This document shows positions 1-64,000 of a stretch of 64,000 nucleotides of DNA, in pieces. Every line of letters begins with the position of its first letter. The first letter of the stretch is position 1. The notes under the pieces are model-generated. The model was not told the origin of the DNA, did no database searches, and saw only the letters and a list, made by a program, of their open reading frames with translations. The position numbers and the translations under genes were made by a program. Source of the DNA: Candidatus Nomurabacteria bacterium (GTDB lineage Bacteria > Patescibacteriota > Minisyncoccia > Phycocordibacterales > UBA9973); contig JBPOHU010000009.1 of the NCBI GenBank assembly GCA_052035195.1, positions 34,107 to 98,106 on the forward strand, given 5' to 3'.

Positions 1-57
1 GAAATATCGCGCATGCCTCTTGGGCTACTTAGTTCTTGTCCACTTTTCTTTTTTTCG

Positions 58-651
58 TTAGGTATTTTGTTCATAATTTATTTTTCCTGGTAGATAATCT
101 ATTTCTGATAGAGGTAATAGTCGTAGCAATGCTCGTCCTCGAAGATTGGCTTTTGGTAATGTACCCCAACTTCTAGAATCAAAACTTCCAGCTCTGTTGT
201 CTCCCATAACGAAGTATTGATCTTCTGGAACTTTCACAGTCATTTCATTTGCGCTTTTATGGGTAATAAACTCTTCTTTTAGAGTGAAGCCTTTTGGAAA
301 TTCATCGTTAGTTATAGTGATAGTAGAGCCTTTGATAGAAACAGTGTCTCCAGGCAATCCTATGACACGCTTAATAAAAAACTTTGTCGGTTCAGGAGGT
401 GCTCGAAATACAACAACATCTCCACGCTCTGGTTCGCTAAAACGATAAGTAACTTCATCAATCAAAAGGTAGTCTTTTGTCTTGAGTGTTGGGTCCATAG
501 ACTCACCGTTAACAACAAAAGGTCTAATAATAAACTGTTGAATAATCATAGCTAAGACTATCGCTGTTGCTATGTAGAGTACATTTTCCCCAAAGATTCT
601 CAAACGAGACTTCCCTTGAGACTGCATTTGTACTGCCTGGTTTTCTTCCAT
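58..651 (-). CDS. lepB: Signal peptidase I (LepB); start placed at internal Met (MEENQ...), upstream part of the 298-aa ORF judged non-coding
   Basis: Translation has N-terminal TM anchor, catalytic Ser region GESMDPTL and the C-terminal GDNRxxSxDSRxWG box typical of S26 signal peptidases. Confidence 0.85.
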   Translation of the reverse strand: MEENQAVQMQSQGKSRLRIFGENVLYIATAIVLAMIIQQFIIRPFVVNGESMDPTLKTKDYLLIDEVTYRFSEPERGDVVVFRAPPEPTKFFIKRVIGLPGDTVSIKGSTITITNDEFPKGFTLKEEFITHKSANEMTVKVPEDQYFVMGDNRAGSFDSRSWGTLPKANLRGRALLRLLPLSEIDYLPGKINYEQNT

Positions 652-724
652 ATAAGTGCCCCTAGTATAAGCTATAAAAGGGTGGGCGACAAGAAAGCAT
701 TTTTGTAGTTTAATATAAGGATAT

Positions 725-1288
725 ATGGCAATAATTATTGGCCTTGGAAACCCAACGAAAAAGCATGAAGGAGACAGGCATAATGCCGGTTTTATGACTC
801 TCGACAGTTTTGCACAAAATAAAGATTTGTCTTTTGAAAATAAAAATATTTTTGATGCTTTGGTTTGTGAAGATGGAGATCTCTTGCTTGCGAAACCACA
901 AACATATATGAATGACTCTGGTCTCTCTGCGCAAAAATTATTTAAGCAATACAAAGAAATGCCGGTAGTTGTTTATGATGATATCGATATAAATATTGGT
1001 GAAGTGAAATGTTCTTTTGGTCGTGGTGCCGGAGGACATAACGGCGTGCAGAGCATTATCGATCACTTGGGTACCAAAGATTTCTTTCGTGTGCGTATCG
1101 GAGTGCGACCAGTACATGAAGAACTCAAGAGTCATATCTTGCCACCGGACGGATTTCAAAACTTCCTCCTCAAACCTTTTGCTCCATTTGAAACAGAGCT
1201 CAAAGAGCAGGGGATCAAAAAAGCAGTTGCTATCATCGAAGCTCTCAAAACCAAAACCTTTACTGAAATAATGACAGAGTTTAACTAA
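725..1288 (+). CDS. pth: Peptidyl-tRNA hydrolase
   Basis: IIGLGNP...RHNAGF N-terminal signature of Pth, length 187 aa. Confidence 0.9.
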   Translation: MAIIIGLGNPTKKHEGDRHNAGFMTLDSFAQNKDLSFENKNIFDALVCEDGDLLLAKPQTYMNDSGLSAQKLFKQYKEMPVVVYDDIDINIGEVKCSFGRGAGGHNGVQSIIDHLGTKDFFRVRIGVRPVHEELKSHILPPDGFQNFLLKPFAPFETELKEQGIKKAVAIIEALKTKTFTEIMTEFN

Positions 1289-1293
1289 AAATT

Positions 1294-1842
1294 ATGTCTA
1301 TAAAAATAACTTATTTTGTACACGGAACGACAGTTGATAATGAGAAAGAAATTTCTTCAGGCTGGTCTGATGTTGAGCTTTCTGATTTAGGAATAAAACA
1401 ATCTATTGAGCTAAAAGAAAAAACAAAAGATATGTATTTTGATGTTGTCTTTTGCTCTGATTTGCAACGAGCTGTAAAATCAGCCGAACTTACTTGGGAA
1501 GGTATATATCCAATTATTGTAGATGAAAGATTGAGAGAGTGTAATTACGGATATCTTAATGGTGCATCTTCTGCTATCGTAGAGCCAATGCAAGAAGAAG
1601 AGTGTCTTGAGAAACCATTTCCAAATGGAGAAAGCTATGAAGATGTGAAAAAGCGTATTGCTGATTTTCTTGAATTTCTTAAAAATAACTATGACGGTAA
1701 ACATGTAGCTATAGTTGCTCACAAAGCGCCACAAATAGCACTCGATGTATTACTGAAAGGAAAGACATGGCATGAAGCTCTCGCCTCTGATTGGAGAAAG
1801 ACAAAGTCCTGGCAACCAGGGTGGGAGTATGAAGTAGTGTAA
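1294..1842 (+). CDS. Histidine phosphatase (phosphoglycerate mutase-like) family protein
   Basis: Size and N-terminal FVHGTT..N motif resembling the RHG catalytic core of the histidine phosphatase superfamily; weak. Confidence 0.45.
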   Translation: MSIKITYFVHGTTVDNEKEISSGWSDVELSDLGIKQSIELKEKTKDMYFDVVFCSDLQRAVKSAELTWEGIYPIIVDERLRECNYGYLNGASSAIVEPMQEEECLEKPFPNGESYEDVKKRIADFLEFLKNNYDGKHVAIVAHKAPQIALDVLLKGKTWHEALASDWRKTKSWQPGWEYEVV

Positions 1843-1959
1843 CGGTCATTTGCACTTATCCACAAGGTAAAGTAATATATCGACCTACCGCAAGGTATAA
1901 TTAAAATAAGAAAAACACCGCTGATCTGAAATTTCAAACGGTGTTTCTCTGATTGGCTT

Positions 1960-1995
1960 AAATCTCGTCTTTTGGCGAGATTTTTGCTTTTTGTT
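1960..1995 (+). terminator. Rho-independent terminator-like hairpin (aaatctcg/cgagattt) followed by T-rich tract
   Basis: 8-bp perfect stem, 8-nt loop, then ttgctttttgttt. Confidence 0.5.
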
Positions 1996-2499
1996 TCGAT
2001 GGTTCACTTAATGGTAATGGTGGTATATATTTCCCATTTGGGAGTTGGCACCACATAAAACCATTAGATGGATAACATCTAATAAATTTTGACATATGTT
2101 TTTTGCACCTGTCTATTTATTATTCTATTCTTTCGACAAAGAACGCTTTCATGCCAAGTGTCACATGCAGGGTGGAACTTTTTGTTTAGCCCCACTATCA
2201 AATTACTAATAATATTTTTTACTGAATAAACTGATAATGAGGAGAAACTAAACCTGTTACAATTTTATCATTATAATTCGATTTATAAGAAATAAACGGC
2301 TCCATTTTTTGTCTCTTAAAATAAAACTAAAAAATGTAAATATACTATGTCAAGAAAGCCTTATATTAAATGATTTTTTGGAATTCAAAAATCAGTTTTT
2401 AGCAGAAGCTAAGTAATTGATTACCTCAAAAACCACCTATTGTGGAAAAAAGCAACAAAAAAACCTCCCTGTTGAGCGGTTTTTTTGTTTCAAGATAGC

Positions 2500-3024
2500 T
2501 TATTCAACTTTCAAATCTTTTAAAATCTTATCTGCCATCTCTTTTGTACTCATTTCTCCTGAATCAAAAGTCTCTGTAGCAGGGTAAGTATTTTCTTCGT
2601 AAATCTTTGAAAGGATATCCATAGTTTCTTGGCTCATCATTGGTTTGTTTACTCTTTCTTGGCGTTCTGCAATACGCGCAGTACGCACGTCGGGATGAGC
2701 TTCTATTTTGTATACAAAGAAATCAGCATGATGACTATCTGCGATTTGTTTTAATTTCTCTACTTGCTCATTATTCATGCCCTGGTCAACAATGGTGCTA
2801 ATACCATTTTTTAGATATTCAGCGATCATTGCATCCGTAACGTTTCTACTTACTTCATTGTGTGATTCTATTTCTCGGAATTGAGATACATATCTTTTGA
2901 TGTGGTCTGTAGATACGTGGGCAGTATTTACCAAATCATTTTTTAGCATTTCTGCTAGAGTACTTTTCCCAGCTCCCGCAGACCCAAGAATTGCAACTAC
3001 AAAAGGTTTTTGTGTTTTATACAT
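2500..3024 (-). CDS. P-loop NTPase / small kinase-like ATPase (AAA_33 / zeta-toxin-like fold candidate)
   Basis: Walker A GSAGAGKST near N-terminus, 174 aa; no further family assignment possible by eye. Confidence 0.5.
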   Translation of the reverse strand: MYKTQKPFVVAILGSAGAGKSTLAEMLKNDLVNTAHVSTDHIKRYVSQFREIESHNEVSRNVTDAMIAEYLKNGISTIVDQGMNNEQVEKLKQIADSHHADFFVYKIEAHPDVRTARIAERQERVNKPMMSQETMDILSKIYEENTYPATETFDSGEMSTKEMADKILKDLKVE

Positions 3025-3087
3025 GAAGCTATTATATCCTACTCAATAAAAATACCCCTCATATCGAGGGGTATTTTTATTGAGAGC

Positions 3088-4191
3088 TTATTCAGCTTTC
3101 TTTGTTTCTTCTTCCTTTGGAAGATCTTCTAGTTTTTGTTCACCGAAGACAAGAGTCATACGCTGTTCTTTTGGTTCGAACAAAGTCACAGTAAATGGAT
3201 AATTCTTGCCGAGTTGAAGAGCTTCTTTTAGTTTTTCTTCACCACCGAAAGTAGAGTTGTGGACTAGTCCAGCTACACCTTCTCGGATAGATACTAGAGC
3301 ACCATGCTTGTTGTATTTGATAACAACACCTTTGATAACATCTCCTTTCTTGAGAGTCTTTTCAAAAGCTTTCCAAGGATTATCTTTAAGAGCTTTGATA
3401 GAGAGAGAAATCTTTCCGTCTTTGATATCGATAATCTTTGCTTTTACTTTGTCCTTGAGTTTGAACATACTTCGAGGATCTTCTACAAGACCCCAGTCTA
3501 GTTCACTGATGTGTACGAGACCTTCTAGTCCGTCTTCAATCTTTAGAAATACTCCGAAGTCTACTACTCCTGTTACTTCACAAGATAGTTCGTCTCCTAC
3601 AGAGTATTTGCTGATCACTTCTTGTCGTTCTTCTGGGTTACCATCTTTTTCAGAGAAGATGAGTTTGCCATCTTTTGGATTTGCACTGATCATAGTCACT
3701 GCAATCTTTGTACCTACAAGTTTCTTGAGTTCTTTCAAGATTTTATCCTTGTCAGAGTCTTCTACACGAGGGTAGTGCTCAGGCTTGAGCTGTGATGCTG
3801 GTAGGAAACCAGATACACCTTGCCAGTCGATGATAAGACCACCTTTGTTGGCATCCTTGATAAGCAGGTCAAATACTGTTTTGTCTTTGATAGCAAATTC
3901 TGCTTCGCTCCAAATGAGGGCTTGCTTTGCTTCTTTAAGAGAGAGCTCTACATATCCGTCATCGTTTTCTACATCTACAACTTTCGCTTTGATGATGTCT
4001 CCAACGTTTGTTTTCTTTATAAGATCACGAACGGCGATATATTCTCGTCCATAAATAATACCTGTACCATATGGTGCTAGGTTTATATAAACAGCAGCTT
4101 TGTCGACTGCTATCACCGGTCCTTCTACAAGCTCGTCGAGAGCTGGTCGAACCTTCACTACTTCTTCTGTTGTTTTTGTTGTTTCTTCCAT
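3088..4191 (-). CDS. rpsA: S1 RNA-binding domain protein, probable short-form ribosomal protein S1; start placed at MEETTK
   Basis: Several repeated S1/OB-fold-like segments (GxV..I..fGaFV-type), acidic/Lys-rich C-terminus; antisense Ser-rich ORFs inside are low complexity. Confidence 0.7.
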   Translation of the reverse strand: MEETTKTTEEVVKVRPALDELVEGPVIAVDKAAVYINLAPYGTGIIYGREYIAVRDLIKKTNVGDIIKAKVVDVENDDGYVELSLKEAKQALIWSEAEFAIKDKTVFDLLIKDANKGGLIIDWQGVSGFLPASQLKPEHYPRVEDSDKDKILKELKKLVGTKIAVTMISANPKDGKLIFSEKDGNPEERQEVISKYSVGDELSCEVTGVVDFGVFLKIEDGLEGLVHISELDWGLVEDPRSMFKLKDKVKAKIIDIKDGKISLSIKALKDNPWKAFEKTLKKGDVIKGVVIKYNKHGALVSIREGVAGLVHNSTFGGEEKLKEALQLGKNYPFTVTLFEPKEQRMTLVFGEQKLEDLPKEEETKKAE

Positions 4192-4464
4192 AAAAATATC
4201 CTCTTTCGCCAAGGCTTCAGCGGGACAAGAAAAATGCCACGCAAAAGGTGGCGGTTCCCAAATCAATGGGGCCACCTTTTGGAGTTCTCTATTTGTTTCT
4301 GCAATCAGACTGACAAATGGAGGGTTAAATCCAAAAGGTTAATTGTTAATCACTCTCTATCAAGAGTGGGGGAACTATACCATGAAATAAGGGTTTTATC
4401 TACTTGACTTTTACCTATAAATATGCTATTATATAGATAATAAATCATTATGATTTAAACGTAT

Positions 4465-4845
4465 ATGAGGGATCGTAAGTCCTTAATTCTTTCAAAAATA
4501 AATATTGTCGTTATGGCACTAACATTTTTACCGACTGGAACTATTCAGGTCACAAATGGCCCGGGAAAATTTGACTTCATGAACAGTAATTTTGATTTTA
4601 AACAAATTGAATTTACTTGTGTAGAAAATGGAAGACAATTTAAGTTAGAAGGTCGTATCACTTTCTCTGGTCCAGAGGATGGATCAAAGGAAAGGTGGGT
4701 TGGTATGGCTTCTTTTTCAAACCCAAACAAGTCTCCAGGGGAAAGATTCTCCCCTAGAGAAGAAAGATCTTTTTATTACGATAGTAAAAAGAGGGCAGGG
4801 GTAATAATTGAAGCAGGTAAGGTATGGAAGATATGTAATTCTTAA
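4465..4845 (+). CDS. Hypothetical protein
   Basis: 126-aa ORF followed directly by a strong terminator; no recognisable motif. Confidence 0.4.
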   Translation: MRDRKSLILSKINIVVMALTFLPTGTIQVTNGPGKFDFMNSNFDFKQIEFTCVENGRQFKLEGRITFSGPEDGSKERWVGMASFSNPNKSPGERFSPREERSFYYDSKKRAGVIIEAGKVWKICNS

Positions 4846-4858
4846 ATAATTACTTATG

Positions 4859-4888
4859 GCCGCTATGTAGCAATAGCGGCTTTTTTGT
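4859..4888 (+). terminator. Rho-independent terminator (gccgctat-gtagca-atagcggc + tttttt)
   Basis: Perfect 8-bp GC-rich stem followed by T6. Confidence 0.8.
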
Positions 4889-4915
4889 TTTCCTCATTTT
4901 TGCTATAGTAGAGCC

Positions 4916-5551
4916 ATGGTTATTACATATTTCGGAAAACAATACTGCAAGCTGGTTTTGGGGGACCTGACTATCGCTATCAATCCTCCTTCAAAAGAAT
5001 CAAAAGCAATGCCAAAGCCTCCACGCTTTGGAGCTGATATCGCTCTTATTACTACTCGTTATCCAGACTATAACGGATCAGAGACTGTTGCTCTAGGAGA
5101 CAAGGAACCTTTTGTTATAGACGGACCAGGAAGTTATGAGATCAAAGGTATTTTTATTACAGGAGCTAAAAGTGCTGTAACTATAGCAGGTAAAGAATAT
5201 ATCAATACTGTTTATGGTTTTGAGCTCGATGGTATCAAGGTAGCGGTTATGGGAGCTATTTCTGACGTTGCTACTTTGTCTCCAGAAGCCAAAGAAATAG
5301 CCGGAGCTTCTGACATGTTATTTATCCCTGTTGGAGGAGGAGAGGTATTTGATAGTGCCAAGGCTTATAAAGCAGCTACAAGTTTTAGTCCAAACGTAAT
5401 CATTCCTCTTGAAGCTGATGAAGACAGTCTCAAGAAGTTTTTGAAAGAAGGTGGACAAGAAAAGAATGAAATGGCAGACAAGGCTACTCTCAAGAGAAAA
5501 GATCTAGAAGGTAAAGAGAACTATATTATTCCTCTTATTCCTCAAGCTTAA
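4916..5551 (+). CDS. Metal-dependent hydrolase, MBL-fold/UPF0173-like
   Basis: ~210 aa with Gly-rich beta-lactamase-fold-like segments; by-eye similarity only. Confidence 0.4.
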   Translation: MVITYFGKQYCKLVLGDLTIAINPPSKESKAMPKPPRFGADIALITTRYPDYNGSETVALGDKEPFVIDGPGSYEIKGIFITGAKSAVTIAGKEYINTVYGFELDGIKVAVMGAISDVATLSPEAKEIAGASDMLFIPVGGGEVFDSAKAYKAATSFSPNVIIPLEADEDSLKKFLKEGGQEKNEMADKATLKRKDLEGKENYIIPLIPQA

Positions 5552-5559
5552 ATATTTTT

Positions 5560-5787
5560 ATGCAATTCCTCGAACAAAAACCAATACATGTTCGAAAAAA
5601 AATAGCACTTAGTATAACGGTTGGTATAGGAGCTGTTTTGGTTTTAGTGATGGCTTTCATATATTTGACAGGATCACAAGACAAAACTCGCTCTAGTGGG
5701 GAGTCAGCTTTCTTGCGTTTTTATGCAACGATTTTGGAGAATGCGCAATCATTTTTTACCCCTGAACGTGCTATAATAAAAGAATAA
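5560..5787 (+). CDS. Small membrane protein, hypothetical
   Basis: 75-aa ORF with one clear hydrophobic helix, sits directly upstream of gyrA. Confidence 0.35.
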   Translation: MQFLEQKPIHVRKKIALSITVGIGAVLVLVMAFIYLTGSQDKTRSSGESAFLRFYATILENAQSFFTPERAIIKE

Positions 5788-5811
5788 TACACTGATAAAC
5801 CTAGTATAAAC

Positions 5812-8280
5812 ATGGCGAAAAAAGCAGAAACCCAGGAAACAATCCCAGAAGAACACGACAAAATTTTGTCGGTTAATATCGTTACCGAAATGCAAAAGTC
5901 ATATATTGACTATGCGATGAGTGTTATCACTGATCGAGCTTTGCCTGATGTTCGTGATGGTCTTAAACCTGTGCACCGAAGAATCTTGTATTCTATGTAT
6001 GAGAGTGGTTTTACTTCAAGTGCCAAGTTCGTAAAAAGTGCGCGTATTGTCGGAGATGTGCTCGGTAAATATCACCCTCACGGAGACACTAGTGTTTATG
6101 ACGCGATGGTAAACCTAGCCCAAGAATTCTCTACTCGTTATCAACTAGTACAAGGTCAAGGTAACTTTGGTTCTATTGATGGAGATGGCGCAGCAGCGAT
6201 GCGTTATACCGAGGCTCGCATGAGTAAGATAGCTAGTGACTTGGTTCGCGATATTGAAAAAAACACAGTTGATTTTCGTCCCAACTATGACGCTACTCGC
6301 AAAGAGCCTAGTGTTTTCCCGACTGCTATACCTAGTCTTTTATTAAATGGAACTCTCGGTATTGCTGTTGGTATGGCAAGTAACATTGCTCCGCACAATC
6401 TCTCTGAGATAGTGGATGCGTGTTTGCATTTGATTGAAAACGATGATGCTACAAATGAAGACTTGGCAGAAATAGTGAAAGGTCCAGACTTCCCAACAGG
6501 CGGACTCGCATTTAACAAAGCAGATATCGTACACGCTCTCTCTACTGGTCGCGGTGGAGTAGTATGTCGTGGTGAATCAGAAATAGCTGAACAAAAAAAC
6601 GGCTCATACCAAATCACTATCACATCACTTCCATATCGAGTTATACGAAGCAACTTCGTAGAATCTATCGCTACACTAGTTCAAGAAAAGAAACTCGAAG
6701 GTATCAAAGGGCTTGAAGATCATTCAGCCAAAGACATGCGTGTTGTGGTCACTTTGAAAAACGGTGTTAACCCACAAAAGGTTCTCAACTATCTATATAA
6801 ACACACACAACTCCAACAAACATTTCACTACAATATGGTGGCCCTAGTAGATGGAGTACCCGAGACTCTTTCTTTGAAGTCTATATTGAATGCTTTTATC
6901 GGTCACAGAGAAGTTGTAGTTAGACGAAGAACAGAATTTGATTTACAAAAAGCCAAAGACCGTGAGCATATATTGCTTGGTTTGAAAAAAGCACTCGACC
7001 ATATCGATCGTGTTATTACCATAATCCGTGAATCAAAAGATGCAGCACTTGCGAAGGTGAACTTGATGAAAGAGTTTAAATTCTCTGACTTACAAGCAAC
7101 TGCTATTTTGGAAATGCGACTTCAGAAGTTGGCTGGCCTTGAGCGAAAAGCTGTAGAACTCGAACTCAAAGAAAAACAAGAACTCATTGCAGAACTCGAA
7201 GCATTGCTCAAGAGTGCCAAGAAAATCTTTGCTGTTATCGCCAAAGAATTGGAAGAAGTAAAAGAAAAGTATGGTGATGAACGCAAAACCAAAATCATGA
7301 ATGGTGGTACAAACATGATCTCTGATGAGGACCTAGTTCCAGAAAAGGAAACAGTACTAGTGTTTACTGCAGGAGGATATGTAAAGCGTACCGATCCAAG
7401 TGAATACAAAGTACAACGCCGAGGAGGTGTAGGAGTGGTAGATTTGGAAACAAAAGAAGAAGACTTTGTTACTCAACTTCTCACCACTGACACTCACAGC
7501 GACTTGCTATTTTTCACCAACAAAGGAAAAGCATACCAAATCAAGATGTACGAACTTCCAGAAGGAAAGCGTGCCACAAAAGGTAAAAGCATCATGAACT
7601 ACCTCTCTCTTGCAGGAGATGAAAATGTTACTTCTATATTAGCTGTTCCAAAATCAGCAAAAGCTGAAAAGGCTTCGCTCATGCTTGTAACCAAAAAAGG
7701 TGTTGCAAAGAAAATCTCATATGAAAGCTTCAAAGACGTGCGTCGTAGTGGAATCATTGCTATTCGTCTTGATGCTGGAGATGAACTAGAAGCAGTACTA
7801 AGAGTACATAAAGGTCAAAGTATTATATTAGCAACATCAGAAGGTCAGTCTATACGTTTTGATGAATCTGATATCCGAGAAATGGGTCGCACTGCTGGAG
7901 GAGTTAGAGCTATGAAGCTTGGTAAACACGACAAACTAATCTGTGCTGATGTCGTAGAAAATGATAAGACTACGGAAGAAAAAAACTATATGCTGGTTAT
8001 GGGAGAAAATGGTATTGGTAAAAAGACTCCTATATCAGAATACAAAGTACAAAAACGTGGTGGCTCAGGTATAAAAACTGCCAAGATAACAACTAAGACA
8101 GGTAAGTTAATGGTTGGGAAAATAGTACAAGACGATATGGAGCTTGTTGCTATGAGTAAGAAAGGTCAAGTAATCAGGGTAGATTTAAATACTATTCCAG
8201 TAAGTGGCCGCCAAACTCAAGGTGTGACTATCATGAAGCTACGAGCAGGGGATACGTTGGCTTCGGTGACGTGTCTATAG
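5812..8280 (+). CDS. gyrA: DNA gyrase subunit A
   Basis: [18 protein letters not shown] motif, active-site Tyr region, C-terminal beta-pinwheel repeats (QxRGGxG), 822 aa. Confidence 0.95.
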
Positions 8281-8290
8281 GGAGGCGCTC

Positions 8291-8374
8291 GGAGATAGCA
8301 ATATCACTTTTTTGCTGCGGAACTCGCTAATCGCTCAGACATATCCTCGCTGCTAAAGTGATATTACTATCTCC
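8291..8374. repeat. Large imperfect inverted repeat (20-bp arms ggagatagcaatatcacttt / aaagtgatattactatctcc, ~44-nt spacer) just downstream of gyrA
   Basis: Arms are reverse complements with one mismatch. Confidence 0.6.
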
Positions 8375-8524
8375 TCGCTTGGGAAGTTAGAGCAGAGTCC
8401 TCGTTGTGTAAATAATATATATCCTCCTTGCTTTTAAAACTAAATAATTAAAAATGTAGTTTTGTTTGCAACTTTACAAACTTTCTACTTTATAACTTTC
8501 TACTTACTGCTATACTATTAATAT

Positions 8525-9049
8525 ATGTTCATGAATCCTGCAGTTATGCTTTCGGCATGCAATCTACAAGTAACAGACTCTGTTGCTGATTTTGGTGCAG
8601 GGAGCGGATTCATGGCTCGCGCTATTGCGGGTATTGTTACTAGAGGAGATGTTTTTGCTATTGAAATAAACCGTGACTTAGTAGCACGTATTACTCACGA
8701 AGCAGAGGAAAACAAAATAACAAATCTGCATCCACTATGGGGAGATGTTGAGATACCAGGCGGATCAAAGCTTGGAGATGCAAGTGTTGATGTTGTAGTT
8801 TTTTCAAATATTTTATTTCAACTAGATGATAAGGCTGGAGCTTTGAGAGAAGCATATAGGGTGCTTAAAAATGGAGGGCATTTGTTAGTTGTTGATTGGC
8901 AAGAGTCTTTCAGTGGGCTTGGTCCAGCACCACAACATGTTTTCAATCAAAAGATGGCAGAAGATCTTTTAACTAATTTAGGCTTTACAAAATTATCAGA
9001 TAACTTGCCAGCCGGAGAGCATCACTATGCTATACTTTTTAAGAAATAA
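8525..9049 (+). CDS. Class I SAM-dependent methyltransferase
   Basis: Motif I VADFGAGSGFMA, acidic motif II region, 174 aa. Confidence 0.7.
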   Translation: MFMNPAVMLSACNLQVTDSVADFGAGSGFMARAIAGIVTRGDVFAIEINRDLVARITHEAEENKITNLHPLWGDVEIPGGSKLGDASVDVVVFSNILFQLDDKAGALREAYRVLKNGGHLLVVDWQESFSGLGPAPQHVFNQKMAEDLLTNLGFTKLSDNLPAGEHHYAILFKK

Positions 9050-9077
9050 TCCGCCAACTGGCGGACAAAAATAAAAA

Positions 9078-10388
9078 ATGAAATCTTCATTTCAAACAAT
9101 TTTAATAGGATTATTTATTGCATCTTTTATTGGTGCTATTCTTATTTTTGCTGGTGTTATAAAAATAGGTGGATCATCTTCTTCTACCGCTGTCTCTGGT
9201 AATGTTCGAGTGTGGGGTATTTATTCTCAAGATATTATTCAGCCATATATAGAGCAACTAAATATTCAAAACAGAACAATAATCACTTCTTATCTACAGA
9301 AAAATCCAGAAACCCTAAGAACAGAAATGATTGAAGCTTTAGCAAATGGTACCGCACCAGACTTGGTGATTGCGGGATCTGGAGAGCTTTTCTCTTTTAG
9401 AGACAAGCTCTATACCATACCCTTTGCTACTTATAACGAAAGACTTTTCCGAGATTCTTTTGTTGATGGTGCTTCTATTTTCTTGACGAAAGAGGGTGTT
9501 TTAGCTTCTCCACTTTTAGTAGATCCTTTAGTTGTTTATTACAACAAAGATCTTTTGGCAGGGCAAAGATATGTAACACCTCCAAATACTTGGACAGACC
9601 TTGTGAAATCACTACCTTTGTTTTTGAAGAAAGATTCTCGTGGTGTCATCACTCAGACTTCTATTGCACTTGGAGAGTCTTCAAACATACCTCATTTCAA
9701 AGACATTCTTTCTGCTTTGTTTTTGCAAACTGGTAATCCTATAGTTTCTATAAATAACCAAACAGGCCTATATGAACAAAGACTAACGACTTCTTATTCA
9801 GAAAACGCAGACCAGATGCCCGTTTCTACTGCGCTTGATTTTTATACAAGCTTTGCCAATCAAGCAAACTCTTTATTCTCTTGGTCTAGGACACTACCTT
9901 CATCTCTCGATATGTTCCTATCTGGTAAAAGCGCTTTTTATATAGGGAAAGCTAGCGAGCTATTTACTATCCAATCCCAAAATCCAAACCTTAACTTTGA
10001 TGTAACAACAATGTTCCAAAACGATGGCGCTACACGACCTCTAACTTTTGGGGACTTCAGTGGTGTGGGTATAGTCAAATCAAGTCCTAACTTTACTGCT
10101 TCATATAATATTGTCGGAGCTCTCACAAGCAAAGAATTCATTCAGTATTTATCTAGCTCAGTATCTGTGCCTTCAGCTCGAAGAGACTTGCTTTTAGAAG
10201 CTCAACAAAGTCCTTATGTTCAAGTATTTTTCCAAGCAGTATTATCAGCTTTCGGTTGGCCTGATATCAGTTCTTCAGCTACAGATACTATCTTTCGTGA
10301 TATGATAAGAAATGTTAATAGTGGTGCCTTTAATCCAACACAAGCAATATATGAAGCGTCTCGCGATTTACAGTCTATTGTTCGTTAG
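9078..10388 (+). CDS. Membrane-anchored extracellular solute-binding-like protein (SBP family 1-like)
   Basis: N-terminal signal anchor; segment LVDPLVVYYNKDLLAG...PPNTWTDLV resembles the conserved core of sugar-type ABC substrate-binding proteins; no permease adjacent. Confidence 0.45.
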   Translation: MKSSFQTILIGLFIASFIGAILIFAGVIKIGGSSSSTAVSGNVRVWGIYSQDIIQPYIEQLNIQNRTIITSYLQKNPETLRTEMIEALANGTAPDLVIAGSGELFSFRDKLYTIPFATYNERLFRDSFVDGASIFLTKEGVLASPLLVDPLVVYYNKDLLAGQRYVTPPNTWTDLVKSLPLFLKKDSRGVITQTSIALGESSNIPHFKDILSALFLQTGNPIVSINNQTGLYEQRLTTSYSENADQMPVSTALDFYTSFANQANSLFSWSRTLPSSLDMFLSGKSAFYIGKASELFTIQSQNPNLNFDVTTMFQNDGATRPLTFGDFSGVGIVKSSPNFTASYNIVGALTSKEFIQYLSSSVSVPSARRDLLLEAQQSPYVQVFFQAVLSAFGWPDISSSATDTIFRDMIRNVNSGAFNPTQAIYEASRDLQSIVR

Positions 10389-10950
10389 TATTGCATTATT
10401 TAGCAGTATTGTTTTTTACAGTCCTATTTTTGCTCAATCGTCAAAAAATGACTATATTCCAGATATTTGTAAGAATATAGTATCTATAAAAGGTGCACCT
10501 TCATGTAGTGACGGGATAGACAATAGTAATCCACCAAACGGTAAAGCTGATTATTATGGTGTTGATTGTGATAAAAATGGCTCTCTTGATCTTGAGCCAG
10601 ACCCATCTTGTAAAAGTCTTGTTGATACAGAGAAGTCAGATGAATCTGCCGGGCAGTTTCTCTCTTGTTATAACTTTTGTACATTTTCAGATATTTTAAA
10701 GACTATCAATAATGCTATTACTTTCTTGATAACAGATCTTTTTGTTCCGACGCTAGTTATTATCTTCATGCTAGCCGGAGCTAAATACATATTGGCTCAA
10801 GGAAACTCCGCTAAGATAGCTAATATCAAGAAGATTTTGATCAATATAATAATAGGAGTTTTATTGATACTTTGTTCTTGGCTAATAGTGAAAGTACTGT
10901 TGGTTGTTTTGGTCAAAGATGATGCTAGTGCTCTACAGTTTTTAGAATAG
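10351..10950 (+). CDS. TrbC/VirB2-like pilin paralog 1 (signal peptide, Cys-rich variable region, C-terminal double-TM hairpin)
   Basis: C-terminus FMLAGAKYILAQGNSAKI..KKILINIIIGVLLILCSWLIV matches the TM-helix/charged-loop/TM-helix pattern of VirB2/TrbC-type pilins; start chosen at MKRLAIY (38-nt overlap with upstream gene). Confidence 0.6.
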   Translation: MKRLAIYSLLFVSIALFSSIVFYSPIFAQSSKNDYIPDICKNIVSIKGAPSCSDGIDNSNPPNGKADYYGVDCDKNGSLDLEPDPSCKSLVDTEKSDESAGQFLSCYNFCTFSDILKTINNAITFLITDLFVPTLVIIFMLAGAKYILAQGNSAKIANIKKILINIIIGVLLILCSWLIVKVLLVVLVKDDASALQFLE

Positions 10951-10966
10951 TGATATACTTGTTGTT

Positions 10967-11530
10967 ATGAAACTGAAAACAATCTTCCTCTCATTATTAA
11001 TAGCAACATTATTTTATTTACCAGTATTTGCTCAGCAAACAGGAACCGGTAGTAATGGAGAAATTAAACCTCCAGTTTCTCAGTGTGGAGATGGTTTTGA
11101 TAATGACGGCGATAAGCTTATAGATACTAAAGGGGGAGAAATAAATGGCAAAAAGGTAGAAAAAGATCCACAGTGTACTACTGGGGCTAAATGTGAAAAT
11201 GGAGCTACTACAGCAAATTGTTCTTCTGGAGAAAGTTCTGGCGCCACTGACTTTAACCTACAAGTCAAAATAAATAATCCTCTCAAGGTAGACACTATTT
11301 CAGGAGCTATAGCTCTATTTATGAATGCGGTACTACGCATAGCTTTGCCGTTTATAGTCATATTCTTTATTTGGAGTGGTGTTAGTTTTGTTCTAGCTCG
11401 TGGTAACCCTGAAAAGATAAAAACAGCCAAAAATATGTTTTGGTACACTATTATTGGTACCTTACTTATTTTGGGAGCTTGGGCTATTACAAATGCTATT
11501 ATTGGGACAGTTAACAGTATTACGAGTTAA
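10967..11530 (+). CDS. TrbC/VirB2-like pilin paralog 2
   Basis: Signal peptide, Cys/Gly/Asp-rich variable region, C-terminus FIWSGVSFVLARGNPEKIKTAKNMFWYTIIGTLLILGAWAI. Confidence 0.6.
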   Translation: MKLKTIFLSLLIATLFYLPVFAQQTGTGSNGEIKPPVSQCGDGFDNDGDKLIDTKGGEINGKKVEKDPQCTTGAKCENGATTANCSSGESSGATDFNLQVKINNPLKVDTISGAIALFMNAVLRIALPFIVIFFIWSGVSFVLARGNPEKIKTAKNMFWYTIIGTLLILGAWAITNAIIGTVNSITS

Positions 11531-11532
11531 AC

Positions 11533-12186
11533 ATGAAGAGAATATTTTTTAGTTTTTTAGTTTTAGCTTTTATAGGTTTTATTAGTCCGACAAATGCTCA
11601 ACAACAATGTTCCCAGATAACCAGTTCAAATGTTGGTGTTTGTTGCTCGGGTAGAGATGCTGCTATTAATCAAGATCTATGTATTGATTATGATCTAAGC
11701 CAACAACAAAACTCTGGGACAGGGTCTGCTGGAGGAGGTGTGGGTAATACTGGAGTACTTATAGGTGGTAGTGGTACACCAAATACAAATCCAACAAATT
11801 CTGGAACCAATAACTCTACTATTACTCCTACGCCTCAAGCCAGTTCACCAGCACTTTCTTCTTGTTCTGCTATAAAGTTCAACTCTATTTTAGATATACT
11901 TATCTGGCTCAAATGTATTATTGGTGCAGCTATTATTCCTCTTATATTCACACTGGCTTTCTTGTACTTCTTGTGGGGAATGGTGATGTTTATCAAGGGT
12001 GCAGATGATGTTAAAAAGAGAGAAGAGAGTAAAAAGTTTATATATTGGGGTATTATCGGACTCACTGTGATGATAGCCGTTTGGGGTATTGTACAAATAG
12101 TTACTAGCACATTTGGTTTTGGAAACACTGTTCCTAGACTTCAGACAGATTGTCTGACAACAGACAAAAATAACCCTTGTAAATAA
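11533..12186 (+). CDS. TrbC/VirB2-like pilin paralog 3 (with Gly/Thr/Asn/Ser low-complexity linker)
   Basis: Signal peptide; FLYFLWGMVMFIKGADDVKKREESKKFIYWGIIGLTVMIAVWGIV. Confidence 0.6.
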   Translation: MKRIFFSFLVLAFIGFISPTNAQQQCSQITSSNVGVCCSGRDAAINQDLCIDYDLSQQQNSGTGSAGGGVGNTGVLIGGSGTPNTNPTNSGTNNSTITPTPQASSPALSSCSAIKFNSILDILIWLKCIIGAAIIPLIFTLAFLYFLWGMVMFIKGADDVKKREESKKFIYWGIIGLTVMIAVWGIVQIVTSTFGFGNTVPRLQTDCLTTDKNNPCK

Positions 12187-12251
12187 ATACCTTATGGTAT
12201 ACTAAAAGGGTATTCGTATTAATAAAATAAGTAATAATTTCATTTGATTCT

Positions 12252-12662
12252 ATGAAAAAAATCGTTATGTCATTTATCGCTCTTATGGCTTTGCCAGCAA
12301 GCGCATTAGCACAGGTAACATTACAAGGGGTTCCAAATACAGCATATATTGATACTTGGATAGCAAAGCTTTTGGTCTTTGGTCAACAAGCAACAACATT
12401 CTTGATGATTGCTGCGACTTTGTACTTCATTTGGAGTGTTATTGGTTATATCCGTGAAAAGGATGCCAAAGCTGCAGCAGAAAAGAAAGGAGCAATGCTT
12501 CGAGGTATTATTGGACTTTTCGTTATTGTAGCTATTTGGGGAATAGTGAGACTTATTTCAACTACTCTAGGTATCGGTACAGGCTCTATCAATTCAAGTA
12601 ACGTTCCTTGTCCTCCAGGAATGGAATACTCTACAGTAGTAAACCCTCCTCGTTGTATCTAA
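12252..12662 (+). CDS. TrbC/VirB2-like pilin paralog 4
   Basis: Signal peptide ALPASALAQV; LYFIWSVIGYIREKDAKAAAEKKGAMLRGIIGLFVIVAIWGIV. Confidence 0.6.
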   Translation: MKKIVMSFIALMALPASALAQVTLQGVPNTAYIDTWIAKLLVFGQQATTFLMIAATLYFIWSVIGYIREKDAKAAAEKKGAMLRGIIGLFVIVAIWGIVRLISTTLGIGTGSINSSNVPCPPGMEYSTVVNPPRCI

Positions 12663-12674
12663 ATATAAATCTTT

Positions 12675-13013
12675 ATGTTTGAGTACGTAGCCTATGCAAA
12701 AAGTTTTGATCAAATAGTCTTTGATATAAATAGGACGATACTTAATCCGCTCATACAGTTTGCTTTTATAGTTGCTTTTGTAATCTTCATCTGGGGTGTG
12801 GCTGAGTTTATACGCAAAGCCAATAGTCCAGAAGGTAGAAAAAAGGGACAAGATCACATGATATGGGGTATTGTCGGACTAGTGATTATGGTAGGAGTTT
12901 ATGGCATCATCAACATCCTTATCAATACATTTGGTCTCGGTAGTGCTTCTATCAATAACGATCAGCAAACCTTCACTCCTCCTGTGATAAAAGAAATAAA
13001 GATTCCAAATTAG
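12675..13013 (+). CDS. TrbC/VirB2-like pilin paralog 5 (shortest, no obvious cleavable signal)
   Basis: FIWGVAEFIRKANSPEGRKKGQDHMIWGIVGLVIMVGVYGII. Confidence 0.55.
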   Translation: MFEYVAYAKSFDQIVFDINRTILNPLIQFAFIVAFVIFIWGVAEFIRKANSPEGRKKGQDHMIWGIVGLVIMVGVYGIINILINTFGLGSASINNDQQTFTPPVIKEIKIPN

Positions 13014-13028
13014 ATTCAAAATAAAAAA

Positions 13029-13055
13029 GCCCCGAACATTCGGGGCTTTTGGTTT
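13029..13055. terminator. Bidirectional Rho-independent terminator (gccccgaa-ca-ttcggggc flanked by A-tract and T-tract)
   Basis: Sits between convergent genes ending at 13013 (+) and 13065 (-). Confidence 0.8.
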
Positions 13056-13064
13056 AAAGAACAG

Positions 13065-13769
13065 TTATTTCCTTGAAACTACAACGTTAACAGAGCTTAT
13101 CTCTGACTTAACGTAGATCTTACCAATAAGGGCTTCAGCGATAGGTAAACGAGGTGAGAATAAATATTCTTTTCCCCCTTGTTCGTTTTTCCATAAAATC
13201 AGCCTCCACTTTCTTGTGCGATCTTCTGCTTTTTGGAAATACAGGATTACCTTTTCATCCGTCTCCGGATCAAAGGAAATACCAGGCTGGTCCCAATCTA
13301 CATCAAACTGGAAGAACTGACCCTTTTCCATGAAATTCTCTCCGTCCATTTTGAGGTACGGGGAGCCGATCAAGGGATCCTTTCTATCACTGTTGCCAAT
13401 GACAACGTTTGGTCTCCAGGCTATTTTTTTTGCCTTGTAGTCCTGCCATTCGTAGTAGGCGTAATAACCGATTAAGATTACGGCTATACCACCTAAAACT
13501 TTCCAAATTAACCCTCCTGTAATCTTCTCTGGTTTTTTGATACCAGGTATCTTTTTCCAGAAAATAATTAGAAGAGTTAATACGGCAATAGCTATCCAGA
13601 TCCAAGGATTAACTTCAGGAAAATTGTTTTTTGCAATTAGTCCAGAAATTAGGCTGAATGCTTTTAAAATAAGTAGTCTTACAAAGAAAACTATCGGGAT
13701 GATAACAGCTAATATTATTAACCAGTTTCTCCCGTTTTTGTTCGGTTTACTTCGGTTAGTTGTTTTCAT
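13065..13769 (-). CDS. NfeD-like membrane protein (N-terminal TM helices plus C-terminal soluble beta-rich domain)
   Basis: Three hydrophobic helices then a soluble domain; 14-nt overlap with the upstream SPFH gene, the usual NfeD-stomatin/flotillin pairing. Confidence 0.45.
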   Translation of the reverse strand: MKTTNRSKPNKNGRNWLIILAVIIPIVFFVRLLILKAFSLISGLIAKNNFPEVNPWIWIAIAVLTLLIIFWKKIPGIKKPEKITGGLIWKVLGGIAVILIGYYAYYEWQDYKAKKIAWRPNVVIGNSDRKDPLIGSPYLKMDGENFMEKGQFFQFDVDWDQPGISFDPETDEKVILYFQKAEDRTRKWRLILWKNEQGGKEYLFSPRLPIAEALIGKIYVKSEISSVNVVVSRK

Positions 13770-14874
13770 CTTTTAATTTTTTTTGATCTTGAATACTGTT
13801 TGCAATAAGCATTTCAACCAGATTACTTCCGCCGAGTGCACCTTTGTCAGTAATTAGTGTTCCGTCTAAATCCTTAAGGCTTTCTGCAATAGCAGCAGAG
13901 TTAGCATTCATAAGCTTTTGTAGAGGAGTGATAGCTTTAATTTTTTGCTTTAAAACATCAACCTCTGCCTTTCCAACCTCTGCCGTTCTTTTCTTGAGAA
14001 CGTCTGTCTGGGCGTTTCCTGTCTCAGTTGTTCTTTTTTTCTGAACTTCTGTTTCGGCGTTGCCTTTGATTTTTGTTGCGTCAGCTTCTCCTTCTGCTTT
14101 TGTTACCACAACCTTTTTGCCAAGCTTTGCAAGTTCTACTTCTTGAACTGCCTTCAAGCGCGCCGCTGCTTCAGGGGTTATTATCCAGTCTTCATGAATG
14201 ATGGTAAGAAATTTGAATCCGTATATGGTTTCAAATTCTTCCCGGTTTAGCTCATCCCTTATTTCATTAAGGTCATCTTGTAAGCCAACAGGAGAGCCGT
14301 CTTCTGAGGCAACTCCACGTATATCATCAAACTTTTTCCTTGGAAGCTTAGATCTTAGCTTTGCAATAACTGATTTCTCTGCATATTGCAGAAAGTTACC
14401 ACCGGGAAATTTTGCTAATAGTAACTTCATATCGAGTATTTGTATGGTAAAAAGGAAGATTAACTTCACATCTGTACCATCTATACTGGCGATATTGATT
14501 TCTATCGGGTGTACTTCACGGTCCAAGAGATAGTGCTGGTCGTCTACGGACCTTTGAACGATGCACATTTTTTGAGGAGCTACATCATCGTCAAGTGTTT
14601 CATTTGCACCTTTCATATTTACTTGATAAGTAACGAGAGGGCGTAGACCTCTTTTTTTTGCGTCTTGCTCCGGCATTAGTGATTTCCATGTAAAAGGGAA
14701 TCGAAAAATTTGCTCAAAGACAGGAATAAGTGGTGATATTGGTAATATCGGTGCACTCTCTTCCTCATCATAGAATATTTCTCTTGTCACAGTGTTACCA
14801 CGTGACACGAGATAGTGTTTTCCGCGGACTGGGCTAAAGTTTAGTGTGCCCTTGTCGCTGTACTTTATTGCCAT
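13756..14874 (-). CDS. SPFH/Band-7 domain protein, flotillin-like
   Basis: SPFH-like N-terminal half followed by Glu/Ala/Lys-rich coiled-coil repeats (AEGEADATKIKGNAETEVQKKR...) resembling flotillin EA repeats. Confidence 0.65.
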   Translation of the reverse strand: MAIKYSDKGTLNFSPVRGKHYLVSRGNTVTREIFYDEEESAPILPISPLIPVFEQIFRFPFTWKSLMPEQDAKKRGLRPLVTYQVNMKGANETLDDDVAPQKMCIVQRSVDDQHYLLDREVHPIEINIASIDGTDVKLIFLFTIQILDMKLLLAKFPGGNFLQYAEKSVIAKLRSKLPRKKFDDIRGVASEDGSPVGLQDDLNEIRDELNREEFETIYGFKFLTIIHEDWIITPEAAARLKAVQEVELAKLGKKVVVTKAEGEADATKIKGNAETEVQKKRTTETGNAQTDVLKKRTAEVGKAEVDVLKQKIKAITPLQKLMNANSAAIAESLKDLDGTLITDKGALGGSNLVEMLIANSIQDQKKLKDENN

Positions 14875-15008
14875 GTTTGTAGTTTTTATTTTTAAAAGAA
14901 AAATTGTTTTATTCTATAGTATTATAACACACAAATTGCTATTTTGTCAACTATATCTATATCTCCAAAAAAGGTATGATTTACCTATATAAATAATGCA
15001 TAAATAAC

Positions 15009-16082
15009 ATGTTAGAAGCATATCAAAAGGAAGTAGAGAAGAATGACCCTACAATAAAACCTAATCCTGAAGAGCCAACCTTAAAAGAGATTTTAAGCAA
15101 GAAGGAGGACAGTGATCTCTTTGGGGAATTACTTAAATCAGAGCAAGAAGTTGGCCTTACTGGCAGATTAGCTAAGGGAGAGCTTAAAGATGAGGATATA
15201 CAAAGTCTTGATAAATATAGAAAAGAATTTCTAGGCACAATGGAAAGAGTGAAAACAGTAAAAGAATCTATAAATGAGGATATTATAAATCTATATACAA
15301 AAAATAATCCTGAGTTGCAGAAAGTAGTTTCTCTTATTGGTCCATCAGCATATAAAGACATAGTTAAAGAAAAGATTGCAAAGTTAGCAATAACAGATCC
15401 TGGCGCTTTTAACTCACTATCTGAAGCAGTGGAGAGAAAAAATGAATTTAAAGATGGATACTTCAAAGAACTTGATGAAAAAGTTTCTAATCTTTGTAAG
15501 GAAAAAGGAATAAGTCCTGAAAAATATTCTAAAGCTTTAGCTATTGCAGATGATGGAGAGCGTAAAAAAGCTTTGAGGGGTACTATTAGAGAAGGTTATA
15601 ACTGGATGCAAAAAGCGGGAGACTGGATATCTATGGGGTCTTGGTCTAAAAATAGAATCAAGTTAATGGAGTCTCAAAAGCCAGAGATTGATTCAGCCTT
15701 AGAACAAATGCGATCTTATCAGTCAGGTGTCGGGGAATTTCTTGCTGGTATGACAGAGCACGATGAGATAAGATCTGTTTTGAGTAAGGAGTTAATTGGA
15801 GATAAAGAAGAAAAAGTTCCACTGCAAGGATTTAAAGAGTCAAAAGGAGGAATGCCTACAAAAGAAAGTCTACAAAAAAGCTGGGATGAATATAAGCAAA
15901 ATATGCAAAAGCCATGGGATGAATTAACACCTCTAAGACAAGAAAAAGAGAGGGAGGCTTTTGTTGAAGCTCAAAAAGAAGCATTAATTGAACAAAATAA
16001 GAAAAAGTCTGGTTTTTGGAGTAGTATTTTTGAGATATTTTCAGTATCATTTTTTAATAGCAATAAGGCTGAGTTAAACTAA
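15009..16082 (+). CDS. Hypothetical charged coiled-coil protein
   Basis: 357 aa, Lys/Glu-rich, C-terminal hydrophobic/aromatic tail; no motif recognised. Confidence 0.4.
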   Translation: MLEAYQKEVEKNDPTIKPNPEEPTLKEILSKKEDSDLFGELLKSEQEVGLTGRLAKGELKDEDIQSLDKYRKEFLGTMERVKTVKESINEDIINLYTKNNPELQKVVSLIGPSAYKDIVKEKIAKLAITDPGAFNSLSEAVERKNEFKDGYFKELDEKVSNLCKEKGISPEKYSKALAIADDGERKKALRGTIREGYNWMQKAGDWISMGSWSKNRIKLMESQKPEIDSALEQMRSYQSGVGEFLAGMTEHDEIRSVLSKELIGDKEEKVPLQGFKESKGGMPTKESLQKSWDEYKQNMQKPWDELTPLRQEKEREAFVEAQKEALIEQNKKKSGFWSSIFEIFSVSFFNSNKAELN

Positions 16083-16083
16083 T

Positions 16084-16356
16084 ATGAATCAAGAAGAATT
16101 GTACAATTCATTTATTGCACTAGTAGAAGAGGGTGATGAGGAGAAAGCCAGAGCTTTTCTGATTGATCACTTAAATGAATTTCCCGAAGAGACTAAAAAA
16201 GAAATAGCCTTTGCTTTCTTTGTTGATGCTATCAAAAAAGATACAGCTGTCTCTGAAGTTCAAAAGAGGGGATTAGAAATAATGAAAGACCTAGACGAAA
16301 TTAAAGTTATTCTAGAAGATGTTTCCAAGGCTGCATCTATAAAAGAACAGATTTAA
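16084..16356 (+). CDS. Hypothetical small acidic protein
   Basis: 90-aa ORF starting 2 nt after the upstream stop; followed by terminator. Confidence 0.4.
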   Translation: MNQEELYNSFIALVEEGDEEKARAFLIDHLNEFPEETKKEIAFAFFVDAIKKDTAVSEVQKRGLEIMKDLDEIKVILEDVSKAASIKEQI

Positions 16357-16374
16357 TAAAGTTTAAAAATTTCA

Positions 16375-16412
16375 AACAAAAAAACCGCTTCAGGAATGAA
16401 GCGGTTTGTGAA
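16375..16412. terminator. Bidirectional terminator (accgcttca-ggaa-tgaagcggt with flanking A- and T-runs)
   Basis: 9-bp stem, GNRA-like loop; between convergent genes. Confidence 0.75.
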
Positions 16413-16426
16413 AAATCTTTTACCTT

Positions 16427-16963
16427 TTAGGGAATTACCAATTTGTAATTCCTTGGTGATGTTTTTGCAACTCTTGCCATTATTGGTAGGGTTTTTACCC
16501 ATGTTCTGGGGTATTCGAAGGAACTTACCCAGGCGTAGGTATTCACAGGGTCCATCGGTATAGAAATTCCGTTGTGGAAACTAAAGGTTCCGTCTGCGAA
16601 AATTTCTACAAACCAACATTTACCATAGTTAGCAGAGAATCCTCCAGCAGAGTTGTAAACCATGCCTGAGGGTCGGTACTCGTTACCTTCAACAATCCAG
16701 TCCCATCCAGTAGGGAATACCGGTGCATCGACAACGATTGCGTCGCCACTCGGGTTTCCAGGTGTAATGCACTGAACTGATATTTGTCGGCTGCCTACCA
16801 GTACTGTTGCTATGCCACTTACCGGCACACCAACAATTACAGGGTTAAGCCAGGAGGGAGTATAGTCAAATTGCTTACTCTCTCCACGATAGATTTCTTT
16901 GTTTTTTACACAACTTGTGAAAACAAAGAGGGTGGTTGTCAGTAAAAAGATTATCTTTTTCAT
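16427..16963 (-). CDS. Putative lipoprotein, hypothetical
   Basis: Signal peptide ending in lipobox-like LFVFTSC. Confidence 0.5.
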   Translation of the reverse strand: MKKIIFLLTTTLFVFTSCVKNKEIYRGESKQFDYTPSWLNPVIVGVPVSGIATVLVGSRQISVQCITPGNPSGDAIVVDAPVFPTGWDWIVEGNEYRPSGMVYNSAGGFSANYGKCWFVEIFADGTFSFHNGISIPMDPVNTYAWVSSFEYPRTWVKTLPIMARVAKTSPRNYKLVIP

Positions 16964-17091
16964 TGTTTTTTATTTAAAATGAGCAAATGTGTGTTTTTGA
17001 TCTTCTATTAAATAATAGCATATTTAATGCTATTTGTCAAGTAAAAAAGCCCTCACTTATTGCTAAGTAGGGCTTGGTGTTATTGGGTTTT

Positions 17092-17622
17092 TTAAAGCCC
17101 AATAACGTAAGACTGTTCGTTTTCTGACCGGATTACCTTCAGTACACTTACTTTCCGGGAGTAGTTTTTGATCGGCTGTGGTTGAGCCACATACCATTTT
17201 ACTTCGGAATAAGGGTCCGGTGTATTAGCCCATTGACCCTCAACTTCCAGGACTTTGTAGTGCATAACATTGTCAGATCCCAGGCTACCTTCAATGTAAT
17301 AGGCTGTCGCCTTAAAAGCACTGAAACCGTTGTTGTAAAAGAATCCGATAGCCACATTTTTTCCTTGGCCGGGATCATATTCTACAGCTGCCGGTAAGAT
17401 AGGAATACTGAGAAGGATTCCATCTCCGGTCATTCTTCCGCGGCTGTTGCCGCTGGCATTGATTACAGCTTTAAGATTTTTTACTGTACCGCAGGGCAAC
17501 GTGACTTCCGCCACGCCATTCTCACTTACAGTATTAATAGATATGCCGTATCCATCTTCATATGTTTGCCCGAAAGCAAAAGATGAGGTAATCAGAAAAG
17601 CGAAAAAAAGTATTTTTTTCAT
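17092..17622 (-). CDS. Secreted hypothetical protein
   Basis: N-terminal signal peptide MKKILFFAFLITSSFAFGQ; beta-rich. Confidence 0.5.
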   Translation of the reverse strand: MKKILFFAFLITSSFAFGQTYEDGYGISINTVSENGVAEVTLPCGTVKNLKAVINASGNSRGRMTGDGILLSIPILPAAVEYDPGQGKNVAIGFFYNNGFSAFKATAYYIEGSLGSDNVMHYKVLEVEGQWANTPDPYSEVKWYVAQPQPIKNYSRKVSVLKVIRSENEQSYVIGL

Positions 17623-17718
17623 AAAATTTATTTAATTGTTACAAGATCAATTTCTAGTATATTATAGCAGATTATTAGTTTAATGTCAAGGTACTATAAG
17701 ACTATCTAGAAAATGAGC

Positions 17719-17747
17719 TTGAAAAGGGAAGCGGACTATTGTAGAAT
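17719..17747 (+). promoter_or_regulatory. Sigma-70-like promoter for the tRNA-Leu(TAG) gene (TTGAAA-17 nt-TAGAAT)
   Basis: Near-consensus -35/-10 with 17-nt spacer, ~20 nt upstream of the mature tRNA 5' end. Confidence 0.55.
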
Positions 17748-17768
17748 AAGGGGCATTCTGTACAGCGT

Positions 17769-17850
17769 GCCCGGGTGGCGAAATTGGTAGACGCACCAGT
17801 CTTAGGAACTGGTATCGTAAGATGTGAAGGTTCAAGTCCTTTCTCGGGCA
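17769..17850 (+). tRNA. tRNA-Leu (anticodon TAG), class II with long variable arm
   Basis: Acceptor gcccggg/ctcgggc, anticodon stem ccagt/actgg with loop cttagga, T-arm gaagg-ttcaagt-ccttt; no encoded CCA. Confidence 0.85.
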
Positions 17851-17881
17851 CAGTGTACAGAATGAGTTTTGTTTAAATTAC

Positions 17882-17905
17882 GCGCTTATAGCTTAGTTGT
17901 AGCGG
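17882..17905 (+). pseudogene. Degenerate fragment of the tRNA-Lys 5' half (acceptor + D-arm)
   Basis: gcgcttatagcTtagTtgGtagCGg compared with gcgcttatagctcagctggtagagc of the intact tRNA-Lys 50 nt downstream; cannot fold into a full tRNA. Confidence 0.5.
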
Positions 17906-17953
17906 TTCCACGTGCAATGAGTTCGAAGTTGTGAATTGTAAATTAAATATTAT

Positions 17954-18026
17954 GCGCTTATAGCTCAGCTGGTAGAGCAGCTCCCTTTTAAGGAGACGGT
18001 CGCAGGTTCGAATCCTGCTAAGCGCA
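17954..18026 (+). tRNA. tRNA-Lys (anticodon TTT)
   Basis: 73 nt; acceptor gcgctta/taagcgc, D-arm gctc-agctggta-gagc, anticodon loop cttttaa, T-arm gcagg-ttcgaat-cctgc. Confidence 0.85.
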
Positions 18027-18032
18027 CAAATA

Positions 18033-18062
18033 AAAATAACCCTATGTGGGTTATTTTTATTT
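18033..18062. terminator. Bidirectional terminator (aaataaccc-tatgt-gggttattt) at the centre of a larger inverted duplication
   Basis: Perfect 9-bp stem flanked by A-rich and T-rich tracts. Confidence 0.7.
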
Positions 18063-18390
18063 ATGCGCTTAAGTAAGCAAACTGCTTTGCTTACGTGCAG
18101 GATTCGAACAGCGGAGTCTTAATCCGCCAGCAGGCGGATAGACGAGCTGGTGCCTAGCCCGAGCTGTACGACTGGTACAGTGAGAGGCGAAGGAGAATCC
18201 TGCTTTTACTAATTTGTGGTCACACTATCTTTATTTATTGGTCACGAGTTACTAAGTCTACTCATCCTTCGGCAAGCTCAGGATTCCGTGGACTAAGTAC
18301 TCTCGACCCCGCCTCGCCTGTCTTACAGACATAGCTGTGGCCCACAAAGCTAGAAAAAGTGACGCAGGTTACTTTTTCTTTAACGCTTTG
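18063..18390 (-). ncRNA. ORF-free, highly structured region; candidate novel ncRNA(s) and/or tRNA-derived remnant (see findings)
   Basis: No credible ORF; multiple strong hairpins; contains an inverted partial copy of the tRNA-Lys 3' end, a tRNA-like 9-bp closing helix (gcaggattc...gaatcctgc) and blocks shared with 25121-25252. Confidence 0.35.
18345..18378 (-). terminator. Terminator of the tRNA-Cys/tRNA-Leu(TAA) minus-strand unit (gaaaaagt-aacctgcgtc-actttttc)
   Basis: 8-bp stem followed on the minus strand by U-rich tract. Confidence 0.55.
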
Positions 18391-18473
18391 TGCCCGAGGC
18401 GAGACTCGAACTCGCACGACATTACTGTCTGAGGATTTTAAGTCCTCTATGTCTACCATTCCATCACTCGGGC
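18391..18473 (-). tRNA. tRNA-Leu (anticodon TAA), class II
   Basis: Reverse complement gcccgag..gagga-cttaaaa-tcctc..long variable arm..gcgag-ttcgagt-ctcgc-ctcgggc-a. Confidence 0.85.
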
Positions 18474-18500
18474 AATATTTATATTTTATTGTACTTACAG

Positions 18501-18572
18501 AGGCCTGGGTGGGAATCGAACCCGCGTATAAAGATTTTGCAGATCTCTGCCTTACCACTTGGCTACCAGGCC
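18501..18572 (-). tRNA. tRNA-Cys (anticodon GCA)
   Basis: Reverse complement ggcctgg-ta-gcc-aagtggtaa-ggc..gagat-ctgcaaa-atctt..gcggg-ttcgatt-cccac-ccaggcc; one C:A mismatch in T-stem. Confidence 0.8.
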
Positions 18573-18593
18573 TTTTTTCCGCCAGCTGGCGGA

Positions 18594-18920
18594 TTATCCT
18601 TCTTTAAGGAGTGCGTCTATAGTGTGGCGGGCTTTCTCTCCTTTGTCAATTTCTACATCAATAAAAGGAATGTTTTGCATATTTATCCCTTTTTTGATTG
18701 CAGTGCGAAGTTCGTTTCTTTTTCTTTTTAAGAAATTAATAGCTGACTCTTCACCGCTCTCAGGAAGTACTGAGATATATATAATAGCACTTCGTCCTCG
18801 ATCTAGGACCTCGACACGAGTCACAGTTATTAGTGCTGTTTTATTGCTTTCTCTTTCAATAAAAAGAGCCGCAACTTGTGCTATTTGTCCTTCTATTTTT
18901 TCTTGTTTTCCTGTATCCAT
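18594..18920 (-). CDS. rbfA: Ribosome-binding factor A
   Basis: 108 aa, RbfA-like KH-domain pattern (RVxxxIxxxL..Lxxl..D...TVTRVEV), lies immediately downstream of infB. Confidence 0.8.
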   Translation of the reverse strand: MDTGKQEKIEGQIAQVAALFIERESNKTALITVTRVEVLDRGRSAIIYISVLPESGEESAINFLKRKRNELRTAIKKGINMQNIPFIDVEIDKGEKARHTIDALLKEG

Positions 18921-18932
18921 AAATTATTTGGT

Positions 18933-20423
18933 TTATTTTGTAACCATAATAAAAGCCTCTAGTACGTCTCCAGGAGCAATATCATTTTTACATTCAATCA
19001 TGAGCCCACATTCTCCTTCAGAAACTTCTTTCATTTTTTGACGAGCTTGTTGGAGTTCTACTATTTTACCTTCAGCAATAGGGAAGTCACGGCGTATTAC
19101 AGAGACTTTTGCACCAAGAGTAATCATACCGCTATCAACACGAGCTCCAAGAACTTGTTTTTCTTTTGTTTGAGAAAAAGTCTTTAGAACTTTTGCAGAA
19201 CCGATAACTTCTCTTGTCTCAACTCTTGGTCGACGCTTTTCTAGTTCTTCTGCTAGCCATTCTGAAAGTTTGTAAATAATATCGAAGATTTGTATTTGAG
19301 CTCCAACTTTCTCATTTATATCTTTTGCTGAACTATCCATATTGGTATTAAAACCAAGTATGATTGTATTTTTGTCAGACTGAGCAAGCTTGATATCGCT
19401 TTCTCCTATAGCTCCTATACCTTTACCAATAATTTTTATATAAAGGCCTTCAATTTTGATTTTATTTATTTCTTTTTCTATTGCTTCAAGAGTGCCATGA
19501 ACATCAGTCTTGATGATGATAGGCACTACTACAGAGCCTACAGCTATGTTTACAGCATCTTTTCCTCCATTTGGTTTTGATCCTAGATCTTCTATGAAGT
19601 CTTCAGCTTCACGCTTTTTATCAAAAACTACAATAGACGCACCTACTTCTGGAAGCTTATCGAACCCTACGAGTTGCACTGCTGTACCAGCTGGAGCAGA
19701 TTCTATAGTTTTACCTAAGAAGTTTTCCATGATTCTAGTTGTAGTGAAAGAGTCTCCCGCAACAACAAATTGACTTCTTTTGACTGTGCCATTTTTTATA
19801 ACAACAGTAGCAGCGATACCGCGCTTTGGTTCAAGATGGCTTTCTATAACTATTCCTTGTGCCAAAGCATTTGGTTCGTATGTAAATTCGGCCAGATCAG
19901 CAACTAGAAGTATTGTTTCTAGAAGTTCTGTTACACCGGTACCTTTCTTTGCAGAAATAGCATTCCAAGGAATATTTCCTCCATAACCTTCAACTAGAAC
20001 TTCGTGCTCTGCAAGAGAGAGTTTTGTTTTTTCTATATTTGATTCGGGTAGGTCTATCTTGTTGATAGCTACGACAAAAGGAATATTTGCACTTCGGATA
20101 GTGTTTAATGCTTCTAGCGTTTGAGCTTTTACTCCATCTTCAGCAGAGACTACAAGAATAGCAATATCAGCAGCGCTAGCACCTCGCTCTCTCATGCCAG
20201 TAAACGCAGCATGTCCAGGGGTGTCTAGAAAAGTAATAGTTCTGTCTGTTCCTTGATAGGGGATGCTTATTTCATAAGCACTTAAGTGTTGAGTTATACC
20301 ACCAGCTTCTCCATCAACAACATTTGATTTTCGTATGTAATCCAAAAGCGTGCTTTTACCATGGTCGATGTGTCCCATGATAGCTACGACAGGCGGGCGA
20401 GTTGTTAGTGTTGTTGTTTTCAT
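18933..20423 (-). CDS. infB: Translation initiation factor IF-2, short form
   Basis: G-domain motifs AIMGHIDHGKST, DTPGH, NKID; beta-barrel domains; C-terminus typical of IF2; only 496 aa. Confidence 0.9.
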   Translation of the reverse strand: MKTTTLTTRPPVVAIMGHIDHGKSTLLDYIRKSNVVDGEAGGITQHLSAYEISIPYQGTDRTITFLDTPGHAAFTGMRERGASAADIAILVVSAEDGVKAQTLEALNTIRSANIPFVVAINKIDLPESNIEKTKLSLAEHEVLVEGYGGNIPWNAISAKKGTGVTELLETILLVADLAEFTYEPNALAQGIVIESHLEPKRGIAATVVIKNGTVKRSQFVVAGDSFTTTRIMENFLGKTIESAPAGTAVQLVGFDKLPEVGASIVVFDKKREAEDFIEDLGSKPNGGKDAVNIAVGSVVVPIIIKTDVHGTLEAIEKEINKIKIEGLYIKIIGKGIGAIGESDIKLAQSDKNTIILGFNTNMDSSAKDINEKVGAQIQIFDIIYKLSEWLAEELEKRRPRVETREVIGSAKVLKTFSQTKEKQVLGARVDSGMITLGAKVSVIRRDFPIAEGKIVELQQARQKMKEVSEGECGLMIECKNDIAPGDVLEAFIMVTK

Positions 20424-20426
20424 TTT

Positions 20427-20903
20427 TTATATTCTTAAACTTTTTTTAGATGCTTCTAGAGCAGAGGCTTCCTCTGGAGTGAGAGATGCAAGAGATGTTC
20501 CTCGACTAACTGGCTTTGCATAAACACCAACATGATTTCTATTTGTAATAACAGAAAGTATAAATCCGTCAGCTTGTTCATCTATCAATCCTGTAGCAAA
20601 GCTTTGATTTCCTCCCGTGTCGTCGTATGCATCATATCTCACTATGGAGTAGCCGCGAATACTCTTTTTGATTCGAGAGTCTATCAATTCAAGAGCGTGT
20701 TTGTGGGCTTGAAGAGTATCGTCTACTTGAGCATTTTTTTCTGTTAACCACTCAAGTACTGCTTCAAGAGAAGCTCCATTTTTACCACGCATAAACGCCT
20801 TGAGGCGCTTGTGGAGAGATATAGATACTGCTATGAGAATAACACTACAGAGCGAAAGCCCGGCTAGAGCAATAACAAGCCATAGTGGTATACTTTGTAC
20901 CAT
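20427..20903 (-). CDS. DUF4446 family membrane-anchored protein
   Basis: N-terminal TM; conserved block VRYDAYDDTGGNQSF..G..D......G.ILS.I..R....VYAKPV..G.S...LT.EE typical of DUF4446. Confidence 0.6.
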   Translation of the reverse strand: MVQSIPLWLVIALAGLSLCSVILIAVSISLHKRLKAFMRGKNGASLEAVLEWLTEKNAQVDDTLQAHKHALELIDSRIKKSIRGYSIVRYDAYDDTGGNQSFATGLIDEQADGFILSVITNRNHVGVYAKPVSRGTSLASLTPEEASALEASKKSLRI

Positions 20904-20928
20904 AGTAGTGTATTATACTGATTTTACC

Positions 20929-22134
20929 GTGTTTTTCAAGCCTTTTTTAACTATATTCAAAAATAAGAGAATTTATCTTGACTATGCCTCAAGTACACCC
21001 GTTGATCAAAAAATGATCTCGTCTTTTCCTCGTATTTCAAAGAGTTTTGCTCATGCAAATCCAAGTGCTCTACATAAAGAGGGTGTAGGGCTATCAAAAG
21101 TTTTAAATGAAGCTAGAAATATAGTAGCCAAAGAACTTGGGGCGCATTCACAGGAAATTATTTTTACTAGTAATGCATCAGAGAGTGATAATTTGGCTAT
21201 ATTAGGGAGTGTTAATTATTTTCTTAAGAAAGGCATCTATCCAGAAGAGATAGGTGTTTATATTAGTCCGTTTGAACACTCTGCTATTAAAGAAGCTGTT
21301 AACTCTCTGGATAAAAATATTTTTATTTGTACTCTTTTGCAAGAAGACGGCTATGTAAAGACAGATAAAATAGTTTTTCCTGAAAACTTAAAAGTAGTAA
21401 TAGTTTCGGTTATCATGGTCCAAAACGAAATTGGAACTTTGCAAAATATAAAAGAAATAGCAAAGCATATTAGAAAGCTCAGAAAAGATAATCCAAATCT
21501 TGAGATAATTTTACACACGGACGCAACACAAGCTCCTCTTTTTTATGATTTAAATGTTGCTCGTTTGGGTGTAGATATGATGACTCTTGGTGCTACAAAG
21601 CTTTATTGCCCTAAAGGCGTGGGATTGTTGTATAAAAAAAGAGGAATAAATTTATTACCTATTTTTTATGGAGGAGGGCAAGAGATGGGACTAAGACCAG
21701 GTACAGAGCCAGTTGATTTGATTCATAAATTTGCACATGCTTTGAAATACGCTTCTTCAAACAGAGAAAAGTATTTTTTGAAGATTCAGTCTCTAAAAGA
21801 TTATTTTGAAAAAAAACTGAAAGAAAAGATTGGCAATATACGTATTACAGGAGAAGGGGATAGGTCTCCTCATATATCACACTTGGTGATACCCAACATA
21901 GATAGTGAGCTTTTTGTTTTGGAACTCGACGCTCGAGGTATAGCTGTTTCTTCAAAGAGCGCTTGTAAAAATGAAGAAGACGGAGAGTCTGAACTGCTTT
22001 CAATTCTTTATCCAAATGAGAAGGTTGGGGCAATCAGAGTTTCTTTTGGAAGGCTTACAAAACAAAAAGATTTAGATTTTTTGATAAAAGCAATATCTTC
22101 TATATTGAAAAAATATCAAAATATTAGTCTCTAG
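20929..22134 (+). CDS. Cysteine desulfurase / class V aminotransferase (IscS/NifS-like); GTG start proposed
   Basis: IYLDYASSTPVD N-terminal signature, PLP-Lys region GATKLYCPKGVG; the only ATG start (21012) would remove the conserved N-terminus, so in-frame GTG at 20929 is proposed. Confidence 0.7.
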   Translation: MFFKPFLTIFKNKRIYLDYASSTPVDQKMISSFPRISKSFAHANPSALHKEGVGLSKVLNEARNIVAKELGAHSQEIIFTSNASESDNLAILGSVNYFLKKGIYPEEIGVYISPFEHSAIKEAVNSLDKNIFICTLLQEDGYVKTDKIVFPENLKVVIVSVIMVQNEIGTLQNIKEIAKHIRKLRKDNPNLEIILHTDATQAPLFYDLNVARLGVDMMTLGATKLYCPKGVGLLYKKRGINLLPIFYGGGQEMGLRPGTEPVDLIHKFAHALKYASSNREKYFLKIQSLKDYFEKKLKEKIGNIRITGEGDRSPHISHLVIPNIDSELFVLELDARGIAVSSKSACKNEEDGESELLSILYPNEKVGAIRVSFGRLTKQKDLDFLIKAISSILKKYQNISL

Positions 22135-22250
22135 AAAAAAATACATTTTGTGATATAGTACAAATATACCGTAGCGTCTGATAGGCCTTATTTTCTCTGT
22201 ATTTCGGAATTCCTTTTAATCTTTATGAACCTTAAACTTTTTACCAATTT

Positions 22251-24953
22251 ATGCCACCACTAAGCCAATTCACCACAAAAGCGAAAGATGCTATTAAGAG
22301 AGCACATGAATTAGCTATCGAGAGAGGGCAAAACAATGTTAATACCATACATCTTCTTGCCGCTCTTTTGATTCAAGAAGAATCAAATATAGTTACGATA
22401 TTAGATCGTATGGATATTGATAGTACACACCTTACAGATTCAGTCCTGGAATCAATGGAGGGAACTGAAAATCAAAGCACTGTTGCTCCATCTTATCAGA
22501 TGTTTTTGACAGCTGATCTTGCTCAAGCTATAGAACAATCGCTCAAAGTCGCTACAGAAATAAAAGACACTTTTGTGTCCACTGAACATTTGTTCGTGGC
22601 TCTTTTAGACATTAATAATGATGCTTCTGAAATTTTAAATAAATTTAAAATCAGTCGAGACACAGTACTTGAAATAATTGCAGAATTTAGAACAAATAAA
22701 ACACCAGAGACTAGTATAAATAAAAAATTTAGACTAATTACAAAATTCACTCGCAATCTCACAAAACTTGCTAGGGAAGACAAACTTGATCCTGTTATTG
22801 GTAGAGACAGTGAAATAATGCGCATAATGCAGATACTTTCTCGTCGTACTAAAAATAACCCAGTTCTTCTTGGTGAACCAGGAACAGGTAAAACTGCTGT
22901 AGTAGAAGGCTTGGCTGTAAGAATAGTAAAGGGGGACGTAGCAGAGAGTCTAAAAGATAAAGAGATAGTTTCTCTTGATATTGGTAGCTTGCTTGCTGGT
23001 ACAAAATATAGAGGAGAATTTGAAGAGAGATTAAAAGGAATATTAAAAGAAGTTGAAAAAGCAGAAGGAAAAATAATTCTTTTTATTGATGAAATACACA
23101 CCATAGTTGGAGCAGGAAGCGCAGAGGGTTCTATGGATATGTCCAACATGCTAAAACCAGCACTTTCTCGTGGAGAGATAAGAGCGATAGGGGCAACAAC
23201 ACTTAAGGAGTATCAAAAGTACATTGAGAAAGACCCTGCTCTTGCGAGACGATTTCAACCAGTGATGATAGATGAGCCAACAGTTGAAGATACTGTTGCT
23301 ATTCTTCGTGGGCTTAAAGAAAAATACGAACTCTATCACGGTGTTCATATTACAGATGACGCTATTATCGCTGCAGTAGAGCTTTCAAATCGTTATATAA
23401 CCAACAGACAACTTCCTGATAAAGCAGTGGACCTTTTGGATGAAGCGAGCTCTGCTCTTCGAATGGAGCTTGAAAACAAGCCAGCTGTCTTGGAAGAAGC
23501 TCATCGAAAGATAATGCGTCTCGAAATAGAAAAAGAGGCTATTAGAAAAGATATTGATAAAGATTTTGCTGAAAAGCATGGATTAAAAACAGCCAAGAGT
23601 CGTCTCTCTGATATAGAAAAAGAAATAGCAAATATAGAAGAGAAGAACAAAGAACTCGAAATGAAATGGAAGAATGAAAAAGGTCTTCTTGCAGATATTG
23701 CAAAGATAAAGAAAGACTTAGAAACACTAAGACTCGAAGCTGAATCAGCAGAAATGAGAGCTGATCTTGGCCGTGCTGCTGAAATAAGATACGGGCACCT
23801 TCCACTTCTTCAAAAAGATCTTGAGACAAAACTAGCCAAGCTTAAAAAATTACAAAAAGTAAGACGCGTCTTAAAAGAAGAAATAACAGAAGAAGATATT
23901 GCTTCAGTTGTTGCTCGTTGGACAGGGATACCTGTAACTAAAATGCTTGAAGAAGAAAGAACAAAGCTTGCAGAAATGGAAGCAGTTCTTAAGAACCGAG
24001 TAGTAGGACAAGACCAAGCTATAGAGCGAGTAGCTCATGTGTTACGTAGAGCACGCGCAGGTATTAGTGACCCGCATAGACCAATAGGCTCTTTTATTTT
24101 CTTAGGTCCAACAGGAGTAGGAAAAACAGAACTTACAAAAGCCTTGGCACAGTTTATGTTTAATGATGACAAGGCTCTTATTCGAGTTGATATGAGTGAA
24201 TATATGGAGCGACATGCTGTATCAAAACTAGTAGGTTCTCCTCCTGGATATGTAGGGTATGAAGAAGCTGGTCAACTCACTGAAGCAGTAAGACATAAGC
24301 CTTACAGTGTTGTTCTCTTTGATGAAATAGAAAAAGCTCATCCTGAAGTTTTTAATATTTTACTTCAAGTATTAGATGACGGTGTTCTTACGGACGGAAA
24401 GGGTAGAAAAGTAAATTTCAAAAACACTATTATAATAATGACCAGCAACATTGGTTCTCAGTTTATTCAAAAAATGGAATCTATTGGTTTCCATAATAAT
24501 TCTGAAAAAGCTGAATACGGCCAAATGAAAGACAAGGTTGAGGGTGCTCTTAAGGATCATTTCAAACCAGAATTCTTAAATCGAATAGATGAGGTAGTTG
24601 TTTTCGATATTCTTTCAAAAGAAGCTATTAAAGAGATTGTTGGTATTCGTATCAACAATATCCTTGCTAGGCTTCAAGAAAAGGGTATCAGTGTATCTAT
24701 AAATGATGATGCGCTTTCATATCTTGCTCGTGTCGGATATAATCCTCAGTACGGGGCAAGACCCCTCAATCGTTTGATTCAAGCCAAAGTGCTTAATCCG
24801 ATTGCGGAACGTATTATTCGGCAGACTATTGTCTCCGGAGACGTTGTGACTGTTTCTGTGGTTAATGACGATATTGTTATTAATACAAATAATAAAAAGA
24901 AACAGATTAGTTCTTTAAGAAGCCAGAAAAAGGAAACTTCCGTTTCTAAATAA
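22251..24953 (+). CDS. clpB: ATP-dependent chaperone ClpB
   Basis: Two Clp_N repeats, two AAA+ modules (GEPGTGKT and GPTGVGKT Walker A), long coiled-coil M-domain (~120 aa) typical of ClpB rather than ClpA/C. Confidence 0.9.
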
Positions 24954-24995
24954 TTCTGGTATTATATACGTCTCTTACTTTTGTAAGGGACGCAT

Positions 24996-25078
24996 GCGTC
25001 GGTGGTAGAGTGGTCAATTACATCAGACTGTAAATCTGACGCCTTCGGGCTACGCAGGTTCAAATCCTGCCCGGCGCA
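24996..25078 (+). tRNA. tRNA-Tyr (anticodon GTA) with long variable arm
   Basis: Acceptor gcgtcgg/ccggcgc (one G:U), anticodon stem-loop catcag-actgtaaatct-gac, variable arm gccttcgggc, T-arm gcagg-ttcaaat-cctgc. Confidence 0.8.
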
Positions 25079-25082
25079 CAAA

Positions 25083-25124
25083 AACGAAAAAACCTAACTT
25101 TATTGTTAGGTTTTTTCGTTTTAT
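25083..25124 (+). terminator. Strong Rho-independent terminator (aacgaaaaaacctaac-tttatt-gttaggttttttcgtt)
   Basis: 16-bp perfect stem followed by tttta. Confidence 0.8.
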
Positions 25125-25252
25125 GTCTCGCCGAGGAGTAAGCCAACTGCTTGGTTTACGTCAGGATTTTGAAAGGCACAGCGATGCTGATAGGCGAGCG
25201 AGCCGGGGTCGAGAGTACTTATGAGCGAAGCGAATTAGTAACTCGTGACCAA
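25121..25252 (+). repeat. Two conserved sequence blocks (A: 9-bp hairpin + CAGGATT; B: ggcgag..cggggtcgagagtactta...ttagtaactcgtgaccaa) also present in 18063-18318
   Basis: Block A is the same orientation in both loci with a compensatory base change in the stem; block B is inverted relative to A in the other locus. Confidence 0.6.
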
Positions 25253-25321
25253 ATCCTGTTGCAAAAGACTCGAAGGAAAATCCTGCCCTCAAAAAAAACT
25301 AAATGCTATACTTATTTCATA

Positions 25322-26272
25322 ATGAAACGCATCGGTATTCTTCGTGGCGGAATAAGTCCTGAATATAGTATCTCTCTTAAGACTGGCGGAGCAGTTATGG
25401 AGGCTTTGCACGAAGCAGGGTTTGAGGCTATTGATATGCTACTCGATAAAGAAGGAGTGTTGCATATCAAAGGAATACCTTCTAACTTAGAGAAAGCCCA
25501 GTCAGCAGTAGATTATATTTGGAATGCTCTTCACGGAGAGTTTGGAGAAGATGGCAAGTTGCAACAAGTGTTAGACCAATACGGTATTTCTTATAGTGGC
25601 TCTGGTGTATCAGCTTCAGCCCAAGCTTTCAATAAAAATGTTGCTAAAGAAAGAGCGGAAAGTCTGGGTATCAAAACTCCAAAATCAATACTCGTTATGC
25701 CTGACGGCTCTGAATCAGTCGCTGAGGTTACAAATCGTATTTATAAAACGATGGCTCCTCCTTGGGTTGTTAAACCTCTCTCTGGCGGATCATCAGTAAA
25801 TACTTTCTTTGCCCTTACTCCTCTTGATTTGTCACAAGTTGTTGAAGAAGCTATTTCTCATGAGCAACCTCTTTTGATTGAGCAACATATTTCAGGTACC
25901 GAGGTAGCAGTAGGAGTGATAGATGAATTTAGAAATAAAAAAGAATACGTTTTACCAGTAATAGATATAGATTCTCCAAATATGGGAGTTCTTTCTCACG
26001 AAAGAAGATATGAATCTCATAGTAAAGACGCTTCAAGACTTCGAACAGATGAAAGGCAAAAACTTAGTGAATTAGCTCAGTCTCTTCATCGGTCCCTTGG
26101 AGCTAAAGATTATTCACAAAGCGAGTTTGTGGTTGATAGATTCGGCAAGATATGGTTTTTAGAGATAGATACTCATCCTGCTCTTCATAAAGATGCACCT
26201 TTTTATAAGGCTCTGGAAGCAGTAGGGGCAACACTAACAGAATTTGTTCAAAGTGTTATATCAAAACAATAG
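25322..26272 (+). CDS. ddl: D-alanine--D-alanine ligase; start moved to MKRIGILRGG
   Basis: N-terminal IGILRGGISPEYSISLKTG, ATP-grasp motifs; the 171-nt upstream extension of the ORF is in a structured leader and lacks Ddl homology. Confidence 0.85.
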   Translation: MKRIGILRGGISPEYSISLKTGGAVMEALHEAGFEAIDMLLDKEGVLHIKGIPSNLEKAQSAVDYIWNALHGEFGEDGKLQQVLDQYGISYSGSGVSASAQAFNKNVAKERAESLGIKTPKSILVMPDGSESVAEVTNRIYKTMAPPWVVKPLSGGSSVNTFFALTPLDLSQVVEEAISHEQPLLIEQHISGTEVAVGVIDEFRNKKEYVLPVIDIDSPNMGVLSHERRYESHSKDASRLRTDERQKLSELAQSLHRSLGAKDYSQSEFVVDRFGKIWFLEIDTHPALHKDAPFYKALEAVGATLTEFVQSVISKQ

Positions 26273-26327
26273 AAAAATCAAATTTTGATGTTGTGGTATA
26301 ATTATTATTATTATAAATAAAGACTTT

Positions 26328-27452
26328 ATGAACTTAAAACCACAAAAACCATCTTTTATTACCGAAGAAGAGAGTCTGTCATTAAAAAAAGATAACTCTT
26401 TGATTGTTGAAATTGATGCTTTTTCAAGTGCTGTAGAAGAATTATTTTTTATAGAAAATCCACAATATAAAAAGCCTCAACCGGGTGTTATTGATCTTCT
26501 TGATAAGTATTTAGCATCTTCTACTATTACTCCAGTTTTTATTTATTATCCATGGAAAGCAGTTGTTGTAAAAACTGTTCCAGAAGATATTTATTTTATG
26601 CTTCGCACTGCTCGTAATCGTTTTATAATAAGTCATGAAGAACAAAATGATTACCGAAATCTCCACGTCGCTATTGCAGGTCTTTCTGTAGGTTCAGCTA
26701 TCCTCTCATCAATAGTTGTAAATGGTGGTTCAAAAAAAATGAAAATTGCTGATTTTGACACGGCAGAAATTACTAATTTAAATCGAATGAGAGCAAAACT
26801 TACTGATATTGGAGAAAATAAAGCTTTTATTGCCGCTAAAGAGGTATGGGAACTCGATCCTTACGCAGAGCTTGATCTTTGGAGTGAGGGTATTTCAAAA
26901 GATAGTTTAAATAAGTTTCTTCTTGACCCAAAAGTGGATGTATTTGTAGATGAAATGGATAGTCTTGATTTAAAAATTGCTGCACGTTTTGTTTGCAGAG
27001 AAGCTGGAATACCTGTAGTTATGGCAACAGACAATGGAGATGGGGTCATTCTTGATGTTGAAAGATTTGATCTTGATAAAAAACAAGAAATTTTTCACGG
27101 TCTTCTTGGTGCTGTAACACCAAAAGATTTTGAAAATATTGATTATAAGATGTGGTTACAGCTTGCGACAAAAATTGTTGGACCAACATATCTTACACCT
27201 AGGATGCAGGAGTCTTTATCTGTGATAGGAAAAAATATTCCGTCTGTGCCTCAACTTGGAACAACGGCCAACATAGCAGGTGCGGCAGTATCATTTTGCC
27301 TTAGACGACTTGCTTCAAAACTTCCACTTAATTCAGGTAGATATACAGTTGGCCTTGAAGAAAAAATAATACCGGAATATATGAGTGATGAAGCAGTTAA
27401 AGAAAGAGAAAAAAACACAGAATTTTTTATTAGTCAATTTGGAAAAAAGTAG
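26328..27452 (+). CDS. E1-like/ThiF-MoeB-MccB family adenylyltransferase with ~85-aa N-terminal extension
   Basis: Gly-rich nucleotide loop VAIAGLSVGSAI preceded by RTARNRFIISHEEQ (ThiF-type Rossmann start) at residue ~113 rather than ~35; no C-terminal rhodanese or CxxC pair obvious. Confidence 0.6.
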   Translation: MNLKPQKPSFITEEESLSLKKDNSLIVEIDAFSSAVEELFFIENPQYKKPQPGVIDLLDKYLASSTITPVFIYYPWKAVVVKTVPEDIYFMLRTARNRFIISHEEQNDYRNLHVAIAGLSVGSAILSSIVVNGGSKKMKIADFDTAEITNLNRMRAKLTDIGENKAFIAAKEVWELDPYAELDLWSEGISKDSLNKFLLDPKVDVFVDEMDSLDLKIAARFVCREAGIPVVMATDNGDGVILDVERFDLDKKQEIFHGLLGAVTPKDFENIDYKMWLQLATKIVGPTYLTPRMQESLSVIGKNIPSVPQLGTTANIAGAAVSFCLRRLASKLPLNSGRYTVGLEEKIIPEYMSDEAVKEREKNTEFFISQFGKK

Positions 27453-27465
27453 TAATTTTTGTTTT

Positions 27466-28899
27466 ATGTTTAGATTTATAGGACAAAAAAAACAACTACC
27501 TCTTGATGTTTTTTATACGACCATTCGTGATGTTCCTGCTTACAAAAAATTTATAGAAAAAAACGGTGTAAATTATCATGATATTAAAAGTATTGATGAT
27601 TTTACAAAATATGTTCCGGTAATGAATAAAGATAATTATTTGAAAAGCTATCCTTTCATAGATCTTGTTAAAAAAGGTATTGTTCCTCCTATGGTGTCAG
27701 CAAGCTCAGGATCTTCAGGAAAACCTTTTTACTGGCCACGTGGAGATGAGCAAGAAATTCGCGGAGGAAAACTTCATGAAAAAATTTTTCGAGATATTTT
27801 TAATATCGAAGGACAAAGAACTCTTGTGATAGTTTGTTTTTCTATGGGGAACTGGATAGCAGGGACATTTACAGCCGCATCTTGTCGTTATGTAGCAAAA
27901 CAAAAAAGAATGAATCTTTCTATTATTACTCCGGGAATTGAAAAGGAAGATATTCTCGCCGTCCTTCGTGATCTTGCACCAGAGTTTGAAACAGTTGTTC
28001 TTGCAGGCTATCCACCATTTTTGATGGACGTTATCACTGAATCAAAATCAAGAGGGATACCGCTAGATGTTTTTAAAATAAAATTTCTTTTTGCTGGTGA
28101 GGGGTTTTCTGAACCATGGAGAGAGCTTATTTGTAGCGCTGTAAATATAAACAATAGTCTTTTGGATACAGTTAGCGTTTATGGAACAGCAGACGCTGGA
28201 GCTCTTGGTCATGAAAATCCGCTTACAATTTTTTTACGTAAAAAAGCAACAGAAAATTTAAATTTCAGAGATGAGCTTTTTGGGGATATTGGTTTTGTTC
28301 CAAGTCTTGTTCAGTTTGATCCAGATGCTATTTATTTTGAGCTTATTAATGAGCAGCTTGCTTTTACAACAGATTCAGGTATTCCTCTTATTAGATACGA
28401 TATAAAAGATAAAGGGTCTGTTATAAATCAGACAAAAATAGTTTCAGTTCTAAAAAAATTTAATTTATATGATGAAGCAGAGCATTTTTTAAAGAAATGG
28501 CCTTACCCCATGGTAGCTCTTTTCGGAAGGTCTGATGTTGCGGTAACTTTCTATGCACTTAATATTTATCCAGAAAATATAAAAGCAGCTGTTGAACAAA
28601 GCGGTCTATTGTCAAAGCTTACCGGTAAGTTTATTGCTCGTGTTGAGTCTAACGAAGATCAAACAGTTCAAAAGCTTATTATTAATTTTGAAACATTAGA
28701 AAATATCATTGTAAATGACAATCTCATCGAGGAGACAAAAAGTTCCGTATTTGAAAATCTAACACATCTTAATACAGAATACAGAAAACTCCATAACGCT
28801 ATTGGGGACAGAGCCTTACCAGATATTGAGTTTAGTAATTTTGGTCATGAATTATTTAAATTAAGAAAAAATAAACAATCATGGATAAAGAAACAATAA
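27466..28899 (+). CDS. PaaK-like (phenylacetate-CoA ligase / coenzyme F390 synthetase family) adenylate-forming enzyme
   Basis: P-loop-like SSGSSGKPFYWP matching the (S/T)SGTTGKP box of the PaaK/F390-synthetase branch of the ANL superfamily; length 477 aa; start at MFRFIGQ. Confidence 0.6.
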   Translation: MFRFIGQKKQLPLDVFYTTIRDVPAYKKFIEKNGVNYHDIKSIDDFTKYVPVMNKDNYLKSYPFIDLVKKGIVPPMVSASSGSSGKPFYWPRGDEQEIRGGKLHEKIFRDIFNIEGQRTLVIVCFSMGNWIAGTFTAASCRYVAKQKRMNLSIITPGIEKEDILAVLRDLAPEFETVVLAGYPPFLMDVITESKSRGIPLDVFKIKFLFAGEGFSEPWRELICSAVNINNSLLDTVSVYGTADAGALGHENPLTIFLRKKATENLNFRDELFGDIGFVPSLVQFDPDAIYFELINEQLAFTTDSGIPLIRYDIKDKGSVINQTKIVSVLKKFNLYDEAEHFLKKWPYPMVALFGRSDVAVTFYALNIYPENIKAAVEQSGLLSKLTGKFIARVESNEDQTVQKLIINFETLENIIVNDNLIEETKSSVFENLTHLNTEYRKLHNAIGDRALPDIEFSNFGHELFKLRKNKQSWIKKQ

Positions 28900-29960
28900 A
28901 TAGTGAGTTTGTTATAAAGAAAATTGTTTCTGAGAGTATGAATACTCCTTCGGGGGACAACTGTCAGCCTTGGTATTTTTCTATAAAAAATTCAACTCTT
29001 TTTGTTTATAAAAAAGATGAAGGTAATAATAACTACTTAGATTTTGAATCAAGGGGGACACTTTTGGCCCATGGTGCTTTAGTTGAAAATATATCTTTAG
29101 TCGCAAGACATTATGGTTATAGTATAGAAAGTACTTTTTTTCCAGAAAAAGATAAAAAAGACTTAGTAACAACAATTAGTTTTTTAGAAAATAATTCTTT
29201 AAATAAAGAAGAAGATGATCTTTTTGAGTTTTTACCAAAGAGGTCTACAAATAGAAAACAATACTTTAAGAAAGCTATTTTAGAAAAAGATAAAGAATAC
29301 CTATTAAGTAATCTAGGTCAGAACAATGTAACTCTTGATTTTATAGGAGATGATTCGGATAAAAAAAATATCTTTATTTCAACAACTCAAATGGAAAGAG
29401 TAGCTCTACAAAACAAGTTTTTACATAAACTCTTTTTCAGTAGCATCGTTTGGTCACAAAAGGAAGAACAAGAAAAAAAACAAGGACTTTATTTAAAAAC
29501 TATGGAGTTACCACCACCAGTTGCTGTTTTCTTTAGATTACTTAAATTTTGGCCGATTGCTAAGTTTTTGTCAAAAATCAGCTTTTCAAAAAAAGTCGCC
29601 GAGAACAACGCATCTTCATATCAGTCTTCTTATCCCGTTATTTTTTCTATAAAAAATACAGACCCTATTTCTTATATTGAACTAGGTATGGCTGTAGAGC
29701 GTTTTTGGCTTAGAGCAACAAAATTAGATATTGCTGTTCAGCCACTAGCTGGAGTATTATATATGTATCAGCGATTACATGAAGAGGGTAATAAAGATGC
29801 TGTTTTATCAAAAGAAGAAGTTCGTCTAATAGAAAATAGTTATCAAAAAATTAAAAATTTTACTTCGGATAGTGATGCTATAGTTTCTATGATCTTAAGA
29901 GTAGGGTATTCAAAAAAAGCTTCAGCAATATCTTCAAAAAAAGAACCTGAATTCTTATAG
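28881..29960 (+). CDS. Nitroreductase-fold protein, double-lobed (SagB/McbC-type dehydrogenase-like or Acg-like)
   Basis: N-terminal PSGDNCQPW box (nitroreductase FMN-binding start) and a second nitroreductase-like half near the C-terminus; 19-nt overlap with the upstream gene. Confidence 0.55.
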   Translation: MDKETINSEFVIKKIVSESMNTPSGDNCQPWYFSIKNSTLFVYKKDEGNNNYLDFESRGTLLAHGALVENISLVARHYGYSIESTFFPEKDKKDLVTTISFLENNSLNKEEDDLFEFLPKRSTNRKQYFKKAILEKDKEYLLSNLGQNNVTLDFIGDDSDKKNIFISTTQMERVALQNKFLHKLFFSSIVWSQKEEQEKKQGLYLKTMELPPPVAVFFRLLKFWPIAKFLSKISFSKKVAENNASSYQSSYPVIFSIKNTDPISYIELGMAVERFWLRATKLDIAVQPLAGVLYMYQRLHEEGNKDAVLSKEEVRLIENSYQKIKNFTSDSDAIVSMILRVGYSKKASAISSKKEPEFL

Positions 29961-29970
29961 TTTAAACAAT

Positions 29971-31599
29971 ATGGATATTATAAAAAATATAGATTTACTT
30001 TCGGTTGGGCTTGCTATTGCTGGTACAGGAGTACTTGGTTTCTTAGTCTTTTTTAGTAATAAAAAAAGCATTACTAATAAATCTTTTCTTTATTTTTCAC
30101 TTATTACTATTTGTTGGAGCACTATAAACTATTTAAATTATCAGTCTGTTAATCCTTCTTACGGTTTCCTTTTGATAAGACTTACTATTTTTTTTGGTAT
30201 TTTCCATGCTTTTTCTTTTTATAATCTTTTTACTGTTTTTCCTAATGAAAGTTATATTTTTTCAAGGTTACATCGTTTTATCTTAATACCTTGGGTTTTT
30301 ATTGTTGGATTGCTTACACTGACTCCGTATGTTTTTTCAGGTATAGAAGAAATGCAGGAGGGTAGAATAGTAGAAGTTACTAACGGTCCATTATTACCTC
30401 TCTATGGGATAACAACAATAGTTTTAATATTAGTTGGAATAGTTAAACTTATTAAGAAAGTTTTGGTTTCTAAAGATATCTTACGTAAACAAGTAAAAGC
30501 TATATTGCTTGGTACTGTTATAACATTTTCTCTTCTTATTGTTTTTAATTTAGTTTTACCTGCTTTTTTTAATAACCCTAAGTTCGTGCCACTTGGTGCA
30601 CTTTTCCTTTTTCCGTTCATTGCTTTTACTTCTTATGCAATTTTGAAACAAAAGTTATTTCGTGTAAAAGTTGTATCAACAGGGTTTATTGTTTTTGTTT
30701 TATCCGTTGTTCTTTTTTTTGAGATTATTTATGCAGATACTACAAGCTTAATAATTTTTAGAAGTAGTGTTTTTATACTCTCTCTTATATTTGGGATAAA
30801 CCTAATAAGATCAGTTTTGCGAGAAGTTGAGCAGCGTGAAAAAATTGAGACTTTGGCTAAACAATTGCAAGATGCAAATGAAAAACTAAAAGGTTTAGAT
30901 AAACTAAAAACAGAATTCCTTTCTCTTGCCTCACACCAACTCCGTAGCCCTCTTACCGCTATCAAGGGGTATGCTTCCATGCTTTCTGAAGGAGCATTTG
31001 GTAAATTGGATGCAAAAAAATCTGAAGCAGTAAATCGTATTTATACTTCAGCACAGGGACTGGTTAACATCGTTGAAGACCTTTTGAATATTTCAAAAAT
31101 TGAGCAAGGAGGTATGAAATATGAGTTTATGCCAACAAGTCTTTCTTCTGTTGTAGATACTTTATTCAACGAAATGAAAGTTCCAGCTGAGAGTAAACAT
31201 CTTGAATTTAGTTTAGATATGGATAAGCACGATAAGTTTATCGTTAGTGCTGACCCTGTTAAGCTTAAGCAAGTTTTCTTAAACTTAGTAGACAATAGTA
31301 TCAAGTACACCCAAAAAGGTTTTGTAAAAATAGCACTAAAAAGAGTTGAAGATAAAATAGTTTTCTCAGTATCTGACAATGGTATGGGAATTTCCCCAGA
31401 AACTAAATCTAAACTTTTTGAAAAGTTTAGTCGTGGCGAAGGTGGTAAAACAAATACAGGGGGAAGTGGATTAGGCTTATACTTAGCGCAACAAATAGCG
31501 AAAGCTCACAAAGGAGATATTGTTATTGAATCAGAAGGTCTTGGAAAAGGATCAGTCTTTACAGTAGCCATTCCTTCTAGTGGAAAATACCCTAACTAA
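29971..31599 (+). CDS. Sensor histidine kinase with ~7 N-terminal TM helices (orphan, no adjacent response regulator)
   Basis: H-box LASHQLRSPLTAIKGY, N-box LVDNSIKYT, G-boxes DNGMGIS and GGSGLGL; ~270-aa polytopic N-terminus. Confidence 0.85.
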   Translation: MDIIKNIDLLSVGLAIAGTGVLGFLVFFSNKKSITNKSFLYFSLITICWSTINYLNYQSVNPSYGFLLIRLTIFFGIFHAFSFYNLFTVFPNESYIFSRLHRFILIPWVFIVGLLTLTPYVFSGIEEMQEGRIVEVTNGPLLPLYGITTIVLILVGIVKLIKKVLVSKDILRKQVKAILLGTVITFSLLIVFNLVLPAFFNNPKFVPLGALFLFPFIAFTSYAILKQKLFRVKVVSTGFIVFVLSVVLFFEIIYADTTSLIIFRSSVFILSLIFGINLIRSVLREVEQREKIETLAKQLQDANEKLKGLDKLKTEFLSLASHQLRSPLTAIKGYASMLSEGAFGKLDAKKSEAVNRIYTSAQGLVNIVEDLLNISKIEQGGMKYEFMPTSLSSVVDTLFNEMKVPAESKHLEFSLDMDKHDKFIVSADPVKLKQVFLNLVDNSIKYTQKGFVKIALKRVEDKIVFSVSDNGMGISPETKSKLFEKFSRGEGGKTNTGGSGLGLYLAQQIAKAHKGDIVIESEGLGKGSVFTVAIPSSGKYPN

Positions 31600-32971
31600 G
31601 GGATATACCCTGAGCATTTTGCTCAACTTTATATCCTAGTGCTTCAAGTTCAGACCTGATTGCATCAGATGTTGCATAGTCTTTATTTTCTCTAGCTAAT
31701 TTCATTTTTTCTAATAGTATTGTTGCTTCTTCGCTAATAGAAAATTCTGGAGTTGAAACTAAGTCCAAACCTAACACTTCATCAAAAGATAGTAGGGTAG
31801 CGTATTTATCTTGCCTAGAGATATTTTCATCTGCAAGCATTTTCCAAACAACAGCAAGAGCTTTGGCTGTATTGATGTCTTCAGATATAGATTCGACAAA
31901 ATCTTGTTTGTAAGAATCTATTATATTGCCACCAGACTCTTTTATTGATGCAAAATTTTGAAGTTTTTTAAGTTGTGCATTGGCAGAAGAAAGTGCTTCC
32001 CATGTAAAGTTTAGTGGCTTGCGATAGCTTGTTTGCATGGCCAAAAGGCGTATAGATAGTGGGTTTATGTTGTGTCCTTCTATATCAGAGATAGTATAAA
32101 AATTGTGTTTACTTTTACTCATTTTTTCTCCGTCTACATTTAGAAAAGCATGGTGAACCCAAAATCTAACAAAGTCATGTCCTGTAGAACATTCACTCTG
32201 AGCTATCTCATTTTCATGGTGTACAGGGATATGGTCTATTCCTCCGGTGTGAATATCAATAGTTTCTCCTAAGTAGTGCATACTCATAGCAGAGCACTCT
32301 ATGTGCCAACCAGGGAAGCCTTCACCCCAAGGACTAGGCCAGTACATACTATGCTCTGCAAATCTTCCAACTCTTTTAAACCAGAGAACAAAATCAGCAG
32401 GATGCTTTTTTTCTTCATCAACTATAACGTCATCACGAGCGCCAATTTCTTTGTCGGATATTTTTTGTCCAGATAAAGATCCGTAATCTTTGAATGTTTG
32501 AGTATCAAAATAAATACCGGTTTCTGTTTCGTAAGCGTGTCCTTTTTGAATTAGAGTTTCAACCAAAGAAATCATTTCAGGTATATGCTCTGTCGCTTTT
32601 GCTTCGGCTGTGTTTGGCGACAGTACATTTATTGCCTTCATACTTTCGTGGAAATAATCAGTATAAAGTTTGGCAATATCCCATACGCTTTTACCTTCTG
32701 ATTTTGCTTTACCTTCAAATTTGTCGTCACCTTGGTCGCTGTCATTTGTAAGGTGTCCTACATCGGTAATATTCATTACGTGTTTTACATCATAACCAAG
32801 ATATGAAAGTGTTCTACGTAAAATATCGTCCCCGATATATTTGCGCATATGGCCGATGTGGGTGTAATCATAAACAGTTGGTCCACAAGCATAAAGAGTC
32901 ACAACGGTTCCATTAAGAGGAGAGAACACTTCGATTGATTTTGATTTTGTATTGTATAGATTTAGAGCCAT
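31592..32971 (-). CDS. cysS: Cysteine--tRNA ligase
   Basis: YACGPTVYDYTHIGH (HIGH region) and KMSKSKHNF. Confidence 0.9.
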   Translation of the reverse strand: MALNLYNTKSKSIEVFSPLNGTVVTLYACGPTVYDYTHIGHMRKYIGDDILRRTLSYLGYDVKHVMNITDVGHLTNDSDQGDDKFEGKAKSEGKSVWDIAKLYTDYFHESMKAINVLSPNTAEAKATEHIPEMISLVETLIQKGHAYETETGIYFDTQTFKDYGSLSGQKISDKEIGARDDVIVDEEKKHPADFVLWFKRVGRFAEHSMYWPSPWGEGFPGWHIECSAMSMHYLGETIDIHTGGIDHIPVHHENEIAQSECSTGHDFVRFWVHHAFLNVDGEKMSKSKHNFYTISDIEGHNINPLSIRLLAMQTSYRKPLNFTWEALSSANAQLKKLQNFASIKESGGNIIDSYKQDFVESISEDINTAKALAVVWKMLADENISRQDKYATLLSFDEVLGLDLVSTPEFSISEEATILLEKMKLARENKDYATSDAIRSELEALGYKVEQNAQGISLS

Positions 32972-33879
32972 TTTCGTAATTTAAAGAATAAAAACATAGT
33001 TAACCCAGTGATAACCATGGCGCCCAAAACAAAGAAGAAGTCAGCTTTATTGTTAATAAAAATCAGGCTATCTGCTGTATTCATACCAAAAATACCACTA
33101 ATCAACATAAGAGGAGTTAGAACAAAGGTCAGTATAGTAAAGGTACGCATTGTGTCATTTGTTTTTGCAGATAGCAGAGAGTCGTTTGTTCTTTGTAGTT
33201 CAGCCAGAGCGTCTCTGTTGCTCTCTAATAGAGAGTTAACTTTGTTAAATTCAGAAGTTACAACCTCTGCATAATATCGATAATCAGTATCAAAAAGTTT
33301 AACACTAGCATTTTCATAAGATCGGAGTATGTCTTGATGAAAACGGAGAGCTTGTTTGAAGTCTAGGAGTTTTTTACCTGTATCAGAAATCTTCTTAACC
33401 ATCATATTTTCTTGATTGTTAAAAATATAATATTCAATCTCTCTTACTACTTTTGTGATCTCATCGAGTTTATGCAAAGAGTGTTCGTAAAATTGCTTCA
33501 TCATTTCAACAAAAAGAAATCCTCCATGAAAGTTTTTCTTTTCTTGGCCAAAAGCATTTCTAAGTTCAAAAAGTTTGGAGAATTGTTCAATAGGATATAT
33601 AGATTCATAGTGAGTAGTGATAAGAAAGTTTTTTCCTATCATGAAATCTATCTCTTGTTCTGTTGTCTTATCACTAGCTTTTTTAGAAGGTGGAAAATGC
33701 AGTATCATGTATATAAGAGAGTCATATAGTTCTACTTTTGCGTGGAGGGTATTTGAAATAGCTTCTTCAGTAACCAAAGAGGGAATAGAAAATTCCTCCA
33801 TTATATGAGCCATCTCCTCCTTTGAGGGGTTTTCCATGTCTACCCAGGTGACATCATGGTATGTATAGCGGGAAATCAT
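32962..33879 (-). CDS. corA: Magnesium/cobalt transporter CorA; start placed at MISRYTYHD
   Basis: C-terminal two TM helices with GMN motif (ISGIFGMNTADS). Confidence 0.8.
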   Translation of the reverse strand: MISRYTYHDVTWVDMENPSKEEMAHIMEEFSIPSLVTEEAISNTLHAKVELYDSLIYMILHFPPSKKASDKTTEQEIDFMIGKNFLITTHYESIYPIEQFSKLFELRNAFGQEKKNFHGGFLFVEMMKQFYEHSLHKLDEITKVVREIEYYIFNNQENMMVKKISDTGKKLLDFKQALRFHQDILRSYENASVKLFDTDYRYYAEVVTSEFNKVNSLLESNRDALAELQRTNDSLLSAKTNDTMRTFTILTFVLTPLMLISGIFGMNTADSLIFINNKADFFFVLGAMVITGLTMFLFFKLRKWL

Positions 33880-33907
33880 TGCTGTTATTGTACCATTTTT
33901 GACACTG

Positions 33908-33935
33908 TTGCAAAATATTGCTATTTGGGTATAAT
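33908..33935 (+). promoter_or_regulatory. Sigma-70-like promoter for rplU (TTGCAA-16 nt-TATAAT)
   Basis: Consensus -10, good -35, ~20 nt upstream of the rplU start. Confidence 0.55.
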
Positions 33936-33956
33936 AGTCCGACAACACAAAATCTT

Positions 33957-34310
33957 ATGGCAACAGCAAAGAAAACAACAAAAAAAGACGGTTCTGAAGG
34001 TTTCGCAGTTATTAAGACTGGGGGCAAGCAATATCGTGTAGCAGTAGGAGACTCTATAAAAATAGAGAAAATGAAAGGGGAATTCAAAAAGGGTGACAGT
34101 GTTACTTTTTCTGAAGTTCTTCTTACTGACGATGGTAAAAATACAGTTATCGGTACTCCTTTTATCACAAATGCAAAAGTTACAGCTACTGTTGATATGG
34201 TAGGCAGACTTCCAAAGGTTCTAGTTATCAAGTACAAGCAAAAGTCTCGATACATGAAGAAAAATGGCCACCGACAGCCATACATCAAAGTAACTATTAA
34301 TACTATATAA
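33957..34310 (+). CDS. rplU: 50S ribosomal protein L21 with Lys-rich N-terminal extension
   Basis: FAVIKTGGKQYRVAVGDSIKIEKM core motif of bL21; start at MATAKK. Confidence 0.85.
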   Translation: MATAKKTTKKDGSEGFAVIKTGGKQYRVAVGDSIKIEKMKGEFKKGDSVTFSEVLLTDDGKNTVIGTPFITNAKVTATVDMVGRLPKVLVIKYKQKSRYMKKNGHRQPYIKVTINTI

Positions 34311-34312
34311 AT

Positions 34313-34343
34313 AAAACCCTCCTTATGGAGGGTTTTATTTATT
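34313..34343 (+). terminator. Rho-independent terminator (aaaaccctcc-ttat-ggagggtttt + T-run)
   Basis: 10-bp perfect stem. Confidence 0.8.
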
Positions 34344-34360
34344 CTAAGTTTATCGAAGCA

Positions 34361-34951
34361 CTACTCTCTCTTTTTTAGTGAAGCTTCGAGAGATGCTGGA
34401 TCAGCGTATTCTAGTTCTGTTCCAGTAGAGAGACCTCTTCCAAGACTTGAAATCTTAATATTTAAATTAGATAGCAAATCTCTAATAACAAAATCAGTGT
34501 GGTCCCCGTTTGGAGTCAAAGGGAAGGCCAGGATAATTTCTTTTACAGCAGAATCATTTTTTATTCTTTCGATAAGTTTTGATGCATTAGTACCATCTAT
34601 AATACTTTTTTTAGTGATAGGAATAAGTGACCCTAAAATAAAGAAAAGACCATGGTAATCAGTTTTTAAAAACACATCGATGTCGGCACTTTTTTCGACT
34701 ACCACAATAGTATTTTGATCTCGACTAGTATCACTACAGATATTACAAGACCCAGCTGAGCCCTCATAAATACGATGACAACGGGTACAGGTTTGAGCAA
34801 AACTTCGAGCGGTAAGCAAGCTAGAAGAGAGATTTTTTACATAGCTTTCTTGTTGACTTAGTATGAAGTAAGCAAAGCGTTTAGCTTGCCGAGCTCCAAT
34901 ACCAGGGAACTTTAAAAATAATTTTGCTAGTTGTTCTATATGGTCATCCAT
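34361..34951 (-). CDS. recR: Recombination protein RecR
   Basis: N-terminal HhH (LAKLFLKFPGIGARQAKRFAY), C4 zinc finger CTRCHRIYEGSAGSCNIC, Toprim. Confidence 0.9.
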   Translation of the reverse strand: MDDHIEQLAKLFLKFPGIGARQAKRFAYFILSQQESYVKNLSSSLLTARSFAQTCTRCHRIYEGSAGSCNICSDTSRDQNTIVVVEKSADIDVFLKTDYHGLFFILGSLIPITKKSIIDGTNASKLIERIKNDSAVKEIILAFPLTPNGDHTDFVIRDLLSNLNIKISSLGRGLSTGTELEYADPASLEASLKKRE

Positions 34952-34953
34952 GT

Positions 34954-36336
34954 TTAAAAGTCATCGAGAGACTTGGCTTTAGGTGTTGGCATGTGAGACT
35001 TGTCGATAGTTAGAAGTGTTGTAGTTTTTGCATCAAAGAGTAGGTCTACTTTTCCAACGGCACCGTTACGGTGTTTTTCTATTAGTACTTCCACGATGTT
35101 ATCTTTTTCGGCTTGCTCTTTATATCTGTCTTCTCTGTGTAGGAACATAACAACATCGGCATCTTGCTCAATACTACCTGAATCTCGAAGGTCAGAAAGA
35201 CGAGGCTTTCCACCACGAGCTTCCACGGCACGAGATAGCTGTGAGAGAGCTAGTACTGGAACATCGAGCTCACGAGCTAGTTGTTTGAGGGCGCGTGAAA
35301 TTTCGGTGATTTGGTTAACCATGTTGTCATAGTTTTTACTTGCATGAATGAGCTGTAGATAGTCGATAACTATGAGTGCCAAGCCATGTTCACTTTTTAG
35401 TCTTCGCGCTACGGCACGCATTTTGACTATTGAGTTTCCAGCTTGGTCATCGATATAGATAGGAGCTTTCTGTAGTCTACTTGCTGCATCTTGAAGTGTA
35501 GAGAAATGCTGAGAGGAGAGTCCGTGACCTGTACGAATAGCCCATGCGTCCACACGACTCTCAGCAGAGAGCATTCTTTGTACTAGTTGACCCGCACTCA
35601 TTTCAAGAGAGAAAATACCAACAGCCCTACCTGAGAGAGCCACATTGCGAGCAATATCAAGAGCAAATGTTGTTTTACCAATACTTGGTCGAGCAGCAAG
35701 AATGATCAGGTCTGACTTTTGTAGTCCCGCTAGGAGATTGTCGATATCTGGGAAGCCTGTAGGTACACCGCGCACTTCGTCCTTATGTTCACGTAAGTAT
35801 TCTATTTGTTCAACAGTTTCCATCAATCCTTGTTTGATAGATACGAAACCATTTTTAACATTCATGTTTGATGACACACGGAAAATACTTTTCTCGGCAG
35901 AGTCTAGTATGTCAGCTACATCTTGGTCCGCTTCAGCATAAGCTTGGGTAGCGATTTGCTCTGATGCATCTATAAGACTTCTTAAAATATGTTTTTTGTA
36001 AACGATGTCAGCGTAGTGACGAATGTTTACAGTTGATGGGACATTGCCCATAACTTCATTTAGATAACTATTTCCACCTATTTCATTTATTTGTTTTTTC
36101 TCTTTGAGCTTAGAGGCTACAGAGAGTACGTCTATTGGTTCGCTTTTGGCTGAGAGCTCAAGCATTGTTTGAAAAATAGTTGTGTGTTTGCGAGCATAAA
36201 ACATCTCTGGAGACAAAAGATCAGTAATCTCATGTATTGCTGATGGGCGAAGCATTAAGGCACCCAAGACAGCCTGCTCACTTTCAAGAGAATGTGGGGG
36301 AATACGGAGCTCTGAGAGATTGTTGTTCTTTACCAT
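34954..36336 (-). CDS. dnaB: Replicative DNA helicase DnaB
   Basis: N-terminal PPHSLESEQAVLGALML, Walker A ARPSIGKT, RecA-like C-terminal domain. Confidence 0.9.
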   Translation of the reverse strand: MVKNNNLSELRIPPHSLESEQAVLGALMLRPSAIHEITDLLSPEMFYARKHTTIFQTMLELSAKSEPIDVLSVASKLKEKKQINEIGGNSYLNEVMGNVPSTVNIRHYADIVYKKHILRSLIDASEQIATQAYAEADQDVADILDSAEKSIFRVSSNMNVKNGFVSIKQGLMETVEQIEYLREHKDEVRGVPTGFPDIDNLLAGLQKSDLIILAARPSIGKTTFALDIARNVALSGRAVGIFSLEMSAGQLVQRMLSAESRVDAWAIRTGHGLSSQHFSTLQDAASRLQKAPIYIDDQAGNSIVKMRAVARRLKSEHGLALIVIDYLQLIHASKNYDNMVNQITEISRALKQLARELDVPVLALSQLSRAVEARGGKPRLSDLRDSGSIEQDADVVMFLHREDRYKEQAEKDNIVEVLIEKHRNGAVGKVDLLFDAKTTTLLTIDKSHMPTPKAKSLDDF

Positions 36337-36391
36337 GAGAACATTGTAGCACCTAAGGCAACTGTTCTAAATCCACGATTTTTGGTACTAT

Positions 36392-37378
36392 ATGCACATG
36401 ATATCCCCTAAAAATGGCTCAAAAAAGCGCTTGCTCTCAGGTGTAAAACCAACAGGTCGCCCTCATATAGGTAACTACTTTGGTGCCATGAAGCAATTTG
36501 TAGATTTGCAGGGGGAATACGAATCCTTTGTTTTTATTGCTGATTTGCACGCTCTAAACTTCATTCAAGACAAGAAAGAGATGCAACAGCTAACAAAAGA
36601 CTTGATATTAGACTATCTAGGTATAGGTCTTGATCCAAAGCACTGCACTATTTTCAAACAATCTGCGGTTACAGCACACACTAGCCTTACTTGGATTTTT
36701 GATACTTTGGTAACAGTGCCTTTTATGATGCGTGCACATGCCTACAAAGATGCTATCGCTAAAGATATAGAGCCTAGTATGGGACTCTTCAACTATCCAG
36801 TACTTATGGCATCTGACATTTTGATTTATGAGCCAGATGTTGTTCCAGTAGGCAAAGATCAAAAGCAACACATAGAGTATGCTCGTGATATAGCAGGGAA
36901 GTTCAACAATCAATATGAAGAACTTTTTAAACTTCCAAATGGTTTGATATTAGAAGAAGTAGAAACTGTTCCAGGTACTGACGGACAAAAGATGAGCAAG
37001 AGCTATGGAAATACTATCCCGCTTTTTGGTAGTGATGAAGAAATACAAAAAGCTGTTATGAGTATTGCGACAGACTCTCGAGGCAAAGATGAAGAGAAAA
37101 ATCCAGATGACATGGTTCTCTATCAAATACACAAACTCTTCAATCATTCAGCAGAACTCAAGGCACAATATACACAAGGCCTAGGTTATGGCGATGCCAA
37201 GAAAATGTTAATCAAAGACATTATAGACTTTGTAAAGCCTATGAGAGAGCGAAGAAAGAAGTATGAAGATGATCCAAAGCTTGTAGAAGAGATACTCTTG
37301 CAAGGTGCAATCAAAGCAAATGAAGTAGCGATGAATAAATTACAACAAGTCTATGAAGCTGTAGGGCTCACTAGTTAG
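36392..37378 (+). CDS. trpS: Tryptophan--tRNA ligase
   Basis: SGVKPTGRPHIGNYFGA and KMSKSYGN class I motifs. Confidence 0.9.
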   Translation: MHMISPKNGSKKRLLSGVKPTGRPHIGNYFGAMKQFVDLQGEYESFVFIADLHALNFIQDKKEMQQLTKDLILDYLGIGLDPKHCTIFKQSAVTAHTSLTWIFDTLVTVPFMMRAHAYKDAIAKDIEPSMGLFNYPVLMASDILIYEPDVVPVGKDQKQHIEYARDIAGKFNNQYEELFKLPNGLILEEVETVPGTDGQKMSKSYGNTIPLFGSDEEIQKAVMSIATDSRGKDEEKNPDDMVLYQIHKLFNHSAELKAQYTQGLGYGDAKKMLIKDIIDFVKPMRERRKKYEDDPKLVEEILLQGAIKANEVAMNKLQQVYEAVGLTS

Positions 37379-37379
37379 T

Positions 37380-39203
37380 ATGGAAGAAACAATAGAAGAA
37401 AAAGATAAATTTAGGGATATTTTTAGCACGTCAAAACGTGCGATTGCTTTAACCTTTAAAAAAGAGCCTAAGTTATTCGTATTAAACATACTATTTGGAA
37501 TACTTTTAACTATTTTAGTATATGTACAATTATCTTCGTTTTCTAATATTGTTAATGAAATAATTCGCATGCAAAAATTAGGTCTTGGAATCACTTCTAT
37601 CCTTATTAAGCAATCTATAATTTTAGGAGGATCTTTTCTTATTCCTGCAGTATTACAGAATCTTTCTTCTCGATACTCAGACGCATTGAGTATTCGGATG
37701 GGTACCCACAATCAACTAATGCAGATTGATTCATATGCCTCTCTTGATATCGGGACTATACAGAGCACCGAATTTCAGACAAAACTTGATAGAGCTCAAA
37801 AATGGGGGACAGGATCTATTAATAATGTCGTGTATCATTCGCAGGCAATTATTCGAGATATTACTGGTTTTATTACTTCCGGGTTTATTTTGTATACCAT
37901 TAATCCCTATCTGATACTATTAGCTATTCTTGGTTCAGTTTCTTATTATTTTGTAGAAAAAAAATATGGAAAAAAGTTATTTTTTGCTTACTATGTTTCG
38001 ACTGATGAAGTACGAATTGAGGCCGAAAAAACTCGGCATTTTAGAGATATGAAGAGACTTATAGAAACAGTACTTTTTAATTTAAAAAATTTATTTCGTA
38101 CACAGATCAACAAGATCAATGAGGAGTATGATAATAAAATTATTGCTTTAAAAGGTAAGGAATCTTTGGCCATGCTTGGTGCTGATGTGATTCAGATTGT
38201 GTGTTTACTTGTTGCGGTATTTTTTGTTACAGAACAAACTCTCTCAGGCAAGCTTCTCATCGGGTCGTTATTATTAGCATTCGGTGTATATAGAAGTTTT
38301 GTTTCGGTTAGCCAGAGTTTTTTTCGAGATTTTTCACGACTTGAAGAACAGTCACGATTTGCAAAGCGATGGTTTGACCTTTTTGATACGAAATCAAAAA
38401 TAGTAAGCAAACCAAATGCTGTAAAACCAGAATGGGCTGTTCCTCCTCGAATTGAATTTAAAAATGTTTCTTTCACATACCCTGAAGGGGAAGTATCTGT
38501 ATTAAAAAATATTTCATTTGTATTAGAGAGTGGAGAAAAGATGGCGATGGTTGGTCTCAATGGCGCAGGAAAGACAACACTCATAAAGCTTTTATGTCGA
38601 GTCTATGACCCAACTGAGGGTGCTGTTTTGATTGACGGTATTGATCTTCGTGATATCGATGTAGAGTATTGGCATAGCAACCTCGGTGTTCTGTTCCAAG
38701 ATTTTACCAACTATCAAATGACCGCTCGAGAGGCTATCGCTGTTTCTCGCCCCGATGAACCTATAGATGATGAAAGGGTGAGGTGGGCTGCTGATATGTC
38801 TGGAGCAAAAGACTTTATTGAAGAGCTACCAAAGAAGTATGACCATTTATTGTGGAAAGGGTTTGGTGATGGGGTAGAGCTCTCAAAAGGTCAATATCAA
38901 CGTATGGCGGTTGCGCGTATCTTTTATCGTGACGCATTTATTTCAATTCTAGATGAACCGACTTCGGCTATTGATGCGGTAGCAGAAGAGAAAATCTTTG
39001 AAGTGCTAGAGACTAAAATGGAAGGTAAGACAGGAATACTGATATCACATAGATTCTCCACAGTAAAGAATGCTGACAAAATTGTGGTTGTAGAACATGG
39101 AGAGATTAAAGAACTTGGTAGTCACAAAGAACTTATGGCAAAGAAGGGGAGATACGAAGAGCTTTATACTATGCAAGCAAGCAGATATTTAGAGAGTGAA
39201 TAA
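37380..39203 (+). CDS. ABC transporter permease/ATP-binding fusion protein (exporter type)
   Basis: Six-TM N-terminal domain, Walker A GLNGAGKTT, ABC signature LSKGQYQRMAVAR, Walker B ILDEPTSA. Confidence 0.85.
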   Translation: MEETIEEKDKFRDIFSTSKRAIALTFKKEPKLFVLNILFGILLTILVYVQLSSFSNIVNEIIRMQKLGLGITSILIKQSIILGGSFLIPAVLQNLSSRYSDALSIRMGTHNQLMQIDSYASLDIGTIQSTEFQTKLDRAQKWGTGSINNVVYHSQAIIRDITGFITSGFILYTINPYLILLAILGSVSYYFVEKKYGKKLFFAYYVSTDEVRIEAEKTRHFRDMKRLIETVLFNLKNLFRTQINKINEEYDNKIIALKGKESLAMLGADVIQIVCLLVAVFFVTEQTLSGKLLIGSLLLAFGVYRSFVSVSQSFFRDFSRLEEQSRFAKRWFDLFDTKSKIVSKPNAVKPEWAVPPRIEFKNVSFTYPEGEVSVLKNISFVLESGEKMAMVGLNGAGKTTLIKLLCRVYDPTEGAVLIDGIDLRDIDVEYWHSNLGVLFQDFTNYQMTAREAIAVSRPDEPIDDERVRWAADMSGAKDFIEELPKKYDHLLWKGFGDGVELSKGQYQRMAVARIFYRDAFISILDEPTSAIDAVAEEKIFEVLETKMEGKTGILISHRFSTVKNADKIVVVEHGEIKELGSHKELMAKKGRYEELYTMQASRYLESE

Positions 39204-39852
39204 TATGGAGAATTCACCAGAAGAAAATAATAAAAATAAACCCTGGGATTGGAAAGAGTATTATGAACTTATTGGAGAAAAAGGGTATACAAAAAATCTT
39301 GAAGAATCAATAAATTATTGTGAAGAAAAAGATTTTGCTCTTGATATTGGTGCGGGGAATTTAAGAGATACAAAGTTTTTACTCGAAAAAGGTTTTACTG
39401 TAACAGCTATTGATACTTCTTCAGAATCAGAGCGGCTGGCCAAAGAATTAAATAATTCTTCATTAAAAATGTTCACTGGCAGAATCGGGGAATTTGATTT
39501 TCCTGATAGTCACTTTTCTTTGGTGAACGCCCAAGGGATACTATTTCATATTCATAAAGATAGGTTTGATATTGTCTTTAATAAAATTAAAAAGTCTATT
39601 AAATCCGGAGGTGTATTATGCGCAGATTTTATAGGAGAAAATGATGACTGGAATCTTGAAGGGGGAATTAAATATATTTTAACTAAAGAAAACTTAGATA
39701 AAATACAACAAGATTTTGAAATAAAATCTTTGCATGATTATGAGGTAGACGAATCAGAAGAAACCAGAGAGATGAAAGCAAAGTATCGAGATAACCCAGA
39801 TTATAAACCAAAACACTGGCATCATATAGATATAATTGCTATAAAGAAATAA
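39196..39852 (+). CDS. Class I SAM-dependent methyltransferase
   Basis: Motif I LDIGAGNLRDTKFLLEKGFTVTAIDTS; 8-nt overlap with the ABC gene. Confidence 0.65.
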   Translation: MNNMENSPEENNKNKPWDWKEYYELIGEKGYTKNLEESINYCEEKDFALDIGAGNLRDTKFLLEKGFTVTAIDTSSESERLAKELNNSSLKMFTGRIGEFDFPDSHFSLVNAQGILFHIHKDRFDIVFNKIKKSIKSGGVLCADFIGENDDWNLEGGIKYILTKENLDKIQQDFEIKSLHDYEVDESEETREMKAKYRDNPDYKPKHWHHIDIIAIKK

Positions 39853-39915
39853 CTTGCTTTTTATAAAAAATTATGTTATAATATATTAGATAACAATTTT
39901 GTAAAACTTTAAAAA

Positions 39916-40425
39916 TTGAATTATATGGTTCTTCAAAAATTAATAAAATTAGTTTCAAGTGGAGATACTATTCTTCATGGAAGTCCTAATTATTTCAATG
40001 AAATAATACCAAGGCTAACTGATGGAGAAATAGCTATTTGTGCGTCTGTTGTTCCAGAAATTACTTTGTACCATGCACTTTTAAAAGGTTCTCCTGGAAG
40101 AAAGATTGGAGGTGGTGCTTGGAGTTTTAATAAAAAACGCTTTGAAAGAGCAACCATTACATTTCGTCTTACTAAAGAGATGTTAAATTTTCTTTTATCA
40201 AAACCTAAATTAACTGGTTATGTGTACCCGATGGACACCTATGATTTTGATAGAAGAGGGTTAGCTGAATGTCGTTTATATAAATCAAGATTTTTGAGAA
40301 CAAAAATTTTGGTTACAGAAGATGATTTGCCATTTAATCCAGCAGTAGGTCAGCTTGAATATAAGATTGAATTACCTTACAAGTTTAAAAACCATTTTGC
40401 TATTGAATTAAATGTAACTAATTAA
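39916..40425 (+). CDS. Hypothetical protein
   Basis: 169-aa ORF with terminator immediately downstream. Confidence 0.4.
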   Translation: MNYMVLQKLIKLVSSGDTILHGSPNYFNEIIPRLTDGEIAICASVVPEITLYHALLKGSPGRKIGGGAWSFNKKRFERATITFRLTKEMLNFLLSKPKLTGYVYPMDTYDFDRRGLAECRLYKSRFLRTKILVTEDDLPFNPAVGQLEYKIELPYKFKNHFAIELNVTN

Positions 40426-40430
40426 TTTTA

Positions 40431-40456
40431 AGCCCCTAAATAGGGGCTTTTTTTAT
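40431..40456 (+). terminator. Rho-independent terminator (agcccct-aaat-aggggct + T7)
   Basis: 7-bp GC stem and long T-run. Confidence 0.8.
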
Positions 40457-40485
40457 TGGTTTTTTTGGAGTAGAATAGGGTCATT

Positions 40486-41910
40486 ATGGATAGAACATAC
40501 ATCGGAGAGTTGGGTATAAAAACAGGTCAAAACGTGCTTATTAAGGGTTGGGTAGACGTACGTCGTGACCAAGGTAAAATGGTCTTTTTTGATTTTCGTG
40601 ATATGTCTGGGACTATCCAAGGGGTAGTACTACCAAATCGTGCCGATGTGATAGAGATTGCCAAGACTTGTAGACCAGAGAGTGTACTTGCTGTTGAAGG
40701 TATCGTGAATGCTCGACCAGAGAGAAATGTTGTTGCTGGTAAATTAAATGGGGATATAGAGCTCGAAGTTACAAGTATCACAGTGCTTAACAATGCAGAA
40801 CCACTTCCATTTGAAATTAATGTTGATACAAAAGATGTAGGAGAAGAAACACGATTGAAATATCGATACCTAGATCTTCGAAGCGCTCGAATGCAAAGAA
40901 ATATTCGTACTCGTGATGCTGTTATACATCATGTTCGCAATTATTTGCACAATGAAAAATTTATTGAAGTAGAAACTCCTATTCTTACCAAGAGTACTCC
41001 AGAAGGTGCGCGCGACTATGTTGTACCATCTAGACTTTATCCAGGTCACTTTTATGCGCTTCCACAATCTCCGCAACAATACAAACAACTCCTTATGACA
41101 GGAGGTGTAGAGAGGTATTTTCAAATAGCAAAATGTATGCGAGATGAGGACGGTCGCGGGGATAGACAACCAGAATTCACTCAGCTTGATATGGAAATGT
41201 CTTTTGTGAAGCGTGATGATGTCATGGCTATCAACGAAGCTCTTATTATAGATATCGTAACAAAACTTTTCCCAGAGAAGCGTATTCAAGAGATTCCATT
41301 TCCTCGTATCTCTTATAAAGAATCAATGGAAAAATATGGCAATGATCGACCAGACATCCGTACTGACAAAGAAGATTCAAACTTATTAGCGTTTTGCTGG
41401 ATTATAGATTTTCCATTCTTTGAACGCACCGACAAGAGTGATAACCCACAAGCAGAAGGTGAGTGGACATTTACTCACAATCCATTTTCTCGACCTATCG
41501 AAGATCATATGGAGGCATTGATGGAGAAAAAAGATCTCGCAAGTATCCTAACTACACAGTATGATATTTGTCTCAATGGCTACGAAATAGGTGGTGGTTC
41601 AATACGTAACCATACATATGAAGCGCTAGCAAAAGTATTTGAAATACTAGGTCACAAACAAGAAGATATAGAAAACAACTTCGGTCATATGCTTCATGCA
41701 TTTAAAACAGGTACTCCTCCTCATGGAGGAATAGCCTGGGGGCTCGATCGTTTCCTAATGCTTCTTTTGAACGAACCAAATATTCGCGAAGTCATGGCCT
41801 TTCCAAAGACAGGAGAGAGCAAAGATCCTATGATGCAGGCACCATCTGAGGTTTCTAACAAACAACTCGACGAACTTCATCTTGTGCTCAAGAAAATAGA
41901 TAAGAAATAA
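40486..41910 (+). CDS. aspS: Aspartate--tRNA ligase, short (archaeal/eukaryal-like) form lacking the bacterial GAD insertion; possibly non-discriminating
   Basis: FYALPQSPQQYKQLLM, QIAKCMRDEDGRGDRQPEFTQLDMEMSF, GGSIRNH, GLDRFLML class II motifs; 474 aa. Confidence 0.75.
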   Translation: MDRTYIGELGIKTGQNVLIKGWVDVRRDQGKMVFFDFRDMSGTIQGVVLPNRADVIEIAKTCRPESVLAVEGIVNARPERNVVAGKLNGDIELEVTSITVLNNAEPLPFEINVDTKDVGEETRLKYRYLDLRSARMQRNIRTRDAVIHHVRNYLHNEKFIEVETPILTKSTPEGARDYVVPSRLYPGHFYALPQSPQQYKQLLMTGGVERYFQIAKCMRDEDGRGDRQPEFTQLDMEMSFVKRDDVMAINEALIIDIVTKLFPEKRIQEIPFPRISYKESMEKYGNDRPDIRTDKEDSNLLAFCWIIDFPFFERTDKSDNPQAEGEWTFTHNPFSRPIEDHMEALMEKKDLASILTTQYDICLNGYEIGGGSIRNHTYEALAKVFEILGHKQEDIENNFGHMLHAFKTGTPPHGGIAWGLDRFLMLLLNEPNIREVMAFPKTGESKDPMMQAPSEVSNKQLDELHLVLKKIDKK

Positions 41911-42259
41911 AAAAAAGTTAATCAAAAAAGCAGGTCCCAGGGGCTTGCTTTTTTGTTATTAAAATGGTATAAAATAAGTGTAAGGAATTATTTTCATTCT
42001 TTACAACAGTTCTTATACAAAAAGGAACAGCAAAAACATTTTGGGGAGCCAGACTTCTTTGAAGTTTAACTCACGGCACTACAGGCCCTCAAATTGGCGT
42101 GATCATAATGTATAACCTGACTTTGTCAGCGCCATCGATCATATTTTTTTTACGGTATATATTTTATATACCTTCACGATTCCTTTTTAACAAATACACT
42201 TGTTCTTTATTCTCAATATTTTTAGTTCTTTTTTTCACAATTTCATACCCTCGTCTACA

Positions 42260-42298
42260 CGGGCAGTTTTCTTTCGAAAACTGCCCGGAATCTTTTTT
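42260..42298 (+). terminator. Perfect 11-bp hairpin (cgggcagtttt-ctttcg-aaaactgcccg) followed by T6, inside a 440-nt ORF-free region
   Basis: No protein gene upstream within 350 nt on this strand; may terminate an unannotated small RNA. Confidence 0.45.
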
Positions 42299-42308
42299 AG
42301 GGTATAAA

Positions 42309-42336
42309 TAAAAAAGCCCCACATTGTTGCGGGGCT
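42309..42336 (-). terminator. Terminator for the 42355-42723 gene (gccccgc-aacaat-gtggggc + U-run on minus strand)
   Basis: Stem with one G:U, followed by tttttt on the minus strand. Confidence 0.7.
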
Positions 42337-42354
42337 GAGAAAAGGGGGTATTTT

Positions 42355-42723
42355 TTATTTTTTATCCTTTTCCTTTTTAGGAGCGAGACTCTGCAGGTTT
42401 TTATACAGCTCCCTCATATCAGGGAACAGCTCCTGTTTTTCAATCATAAAATCAATTAAAGCCCCGTAGGCGGTATTCATTTTTTCGATGTTTATTTCCA
42501 AAGCTTTCGTGAACATTTCTTTCTTTTCTTTTGAGTTGATATCGCTCAAAATGATATTGGGAAATAACTTCTCATTCAGCATCTGAAGTGCTGCCTCTGC
42601 TTTTAATTCATTACTTTCTACAAAAGAAGAGTTGTTGTGCAGAGGAAACGAGGAAAAAATTCGCCTCCCGATTTCATTTGTGAGGGTGCTTTGGAGCGCC
42701 GCAGCATAAGGATTTTGTGACAT
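42355..42723 (-). CDS. Hypothetical protein
   Basis: 122-aa ORF with own terminator. Confidence 0.45.
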   Translation of the reverse strand: MSQNPYAAALQSTLTNEIGRRIFSSFPLHNNSSFVESNELKAEAALQMLNEKLFPNIILSDINSKEKKEMFTKALEINIEKMNTAYGALIDFMIEKQELFPDMRELYKNLQSLAPKKEKDKK

Positions 42724-42873
42724 AAATAAATGATTTAAAGAACAAAGTATCTCTTACTAGAATTGGATACTTCAGATTTGTTGTATCTAGTATGAGTATA
42801 TTATACCATACTTTTTTGTAGAAAGCAAACAGCTTCAAAATAGGCCTATTTTTAGGTATAATTACCATATCTA

Positions 42874-43647
42874 ATGACTACTGAAGCTCAGCAATTTCAT
42901 ATAAAACACGAGCAGTTTGAAGGGCCGGTGGAGGTCCTACTTGAGCTTATAGAAAAAAGAAAGCTTTTTGTAAACGATATTTCTTTGGCATCTGTTACAG
43001 ATGATTTTATTTTATATATTCAAGAAAAGGGGATGCAACCAGAGCACGTAGCATCATTTCTCTCTGTTGCTGCAACACTACTTCTCATCAAGGCGCGATC
43101 ACTACTTCCAAACCTAGAGCTCACTACAGAAGAATCAGAATCCATCACTGAGCTTGAGCGTCGTGTTGCTTTATACCAAATAATCACTGAAGTATCTAAA
43201 AGTATTACTTCTTTGTACGGCAAAAAGATTTCTTTTGAAGGGGTACCCCGCTCTGGTGGAGTTGTATTTGCGCCAGACCCATCTTTGACTGCCGATATGC
43301 TGCCATCCCTTATAGAAATGGTAGCAGTGAGAGTACCACCTCCTGCTCCAAAGCGTGTAGAAGCTAGGGTTTTTAAAACTATTTCTATTAGAGAGGTGCT
43401 CGATACTTTGCATGAGCGTATACAAAGAGCCATGTCAGTGAACTTCAGTGACATTATTGTTCACGCCCCCGAAGGTGATTCAAAAGAGCAAAAAGTCTAT
43501 GTGATAGTCTCATTTCTTGGTATGCTAGAGCTAGTTAGAAGGGGTTTTGTTGAGGCAGAGCAAGAAGAAAATTTCCAAAATATTCGTCTCCAAAAACAAG
43601 AACAAAAAGAGCCTCTCTCTACAGAGAAAACAGGATATGAAGAATAA
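42874..43647 (+). CDS. scpA: Segregation and condensation protein A
   Basis: N-terminal FEGPVEVLLELIEKRKL...DISLASVTDDF typical of ScpA. Confidence 0.8.
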   Translation: MTTEAQQFHIKHEQFEGPVEVLLELIEKRKLFVNDISLASVTDDFILYIQEKGMQPEHVASFLSVAATLLLIKARSLLPNLELTTEESESITELERRVALYQIITEVSKSITSLYGKKISFEGVPRSGGVVFAPDPSLTADMLPSLIEMVAVRVPPPAPKRVEARVFKTISIREVLDTLHERIQRAMSVNFSDIIVHAPEGDSKEQKVYVIVSFLGMLELVRRGFVEAEQEENFQNIRLQKQEQKEPLSTEKTGYEE

Positions 43648-44170
43648 TATTTCACAACAAATCGAAAGTTTACTTTTTGCTACGGCTGATCCTCAGAGTT
43701 TTAAGTCTTTGGCAAATAGACTCAGTGTTTCTGTAGAAGAAATAAAAGAAGCTATTTCAATATTGGAAAGTTCTTTGGAAGGTCATGCAATGATGATAGT
43801 ACGAGAAGGAGAAGAGATAGTTATGGTTACTAGACCAGAACATAGTGCTCTCATAGAAACTATCAGAAAAGAAGAACTTTCTAAAGAACTCTCTAAATCA
43901 AGCGCAGAAACTCTCTCTATTATTGTTTACCATCAAGGAGTTTCTAAGGCTCAGATTGAATTTATAAGAGGGGTTAATGCCTCTTATGCTATTCGCGCCC
44001 TTTCTATGAGAGGCTTGATTGAAGCTCGTGGTGCTGGTAGAAGTGTTCTTTATTATCCGACTCTAGTTATGCTGGAGCACTTCGGTGTCTCTAGGGTAGA
44101 GGATTTGCCGGAGTACGCCGCTACTTCTGAAAAAATTAAAAAATTATTAAACCAAGAAGAATCGCAATAA
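43637..44170 (+). CDS. scpB: Segregation and condensation protein B; start at MKNNISQQIESLLFAT
   Basis: ESLLFA..DP N-terminal motif and twin winged-helix pattern; overlaps scpA by 11 nt. Confidence 0.75.
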   Translation: MKNNISQQIESLLFATADPQSFKSLANRLSVSVEEIKEAISILESSLEGHAMMIVREGEEIVMVTRPEHSALIETIRKEELSKELSKSSAETLSIIVYHQGVSKAQIEFIRGVNASYAIRALSMRGLIEARGAGRSVLYYPTLVMLEHFGVSRVEDLPEYAATSEKIKKLLNQEESQ

Positions 44171-44174
44171 AACT

Positions 44175-45224
44175 ATGATGTTAAATGTTATTAAAATTTT
44201 CTTACCAACAGCTCTTACTTTTGCTATCGGTATTTTGCTTACTCCTCGTCTTACCGGATACATGTATAAATACAAGCTTTGGAAAAAGCGCAAAAGAGTA
44301 GATGATGCAGAAATAACAAATGAACATATGGCAAAAATATCTAATGCCGAAGCAGAAGTCTCAACTCCTCGTGTGGGCGGGATTATTATCTGGCTTTCAG
44401 TGACTCTCTCTATTGTTATCATGTGGCTTATTTCAAAAGCCTTTCCTTCTGACCTCTCTAGTAAGCTCGATTTCTTAAGTCGCGGACAAACCCTTGTCCC
44501 TCTGGCTTCTCTTCTACTAGGAGCTTTTATTGGTCTTGTGGATGATATAGCTCAGATTCGCGGAGCACTTGATCAGATTTCACACCGCTATAAAAAGATC
44601 GCGGTAGTAATTTTCTTAGGAGCTCTTATTGGTGCTTGGTTTTATTTTAAACTCGGAGTTCAATCAATAGCGATACCTTTTACTGGAAATGAATTTTCTT
44701 TGGGATTGCTTTTCATACCATTTTTCATTGTTGTACTTTTAGCTGTTTTTTCTGGAAGTGTTATAGATGGTATGGATGGTTTGGCTGGGGGAGTACTCGC
44801 TATTATTTTTGCTTCTTATTCAATAATAGCTTTCGAGAAAAACCTGATAGATATAGCAGCTTTCTCTGGAGTTATTTCAGGAGGGATCTTGGCTTTCCTT
44901 TGGTTTAATATTCCACCTGCTAGATTTTATATGGGAGAAAATGGCATCTTAGGTTTGTTAGTTGTTTTGACGGTTATAGCCTTCCTTACAGATACAGTAT
45001 TACTTCTACCTATCATTGCTCTTCCGCTCGCTGCAACTACTGCTTCAAATATCATACAAATAACTAGCTATAAATATTTTGGAAAGCGTCGAGTATTTAA
45101 AATCGCTCCTCTTCATCATCACTTCCATGCTTTAGGTTGGCCAAGAGAAAAAGTAGTAATGCGTTATTGGGTAGTATCTGTTATTTGTGCTGTTGTTGGG
45201 GTAGTTGTTGCTCTTATTAGTTAA
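44175..45224 (+). CDS. mraY: Phospho-N-acetylmuramoyl-pentapeptide transferase
   Basis: Polytopic; DD..D Mg site (VDDIAQ), NxxNxxDGxDGL-like loop (VIDGMDGLAGG), PLHHHF box. Confidence 0.9.
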   Translation: MMLNVIKIFLPTALTFAIGILLTPRLTGYMYKYKLWKKRKRVDDAEITNEHMAKISNAEAEVSTPRVGGIIIWLSVTLSIVIMWLISKAFPSDLSSKLDFLSRGQTLVPLASLLLGAFIGLVDDIAQIRGALDQISHRYKKIAVVIFLGALIGAWFYFKLGVQSIAIPFTGNEFSLGLLFIPFFIVVLLAVFSGSVIDGMDGLAGGVLAIIFASYSIIAFEKNLIDIAAFSGVISGGILAFLWFNIPPARFYMGENGILGLLVVLTVIAFLTDTVLLLPIIALPLAATTASNIIQITSYKYFGKRRVFKIAPLHHHFHALGWPREKVVMRYWVVSVICAVVGVVVALIS

Positions 45225-45235
45225 AATTTAAAAAA

Positions 45236-46369
45236 ATGAATCGCATCAAAGAATTTTTTCTTGAAAAACAAAAACCATTTGACGCGTACTTTTTTTGGAT
45301 TGTTATTTTAATAGCTGGTTTAGGATTGCTGTTTTTTATTTCTGCTTCTCTTGGAATACTCGCTCGTAGTGAGACCAAGTTTTATGGGGTTCTTTTTAAC
45401 CAAATAGTTTTTGGTTTTGTTGGAGGACTGATAGCCTTATGGTTTTGTGCTCGAGTACCTTATACATTTTGGCGGAAATACGCTTTCTATATTTTTCTAG
45501 GAGCTCTTGCTTTGACTGTTTCTGTTTTTATAAATGGTTTTGGCTTTGAGCATGGAGGAGCAAGAAGATGGGTTTCTATTTTTGGTGTTTCTCTTCAGCC
45601 TGCAGAATTTTTGAAAATAGCTTTTGTTATTTATTTTTCTGCATGGTTGGCTTGGACTCGTAAAAAACAAGAAGATATCAAGTTTCGTATTTTGCCATTA
45701 CTTGTTCTTTTAGGAATAGTAGCTTTGGCTCTTTTGCGACAACCAGATACCAAGAGTTTGATACTTATTATTGCAGCTGCTTCCGGCATGCTTTTCACTT
45801 CTGGTGTCTCTTGGAAAAAAGTAGTCGGCATAGTAGTTCTCGGTATTGGGGCTGTAGTTGTACTAGCTTTTGTCCGGCCTTATGTTATGGATCGTATCAA
45901 GACCTTTATAAACCCTGCTAGTGACCCTAGAGGAGCTTCTTATCAGCTTCAGCAGTCTTTGATAGCCATAGGCTCAGGAGGAACATTTGGACGAGGTCTT
46001 GGTCAAAGTGTTCAGAAGTTTAACTATTTGCCAGAACCACAAGGGGACTCAATCTTTGCCGTTATTGGCGAAGAATTCGGTTTTGTTGGGACAACACTAC
46101 TTTTAGTTTTGTATATTTTCTTTGCAATTCGTGGCTTCAAAATAGCCCTTCGTGCGCCGGATACATTTTCTAGGTATCTAGTTGTAGGACTGATCACTCT
46201 TTTGACAGCTCAATCATTTTTAAATATTGCTTCTTTGGTAGGACTATTTCCTCTAACTGGAGTACCTCTTGTTTTTATCAGTCACGGAGGGACAAGTTTG
46301 ATGATTGCTCTGGGGGCTGTCGGTATTATTCTTAATGTTTCTCGGCAACAAAAGAAGCCTGTAGTATAA
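45236..46369 (+). CDS. ftsW: SEDS-family peptidoglycan polymerase FtsW/RodA
   Basis: 10-TM SEDS pattern with conserved PEPQGDSIF and GGTS blocks; lies between mraY and murG. Confidence 0.85.
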   Translation: MNRIKEFFLEKQKPFDAYFFWIVILIAGLGLLFFISASLGILARSETKFYGVLFNQIVFGFVGGLIALWFCARVPYTFWRKYAFYIFLGALALTVSVFINGFGFEHGGARRWVSIFGVSLQPAEFLKIAFVIYFSAWLAWTRKKQEDIKFRILPLLVLLGIVALALLRQPDTKSLILIIAAASGMLFTSGVSWKKVVGIVVLGIGAVVVLAFVRPYVMDRIKTFINPASDPRGASYQLQQSLIAIGSGGTFGRGLGQSVQKFNYLPEPQGDSIFAVIGEEFGFVGTTLLLVLYIFFAIRGFKIALRAPDTFSRYLVVGLITLLTAQSFLNIASLVGLFPLTGVPLVFISHGGTSLMIALGAVGIILNVSRQQKKPVV

Positions 46370-46377
46370 TAAAGATT

Positions 46378-47505
46378 ATGCGTATTTTACTGACAGGAGG
46401 AGGAACAGGAGGGCATGTGTACCCTTTGATTGCTATTGCAGAGGAGCTCAATCGTATTGCTGACGAAGAGAGAATATTAAACTTCAAGCTTTATTACGCT
46501 TCGAACTCTCCTTATGACAAAGAAGCTCTAGAGCGACAATTCATCACTTTTGTTCCAATAACAGCAGGGAAGCTCAGAGTTTATTTTTCATTTAAAAATT
46601 TTATAGACATTTTCAAAACTTTTTACGGAGTTTTTCGAGCTATATTTACTATCTTTCGTATTTATCCAGATGTTGTTATTAGTAAGGGTGGTTATGTGGC
46701 ATTTCCTGTTTTATTTGCCGCTAGAGTTTTGAGAATACCAGTTGTTATACATGAGTCAGATACTGTTCCAGGAAGAGTGAGTCTTTGGTCAGGCAAGTTT
46801 GCAAAACGTATCGCAGTGTCTTTCCCGGAAGCTGCTAGTTATTTTGATTCAGCTCGTGTTGCTGTTACCGGTCAGCCAGTTCGAACTTCTATCATCTCTG
46901 CAGCCAAAGAAGGTGCTAATGCATTTTTTGATATGAGTGATACTGTTCCAACTATTGGTATTTTTGCAGGAAGCCAAGGAGCAGAAGTTATCAACGATAC
47001 AATACTACGCATCCTTCCAGAACTTCTTCAGTCTTATCAAGTCATACACCAAACAGGAGAAAAGAATTTTGAAAACATCAAAAGTGATGTAAGTATTATG
47101 CTCGGGGATGATACTCATAGAACTCGTTATAAACCATTTCCTTTTCTAAATGATTTACAAACCAAAATGTTTGGTGGGGCAGTGGATGTGATTGTCGGTC
47201 GCTCCGGAAGCTCTCTTTTTGAAATGGCGGCTTGGGGCAAACCTTCTATACTTATTCCTTATGCTATTGCTCACGGAGATCACCAAAGAAAAAATGCATA
47301 TCACTATGCTCGTAGTGGCGCTTGTGTTGTTATTGAAGAATCAAACCTCACTCCTTCAGTTTTGAAAAATGAAATAGAGTCAGTCTTAACTCACAAAGAT
47401 AAACAAGAAGCCATGTCTCGTCATGCCAAAGAATTCTTCAAGTCTACTGCCGCTAGAGAAATAGCAATAGAAGCAGTTAAAATAGCTCTCGAACACGAAA
47501 AATAA
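46378..47505 (+). CDS. murG: UDP-GlcNAc:undecaprenyl-PP-MurNAc-pentapeptide GlcNAc transferase
   Basis: N-terminal ILLTGGGTGGHVYPLIAIAEEL. Confidence 0.9.
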   Translation: MRILLTGGGTGGHVYPLIAIAEELNRIADEERILNFKLYYASNSPYDKEALERQFITFVPITAGKLRVYFSFKNFIDIFKTFYGVFRAIFTIFRIYPDVVISKGGYVAFPVLFAARVLRIPVVIHESDTVPGRVSLWSGKFAKRIAVSFPEAASYFDSARVAVTGQPVRTSIISAAKEGANAFFDMSDTVPTIGIFAGSQGAEVINDTILRILPELLQSYQVIHQTGEKNFENIKSDVSIMLGDDTHRTRYKPFPFLNDLQTKMFGGAVDVIVGRSGSSLFEMAAWGKPSILIPYAIAHGDHQRKNAYHYARSGACVVIEESNLTPSVLKNEIESVLTHKDKQEAMSRHAKEFFKSTAAREIAIEAVKIALEHEK

Positions 47506-47508
47506 AAA

Positions 47509-47547
47509 AGCCTCAAAAATTCTAAATTAGACTTTTTGAGGCTTTAA
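47509..47547. terminator. Hairpin terminator after murG (agcctcaaaaa-13 nt-tttttgaggct)
   Basis: 11-bp stem; overlaps the 3' end of the minus-strand gene at 47527. Confidence 0.55.
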
Positions 47548-47859
47548 TCTTTTTGGTAAAAACCATCCCTGAATCCAAAAAAATATCGGTATTGAAAATT
47601 TTAACAAAAAAGACCCAAATATATAGACGCCTAGGTCTTCATTGATTAAGAATGCCGTAAAGAACAAGATTAATACAATGATTGCAAGGAAAGCTATAAA
47701 TTTTGAGTATCTCTTGATTTCTGTTCTTCTGATACCTGTTGGATGCTTGAAATGTTTTACCAAATATCCATGATGCGAAATTACAAGTAGATTAAAAATA
47801 TTTAACAATATTGCAAGAGCAAATATTGCCCAAGACAGGATTTCTAATAATTTTTCCAA
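47527..47859 (-). CDS. Small membrane protein (3 TM), hypothetical
   Basis: 110-aa ORF with three hydrophobic helices; preceded by terminator-promoter module 1. Confidence 0.45.
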   Translation of the reverse strand: MEKLLEILSWAIFALAILLNIFNLLVISHHGYLVKHFKHPTGIRRTEIKRYSKFIAFLAIIVLILFFTAFLINEDLGVYIFGSFLLKFSIPIFFWIQGWFLPKRLKPQKV

Positions 47860-47891
47860 GGTGTTATTTTTGTTTAATTTACACTTTTTAA

Positions 47892-47930
47892 AATTTTTGT
47901 CAAAAAAAACTCTCCCTGGACAAGGAGAGT
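47892..47930 (-). promoter_or_regulatory. Terminator-promoter module 1 (hairpin + U-run merging into TTTTTGACAAAAATT -35-like box)
   Basis: Same architecture as modules at 48342 and 48848. Confidence 0.5.
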
Positions 47931-47966
47931 TGTTATGTAAAAACTAAAACGAGAAACTTTTATAAC

Positions 47967-48326
47967 CTAGTTATTATATAGACGCCGCCTTGCTTTTATG
48001 CGGGCTTTTGTCACCATCTTTCCAATCGTATAGATTGTCACGCACAGGATGCTGGTGATAGAAAATATGGTTATTATCTTCAGGAAGAAGCCGATTTCCC
48101 AATTAGTTTTTTCATCTGTTGATATAGCAAAAAAAACAGACAAAAGAAAAATAAGTGAAAAAATTATCCAGAAGTACACACTCCACATTTTTAACAGTGA
48201 AGGAGGGAGCATTCTGTGGGATCCGGTCCATAGCCCGAAAATAAAAGAGCAGATCAAAAGCGTAATTGCTATTAAGATAGAAATTAACAAATAAGTTTCC
48301 ATGGTTAACAAGTTTTGTTTGCTCAT
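47967..48326 (-). CDS. Small membrane protein (3 TM), hypothetical
   Basis: 119-aa ORF; possibly paralogous to 47527-47859. Confidence 0.45.
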   Translation of the reverse strand: MSKQNLLTMETYLLISILIAITLLICSFIFGLWTGSHRMLPPSLLKMWSVYFWIIFSLIFLLSVFFAISTDEKTNWEIGFFLKIITIFSITSILCVTIYTIGKMVTKARIKARRRLYNN

Positions 48327-48341
48327 ATAGTACTAGAATTT

Positions 48342-48387
48342 AAATTTTTGTCAAAAAAATACCCCGCAGATTTTATTTTGCGGGGTA
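48342..48387 (-). promoter_or_regulatory. Terminator-promoter module 2 (taccccgc hairpin + TTTTTTTGACAAAAATTT)
   Basis: GC stem 8 bp, then U-run containing TTGACA, 17 nt, TACTAT. Confidence 0.5.
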
Positions 48388-48393
48388 TAGCAT

Positions 48394-48810
48394 TTAAGCT
48401 GTTTGTTTCAGTGCCAGATTATCTTTTTTGAACTTCACACTTTGAAGTTCTTTGGTTACTTCACTTTCGGCGATTTCTGTCAAAATATCCCAATCAACGA
48501 GGTGGCTGATCCTCTCTATCTCTATGTCATATCCAGGGAATGACACAAATTTGAAAACCTTGCCACCTCCTAGACCTTCATATCTTGCAGATATGAGGTT
48601 CTCAGCCAATCTCTTTTGCCAGGGTTTTGCCATGGCAATATGCTCCTGAGAAGCTTTGAAATTCTCATGAGAAAAGCGGGGTACAACAGGGTCTTTTTCA
48701 TCAAAAAAAGACAACATAAGAGGAACAGATAAAGGTTTAAAAACCCTCTTTAAGATTGCTTTGTTAGGTGTTTCTTTGGGGAATACCCACAGAAATTTCT
48801 TTTTTGCCAT
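48394..48810 (-). CDS. Hypothetical protein
   Basis: 138-aa ORF. Confidence 0.45.
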   Translation of the reverse strand: MAKKKFLWVFPKETPNKAILKRVFKPLSVPLMLSFFDEKDPVVPRFSHENFKASQEHIAMAKPWQKRLAENLISARYEGLGGGKVFKFVSFPGYDIEIERISHLVDWDILTEIAESEVTKELQSVKFKKDNLALKQTA

Positions 48811-48847
48811 AATTGGATTAGTTTTTTGTTATTCTAATACAAAAATA

Positions 48848-48890
48848 ATTTTTGTCAAAAAAAACCCTTCTTTCACGAAGAAAGTAAGGG
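48848..48890 (-). promoter_or_regulatory. Terminator-promoter module 3
   Basis: cccttctttc/gaaagtaaggg bulged hairpin + TTTTTTTTGACAAAAATTA. Confidence 0.5.
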
Positions 48891-49304
48891 TCTGTGATTT
48901 CTTGGCTTCTCTGGAAGGTTTATTGTTATAACCTCCGTTTTTAAAACATAAGAAAGCATGGGGTTTATAGCTTCTGCTATTATCCACCAATCAATAGTCG
49001 GGCCATATCTTTGCAAGCGGACACACCCTTTTTCAAATGTAATTGTTTTAAAAGGTGCCCTTTTGCCAAAACCGTCATTTATCAGCATCCCTACAAGTAG
49101 TTCTTTTATAAAATCTTTTTGCAGTTGCGTCATAAGGTCAGTATCATGGCTAAACTCGATGTAGTTGATATGGGTGACCATTATTTTTGGTTGGTTTCTT
49201 GTACCAGGAAAAATCTCCTGGTTGTGAGCAGGAACCAAAAAGGCGGTTTCAGAGCTTTTTTTACTTGGTCTCCAGGTGATTGTTAAGGTGTTACTATTTT
49301 CCAT
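48873..49304 (-). CDS. Hypothetical protein
   Basis: 143-aa ORF; its 3' end overlaps module 3. Confidence 0.45.
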   Translation of the reverse strand: MENSNTLTITWRPSKKSSETAFLVPAHNQEIFPGTRNQPKIMVTHINYIEFSHDTDLMTQLQKDFIKELLVGMLINDGFGKRAPFKTITFEKGCVRLQRYGPTIDWWIIAEAINPMLSYVLKTEVITINLPEKPRNHRPLLSS

Positions 49305-49339
49305 GAAATCAGTTTTTCATCACTTTACTAGAAAATCCG

Positions 49340-49372
49340 TTTTTGTCAAAAGTCATTTTTCTTGCTAAAGTA
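49340..49372. promoter_or_regulatory. Module 4: palindromic TTTTTGTCAAAAG core, usable as TTGACA for the minus gene at 49304 and as TTGTCA-17 nt-TAAAGT for gltX on plus
   Basis: Divergent intergenic region of 73 nt. Confidence 0.4.
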
Positions 49373-49377
49373 AACAC

Positions 49378-50826
49378 ATGGAAAATACTCAAAAAGTCGT
49401 CACTCGCTTCGCCCCGAGCCCAACAGGTTTTGTTCACATAGGAGGTATACGTACAGCTCTCTTTGCTTATCTTTTAGCTCGTAAATATGGTGGAAAATTT
49501 ATTCTTAGAATAGAAGACACGGACCGTGCTCGTGTGGTTGATGGTTCACTTGAACATATTCAAGAGTCTTTAAAATGGCTTGGTCTTAATTGGGATTTTG
49601 GACCTGACAAACCAGGATCATTTGGTTCTACTATTCAATCAGAACGTCGTGACACTTATATTCCTTGGGCACAAAAACTTATTGAAAAAGGTTTGGCTTA
49701 TCCTGACCCTTATACACCAGAAGAAGTAGAAGCATTTAGACAAAAAGCTCAAGAAGAAAAAAGAGCATTCTTATATAGAGAACATAGACCAGAAACATTT
49801 GGTGTTTGGGATGGAAAAACTGCGCTTAGATATAAGGTTCCAGAAATCAAGCGTTATGATTGGTATGATGAAGCTCGAGGAAGATTGTCAGCTGGCCCAG
49901 AAGCATTAGACGATATCATTATCATGAAAGCTGATGGCTATCCTGTTTATGCTTTTGCTCATATTATTGATGATTACAATATGGGAGTTACTCATATATT
50001 GCGCTCTGATGAATGGATATCAAGTGTTCCTCGTTTTTTGAGTTTGTATGAATCATTAGAAATACCACCTCCAATACAAGCTACTTTGCCACCGATATTG
50101 CGAGATGATCGTACAAAAAAGCTCGGAAAAAGAGATGGCGCAAAAGATGTTCTTGATTATAAAAAGGAAGGATATTTGCCGGCCGCTATACTTAACTATC
50201 TTGCGCTTATTGGATGGAATCCAGGAACAGACCAGGAGTTATTTACTCTCGAAGAGTTGATACAAGCATTTTCTCTTGATCGTATTCAAAAAGCCGGAGG
50301 AGCATTTAATGAAGAGAAACTTGATTGGTTCAACAGAGAATATATTAAGAAGCTCTCAACAGAAGAGTTTTGGGATTATGCCAAGCCTTGGATACCAGAT
50401 AATTACAAAAATACTGAGCTTGCCGAAGTATTGAAAAAACTAGAATCAATTATTCGCGACAGAATAGAGAAGTTTGCAGATGTAAAAACTTTGTTTGAAG
50501 GGGCTAGTCCTGAGCTTGCCGAAGGAGAGATGGATTACTTTTTCAAAGCTCCAAAGGTAGATGATGCGATGTTATTTTGGAAAGACTCAACTCTTGAAAA
50601 AGCTCATGAATTTCTTAAGGAAATAAAATCTATTTTGAAAGATTTAGAATCTTGGGATTATGAAAGTATCAAAGGCGCTATTTGGCCTTATGCAGACAAA
50701 GAGGGTAGAGGAGCAGTGTTGTGGCCTATGCGGGTAGCTCTTTCAGGGAAAGAGAAGTCACCAGACCCATTTGAGATAGCAAGTATTTTGGGCAAAGAAG
50801 AGACTTTGAAAAGGTTGACTTTTTAA
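49378..50826 (+). CDS. gltX: Glutamate--tRNA ligase
   Basis: VVTRFAPSPTGFVHIGGIRTALFAY N-terminus, class I catalytic core, 482 aa. Confidence 0.9.
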   Translation: MENTQKVVTRFAPSPTGFVHIGGIRTALFAYLLARKYGGKFILRIEDTDRARVVDGSLEHIQESLKWLGLNWDFGPDKPGSFGSTIQSERRDTYIPWAQKLIEKGLAYPDPYTPEEVEAFRQKAQEEKRAFLYREHRPETFGVWDGKTALRYKVPEIKRYDWYDEARGRLSAGPEALDDIIIMKADGYPVYAFAHIIDDYNMGVTHILRSDEWISSVPRFLSLYESLEIPPPIQATLPPILRDDRTKKLGKRDGAKDVLDYKKEGYLPAAILNYLALIGWNPGTDQELFTLEELIQAFSLDRIQKAGGAFNEEKLDWFNREYIKKLSTEEFWDYAKPWIPDNYKNTELAEVLKKLESIIRDRIEKFADVKTLFEGASPELAEGEMDYFFKAPKVDDAMLFWKDSTLEKAHEFLKEIKSILKDLESWDYESIKGAIWPYADKEGRGAVLWPMRVALSGKEKSPDPFEIASILGKEETLKRLTF

Positions 50827-50841
50827 ATCAAAAATGCTATA

Positions 50842-51300
50842 ATGCTAGTCGATAAACCCATTTGTTCTAAAAAAATTAAATTTATTCTTATGAGCCCTTT
50901 TGCAACTATTTCTGATATGCCTTTTTCAAAGGAAGATCGACTTGGACTGTTCTTGATCCTTATTGAATGCAGGACAGCTACAAAGGTCAATATTGATAAA
51001 GAGACAGCAGAACTTGGCCTCATCAAGATACTTTTGATGAGGATAGGTTTTTTCTTTTCAGAAATAAAAACACCAGAAGATTCAAAAACCATTTGCATGG
51101 CCGTATCAAAAACAAAAAGCTGCGCAGATGAGCTTAAGAAAGCTGTTGAAACAAAAGACCAGGTAAAATTTAAGGAATTATCAGGCTACCAACCCGTATT
51201 CCCCTTAGAAAAAAACCACGAATCACTTATTAAAATGCTAAGAGAAAAGGCTCCTAGTCTTTATAAAGATTTCGCTCCAACAGTCCTTAGGGTGGCATAG
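50842..51300 (+). CDS. Hypothetical protein
   Basis: 152-aa ORF followed by a terminator. Confidence 0.4.
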   Translation: MLVDKPICSKKIKFILMSPFATISDMPFSKEDRLGLFLILIECRTATKVNIDKETAELGLIKILLMRIGFFFSEIKTPEDSKTICMAVSKTKSCADELKKAVETKDQVKFKELSGYQPVFPLEKNHESLIKMLREKAPSLYKDFAPTVLRVA

Positions 51301-51318
51301 TGCCACAAAGAAATTACG

Positions 51319-51352
51319 GAAGCCGTTTGATATCAAACGGCTTTTTTGTTTC
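51319..51352 (+). terminator. Rho-independent terminator (aagccgtttga-tat-tcaaacggctt + T6)
   Basis: 11-bp stem. Confidence 0.8.
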
Positions 51353-51360
51353 TTGAAAAT

Positions 51361-51391
51361 AAAAATTGCACCGATTTTGCGGTGCAATTTA
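51361..51391 (-). terminator. Terminator for the 51394-51846 gene (ttgcaccg-caaaat-cggtgcaa + U-run on minus)
   Basis: 8-bp stem; forms a convergent terminator pair with 51319-51352. Confidence 0.75.
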
Positions 51392-51393
51392 CT

Positions 51394-51846
51394 TTAGTTA
51401 AGTTGGGCGTTGAAGTCTTGTTCAGTTTCGTCCTCTTTCTTCAAAGAGTACGTTGCCATATCAAACTTCAAAGATAATAAAATAATAATTTGAATAGGTT
51501 TTCCTCCTTGGATAGTACCAAAAATAACCCAGCAATCCGGAAACACTACTTTTTCAAAGAAGTAAGCCCCAGCCCTTAGTATCCCGGATGTGCTACTTTT
51601 AGAAAAAACACTTTGAGTATTTAGTTTTGAGTCAGTTGTTATCTTTGTTTTTAAAAGTTTCGGAGGAAAAGCATTTTCAATGATCAATCTCAACTTTCTT
51701 TTGCCAAATTCTGGATTATCAGGATGAGAAACTATAGCTTCCATAGGAAAAGATCTTATCAGTCCCTTTGAGAGCAGTTCGAGTTGTTCTATTTGAGACT
51801 CGAAAGATATCATGCCTGTAGAGGGGAAGGTGCCTTTTTGTATCAT
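51394..51846 (-). CDS. Hypothetical protein
   Basis: 150-aa ORF. Confidence 0.45.
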   Translation of the reverse strand: MIQKGTFPSTGMISFESQIEQLELLSKGLIRSFPMEAIVSHPDNPEFGKRKLRLIIENAFPPKLLKTKITTDSKLNTQSVFSKSSTSGILRAGAYFFEKVVFPDCWVIFGTIQGGKPIQIIILLSLKFDMATYSLKKEDETEQDFNAQLN

Positions 51847-51932
51847 TACTATAAATTTTAATGTGGTTTAAAGATATAATACAGTAAATATATAAAATGT
51901 CAAATAAAAAGAATTGTAAAAGGTTTTGAAAT

Positions 51933-52202
51933 GTGGGAGTATATAGAAATATGAAACAAGAAATTTTTCCACAAAACAACGAAGGGGTATCACTAGAAGA
52001 AGCTCTAGCAGCTATTTCAGCTGTTAACTCTGAGCTTATTGGTTTCCAAGCTAGTCAAGAAGCTTTCAATGAAGTGGCTTTACTCAAGGAGCGCCTAGAA
52101 GGAGGTGAGTCTCCAACTCTTATTATGAAAGAAGCAGAAGACCTCAGAGACCTTGCGCAGCTAGCTCATAACTCATCAGAGAGTCTAGACGTAGCTGCTT
52201 AA
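51933..52202 (+). CDS. Hypothetical small acidic protein
   Basis: 89-aa ORF with own terminator. Confidence 0.4.
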   Translation: MGVYRNMKQEIFPQNNEGVSLEEALAAISAVNSELIGFQASQEAFNEVALLKERLEGGESPTLIMKEAEDLRDLAQLAHNSSESLDVAA

Positions 52203-52220
52203 ATACATCTATTTTAAAAA

Positions 52221-52256
52221 AGCGGTTTTGACTAAAGCCAAAACCGCTTTTTTGTA
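52221..52256 (+). terminator. Rho-independent terminator (agcggttttg-actaaagc-caaaaccgct + T6)
   Basis: 10-bp stem. Confidence 0.8.
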
Positions 52257-52331
52257 TTCCAAAACATCTCTTAATCTAGCAATCTCAAAGCTTATTTTTT
52301 GGCTTGGAAAAACCCCTAAAATGTGGGATAG

Positions 52332-54746
52332 TTGTTAGATACTATGAGTCTTTACGAAAAGCTTACAAGTGCAAAAAGCGAAGAGGACGTAAAGGATGCT
52401 TACATAAAAGCTATAGGACTTAAAGACGTAAATAAAGGTCTTATTGATATTCGAACAGATCGTGTATGGTTTGAAGCCAAAGATAAAGGGAATACTACTA
52501 CTTATGAGATGTTTACTCAGCTATTACACTATGTGCAAATGGCTCGAGATAAAGGAGAAAAGATACCTGCTATTTTGTGCGTCATTGATACCAAAAAAGC
52601 AGCAATAATGAAAACAGAAGATGCTCTGCCGTTACTTGAAAAAAAAGAAATTAAATGGGGTAAATCAGCAAGTAATTATACACAAGAAGCACTTGAGATG
52701 GTTTCTACATATATTGGTACTTATTTTGTTTCATACAATATTGCAACTCACGAAAAAGAATTTATTGAAGCTATTCGTAGCGCTATTAAAACAGGAGAGA
52801 TTATTCGTACTCAGATAACCCCAGACAATCTTAAACAAGTATTTGATAAATGGATTGATATGATTGGTAAAGAGATCAAAGATGTTGATGCTGAAAAATA
52901 CTCTTTACTGTTTTTTGCTGACATTATGCACGATGGTACAGTTTCTACTCATAAGGATTTACCAGCAAGTCTTATATATAAAGACGGGGTTCCTGCATTT
53001 GCGCTTGGAGGTACCATTTATGAACTTGGTAGTAAAGAAGGTTATAGAAAGTTTTGGGCTATTTATGACAAACCACCAAAACAAGAACATAGAGATTATC
53101 TTCTCGAGAGACGTGACAGCTTGATCCCCATTGATGAGCGTAGTTTCAAAGGTGCTTATTACACACCGCTTCACGTTGTAGATAAGGCTTATGATAAATT
53201 AACCGAAACACTAGGGGATAATTGGCAACAAGAATATATTGTTTGGGATATGTGTTGTGGGGTTGGAAATTTAGAGGTAAAACATTCAAACCCTCGTAAT
53301 ATTTATATGAGTACTCTCGATGCTCCTGATATAGACGTGATGCGTGCTACAAAAACATGTGTTGCTGCTACAAAGTTTCAATATAATTACCTAAACGACG
53401 ATATCGCTGATGATGGTAAGATTGACTATAATCTTACAAACAAAGTTCCTGAAAGTTTGCGTAAGGCCATTAAAGACGGAAAGAAAATTTTAGTTTTGAT
53501 TAATCCACCATATGCAGAAGCAACTAATGCAGATAATACCTCTAAGGGTAGTGATGCTGAAAATAAAACCGGAGTAGCAAAAACAAAATTTGCCAAAACA
53601 GCAATGGGTGAATATGGAAAGGCAAGTAATGAACTCTTTACACAATTTATTGTTCGAATCGCACAAGAAATACCAACAGCAACTTTAGCAATTTTTAGTA
53701 AACTTAAATATATTAACTCTCAAACACTTGATGTTTTTAGAGATAAATGGAACTCTAGTTATTTAGGAGGTTTTATAGTTCACAGTAAAGCATTCGATGG
53801 TTTAAAAGGGGAGTTTCCAATCGGCTTTCTTATTTGGAAAACATATTCAAGTATAGACGGCAAGACACCTATAATTAAAATTACTACAGAAGTTTTAGAT
53901 AAGAATGCAAGACCAATCGGAGAGAAAACTTTTTATAATTTATCCAGCGACCAATTGTTAACTAATTGGGTAGTAAGACCAAAAGCAAATAAAATAGATA
54001 CTGTTCCTTTAAAAAATACTATAACACCAGCTACTTCTGATAAGGATTTACGTGGTACAAAGTGGTCTGATAATGCGATTGCTTGGTTAAATTGTCCTGG
54101 TAATGAAACACAACAAACAAATTCAATAGCACTACTATCTTCAGGTTTTAGTAGCGGTAGAGGATTCTTTCTTAATAAAAATAATTTATGGCAGGCATCA
54201 ATTATTTTTACTGTTCGTCGTATTATAAAACCGACTTGGCAAAATGATCGGGATCAATTTTTGCAACCAACAGGTGAGCTTAGTGAAGAATTTAAAAATG
54301 ATTGTTTAGTCTGGATGCTTTTTAATGGAAGTAATCTCACCGCAAGTGCAAATGACCTTGAGTGGAATGGAAAAAAGTGGAGTATTGTAAATCACTTCAT
54401 ACCTTTTACTGAAGAAGAAGTTATAGCTACTGGTCGTTTTGAATCTAATTTCATGGTTGAGTATATGAAAGGGAAGGAATTTTCATCAGAGGCTCGTGCT
54501 GTAATCGAAGAAGGTAAGAAGTTGTGGCAAGCATATTTTTCACACACAGATGAGAGAAATGTAAGAGACGAACTTAAACTCAATCGTCCTGATGTAGGAT
54601 GGTATCAAATAAGAAACGCCTTAAAGAAACGTAATGAAAGCGCTGATTTGCCACCAGTGAGTTTTTCTAGTTTTGAAAAAGCATACAAAGAACTTTCACA
54701 AAAATTAGAACCACAAGTCTACGAATTAGGTTTTCTTAAAAAATAG
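52332..54746 (+). CDS. Type IIL (MmeI-family) restriction-modification enzyme: N-terminal PD-(D/E)xK nuclease, gamma-class N6-adenine methyltransferase, C-terminal target-recognition domain
   Basis: D..x..WFEAKDKG nuclease motif near residue 40-55; AYYTPLHVV (motif X), DMCCGVGNLE (motif I), LINPPYAEAT (motif IV NPPY); order and spacing mirror MmeI. Confidence 0.75.
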   Translation: MLDTMSLYEKLTSAKSEEDVKDAYIKAIGLKDVNKGLIDIRTDRVWFEAKDKGNTTTYEMFTQLLHYVQMARDKGEKIPAILCVIDTKKAAIMKTEDALPLLEKKEIKWGKSASNYTQEALEMVSTYIGTYFVSYNIATHEKEFIEAIRSAIKTGEIIRTQITPDNLKQVFDKWIDMIGKEIKDVDAEKYSLLFFADIMHDGTVSTHKDLPASLIYKDGVPAFALGGTIYELGSKEGYRKFWAIYDKPPKQEHRDYLLERRDSLIPIDERSFKGAYYTPLHVVDKAYDKLTETLGDNWQQEYIVWDMCCGVGNLEVKHSNPRNIYMSTLDAPDIDVMRATKTCVAATKFQYNYLNDDIADDGKIDYNLTNKVPESLRKAIKDGKKILVLINPPYAEATNADNTSKGSDAENKTGVAKTKFAKTAMGEYGKASNELFTQFIVRIAQEIPTATLAIFSKLKYINSQTLDVFRDKWNSSYLGGFIVHSKAFDGLKGEFPIGFLIWKTYSSIDGKTPIIKITTEVLDKNARPIGEKTFYNLSSDQLLTNWVVRPKANKIDTVPLKNTITPATSDKDLRGTKWSDNAIAWLNCPGNETQQTNSIALLSSGFSSGRGFFLNKNNLWQASIIFTVRRIIKPTWQNDRDQFLQPTGELSEEFKNDCLVWMLFNGSNLTASANDLEWNGKKWSIVNHFIPFTEEEVIATGRFESNFMVEYMKGKEFSSEARAVIEEGKKLWQAYFSHTDERNVRDELKLNRPDVGWYQIRNALKKRNESADLPPVSFSSFEKAYKELSQKLEPQVYELGFLKK

Positions 54747-54751
54747 TTTTT

Positions 54752-55555
54752 ATGACTAAGCATTATTATTTATATATTGATGATTCAGGATCAAGGTTTC
54801 CGGATAAAAATTCTGAAAAAAGAAATGATGGAATGGATCATTTTGCTTTAGGTGGAATTTTAGTTGAGAGTAATAATAGAGATGTTTTAAAGAAAAAATA
54901 TATTGAATTTTGTCAAAAATGGCAAATTCATTACCCTTTACATTCAACTGAAATTAGAGGAATGAGAAGAAGTTTTTCTTGGCTTGAAAAAAGCTCAAAA
55001 CAAAAAGATAAATTTTTAGAAGAACTAACTAATTTTTTAGTAGAGATTCCAGTTATAGGTTTTGCCGCAGTTATTCATAGGCCCGGGTATAATTTTCGCT
55101 ATAAATATAAATACGGAGATAAAAGATGGTGGATGTGTAAAACAACTTATTCAATTTTAATTGAAAGAGTTTCAAGGTATGTCAAAGATAATAATGGAAC
55201 TTTTGAGATTAGATTTGAGGGCGTTGGACCGAAAGAAGATAAGGCTATTATTCAGTATGCAAAAGATCTAAAAAATATAGGATCACCTTTTGATCCTTTT
55301 ACTTCTAATAAGTATAATCCTTTAAAAAAAGAAGATTATAAAAAAATTATTTTAGGAGAACCAAGGCAACGTTTTAAAGAAAATTTATTTATACAAATAG
55401 CAGATTTATATTTATATCCTATGGTAAAAAGAAAATATGACCCGTCATATAAATCATGGAATATTTTATTTGATAATAAAAAAGTGATAGATTCTTTTGT
55501 AGAAGAAATAGATTTAAATGATAAAGGAATTAAATATAGTTGTTTTGACTTTTAG
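54752..55555 (+). CDS. DUF3800 family protein
   Basis: N-terminal YLYIDDSGS plus conserved His/Asp positions characteristic of DUF3800; 5 nt downstream of the RM gene. Confidence 0.6.
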   Translation: MTKHYYLYIDDSGSRFPDKNSEKRNDGMDHFALGGILVESNNRDVLKKKYIEFCQKWQIHYPLHSTEIRGMRRSFSWLEKSSKQKDKFLEELTNFLVEIPVIGFAAVIHRPGYNFRYKYKYGDKRWWMCKTTYSILIERVSRYVKDNNGTFEIRFEGVGPKEDKAIIQYAKDLKNIGSPFDPFTSNKYNPLKKEDYKKIILGEPRQRFKENLFIQIADLYLYPMVKRKYDPSYKSWNILFDNKKVIDSFVEEIDLNDKGIKYSCFDF

Positions 55556-55563
55556 GTATAAAG

Positions 55564-55594
55564 CAAAAATCCTGAGTTTCCTCAGGATTTTTTG
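55564..55594 (+). terminator. Rho-independent terminator (aaaatcctgag-tttc-ctcaggatttt + T-run)
   Basis: 11-bp stem. Confidence 0.8.
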
Positions 55595-55735
55595 CCGGCT
55601 CGCAAACGCGAACCCCCGGGCAATGCCCATGTCTACATATTAACAGAATATGTAAAAAAATCAATAGCTGTGTGGATAACTTAATTATCTCTAAAACCAT
55701 GGTATTAGTCATATTCTTTTATATACTAAATAAGT

Positions 55736-56233
55736 ATGAATAAATTATTTTTTATTTTCTTAGTAATAGCTATTGGTGGAGTAATCTTGAAAGATCTTCT
55801 TGAGAGTAAACCAGAAAACAAAAAGAAAAAACTATTATATCAATATAAGAAAAAAGATTTTTTGATCACGCGAGCAGAGCACGAGTTTTTTGATATTTTG
55901 GTTGAAATATTTGGAGATAAATATCATGTGTTTACCCAAGTCCATCTTCCAACAATTCTTGAACACAAAATAAATGGGCAAAATTGGAAAGGATCTTTCA
56001 GCCATATAAATGGCAAGTCAGTAGACTTTGTTATTTGTGATAAGGAATATATAAAGCCGCTTGTAGCTATAGAACTAGACGACAAAAGTCATGAAAGGTT
56101 AGATAGGATAGAGCGCGATAGTGAAGTAGAAAGAATGCTTAAAGAAGCAGTAATGCCATTGATAAGATTCGAAAATCACGGGTCTTTTGATAAGGAAGAA
56201 ATAAATAAAACAATTTCTGAATTTTTGAAATAA
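55736..56233 (+). CDS. DUF2726 family protein (NERD/PD-(D/E)xK nuclease-like), N-terminal TM anchor
   Basis: ITRAEHEFFDIL...VDFVICDK...PLVAIELDDKSH...ERMLKEAVMPLIRF matches the DUF2726 core. Confidence 0.6.
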   Translation: MNKLFFIFLVIAIGGVILKDLLESKPENKKKKLLYQYKKKDFLITRAEHEFFDILVEIFGDKYHVFTQVHLPTILEHKINGQNWKGSFSHINGKSVDFVICDKEYIKPLVAIELDDKSHERLDRIERDSEVERMLKEAVMPLIRFENHGSFDKEEINKTISEFLK

Positions 56234-56235
56234 AA

Positions 56236-56268
56236 AAGAGATAGTTTTGAGCTATCTCTTTCGTTTTT
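56236..56268. terminator. Bidirectional terminator (aagagatag-ttttgag-ctatctctt)
   Basis: 9-bp stem between convergent genes. Confidence 0.75.
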
Positions 56269-56278
56269 ATAAATTATT

Positions 56279-56746
56279 TTATTTAGTCTGCACGTTGGGT
56301 GCATCGTCTCCAGAGAACACTTGCGTGTCTGTATCCGGATGTTTTGCAAAAAGCTGGAAACAGAACCATGGGTGTCCGCTATTTTTAACACCACCAAGGA
56401 TCCTGAATCCTGTGTAAGAAGATCTTTCAACCTGCATAATTTCACAGACAAAATCAAAGACCTTTTGGTCACTCATTTCTCTGATTTTAGAATCAACACC
56501 GAAACCGGCGAGCCCATATTTCTTCAGACAATTCTGAGCTTCTTCCATACGCCAGCCTTCGATGCGATCCAGAAAAGCGACATTAATTTTGTCTTTTTCA
56601 GATTCAAAGGTAAGAGGGAATTTGAATTGTTTGATCAACATTCCGCTAGCATTGCCGAAGGTGCCCATTGCTGTACAGCTATAAGGTTGAGCCTTATCTA
56701 CTTCAAGTAAGTTTTTATTACCTGGTAACAAAGTACTATTTTCCAT
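56279..56746 (-). CDS. Hypothetical protein, convergent with the DUF2726 gene
   Basis: 155-aa ORF, no recognisable motif. Confidence 0.45.
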   Translation of the reverse strand: MENSTLLPGNKNLLEVDKAQPYSCTAMGTFGNASGMLIKQFKFPLTFESEKDKINVAFLDRIEGWRMEEAQNCLKKYGLAGFGVDSKIREMSDQKVFDFVCEIMQVERSSYTGFRILGGVKNSGHPWFCFQLFAKHPDTDTQVFSGDDAPNVQTK

Positions 56747-56828
56747 ATTTAATGTTTTTTACTATTATACATAGTATTATTAGTTTGTCAAATAAATAAG
56801 ATTTGAGTTTCTGTTATACTACGCGCAC

Positions 56829-57980
56829 ATGAAAACAAAGTTTCTACTTCTTACCACTATCTTTATCGATGTCATCGGTCTTGGGATTATCATCCCGGTA
56901 CTGCCTTTCTATGTCCAAGGCTTTGGGGTCTCGGATGCTGTAGTTACAATACTTTTTGCTATATATGCACTTTTATCATTTCTCTCAGCTCCACTTCTAG
57001 GTTCTCTGTCAGATCGTATAGGTAGGCGTCCAGTGCTTGTGATCAGTATTGCTAGTAGTGCTATAGGCTGGTTGGTTTTTGCTTCAGCTAAGGCTGTCTG
57101 GGTGCTTTTCTTGGGGCGTATTATCGACGGACTTGCAGCGGGTAATATCACAAGTGCCCAAAGTGCGCTTGCTGACATCGCCAAGACCGACAAAGAGCGT
57201 ACAGTAAATATGGGACTCTTTGGTGCGCTCTTTGGTATAGGATTTATTGTAGGGCCAGCGATAGGGGGAGCATTGTCACATATCAGTACTACTGCACCAT
57301 TTTATTTTGTTGGAATACTAGCGACACTTAATGCTATCTTTGCTTTCTTTTTCCTTCCAGAGACACATCATGCCAAAAAAGTGGGAGCACCACTATCTTT
57401 CAATCCATTTATTCCTATTCGAGACGGACTTGCTCTTCCAGAAATGCGCAAGATATTTGTGACTTGGTTTATTTTCGGTATTGCGCTTTCGCTTCAACAA
57501 GGAAGTTTCTCTCTATACCTCGCACGAGTCTTTGATATGTCGGCTGGAAATATAGGATTGCTTTTTGCTGGTATAGGGATACTGATACTTATCAATCAAC
57601 TTTTCTTGCTTCGCAAAGTTTGGTTCAAACTCGGATCTACTAGAGCAGTAGGGCAAGTGATGTTTGTAGTCTTTGGTATAGGTATGGTGCTTCAAGCAGT
57701 GCCTTTGATACTAGCTCTTATTATCGGACTTGTAGCTACAACCTTTGGACAAGGAACACTCCGTGCTGTTTATGGTGGGCTTATTGCCAATGCTGCTCCA
57801 GAGAAGCGTGGTGAATATATAGGTATATCATCGTCCCTCATGTCTCTCTCAATGGTTATAGGGCCATTTATTGCTACGTTTTTAGTAGCGAAGCATCCAA
57901 GCTTTTCTTTTGTGATTGCTGGAATACTTGGCTTTATTGCTTACTCTATTAATATCAACTGGAAGAAACGTCATTTATAG
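56829..57980 (+). CDS. MFS transporter (drug/H+ antiporter-like)
   Basis: 12 predicted TM helices; motif A GSLSDRIGRRPVL between TM2 and TM3. Confidence 0.85.
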   Translation: MKTKFLLLTTIFIDVIGLGIIIPVLPFYVQGFGVSDAVVTILFAIYALLSFLSAPLLGSLSDRIGRRPVLVISIASSAIGWLVFASAKAVWVLFLGRIIDGLAAGNITSAQSALADIAKTDKERTVNMGLFGALFGIGFIVGPAIGGALSHISTTAPFYFVGILATLNAIFAFFFLPETHHAKKVGAPLSFNPFIPIRDGLALPEMRKIFVTWFIFGIALSLQQGSFSLYLARVFDMSAGNIGLLFAGIGILILINQLFLLRKVWFKLGSTRAVGQVMFVVFGIGMVLQAVPLILALIIGLVATTFGQGTLRAVYGGLIANAAPEKRGEYIGISSSLMSLSMVIGPFIATFLVAKHPSFSFVIAGILGFIAYSININWKKRHL

Positions 57981-58006
57981 ATTTTCTGTAGTGGTATAAT
58001 TGGGGT

Positions 58007-58405
58007 ATGAATTACTACACAAATTATAGTGAGCTTTTGAAACCTTCTTGGGCACCACCAAGCTGGATATTTGGGCCTGTTTGGAGCGTGCTTTATTTAC
58101 TGATCGCTATTTCTTTTGGATCAGTAGTGAAAATGTTTTTTAGTAAACAAGTGCCATTTGTTGTACTATTACCATTTCTTTTGAATATTATTTTTAACAT
58201 TCTGTTTACTTGGATACAGTTTGGTTTGAAAAATCTTCCTCTTGCAAGTATAGACATACTACTCGTGCTCGGGACTTTAGTTTGGGCAATGATTGCCATA
58301 TTTCCATATGCGAAATGGATCACTTATATGCAAATACCGTATGTACTGTGGGTAGCTTTTGCAACTGCGGTACAAATCACAATTACTTTTTTAAATTATA
58401 AATAA
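58007..58405 (+). CDS. TspO/MBR (tryptophan-rich sensory protein) family membrane protein, short
   Basis: KPSWAPPSWIFGPVWSVLYLLIA N-terminal signature. Confidence 0.6.
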   Translation: MNYYTNYSELLKPSWAPPSWIFGPVWSVLYLLIAISFGSVVKMFFSKQVPFVVLLPFLLNIIFNILFTWIQFGLKNLPLASIDILLVLGTLVWAMIAIFPYAKWITYMQIPYVLWVAFATAVQITITFLNYK

Positions 58406-58614
58406 TGCTTATAAAGGTCAAAGTTTTTCCGGAGAGTAGGGAAGATAAAATAGTAGAGATAGATAAAGAAAACTACCAAGCTTTTGTTCGGGCTGGAGCT
58501 CAAAATGGTCATGCTAATAAGGAAGTCATATATTTACTTTCCAAGCATTTTGCTAAAGGGGTGAAAATGGTCTCAGGCGGCACTCGTCAAAATAAAATAT
58601 TTGAAGTGTTATAA
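58405..58614 (+). CDS. DUF167 (YggU/UPF0235) family protein
   Basis: VKVFPESRED...VRAGAQNGHANKEVIYLLSKHFAKGVKMVSGGTRQNKIFEV matches the YggU pattern. Confidence 0.6.
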   Translation: MLIKVKVFPESREDKIVEIDKENYQAFVRAGAQNGHANKEVIYLLSKHFAKGVKMVSGGTRQNKIFEVL

Positions 58615-58622
58615 TCACAAGC

Positions 58623-58970
58623 ATGAATCCTTTTAAGATTTTACATTTTAGAAAAATGGTAAATGAGGCTAGAAGTAATCCTAGTGGTTTGGCAGGCGAA
58701 CAAGTACGAGAAGTGCTTTGGGGTATAGTGATGATACCTTTGGTTATAGCTATCTTGATAGTCGGAGTATTTTTTATTATTGGATATACGGATATCTTGG
58801 GTTTTCAATTTGGCTTTTTCAAGTTTTTGTTTTGGGTGGCTTTGATAGTAGGGGCAACTATCTTTTCTCTTATTCGTAAAATCATTTTCTCTATCGGTCG
58901 CGGAGCTAGCCGTGGAACAAAAAGGGTGATAGACGCTGTTGTAGTAGAGGACAAAGATAGTAGTTATTAG
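58623..58970 (+). CDS. Membrane protein, hypothetical (2 TM)
   Basis: Two long hydrophobic helices. Confidence 0.45.
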   Translation: MNPFKILHFRKMVNEARSNPSGLAGEQVREVLWGIVMIPLVIAILIVGVFFIIGYTDILGFQFGFFKFLFWVALIVGATIFSLIRKIIFSIGRGASRGTKRVIDAVVVEDKDSSY

Positions 58971-59009
58971 TTTTTAAAAAAGGCCTTTTGGCGTGTTAAA
59001 ATAAGTATT

Positions 59010-59243
59010 ATGACAAAACAAAAAACAATCTTTCTTTTTATTGTTATTATCGCTATTGTTGGATTTTTCCTTTGGAAAAATATGGATAAAAAGGCTCCGG
59101 CAGTCGAAACTCCGACTCAAGTTGTAGAACAAGATACCACATCTGACCCCACTGCTTCTTTAGAGGCTGAACTAAATGCTATAGATACAGAATTTAAACT
59201 AGATTCAGAAACTAGTGAAAACCAAAAAATCGAAAGACTATAA
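59010..59243 (+). CDS. Small membrane-anchored hypothetical protein
   Basis: N-terminal TM, acidic C-terminus. Confidence 0.4.
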   Translation: MTKQKTIFLFIVIIAIVGFFLWKNMDKKAPAVETPTQVVEQDTTSDPTASLEAELNAIDTEFKLDSETSENQKIERL

Positions 59244-59246
59244 TAA

Positions 59247-59534
59247 ATGGCACTAAAACAAAAATTTAAAGTCGAGGCAAAGGTATGGCTTTATCCTGGA
59301 TTGGCAGGCTGGCATTTTGTGACTTTGGACAAAACTCTTTCTTCTGAAATAAAAAAGAAGTATCCAAAAGGTTTTGTAAAAGTAGAAGTGACACTAAGTG
59401 AGAGCTCTTGGCAGACTTCACTTTTCCCGCATTCACAATCAAAGAGTTATTTGATCTGTATTAAGAATGCTATTCGCAAAAAGGAGGGCATTTTCGAAGG
59501 GGATGAGATTAGCTTGTCTGTCAAAATTTTGTAG
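59247..59534 (+). CDS. DUF1905 domain protein
   Basis: KVWLYPGLAGWHFVTL....WQTSLFPHSQSKSYLICIKNAIRKKEGIFEGDEISLSV matches the DUF1905 pattern. Confidence 0.55.
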   Translation: MALKQKFKVEAKVWLYPGLAGWHFVTLDKTLSSEIKKKYPKGFVKVEVTLSESSWQTSLFPHSQSKSYLICIKNAIRKKEGIFEGDEISLSVKIL

Positions 59535-59556
59535 AGCTATGCTACAATGTATCCCT

Positions 59557-60081
59557 ATGGAAGAAAAAAACCACACAAAAAGACGCGTCGGAGTATTTGT
59601 TGTATTAATAGCTTTATTTGTTGTTCTTTTGTTTGTGATACTTGCTACTAAAGATGTTCCAACACCAAATACAGCAACATTTGAAACTCCAACTGTGGTT
59701 TCTAAACAATGCTATATCTGGAATACAGAAGCAGGAGATAGTGCAACTCTCATACTCTCTACTATAGATACAAATGTAGAAGGAAGCTTTACATTTTTGC
59801 CAGCAGAAAAGGATAGCAAGCGCGGTATCTTGACTGGGACTTTATCAGCTCTATCAGGAGATAGTAGCGTGCGAACTGTTTATGGTTGGTGGAATGTTCT
59901 AGCAGAGGGTATGAATTCAAAAGAAGAAATAATAATCACTCTTTCTGGAAAAACAGCCGCAGTTGGCTTTGGTGAAATGAAAGAAAAAGAAGATGGTTCT
60001 TATGTTTATGCTGATGTTAACAATCTCTCTTATGAGCCAGTACTTCAAGAAACTTCTTGTGACGATCCCGCTATAAAATAA
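59557..60081 (+). CDS. Membrane-anchored hypothetical protein; start at MEEKNH
   Basis: N-terminal TM then soluble domain; ORF upstream of 59557 overlaps DUF1905 and is likely non-coding. Confidence 0.45.
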   Translation: MEEKNHTKRRVGVFVVLIALFVVLLFVILATKDVPTPNTATFETPTVVSKQCYIWNTEAGDSATLILSTIDTNVEGSFTFLPAEKDSKRGILTGTLSALSGDSSVRTVYGWWNVLAEGMNSKEEIIITLSGKTAAVGFGEMKEKEDGSYVYADVNNLSYEPVLQETSCDDPAIK

Positions 60082-60100
60082 TCTTTTAAAGAAACAAAAC

Positions 60101-60754
60101 ATGCTCTCTTTTTCTAAAGAAGAATTAGCACTATTTAAAAAGTTAAATACTCCTATAAAGGTGCAGGACTTTTTAAATAGTATTCCTTTTAATCATGAGC
60201 TTGACGGTGTGGGTACTGCCAAAAGTCCTATAATGGTTCTCCGTAAAAATAATGCTCACTGTATTGAAGGAGCTATGCTCGGAGCTTATATTTTGTCTTT
60301 GCATGGTTTTGAACCATTGCTTCTTCATTTGAAAACTACCAAAGAAGACTTTGAGCACGTGATAACACCTTTTTGTGTTAATGGTTTGTGGGGAGCTCTT
60401 TCAAAAACAAATCACGCTGTACTTCGATATCGAGATCCGCTCTATGGCAGTGTGCATGAATTAGTTATGTCTTATTTCCATGAGTACACAGTAGATGATG
60501 GGACTAAGACATTACGGAGTTATTCAGAAACCTTGGATTTGAAAGATTTTGGACCAGATTGGATGCTGGAAGAGAGGGATTTGTGGGGGATAGATGAAGA
60601 GCTCGGCAAGATAAAGCACTACGATATCGTGCCCAAGGGCTTTAGATTGCGCCAGGCGGACCCTATTGAAAGAAGCTTTGGTATGGTCACGGAATGGAAG
60701 AAACGTAAGAGAAAAGCTGGTAATTATGGCAAAAAATATAAAAGTGTGGTATAA
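60101..60754 (+). CDS. Hypothetical protein, possible Cys/His hydrolase fold (transglutaminase/papain-like candidate)
   Basis: AHCIEGAMLGAYIL with downstream conserved His residues; speculative. Confidence 0.35.
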   Translation: MLSFSKEELALFKKLNTPIKVQDFLNSIPFNHELDGVGTAKSPIMVLRKNNAHCIEGAMLGAYILSLHGFEPLLLHLKTTKEDFEHVITPFCVNGLWGALSKTNHAVLRYRDPLYGSVHELVMSYFHEYTVDDGTKTLRSYSETLDLKDFGPDWMLEERDLWGIDEELGKIKHYDIVPKGFRLRQADPIERSFGMVTEWKKRKRKAGNYGKKYKSVV

Positions 60755-60797
60755 TGTATTGGTACTAGTATTTTAAGTTAATTCTCAATAAAAAAGT

Positions 60798-60983
60798 ATG
60801 CCAGAAATCAAAGCATTGTGTATGAAGTGTCGTGACGCTAATAACAAGCCAACGATGCAAGTTATGAAAGATATAAAGGTAGAGGAAAAGAACAACCGCT
60901 ATTCTGCAAAAGGACAATGTTCAAATTGTGGAGGAAATATGTTCAAGTTCATGAACAAAGAAACCGCTGATAGTTTGAAATAA
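60798..60983 (+). CDS. Small zinc-ribbon protein
   Basis: CxxC ... CxxC (CMKCR...CSNCG) in 61 aa. Confidence 0.5.
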   Translation: MPEIKALCMKCRDANNKPTMQVMKDIKVEEKNNRYSAKGQCSNCGGNMFKFMNKETADSLK

Positions 60984-60995
60984 TACACTATGACA

Positions 60996-61026
60996 AAATA
61001 CCCTTTTAAAGGGTATTTTTGTTTGG
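60996..61026 (+). terminator. Rho-independent terminator (aaataccctt-ttaa-aagggtattt + T-run)
   Basis: 10-bp stem. Confidence 0.8.
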
Positions 61027-61065
61027 GAATTCGTCAGAAAGGGCTTTTCCTGTTAGTATTTCGTT

Positions 61066-61632
61066 ATGATAATAAAAAGTGCTGTTTTTAAAAAAGGGAG
61101 CCCTAGCATTGATGGGGTTTTTGATGACGGCTTGCCACACGTAGCTTTCATAGGTAGATCAAATGTTGGCAAGAGTAGTACTATCAATGCTCTAACCAAG
61201 GTTAAAGGTTTGGCCAAAACCAGTGGTACTCCTGGGGCTACTAAACATATAAATATGTTTCTTATAAACAATAAGTTTTATATTGTTGATCTTCCTGGTT
61301 ATGGTTTCGTATCTGGATCTTCTGGCAAGAGAGACGCACTCCACTCTTTAATAGAATCTTATGTTTTTAGTGATAGCGAAAATGCAAAAAAGTTTGTGAT
61401 TATAGTTGATGCCAAGGTTGGTCCAAGCAAAGATGATTTGGCGATGATTGAAAGCCTGGAGTCTTTTGGTAGAGAGATAATAGTTGCTGTTAATAAGATA
61501 GATAAATTAAAATCTGGAGAACTCAAAAAGCAATTACAAGAAATCAAAGACCTTGTTGGCCCTCATACTATCGTGCCTTATTCCGCAGAGAAGAAAACAG
61601 GTTTAGGTTTACTACTTGAAGCTATTAGTTAG
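61066..61632 (+). CDS. engB: Ribosome biogenesis GTPase EngB/YsxC
   Basis: G1 GRSNVGKSS, G3 DLPGYGF, G4 NKID. Confidence 0.85.
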   Translation: MIIKSAVFKKGSPSIDGVFDDGLPHVAFIGRSNVGKSSTINALTKVKGLAKTSGTPGATKHINMFLINNKFYIVDLPGYGFVSGSSGKRDALHSLIESYVFSDSENAKKFVIIVDAKVGPSKDDLAMIESLESFGREIIVAVNKIDKLKSGELKKQLQEIKDLVGPHTIVPYSAEKKTGLGLLLEAIS

Positions 61633-61634
61633 GC

Positions 61635-62414
61635 TTACTTTTTTAGAAGTTCAATATCTTTTGTAGGGATACGCTTAACGAAGCCAGGCTTCATTGATCC
61701 TGCTTTGAGGTGTCCTATTCTGATTCGTACCAAAGATTCAATAGTTAGTCTACAAGCATCACACATACGACGGATTTGGTGTTTGCGTCCTTCTTGGAGA
61801 ATTATAGTGAAAGAAGACTTTGAAACCTTTTTTGTTTTAGCAGGTTTAGTCATTACTTTGTCGAGCATAATACCTGTGCTTAGTCTCGTTAATGCTTCAG
61901 GGGTAACTATTTCTCGAACTGTAACTAAGTATTCTTTTTCTATATTTGAATTTTCTTTTGTAAGAGAGCGAGCCAAAGTGCCGTCATTTGAAAGAATGAT
62001 CAAACCCTCAGAGTCTTTGTCGAGTCGGCCAATAGGGGCTAAATGAGAAAGTGCTGGCAAGCGATCATGAATGTCTTTGTTCTCAGGTGATGTTTTACTT
62101 GTCTCTATACCTCTAGGTTTGTAAACCAATATAGCTTCTTTGGGAGTGTTAGAGATATTTTTAACAGCAATAACATCTTTCTCTGGCAAAATACCAAAAC
62201 CTGTTTCTTTGACTATCTTGCCATTAACTGTAACAGAGCCATTTTTAATGAGTTCTTTTGCTTCTCTTCGTGAGGCTAAGCCTTTGTATGCTATAGCACG
62301 CTCAAGACGCTCATAACCGTCTGGAAGGGTAGATGAGTCTTTTGGCTTTTGTTTAGAAAGCGGTTTTGGACCCTTGGGGGTCTTGTAGAAGATTCTTTTT
62401 TTAGGCTTTGCCAT
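61635..62414 (-). CDS. Pseudouridine synthase, RsuA/RluB family, with N-terminal Lys-rich tail and S4 domain; start at MAKPKK
   Basis: S4 motif LASRREAKELIKNGSVTVNG and catalytic PIGRLDKDSEGLIILSNDG; the upstream 70 codons of the ORF overlap the next gene and lack homology. Confidence 0.8.
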   Translation of the reverse strand: MAKPKKRIFYKTPKGPKPLSKQKPKDSSTLPDGYERLERAIAYKGLASRREAKELIKNGSVTVNGKIVKETGFGILPEKDVIAVKNISNTPKEAILVYKPRGIETSKTSPENKDIHDRLPALSHLAPIGRLDKDSEGLIILSNDGTLARSLTKENSNIEKEYLVTVREIVTPEALTRLSTGIMLDKVMTKPAKTKKVSKSSFTIILQEGRKHQIRRMCDACRLTIESLVRIRIGHLKAGSMKPGFVKRIPTKDIELLKK

Positions 62415-62471
62415 ATTGGTCGTGATTATAGCACAACAAAAGAAGCTCTGTTGTAGTATTATATAAGCTGT

Positions 62472-63140
62472 ATGAAGCAAATTATCTATTTTGTCAGACA
62501 TGGAGAAACAGAGCTTAATGCTCAAGGTATAAGACAAGGCCCTGACGGACCACTCTCTCCAAAAGGTGTTGAGCAAGTCAAAGAAGTATCTAAGCGTTTT
62601 CCAGCAAAAAAGGGTAAGCCTCAAGCACTTATTTCAAGTCCTTTTCAAAGAACAAAAGAAACGGCAGCTATCATAGGGCAAGCTTTGAATATGCCGATAG
62701 AATATTGTGATTTACTTGTAGAGAGAAGAAACCCTACAGAGATAGTAGGTCACTCAGGAAAAGAAGAGCAAGTACAAAAAATAGTTGATCGAATAGATAA
62801 GAGTTTTCATGATGATACTTTGCGCTATTCAAATGAAGAGAACTTTGTTGACTTGAAAGACCGTGCTAAAGCTTTGCTTAAATATATTTCCAAAAGAAAG
62901 GAGCGCCAGATTATAATGGTTACGCACGGCATATTTTTGAAAATGGTAGTTTCTTATATGCTTTTGGGTGACAAACTAACAGCTTCAGAATATAACAAGC
63001 TTAGTTATCTAAATCCTATGGACAATGCCGCTCTTACTATTTGTACTAGAACACCGAGATTTCTCAGGAAGGCTAAATGGGAGCTCTTGGTTTGGAACAA
63101 TATCCCTGTAATAGAAGATAGTGGGGATAACGATCAATAA
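62472..63140 (+). CDS. Histidine phosphatase family protein
   Basis: IYFVRHGETELN (RHGE catalytic motif). Confidence 0.7.
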   Translation: MKQIIYFVRHGETELNAQGIRQGPDGPLSPKGVEQVKEVSKRFPAKKGKPQALISSPFQRTKETAAIIGQALNMPIEYCDLLVERRNPTEIVGHSGKEEQVQKIVDRIDKSFHDDTLRYSNEENFVDLKDRAKALLKYISKRKERQIIMVTHGIFLKMVVSYMLLGDKLTASEYNKLSYLNPMDNAALTICTRTPRFLRKAKWELLVWNNIPVIEDSGDNDQ

Positions 63141-63183
63141 AATTTTGCTACAATAAGAGTATAAAAGAATAATTTATATTTTT

Positions 63184-63249
63184 ATGGCAAAAGGAAATGA
63201 CAGTCGCAAGAAGGAGACAAAGAAACCAAAAAAGGTTGTTGTTAAATAA
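63184..63249 (+). CDS. Candidate 21-aa Lys-rich micro-ORF (MAKGNDSRKKETKKPKKVVVK) with its own terminator
   Basis: ATG start, TAA stop, followed 3 nt later by terminator aaagcccc-tattatat-ggggcttt + T-run (63253-63286); no obvious SD. Confidence 0.25.
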   Translation: MAKGNDSRKKETKKPKKVVVK

Positions 63250-63252
63250 TAA

Positions 63253-63286
63253 AAAGCCCCTATTATATGGGGCTTTTTATTATTTT
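63253..63286 (+). terminator. Rho-independent terminator
   Basis: 8-bp GC-rich stem plus T-run. Confidence 0.75.
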
Positions 63287-63373
63287 GCCTCGAAAAAAGC
63301 CTCTAGCGGCAAGCTTAAAACAGGAGTACACTATAAAATGTAATTATTCAAAACCAAAAGAGAGACTATAACT

Positions 63374-64000
63374 ATGACAGTAAATATTTCAAATAGAGAA
63401 TCGATAGCTCAAACACAGCTCAGAGACCATGCACTTCGTATCGTAGAATCCGCATATAAAGCCATAGATACAGACTCTTGTATCAAAGATATCGTCAAAC
63501 TAGAAGGAGATAATCTCTTAATCGGTGGTAATACTTTTGACATAAATAAATACAAAAGTATTTCTGTTATTGGTTTTGGAAAGGCTTCTTCAAAAGCAGC
63601 ACAAGCACTAGAGAATATTTTAGGGGAACATATAACAGGTGGAATTATCTTGGATAAAAATCCACTTATTTGTTCTCGAGTACAAGTTTTCCAAGGTTCT
63701 CATCCTCAGCCTACTACCCAGAACGTTGAAGCTTCAGAGAAAATAGCCAACCTTTCAAAATCTTTAACAGAAGAAGATCTAGCTATAGTTATAGTTTCAG
63801 GCGGAGGTTCATCTCTTTTGTGTTGGCCACAATCTGAATCAGATCAAGGTTCTAGACTTTATGGAGATTTCTTAAAAAGCGGTGGAACTATAAATGAACT
63901 TAATATTATTCGAAAACATCTTTCAGGTATGAAAGGTGGTGGTTTGGCAAAACTTCTTTTCCCGGCTACTGTTGTTGGTTTGATACTTTGTGATGTACCA
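63374..64000 (+). CDS. Glycerate 2-kinase (MOFRL/DUF4147 family), 5' partial, continues beyond window
   Basis: VIGFGKASSKAAQALENILGEHITGGIIL and VSGGGSSLL blocks resemble the DUF4147 N-domain of MOFRL glycerate kinases. Confidence 0.5.
   Translation, partial: MTVNISNRESIAQTQLRDHALRIVESAYKAIDTDSCIKDIVKLEGDNLLIGGNTFDINKYKSISVIGFGKASSKAAQALENILGEHITGGIILDKNPLICSRVQVFQGSHPQPTTQNVEASEKIANLSKSLTEEDLAIVIVSGGGSSLLCWPQSESDQGSRLYGDFLKSGGTINELNIIRKHLSGMKGGGLAKLLFPATVVGLILCDVP

Follow-up and report, generated by a model that had tools for sequence, protein, structure and literature searches.

The window, by which we mean the whole 64,000-nucleotide stretch of Candidatus Nomurabacteria DNA analyzed here, harbors a 1.87-kb island of four single-gene cassettes on the minus strand between murG and gltX. 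The four small minus-strand ORFs of the original prediction, two with three hydrophobic segments and two soluble, are all present, with one start revised. Adjoining murG lies tm110 (47527..47859, minus strand), which begins with a TTG start and encodes a 110-aa protein with three hydrophobic segments; its orthologues in L081, L084, L086 and L090 are 49-93% identical and carry an invariant ISHHGYLVK motif. The product of tm119 (47967..48302, minus strand) also has three hydrophobic segments, and its listed ORF reaches to 48326. Three of the four comparable lineages (L081, L090 and L091) lack the ATG at that upstream position, which lies directly against the predicted -10 box; in this comparative reading the start of tm119 is 48302 (METY..., 111 aa), not 48326. 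A tm119 homologue in L084 is 31% identical and has the motif W..SH..LP.SL, and the gene is absent in L086/87/88. The two soluble proteins comprise 138 aa (s138, 48394..48810, minus strand), the sole cassette found in every island, and 143 aa (s143, 48873..49304, minus strand). In L084 and L086-88, s143 is replaced by an unrelated 121-127-aa membrane protein, TM121/127.

Paralogy among the island proteins was detected for the soluble pair, s138 and s143 being distant paralogues (hhalign 80%, E = 1.5e-5). The membrane pair, tm110 and tm119, proved to have no detectable relation (hhalign 1.8%), and tm119 and TM127 have just a 20-residue C-terminal motif in common (50%). Pfam, PADLOC and PHROGs gave nothing above noise for the four island proteins. 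At the Pfam gathering cut-off there was no match for these four or for two neighboring ORFans, and the sub-threshold Pfam matches of the island proteins were to membrane families only, none DNA-binding. For the AlphaFold model of s138 (pLDDT 68.8), no matching fold was found in the PDB (best E = 0.09, TM below 0.5). An exhaustive profile search found only 7 relatives among 1.84 billion representatives, word-indexed searches found 3, 4 and 9, and an s138 profile scan of metagenome contigs for more islands returned no additional locus.

None of the four proteins has a match in 80 related loci, and the gap between murG and gltX measures 5-200 nt in most of 60 related loci. Because murG and gltX are adjacent in most relatives (Paceibacteria), the four genes are, as judged from these comparisons, a lineage-specific, fast-evolving insertion. 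The same point between murG and gltX has been used independently for insertion by unrelated genes in several Paceibacteria lineages. In this reuse, and in its ORFans, whose evolution is far faster than that of the core genes on either side, the locus resembles flexible genomic islets. Unlike these, the island is very small (1.9 kb), has no tRNA, mobility gene or flanking direct repeat, and has been vertically inherited long enough for orthologous island proteins to diverge to 28-87% identity. The islands that we compared come from six lineages (window/L082, L081, L090/L091, L084, L086-88) and comprise 27 junctions.

Predicted terminators and promoters at the gene junctions

The convergent genes murG (+) and tm110 (-) have in common a predicted bidirectional intrinsic terminator (47507..47545; stem GCCTCAAAAA...TTTTTGAGGC), which has T-runs on both strands and folds at -21.1 (+) and -20.4 (-) kcal/mol; the 21-nt gap between the two genes is identical in L081 at 21/21 positions. 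Within the island, the minus-strand order at the first three copies of a common core sequence (modules 1 to 3) is GC hairpin, T7-8, TTGACA, 16 nt and TAnnnT. It had been predicted that a different GC-rich hairpin abuts each of these cores and that each hairpin, read on the minus strand, is followed by a U-run leading straight into TTGACA, and both statements held at all three sites. Module 1 (47902..47931, minus strand) would terminate tm119 by hairpin AACTCTCCTTGTCCAGGGAGAGTT followed by T8 (-12.9 kcal/mol, z = -4.0 against shuffles, as for the other z-scores), the final two T's being the first two bases of TTGACA. Module 2 (48353..48387, minus strand) would terminate s138 by hairpin TACCCCGCAAAATAAAATCTGCGGGGTA and T7 running into TTGACA (-17.7 kcal/mol, z = -5.0). 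Module 3 (48857..48891, minus strand) would terminate s143 by the bulged hairpin ACCCTTACTTTCTTCGTGAAAGAAGGGT, which overlaps the s143 stop codon, and T8 running into TTGACA (-15.1 kcal/mol, z = -4.3).

The hairpin at module 1 takes four different (unrelated or compensated) sequences across the lineages, all of which fold, and between the window and L090 there is a compensatory T-A to C-G change. That at module 2 is the same in L081, L082, L086 and L090 and has an unrelated replacement in L084, and module 3 has a different hairpin in L081 and an unrelated one, behind a different gene, in L084/L086. Orthologous hairpins at the internal junctions fold at -9.4 to -19.8 kcal/mol, and the T-runs, T7-8 in the window and T6-10 in the orthologues, begin 0-2 nt after the stem. 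As in Rho-independent terminators, a GC stem-loop is directly followed by U7-10, structure is kept while sequence turns over, the hairpins are placed at the stop codon, across it or no more than about 45 nt beyond it, and the convergent murG/tm110 pair uses one bidirectional site. What differs is that the 3' end of the island U-tract is the 5' end of the next -35 hexamer, with no spacer DNA between. We regard the island terminators as predicted members of the ordinary Rho-independent type.

All four minus-strand modules carry TTGACA, exactly 16 nt and then TAAATT, TACTAT, TAGAAT or TAAAGT (modules 1 to 4), which matches the promoter consensus at 10-11 of 12 positions. The TA-rich -10 candidates that had been placed 16-17 nt from TTGACA are therefore present, and the spacing is exactly 16 in every case. 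The putative tm110 promoter (module 1, 47876..47903, minus strand; TTGACA 47903-47898, TAAATT 47881-47876) is followed by a 16-nt A-rich stretch from the -10 box to the TTG start, and its spacing and both boxes are kept in L081, L082, L084, L086, L090 and L091. In that of tm119 (module 2, 48327..48354, minus strand; TTGACA 48354-48349, TACTAT 48332-48327), 24 nt separate the -10 box from the ATG at 48302; the orthologous -10 boxes read TATCAT, TAATAT and TAGTAT, and the L081 -35 box reads TTGACT. The s138 promoter (module 3, 48831..48858, minus strand; TTGACA 48858-48853, TAGAAT 48836-48831) matches the consensus at 11/12 positions and leads into a 20-nt conserved A-rich leader, spacer and leader being almost invariant across all six lineages. 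Upstream of s143 (module 4, 49322..49349, minus strand; TTGACA 49349-49344, TAAAGT 49327-49322), 17 nt lie between the -10 box and the ATG. This module has no hairpin and just 4 T's upstream because no gene needs terminating there.

With a perfect TTGACA, a spacer length within the canonical 16-18 nt and TAnnnT as the -10 box, these elements resemble sigma-70-type promoters (-35 TTGACA / -10 TATAAT), and the AT-rich tract upstream of the island -35 boxes could act as a proximal UP element. They are unlike them in several respects. The island -10 boxes are weak (TAAATT, TACTAT, TAAAGT) and the spacer is always 16 nt without TGn, whereas the strongest promoters of the window combine 17-18 nt with TGn; an A4-5 tract is kept directly after the -35 box; and the leaders, measured from the -10 box to the start codon, are very short (16-24 nt), A-rich and without a Shine-Dalgarno sequence. 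We take the island promoters to be of the ordinary housekeeping-sigma type, as predicted from these features. A generic promoter scan of the window found 23 promoters compared with 21.5 expected from shuffles, which is no excess. Since such a scan does not exceed shuffles in AT-rich DNA, a hexamer match alone is weak evidence, and the case for these promoters therefore rests on conservation.

Data showed that TTGAC(A/T)-16-TAnnnT is found at 27/27 junctions in the six lineages, a figure for which the junctions were located by a regular expression requiring the pattern, no junction being without a match. The T-run is kept together with both promoter boxes and the spacing between them, while the internal hairpins turn over yet still fold. 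Relative to L081, the intergenic modules are 85-88% identical, compared to 63-74% (nucleotide) for the flanking genes. Collectively, these comparisons show purifying selection on T-run, -35, spacing and -10 alongside free turnover of hairpin sequence, and they are good evidence for working terminators and promoters at the junctions. The proposal that each small gene is its own transcription unit is backed as far as comparison of sequences goes, and from it we infer insulation.

The four genes lie on one strand with short gaps and have weak -10 boxes without TGn, as they might if a single polycistronic operon were transcribed from module 4, the hairpins being leaky attenuators or 3'-end stabilizers or processing sites and the internal TTGACA elements weak or inactive. 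In bacteria, intrinsic terminators are commonly read through in part. However, every internal junction in six lineages keeps both promoter boxes and exactly 16 nt between them despite changes in spacer sequence and hairpin, which is hard to explain without initiation, and stable GC stems with U7-10 tails are what characterizes efficient terminators. We consider such an operon unlikely.

The arrangement that we favor, and hold to be probable on this comparative evidence, is one of four single-gene cassettes, each with an ordinary promoter and terminator, fused at the junctions. Each cassette would consist of a TTGACA-16-TAnnnT promoter, an A-rich leader, a small gene and a GC hairpin with U7-8. 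The intergenic spaces measure 62-107 nt (about 130 nt before tm119 with the revised start), and because they are so short, the last two U's of a terminator serve at the same time as the initial TT of the next TTGACA. RNA polymerase would stop and restart at each module, and the four genes would be expressed separately.

The same layout of hairpin (-14.8), U6, AC and TTGACA is found at an unrelated junction (17040; 17095-17035, minus strand), and a hairpin is followed by a promoter within 10-20 nt upstream of genes at 2500-3024, 4916 and 40486. Terminator-like sites occur at about 2.5x the shuffle level in every segment. The fused terminator-promoter layout is, as these predicted sites indicate, a habit of this compact genome. 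In the literature on CPR leaderless and promoter features and on terminator-promoter overlaps, we found nothing directly relevant.

The common core and its near-palindrome

The core of modules 1 to 3 is the exact 17-mer AATTTTTGTCAAAAAAA, located at 47892-47908, 48343-48359 and 48847-48863, and a variant at 49340 is the fourth copy. All four copies had been predicted, the second and third with coordinates each off by one. Three exact copies were observed compared with 0.36 expected, and 0/100 shuffles reached 3. No further copies of the 17-mer exist elsewhere in the 64 kb window, even when 2 mismatches are allowed; within this stretch it is confined to the three small-gene junctions and not ubiquitous. 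For a 13-mer core with at most 1 mismatch, the window gave 11 strand-hits versus 1.09 expected, which include the 49340 variant and two copies inside genes, at 29565 and 54907. These intragenic near-copies, in a genome of 36.5% GC where A- and T-runs are common, would suit the view that the repeats arose by chance from the AT-rich composition of intergenic DNA. Every copy of the core, however, stands at the same place relative to genes and hairpins, and the arrangement is kept in five other lineages. On the 17-mer count and the lineage conservation, we regard the AT-bias explanation as effectively refuted.

The original prediction had also described the modules as a reiterated cis element, a description that did not survive comparison. 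The 17-mer is not a repeated element, and outside the short elements identity between modules is 0.39 versus 0.41 for unrelated promoters of the window; the modules are alike just in T-run, -35 box, the initial five bases of the spacer and A-rich leader. Recent mutual duplication of the modules was rejected, the spacers outside the short functional elements being at control-level identity. A REP- or MITE-type repeated element was rejected as well: the three hairpins are mutually different, and the common 17-nt core of T-run, -35 box and A-tract is absent elsewhere in the window.

The core is a near-palindrome only, TTTTTG-T-CAAAAA, with an odd center. We suggest that TTTTTGTCAAAAA would arise where a terminator T-run meets a -35 box that is followed, in this island, by an A-tract. 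It had been proposed that the palindrome is an operator, which would allow a dimeric regulator to co-regulate the four genes and gltX. A symmetric core does lie over the -35 box of every promoter, and the A4-5 tract after the -35 box, unexplained by standard promoter rules, is unusually well kept (25/27 modules; identity between modules 0.90 versus 0.43 in controls). The two arms nevertheless vary independently, and the half-sites are not conserved together in orthologues. A long T-arm occurs only behind a hairpin, and at module 4 this arm shrinks to 4 or 2 T's; L081 has lost the A-arm at module 1 (TTGACATTTTTTT) and has an altered center at module 2 (TTGACT). Moreover, neither the island nor its immediate surroundings hold a gene resembling a regulator, no DNA-binding domain was matched, and arms of T5 and A5 only carry little specificity at 36.5% GC. 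We judge an operator to be distinctly unlikely. The palindrome is, in our reading of the alignments, a by-product, with the T-run serving to terminate the upstream gene and the A-tract forming part of the promoter.

The gltX edge and cassette variation

The fourth core copy had been suggested to serve gltX on the plus strand as well. TTGTCA (49343-49348, plus strand) does lie 17 nt upstream of the gltX -10 box TAAAGT, which is preceded by TG, but its possible use as a -35 box lacks conservation: in L084/L087, TTGTCA stands 30 nt from the -10 box owing to a 13-nt insertion. The predicted gltX promoter (49343..49377, plus strand) has an extended -10, TGC-TAAAGT (49363-49371), 6 nt ahead of the ATG, so that the mRNA would be leaderless. 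Extended -10 signatures 6-8 nt before starts are found genome-wide, and L059 has TTGTCA-17-TGcTACTAT-6-ATG upstream of gltX. It is more likely that gltX uses the extended -10 (TGcTAAAGT) than a TTGTCA -35. The 5' end of gltX contains, at the border of the island, a recombination breakpoint (49386..49430, plus strand) that marks a switch in identity from L081 to L059: across it, the match to L081 drops from at least 90% to 33-60%, and that to L059 climbs from about 50% to 83-96%. Identities to L081 and L059, respectively, are 42% and 92% for GltX and 95% and 74% for MurG.

Relatives carry 3 or 4 cassettes, and s143 is swapped for TM121/127 in some; the expectation that cassette number would vary was thus borne out. 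The gain or loss of tm119 in L086/87/88 has both ends inside the common core, and the L086 junction consists of the window module 2 hairpin, the common core and the spacer, -10 box and leader of L084 module 1. With respect to the direction of this indel, MurG identities of 90-95% are too close to root the lineage tree firmly. Identical cores of 16-18 nt, as direct repeats some 450-500 bp apart, would allow precise cassette loss or gain, and an event between cores would leave a working hybrid terminator-promoter, of which L086/87/88 would be the one natural example. It is conceivable, if doubtful, that the T-run/TTGACAAAAAT core acts as a portable junction for short-homology deletion, insertion and swapping of cassettes, regenerating a terminator-promoter each time. 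If so, the island would be an integrase-free cassette array by which a reduced CPR genome encodes small, rapidly evolving proteins. The position of the L086/87/88 indel in the core, the exchange of s143 for TM121/127 between cores, the wholesale turnover of hairpins beside fixed cores and the breakpoint at the island edge are consistent with such a junction.

The island also bears a likeness to integron cassette arrays, in which small single-gene units in one orientation, with hairpin junctions, vary in number and identity among relatives. Hairpin plus core might accordingly be the recombination sites of a dedicated cassette system (integron/attC-like or other), their promoter and terminator likeness being secondary; the single-gene cassettes in one orientation, whose number and content vary between lineages, the indel with both ends in the core and the breakpoint at the island edge in gltX fit such a system. 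Against it, there is no integrase or recombinase nearby, the flanks being ftsW, murG and gltX in the window, L081, L084, L086 and L090. The island lacks attI and, by inspection, attC architecture, as well as any GTTRRRY-type core site visible on inspection. Its hairpins are short (20-28 nt) and mutually unrelated, whereas attC sites are imperfect palindromes of 55-140 nt with R''/L''...L'/R' core sites, and every one of its cassettes comes with a promoter and a terminator, while those of integrons usually have no promoter. The part that is conserved is the promoter (-35, fixed spacing, -10), which site-specific recombination does not require. In most lineages the cassettes are orthologues passed on by vertical descent, and ordinary homology- or slippage-mediated events explain the variation. 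We find a dedicated cassette system very unlikely.

Significance for Patescibacteria

The junctions of the island combine standard, textbook elements in an elegant and evolutionarily conserved arrangement, which refines rather than changes present knowledge. Transcription signals of Patescibacteria (CPR) are almost entirely inferred, as few members have been cultured. The locus offers a comparatively validated example of CPR promoters and terminators and of the extent to which a reduced genome can compress them, with bases common to the terminator tail and the -35 box. It may be of use in correcting gene starts, one of which was revised here, in predicting operons and in designing expression parts for Patescibacteria. 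It also marks murG-gltX as a recurrent insertion point for rapidly evolving ORFan membrane and soluble proteins, the kind of gene that may mediate host interaction in episymbionts.

Junctions of the four-gene island

The source of the window is an uncultured Patescibacterium (CPR, Paceibacteria/Parcubacteria-like), and its GC content is 36.5%. Four small minus-strand genes lie between murG and gltX: tm110 (47527-47859), tm119 (47967-48302, with a revised start), s138 (48394-48810) and s143 (48873-49304). Copies of a core with hairpin, T-run and TTGACA are present between them, as the original prediction claimed. Exact copies of the 17-mer AATTTTTGTCAAAAAAA lie at 47892, 48343 and 48847, and a variant of it at 49340; the first and last positions agree with those predicted, and the other two are shifted by one base. 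The search for more copies that had been proposed found none elsewhere in the 64 kb window, even at two mismatches (0.36 expected). On the minus strand, GC-rich and mutually different hairpins (-12.9, -17.7 and -15.1 kcal/mol; z = -4.0 to -5.0) precede the first three cores, each hairpin being followed by T7-8 that merges directly into TTGACA. At all four cores, which mark the promoters of tm110, tm119, s138 and s143 (modules 1 to 4), TTGACA is followed after exactly 16 nt by TAAATT, TACTAT, TAGAAT or TAAAGT. One bidirectional terminator (47507-47545), folding at about -21 kcal/mol on either strand, serves the convergent murG (+) and tm110 (-).

The longest tm119 ORF begins with an ATG set immediately against the -10 box (48302-48326). 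Only the near-identical strain L082 retains this upstream ATG; the related loci L081, L090 and L091 lack it, as does the unrelated L084 leader. METY at 48302 is almost certainly the true start, predicting a protein of 111 aa rather than 119.

The cores had been described as a reiterated cis module. When the four island promoters were compared with eight unrelated TTGACA-type promoters of the window, they exceeded these controls in likeness only at the T-run before TTGACA, the initial five bases of the spacer (identity 0.90 versus 0.43) and the A-rich leader (0.47 versus 0.35, with an equal or higher score in 10 of 495 subsets), and the remaining 11 spacer bases were at control level (0.39 versus 0.41). 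Since the likeness is limited to short functional elements, the 17-mer is a concatenation of them rather than a repeat family. Integron/attC and REP/MITE models each lacked at least one of the defining features tested. The fused terminator-promoter layout is not peculiar to the island either: an unrelated junction at 17095-17035(-) consists of a hairpin (-14.8 kcal/mol), U6, AC and TTGACA, promoters lie 10-20 nt after hairpin terminators 5' of the genes at 2500-3024, 4916 and 40486, and throughout the window terminator-like sites are about 2.5 times as frequent as in shuffled sequence.

A recurrent insertion point and its cassettes

A one-genome-per-species scan yielded 80 gltX loci, 60 of them with murG too, and in most of these 60 the two genes are on the same strand, 5-200 nt apart; in the window the distance is 1.87 kb. 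None of the 80 loci gave a tblastn match to the four island proteins. In L059, whose gltX is the most similar among the relatives, the gap is 541 bp and holds only small, unrelated membrane ORFs. Insertions of 0.4-1.6 kb carrying unrelated genes are found between murG and gltX in about ten genomes (among loci L003-L078), DUF559-like endonuclease ORFs in L040 and L043 being an example. The murG-gltX interval of Paceibacteria has repeatedly taken up inserted genes. Just a handful of relatives turned up when 5.8 billion and 1.84 billion protein sequences were searched; their contigs revealed orthologous islands in five more lineages: L082, whose nucleotide sequence is 97% identical to that of the window, L081 (82.5% identical), L090/L091, L084 and L086/87/88. 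The four-gene stretch is a lineage-specific island.

Paralogy among the four proteins, which the original prediction had proposed to examine, was found for one pair. s138 and s143 align collinearly (BLASTP E = 3e-4; hhalign 80%, E = 1.5e-5, 88 columns) and are, on these alignments, distant paralogues; no relationship between tm110 and tm119 was detectable. An exact 12-mer, TATATAGACGCC, lies near both membrane-gene 3' ends (47620-47631 and 47975-47986) in different reading contexts, and its sharing is probably due to chance. The island proteins matched no Pfam, PADLOC or PHROG family, and the s138 model (pLDDT 68.8) had no fold match in PDB. Judged by identity between lineages (28-87%, versus 90-95% for MurG), evolution is much faster in the island proteins than in MurG.

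Cassette content varies among relatives, a point that the original prediction had proposed to check. The window, L081, L082 and L090 carry s143, s138, tm119 and tm110; in L084 an unrelated 127-aa membrane protein replaces s143, and L086/87/88 have no tm119 and carry this membrane protein in a 121-aa version. The L086 junction between s138 and tm110 comprises the window's post-s138 hairpin, then the shared core, then the spacer, -10 box and leader found before tm110 in L084, which places both ends of the tm119 indel inside the 16-18 nt core common to modules 1 and 2. With the tree unrooted and MurG identities of 90-95%, this indel may be a loss or a gain. Slippage or short-homology deletion could plausibly act on direct repeats of 16-18 nt that lie about 450-500 bp from each other, and an indel between cores would automatically restore a working junction. 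That the core serves as an active cassette junction, an idea resting on one indel event, nevertheless seems unlikely.

gltX and predicted promoters across the window

The fourth core had also been proposed as the gltX -35 box. TTGTCA is suitably placed for this in the window, L081, L082, L083 and L059, but a 13-nt insertion in L084/L087 moves it 30 nt from the -10 box. It is more likely that gltX relies on its extended -10 box, TGcTAAAGT, 6 nt 5' of the ATG, as judged from these alignments. The gene itself is a mosaic: its promoter and first six codons resemble L081/L084, and from about 49400 onward it is L059-like. Window GltX is about 91-92% identical to L059 and just 42-44% to L081/L084, whereas MurG shows 95% identity to L081, 92% to L084 and 74% to L059. 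A distant allele seems to have replaced gltX, with a putative crossover at the edge of the island, within the conserved VVTRFAPSPTG stretch (49386-49430).

Across the window, 18 of 65 genes have a TAnnnT box ending 6-8 nt 5' of the start codon, for example at 2500-3024(-), 4916, 34954-36336(-), 46378 (murG), 49378 (gltX), 58007, 58623 and 59010. A TGn extension accompanies 10 of these 18 boxes and none at other distances within 1-25 nt, and SD-like 4-mers are at background (4 versus 3). These features form a strong predicted signature of leaderless mRNAs throughout the window, without Shine-Dalgarno use. A TGtAGTATAAT-type box 7 nt before the murG ATG, within the ftsW 3' end (46342-46377), suggests that murG has an internal leaderless promoter inside the cell-wall gene cluster.

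TTGACA promoters come in two flavours. Housekeeping-looking ones combine a 17-18 nt spacer with a TGn extended -10 (14950(-), 17040(-), 17689(-), 4404(+) and 50815(+)); those before small ORFan genes lack TGn and have a spacer of 16 nt (47903, 48354, 48858, 49349, 51903 and 56791, all minus strand). A second ORFan pair lies just 3' of gltX (50842-51903), encoding 152 aa (+) and 150 aa (-). Its hairpin terminators, at 51318-51345 and 51363-51390, are back to back, and its promoter at 51903 reads TTGACA-16-TATTAT. Both ORFans are found in L082; the 80 related loci contain no homologue of either.

Conservation of the predicted terminators and promoters

In six lineages, TTGAC(A/T)-16 nt-TAnnnT occurs in 27 of 27 junctions, and at every internal junction a T-run of 6-10 comes after a hairpin of -9.4 to -19.8 kcal/mol. 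At the nucleotide level, identity between the window and L081 is 85-88% in the intergenic modules and only 63-74% in the genes they separate. The module 1 hairpin exists in four forms: CTCTCC...GGAGAG in the window, CCCTCC...GGAGGG in L090 (a compensatory change), CCCCCCG...CGGGGGG in L081 and GACCTTT...AAAGGTC in L084. The hairpins of modules 2 and 3 are likewise replaced in certain lineages.

The near-palindrome had been suggested as an operator for a shared dimeric regulator. At module 4, where there is no upstream gene to terminate, the T-run is 4 in the window clade and 2 in L084/L087, yet the A-tract is still present; L081 has T's in place of the A-arm at module 1 and TTGACT at module 2. 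Since the arms vary independently, the T-arm is part of the terminator and the A-arm part of the promoter, and the symmetry of the core is a by-product. The operator model lacked at least one of the defining features tested, and with no regulator-like gene found near the island it is unsupported.

All sequence-level defining features tested for a Rho-independent terminator and a housekeeping-sigma promoter were found. What is unusual about the island modules is quantitative: bases are common to the U-tract and -35 box, spacer length never departs from 16 nt and TGn is absent, and an A-tract is conserved 3' of the -35 box. Hairpin structure is kept despite sequence turnover, beside a T-run, -35 box, spacing and -10 box that stay constant, as selection on working terminators and promoters would predict. 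This comparison supports the original prediction that each small gene is an insulated unit, and we infer that each has its own working terminator and promoter; the added proposals of an operator and of a dual role for the fourth core gain no such support. The island arrangement is real, conserved and tidy, and the parts themselves are ordinary.

What the first reader, a model, noticed from the sequence alone, without database searches (positions are those of the whole stretch)
52332..56746. Compact defense-like island: MmeI-family Type IIL RM enzyme + DUF3800 + DUF2726 nuclease-like protein + convergent unknown
Seen in sequence: an 804-aa protein with an N-terminal D-x-WFEAK nuclease motif, then YYTP, DxCCGxGN and NPPY methyltransferase motifs in the order seen in MmeI. 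This is a single-polypeptide restriction-modification enzyme. Five nt downstream sits a DUF3800 gene (YIDDSGS start). After a terminator comes a TM-anchored DUF2726 protein with a PD-(D/E)xK-like IELDDKSH core, and a 155-aa unknown protein converges on it. The block is bracketed by strong terminators (52221 and 56236) and followed by accessory-type genes (MFS, TspO, DUFs). Established knowledge: DUF3800 and DUF2726 are uncharacterised families often reported within defense islands. Inference: DUF3800 may be functionally coupled to the RM enzyme, given the 5-nt spacing and a likely shared transcript. DUF2726 plus the convergent gene may form a separate toxin/immunity or abortive-infection pair.
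Basis: partly seen in the sequence, partly recalled or inferred. Interest (0 to 1): 0.65.

Follow-up and report, generated by a model that had tools for sequence, protein, structure and literature searches.

The report
Variable island: restriction enzyme, DUF3800 with sRNA
A strain-variable slot next to gltX holds three unrelated add-on modules: a stand-alone cut-and-methylate restriction enzyme from a large, unannotated family built like MmeI/DrdV, a DUF3800 nuclease that always travels with a previously unlisted ~65-nt small RNA gene, and a lone DUF2726 nuclease-like gene; they are neighbours, not partners.

Summary
The 804-aa protein (probably 800 aa, from ATG 52344) has invariant PD-ExK and gamma-class N6-adenine methyltransferase motifs. 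A high-confidence model (pLDDT 93) matches the Type IIL enzymes DrdV and MmeI best. It hits no MmeI Pfam domain, no other Pfam family and no NCBIfam model, and sources call it 'hypothetical'. So it is MmeI-like in build but belongs to a separate, unannotated family: about 1,959 clusters at 50% identity, and 589 confirmed matches in a one-genome-per-species collection across many phyla, plus copies on small plasmids. It is a lone gene. In 83 loci no neighbour is conserved, and none has DUF3800, DUF2726 or the 155-aa gene nearby. DUF3800 instead has its own constant companion, a convergent ~65-nt three-hairpin small RNA gene with promoter and terminator. It is present in 6 of 6 independent DUF3800 loci, absent elsewhere, and matches no Rfam family. 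The 155-aa gene belongs to the backbone, because homology with a sister strain ends just past its stop codon; that strain carries other defence-type genes there. Verdict: a real defence-type variable island of independent modules. The proposed DUF3800–RM and DUF2726–unknown pairings are not supported.

The parts
52300..52334 (+). 35-nt promoter-like element (TTGGAA, 17 nt, TGn-GATAGT) 9 nt upstream of the probable ATG of protein A. It is 100% identical in a relative whose core genes are only ~70% identical, where it precedes an unrelated first cargo gene.
52332..54746 (+). Protein A: stand-alone Type IIL-like restriction-modification enzyme. Longest ORF 804 aa from TTG 52332; probable start ATG 52344, giving 800 aa.
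52332..52796 (+). A, aa 1-155: PD-(D/E)xK nuclease domain (alpha-beta-beta-beta-alpha-beta core; E17, D39, E48-x-K50 invariant). Boundary approximate.
52797..53141 (+). A, aa 156-270: helical spacer with a small beta-sheet insert. Boundary approximate.
53142..53846 (+). A, aa 271-505: gamma-class N6-adenine methyltransferase domain (motif X YYTP, motif I DMCCGVGN, motif IV NPPY). Boundary approximate.
53847..54191 (+). A, aa 506-620: TRD-like, most variable segment (entropy 1.35 bits against 0.55-0.75 elsewhere; 16 of the 40 most variable sites). Boundary approximate.
54192..54746 (+). A, aa 621-804 plus stop: conserved C-terminal, mostly helical region. Boundary approximate.
54752..55555 (+). 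Protein B: DUF3800, described in the literature as an RNase H-like fold. Conserved D10, E138, E156, E162, Q215-x-A-D218, D247. Relatives are named Patescibacteria.
55565..55631 (-). Predicted ~65-nt small RNA gene convergent with DUF3800: P1 GGGC/GCCC, P2 GGUUCGC/GCGAGCC, P3 terminator hairpin plus U-run.
55637..55664 (-). Promoter of the small RNA: -35 TTGATT (55664-55659), 16-nt spacer, extended -10 TGT-TAATAT (-10 hexamer at 55642-55637), 5 nt before CAUGGGC. Equivalent boxes are present in all six copies.
55736..56233 (+). Protein C: DUF2726 (Vsr/DUF559-like branch of the PD-(D/E)xK superfamily) with a hydrophobic N-terminal segment. Part of the variable cargo; no conserved partner found.
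56235..56261 (.). Bidirectional terminator hairpin. The right edge of the variable cargo lies here, because nucleotide homology with the sister strain begins at 56258.
56279..56746 (-). Protein D: 155-aa lineage-restricted backbone gene, not part of the cargo. It has its own perfect sigma-70-like promoter at 56791-56764. Function unknown.
50830..52299 (.). Rest of the gltX-to-D interval: ORFs with no family hit (152 aa +, 150 aa -, 89 aa +) and several terminator-like hairpins. It has no counterpart in the syntenic relative L092. Whether it is cargo or lineage-specific backbone is undecided.

Best explanation
The interval between gltX and the 155-aa gene D is a strain-variable hotspot. In this genome it holds three independent modules. 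(1) Protein A is a self-contained Type IIL-like restriction-modification enzyme. By analogy with MmeI and DrdV, its TRD (about aa 506-620) and gamma-class methyltransferase domain would recognise a short asymmetric DNA site. The NPPY site would methylate an adenine with SAM to mark host DNA, and the N-terminal PD-ExK domain would cut unmethylated DNA at a fixed distance when enzyme molecules meet. It belongs to a large, unannotated family that spreads as a single gene, partly on small plasmids. (2) DUF3800 (B) is an RNase H-fold nuclease that forms a two-part module with a convergent ~65-nt small RNA gene. The most likely reading is that the conserved P1-P2 body of the RNA binds or regulates the nuclease, acting like a type III antitoxin or a cofactor. 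The shared terminator hairpin links the 3' ends of the two transcripts. (3) DUF2726 (C) is a solitary, probably membrane-tethered Vsr/DUF559-like nuclease-fold protein. D is a backbone gene. Shown here: the gene content, the invariant motifs, the fold match, the absence of conserved neighbours, the constant RNA/DUF3800 pairing and the island edges. Inferred: every enzymatic activity, the recognition and cleavage geometry, transcription of the RNA, and how the RNA and nuclease interact.
For: A: E17/D39/E48/K50, T278, D306/G310 and N391-P393 are invariant in 47 sequences averaging 27% identity. The AF2 model has pLDDT 93.1 and pTM 0.85. Foldseek against PDB ranks DrdV 7lo5 (E=3.5e-11, 760 columns) and MmeI 5hr4 (7.8e-10, 840 columns) first, ahead of the methyltransferase CamA, the Type IIB RM enzyme BsaXI, the methyltransferases BseCI and BrxX, and HsdM. 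The family profile's best PDB sequence hit is DrdV. The MmeI five-domain plan (PMC4833311) maps onto the model's secondary structure. No neighbour is conserved in 83 loci; the +/-1 neighbours fall in 133 Pfam families, none found in more than 3 loci. 73 of 80 species copies are intact; 72 of 73 keep D-x8-E-x-K and 73 of 73 keep motifs X, I and IV. Gene GC tracks host GC (r=0.85, GC3 0.20-0.72) while the protein stays at least 65% identical, which indicates purifying selection. Variability is concentrated in aa 506-620. A is the main cargo on 10-kb plasmids. One relative carries an N-terminal TIR fusion. B + RNA: a near-invariant block lies downstream of 6 of 6 independent B homologs (50-67% protein identity), although the next genes are unrelated. 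All six copies fold independently into the same three hairpins, each preceded by -35/-10 boxes and followed by a U-run on the minus strand, and each is more stable than its reverse complement. The U.G pair on the minus strand would be a C.A mismatch on the plus strand. 102 of 102 cells pair, 6 pairs show compensatory changes, and 0 of 500 shuffles reach this. The covariance model scores 72-87 bits only at DUF3800 loci in 1.26 Mb; the next best is 19.5. The literature reports DUF3800 as RNase H-like and associated with 11 other RNA motifs, retron type VII and Cas12a2. Island: synteny with L092 holds on both sides while the cargo differs (DpnI-like, adenine glycosylase). In the sister strain, D is followed by an N6_N4 MTase and an AIPR gene, and homology breaks at 56258.
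Against: No activity of any protein was tested. A has no detectable sequence similarity to MmeI. Global TM-scores to DrdV and MmeI are low (0.28-0.31, rmsd 14-20 A), so the match reflects shared domains and their order, not a rigid superposition. The nuclease domain could not be fold-searched on its own. The unusually high conservation of A (65-90% across phyla, including roughly 50-65% in the TRD region) is atypical for RM enzymes and might indicate a more constrained role. For the RNA there are only six independent copies. P1 never varies and P2 has a single compensatory pair, so most covariation lies in the terminator, which any terminator would show. The alignment used for the counts was fitted to the structure. 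There is no expression data. PADLOC gives only a weak hit for B (E=0.0025) and none for C or D, so the defence role of B and C rests on context alone.
Confidence: 0.7

Rival explanations
1. A, DUF3800 and perhaps the small RNA work together as one system. DUF3800 would be an accessory nuclease of the RM enzyme, co-transcribed from the promoter upstream of A.
For: There is a 5-nt gap, no terminator between A and B, and no separate promoter for B in this window. In another lineage a B homolog overlaps the stop codon of a Type I hsdS gene by 4 nt, and MTase genes lie within 3 kb of a third. So DUF3800 modules do tend to sit beside RM genes.
Against: None of 83 A-homolog loci has a DUF3800 gene within about 8 kb. 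No B-homolog locus has an A-family gene. A occurs alone on small plasmids. B is confined mainly to Patescibacteria, whereas A spans many phyla.
Confidence: 0.08
2. A is not a host-protective restriction enzyme. It is either an orphan or regulatory methyltransferase whose nuclease domain has another role, or a purely selfish addiction gene maintained on plasmids.
For: Conservation across phyla is very high with full GC amelioration, unlike most RM enzymes. A is the main cargo of small non-mobilizable plasmids. Many copies sit among housekeeping genes.
Against: The PD-ExK residues are invariant across the whole family and kept in 72 of 73 intact copies. Variability is concentrated in the TRD, as expected for diversifying restriction specificity. 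Six of 80 copies are split, as is common for costly RM genes. A TIR-fused relative and frequent TA/defence neighbours point to conflict systems. Addiction and defence are not mutually exclusive for RM genes.
Confidence: 0.15
3. The conserved block next to DUF3800 is a DNA-level element, such as a recombination or insertion site or a protein-binding site of a mobile DUF3800 cassette, and not an RNA gene.
For: The sequence is almost invariant over about 45 nt, more than a small hairpin RNA needs, and P1 shows no covariation. B modules lie next to integrases or at island borders in 2 of 6 loci. The upstream box TTATCCACA resembles a DnaA box (own knowledge).
Against: The strand asymmetry favours an RNA: U.G on one strand against C.A on the other, and a U-run consistently on the minus strand. 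-35/-10 boxes sit at a fixed distance in all six copies. P2 has a compensatory U:A to C:G change, and the minus-strand RNA is consistently more stable. No second copy or inverted partner that would mark element ends was seen in the window.
Confidence: 0.15
4. DUF2726 and the convergent 155-aa gene D form a toxin/immunity or abortive-infection pair.
For: They are convergent neighbours that share one bidirectional terminator.
Against: D has only three homologs among 5.8 billion proteins, and none has a DUF2726 neighbour. In a 94-95% identical strain, homology ends between the two genes, at 56258. D keeps its position relative to core genes in a syntenic relative that carries different cargo.
Confidence: 0.04

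Closest known systems
MmeI family / Type IIL RM enzymes (MmeI, PDB 5HR4; DrdV, PDB 7LO5)
   Same: One polypeptide with the same domain order: N-terminal PD-ExK nuclease (D...ExK at the second and third strands), helical spacer, gamma-class N6-adenine MTase (motifs X, I, IV), TRD, C-terminal helical region. These are the best structural matches. No second MTase and no conserved flanking gene, as reported for MmeI homologs. Variability is concentrated in the TRD.
   Different: No detectable sequence similarity to MmeI: no MmeI_N/hel/Mtase/TRD/C Pfam hit, and the family profile does not reach 5HR4 at E<=10. Shorter (800 aa against 919 for MmeI and about 1,029 for DrdV). D-x8-ExK rather than D-x9-ExK. 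The spacer carries a beta-sheet insert. Only 8-13% identity in structural alignments. Far more conserved within its main clade than MmeI-family enzymes are described to be.
Type IIG enzymes (Eco57I/BpuSI type), and MTase+TRD proteins such as BREX PglX/BrxX and CamA
   Same: Gamma-class MTase plus TRD core. Weak Pfam N6_Mtase or Eco57I hits in distant relatives. Structural matches to BrxX and CamA.
   Different: BrxX and CamA lack the nuclease domain, and BrxX needs the other BREX genes. A has an invariant nuclease motif and no partners. The Eco57I Pfam hit is sub-threshold and seen in one distant relative only.
DUF3800-associated RNA motifs (DUF3800-I to -XI, Weinberg et al. 2017, PMC5737381)
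   Same: A conserved structured non-coding element tied to DUF3800 genes, on the opposite strand, ending in a Rho-independent terminator. This is the situation described for several of those motifs.
   Different: It matches none of the Rfam 15 families, which include DUF3800-I and DUF3800-IX, even at E<=10. It is very small (about 40 nt of body plus terminator) and found here only in Patescibacteria-type DUF3800 loci. I could not check the motifs' published consensus drawings, because the supplement is not held.
DUF3800 effectors of type VII retrons and TPR-DUF3800 proteins linked to Cas12a2
   Same: The same Pfam domain, described as an RNase H2-like fold with acidic catalytic residues and a QxxD motif, always working alongside a non-coding RNA. 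B keeps D10, E138, Q215-x-A-D218.
   Different: No reverse transcriptase, Cas gene or TPR domain lies near B or its homologs. The N-terminal motif is D-D, not D-E.
Vsr / DUF559 / DUF2726 branch of the PD-(D/E)xK superfamily
   Same: C matches Pfam DUF2726 strongly and DUF559/MTES_1575 weakly. It has the DF...IExDxxxH pattern. DUF2726 is described as a restriction-endonuclease-fold domain found in mobile and defence contexts.
   Different: C has an N-terminal hydrophobic anchor and no fused sensor domain. No function is known for any DUF2726 protein.

Membership tests
MmeI family (sequence family: Morgan et al. 2009; Pfam MmeI_N/hel/Mtase/TRD/C) | Significant sequence similarity to MmeI over the whole length (BLAST E<1e-20 in the original definition) | tested here: not met
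   No Pfam hit at E<=10 apart from a chance ENOD93 match. The profile of 47 family members does not hit chain 5hr4 at E<=10; DrdV is hit only at E=1.3e-4, within the MTase core. The criterion is quoted.
MmeI family / Type IIL architecture | N-terminal PD-ExK nuclease, with conserved D at strand 2 and ExK at strand 3 | tested here: met
   E17, D39 and E48-x-K50 are invariant. The model has helix 17-28, a strand element at 39-41 and a strand at 45-49. 72 of 73 intact copies keep D-x8-E-x-K.
MmeI family / Type IIL architecture | Gamma-class N6-adenine MTase, with motifs in the order X, I, IV, followed by the TRD | tested here: met
   YYTP (aa 276-279), DMCCGVGN (306-313) and NPPY (391-394) are invariant or nearly so. 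PADLOC MTase_II E=2.6e-4. The variable TRD-like segment follows.
MmeI family / Type IIL architecture | Five-domain fold: nuclease, helical spacer, MTase, TRD, C-terminal helices | tested here: met
MmeI family / Type IIL architecture | Stand-alone gene: no separate methyltransferase and no conserved flanking gene | tested here: met
   No conserved neighbour in 83 loci. The +/-1 neighbours are heterogeneous. Lone cargo on plasmids.
MmeI family / Type IIL function | Methylates one strand only, cuts about 20/18 nt from an asymmetric site, needs two sites | not testable with these tools
   Needs methylome sequencing and cleavage mapping.
DUF3800 (PF12686) | Pfam model above the gathering score, with an N-terminal acidic motif and a C-terminal QxxD | tested here: met
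   43.7 bits against a cut-off of 21. D10 and Q215-I-A-D218 are conserved in at least 97% of 119 sequences. The N-terminal motif is DD, not DE (motifs described).
DUF3800-associated RNA motifs (Rfam families DUF3800-I, -IX and others) | Match to one of the curated covariance models | tested here: not met
   No match at gathering score or at E<=10 over 51000-57500.
DUF3800-associated RNA motifs (as a kind) | Conserved structured non-coding element consistently adjacent to DUF3800 genes, often with a 3' terminator | tested here: met
   6 of 6 independent loci. CM scores of 72-87 bits occur only there. The structure is kept in 100% of cells with 6 covarying pairs. Based on only six copies.
DUF2726 (PF10881) | Pfam model above the gathering score | tested here: met
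   94.3 bits against a cut-off of 24.7, covering aa 43-161.
Toxin-antitoxin or Abi pair (DUF2726 + D) | The two genes co-occur in relatives | tested here: not met
   The three homologs of D have no DUF2726 neighbour. Homology breaks between the genes.
Known anti-phage systems in PADLOC-DB v2 | Significant match to a system component model | tested here: inconclusive
   A matches only MTase_II, at E=2.6e-4. B matches PDC-M04A at E=0.0025. C and D have no hit.

The most novel reading that the evidence does not exclude
The DUF3800 nuclease and its convergent ~65-nt RNA form a previously unlisted two-component RNA-protein conflict module of Patescibacteria, for example a type III-like toxin-antitoxin or an RNA-licensed nuclease. 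Because it is so small, it could become the tractable model for the open question of what the many DUF3800-associated RNAs do. Separately, protein A would found a new, very widespread Type IIL-like enzyme family. Its unusually conserved scaffold and hypervariable TRD positions could yield new programmable restriction specificities.
Probability: 0.3. Interest if true: 0.7.

Novelty: new variant of a known kind. Interest (0 to 1): 0.5.

Why it matters
First, a family of at least several thousand single-chain restriction-modification-like enzymes is invisible to Pfam, NCBIfam and genome annotation. This includes copies in cultured Acinetobacter, Fluviibacter, Chromatium and Kaistella strains. Defence-system surveys therefore undercount RM content, notably in the small genomes of Patescibacteria. 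Type IIL enzymes are also valued as scaffolds for engineering new specificities. Second, the work separates neighbourhood from partnership. The tight 5-nt spacing that looked like functional coupling is not conserved, while a non-coding element that no ORF-based reading could see is the real constant companion of DUF3800. That adds a compact, promoter-to-terminator-defined example to the unexplained set of DUF3800-associated RNAs. Third, it documents a gltX-adjacent hotspot where related strains swap different RM or Abi cargo.

Full report
OBSERVATION. Pfam confirms DUF3800 for B (E=5.8e-11), DUF2726 for C (E=5.9e-27), and MFS and TspO downstream. Terminator-like hairpins flank the block and are enriched in the region: 13 found against 4.2 expected (sequences read). 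One correction: homolog alignments begin at residue 5 of A, and a conserved promoter-like element ends at 52334. The real start is therefore probably ATG 52344, giving 800 aa.

PROTEIN A IS MmeI-LIKE IN BUILD BUT IS NOT AN MmeI-FAMILY MEMBER. A hits no Pfam family, including the five MmeI domain models, and no NCBIfam model. It has only a weak PADLOC 'MTase_II' match over aa 268-344. Yet it has more than 5,600 homologs. The best 120 are about 800 aa, 70-90% identical over the full length, carry no Pfam domain, and are named 'hypothetical' wherever a source names them. An exhaustive HMMER search of representatives found 1,959 clusters at 50% identity, many full-length at 25-37% identity. In an alignment of 47 such sequences with 27% mean identity, the invariant residues are E17, D39, E48 and K50 (a PD-ExK nuclease signature), G274/T278 (motif X), D306/G310 (motif I) and N391-P392-P393 (motif IV). 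A profile of this alignment reaches DrdV in PDB only at E=1.3e-4, within the methyltransferase core, and does not reach MmeI at E<=10. Distant relatives reach Pfam N6_Mtase or Eco57I only weakly.

A first structure model from close homologs was poor. A model from a 106-sequence alignment was excellent, with pLDDT 93.1 and pTM 0.85. Foldseek against PDB ranks the two solved Type IIL enzymes first: DrdV (E=3.5e-11, 760 aligned columns) and MmeI (E=7.8e-10, 840 columns). Next come CamA, the Type IIB RM enzyme BsaXI, BseCI, BrxX and HsdM, which share mainly the MTase and TRD. Global TM-scores are low (about 0.3), so what is shared is the set and order of domains. The published MmeI plan is nuclease 1-155, helical spacer, gamma-MTase, TRD, C-terminal helices (PMC4833311). 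It maps onto A as roughly 1-155, 156-270, 271-505, 506-620 and 621-804.

A IS A LONE GENE UNDER STRONG SELECTION, WIDELY TRANSFERRED. The best 80 are 65-73% identical. They come from Bacteroidota, several Patescibacteria lineages, Beta- and Gammaproteobacteria, Campylobacterota, Ignavibacteria and Balneolaceae, including cultured Chromatium okenii and Kaistella gelatinilytica. Two loci labelled as Alphaproteobacteria have 32-33% GC flanks and are probably mis-binned. Gene GC follows host GC (r=0.85), and GC3 spans 0.20-0.72. The DNA has therefore adapted to very different hosts while the protein has barely changed. That means purifying selection, not one recent sweep. Of the 80 copies, 73 are intact. 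Among those, 72 keep D-x8-E-x-K and all 73 keep motifs X, I and IV. Six copies are split. Among three neighbours on each side in 83 loci, no family recurs in more than three loci. The immediate neighbours fall into 133 Pfam families, mixing housekeeping genes with Fic, ParE, AbiEii-like, AriA, ResIII and HNH genes. Variation concentrates in aa 506-620: entropy is 1.35 bits against 0.55-0.75 elsewhere, and 16 of the 40 most variable sites lie there. This is the pattern of a fixed scaffold with a diversifying recognition domain. Full-length copies are the main cargo of 10-kb plasmids in Acinetobacter and Fluviibacter, where RefSeq annotates them as hypothetical. One metagenomic siphovirus protein is a clear structural relative (E=4e-29). 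One relative has an N-terminal TIR fusion.

Together this supports a self-contained Type IIL-like RM enzyme. The recognition site, one-strand methylation and cleavage distance are inferred by analogy with MmeI (PMC2731913) and were not tested.

DUF3800 IS NOT A PARTNER OF A. None of the 83 A-homolog loci contains a detectable relative of B, C or D. The only hit was the window's own organism, L011. B's roughly 1,000 homologs are named almost only from Patescibacteria, which is also my basis for guessing the host. Their contexts differ: NERD plus an AAA_15/RloB gene pair; inside a Type I RM operon, overlapping hsdS by 4 nt; near ParB-MTase and LexA-MTase genes; and twice beside an integrase, close to the rpsO and pnp genes. 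B modules therefore frequent RM-rich or mobile regions, but not next to A's family. In this window B is probably co-transcribed with A, given the 5-nt gap and the lack of a terminator. That arrangement is local.

DUF3800'S REAL COMPANION IS A SMALL RNA GENE. Aligning the 175-470-nt gaps after B and its homologs revealed a near-invariant GC-rich block directly after a variable hairpin, although the B proteins are only 50-67% identical and the next genes are unrelated. Read on the minus strand, every copy has a -35 box (TTGAnn), a 16-17 nt spacer, a -10 box (TAnnAT), a short gap (5 nt in five copies by the script's pick, 8 nt in L098), and then CAUGGGC. After that come P1 (GGGC/GCCC), P2 (GGUUCGC/GCGAGCC) and a terminator hairpin with a U-run. 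All six fold independently into this shape, at -31.6 to -37.4 kcal/mol, and each is more stable than its reverse complement.

The strand is indicated in two ways. A U.G pair on the minus strand would be a C.A mismatch on the plus strand, and the U-run lies on the minus-strand side. In the most divergent copy, P2 carries a compensatory U:A to C:G change. On a structure-aware alignment all 102 cells pair, six pairs show double changes (five of them in the terminator), no shuffle out of 500 reaches these values, and the slid controls fall to 20-47% paired. A covariance model scores 72-87 bits only beside DUF3800 genes in 1.26 Mb, and the next best score is 19.5.

No Rfam 15 family matches, although Rfam holds DUF3800-I and DUF3800-IX. 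This is the kind of association Weinberg et al. described for eleven other DUF3800 motifs, in a new and very compact form. DUF3800 is reported as an RNase H-like fold that works with RNAs in type VII retrons and Cas12a2 loci. B keeps D10, E138, E156, E162, Q215-x-A-D218 and D247, together with many conserved Arg, Tyr and Lys residues. I found no conserved pairing between the RNA body and the B mRNA. The only antisense relation is the terminator, which lies 6-9 nt past the stop codon or overlaps the CDS by 15-27 nt. I therefore favour an RNA-protein relationship, as antitoxin or cofactor, over mRNA antisense control. This is inference. The caveats are that there are only six copies, P1 never varies, and there is no expression data.

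DUF2726 AND D ARE NOT A PAIR, AND THE ISLAND EDGES CAN BE PLACED. D has three homologs among 5.8 billion proteins. In a syntenic relative (L092), the genes on both sides of the interval are conserved: ftsW, murG and gltX on one side, and D', TspO, the PF1765-like gene, DUF1905 and the GTPase gene on the other. The gltX-to-D interval there holds a TPM phosphatase, an adenine glycosylase, a 214-aa gene and a DpnI-like gene instead. In a strain with 94-95% nucleotide identity, D is followed by a 138-aa gene, an N6_N4 MTase, a 207-aa gene and an AIPR gene, and homology with the window ends at 56258, in the hairpin between C and D. D is therefore backbone, and it has its own perfect promoter. C is cargo. 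C matches DUF2726 strongly and DUF559/MTES_1575 weakly, which places it in the Vsr-like branch of the PD-(D/E)xK superfamily. It has no conserved neighbour here.

The left edge of the island is less clear. Nothing between 50830 and 52299 has a counterpart in L092. However, a 35-nt stretch at 52300-52334 is 100% identical to L092, and in both genomes it lies 9-16 nt before the first cargo gene. It is unique in the window and absent from the other collections searched. It reads as a promoter with an extended -10 box, and it may be a fixed expression or recombination site of the hotspot. This remains unexplained.

VERDICT. This is a real defence-type variable island, and A is a single-chain Type IIL-like RM enzyme, but of a separate unannotated family. 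Both proposed functional pairings fail the comparative test. The unexpected result is the small RNA gene tied to DUF3800. Nothing here is categorically new: it is a new family of a known enzyme architecture and a new member of a known but unexplained class of RNA-protein associations.

Noticed in passing
window 52300-52334 (+); L092 10067-10101 (-): A 35-nt stretch (TGGCTTGGAAAAACCCCTAAAATGTGGGATAGTTG) is 100% identical between two genomes whose core genes are only ~70% identical, and both its flanks are unrelated. In each genome it lies 9-16 nt upstream of the first gene of different cargo. It is promoter-like (TTGGAA, 17 nt, TGn-GATAGT). It may be a fixed promoter or recombination site of the hotspot.
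   Followed up: partly
window 55530-55712 (-): A 60-aa ORF overlaps the predicted small RNA gene and is called as a gene on the sister contig (L011 7035-7217). No counterpart is called in the other DUF3800 loci, so it is probably a spurious gene call.
   Followed up: partly
P0176, P0208, P0263 (distant relatives of protein A): Family members carry extra modules: an N-terminal TIR domain (P0176, 1,068 aa), an LPD3 insertion (P0208) and a weak LAGLIDADG-like segment inside the MTase region (P0263), which could be an intein or homing-endonuclease insertion.
   Followed up: no
L026, L049, L024, L064, L018, L080 (A-homolog loci): Six of 80 species-level copies of protein A are split into two or more ORFs. 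They could be frameshifts, pseudogenes or assembly errors, and may reflect inactivation of a costly RM gene.
   Followed up: partly
L046 (labelled Rhizobium sp.), L083 (labelled Asaia bogorensis): The flanks of the A homolog have 32-33% GC, far below what is expected for those genera. The contigs are probably mis-binned, so the Alphaproteobacteria entries in the host range should be discounted.
   Followed up: no
L104/L105 and L109: In two Patescibacteria genomes the DUF3800 + RNA module lies in a small block that includes a tyrosine integrase, close to the rpsO, NYN and pnp genes. This suggests a recurrent integration spot there.
   Followed up: no
L100/L101 5001-5849: A DUF3800 homolog overlaps the stop codon of hsdS by 4 nt inside a Type I RM operon that also holds Fic and NYN genes and is interrupted by an IS30-like transposase before hsdR.
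   Followed up: no
window 55669-55677 (minus strand TTATCCACA): A 9-mer identical to the E. coli DnaA-box consensus (own knowledge) lies just upstream of the small RNA's -35 box. It is conserved exactly in one further copy and with a single mismatch in two more. It may be an upstream promoter element or a coincidence.
   Followed up: no
window 17769-18572 and 24996-25078: Five tRNA genes, four of them clustered on both strands at 17.8-18.6 kb (Rfam).
   Followed up: no
window 49378-50826 vs L092 12456-13820: GltX is only 44% identical between the two syntenic genomes, while the neighbouring MurG and FtsW are 81-88% identical. The gene next to the hotspot may itself have been replaced, or it evolves unusually fast.
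   Followed up: no
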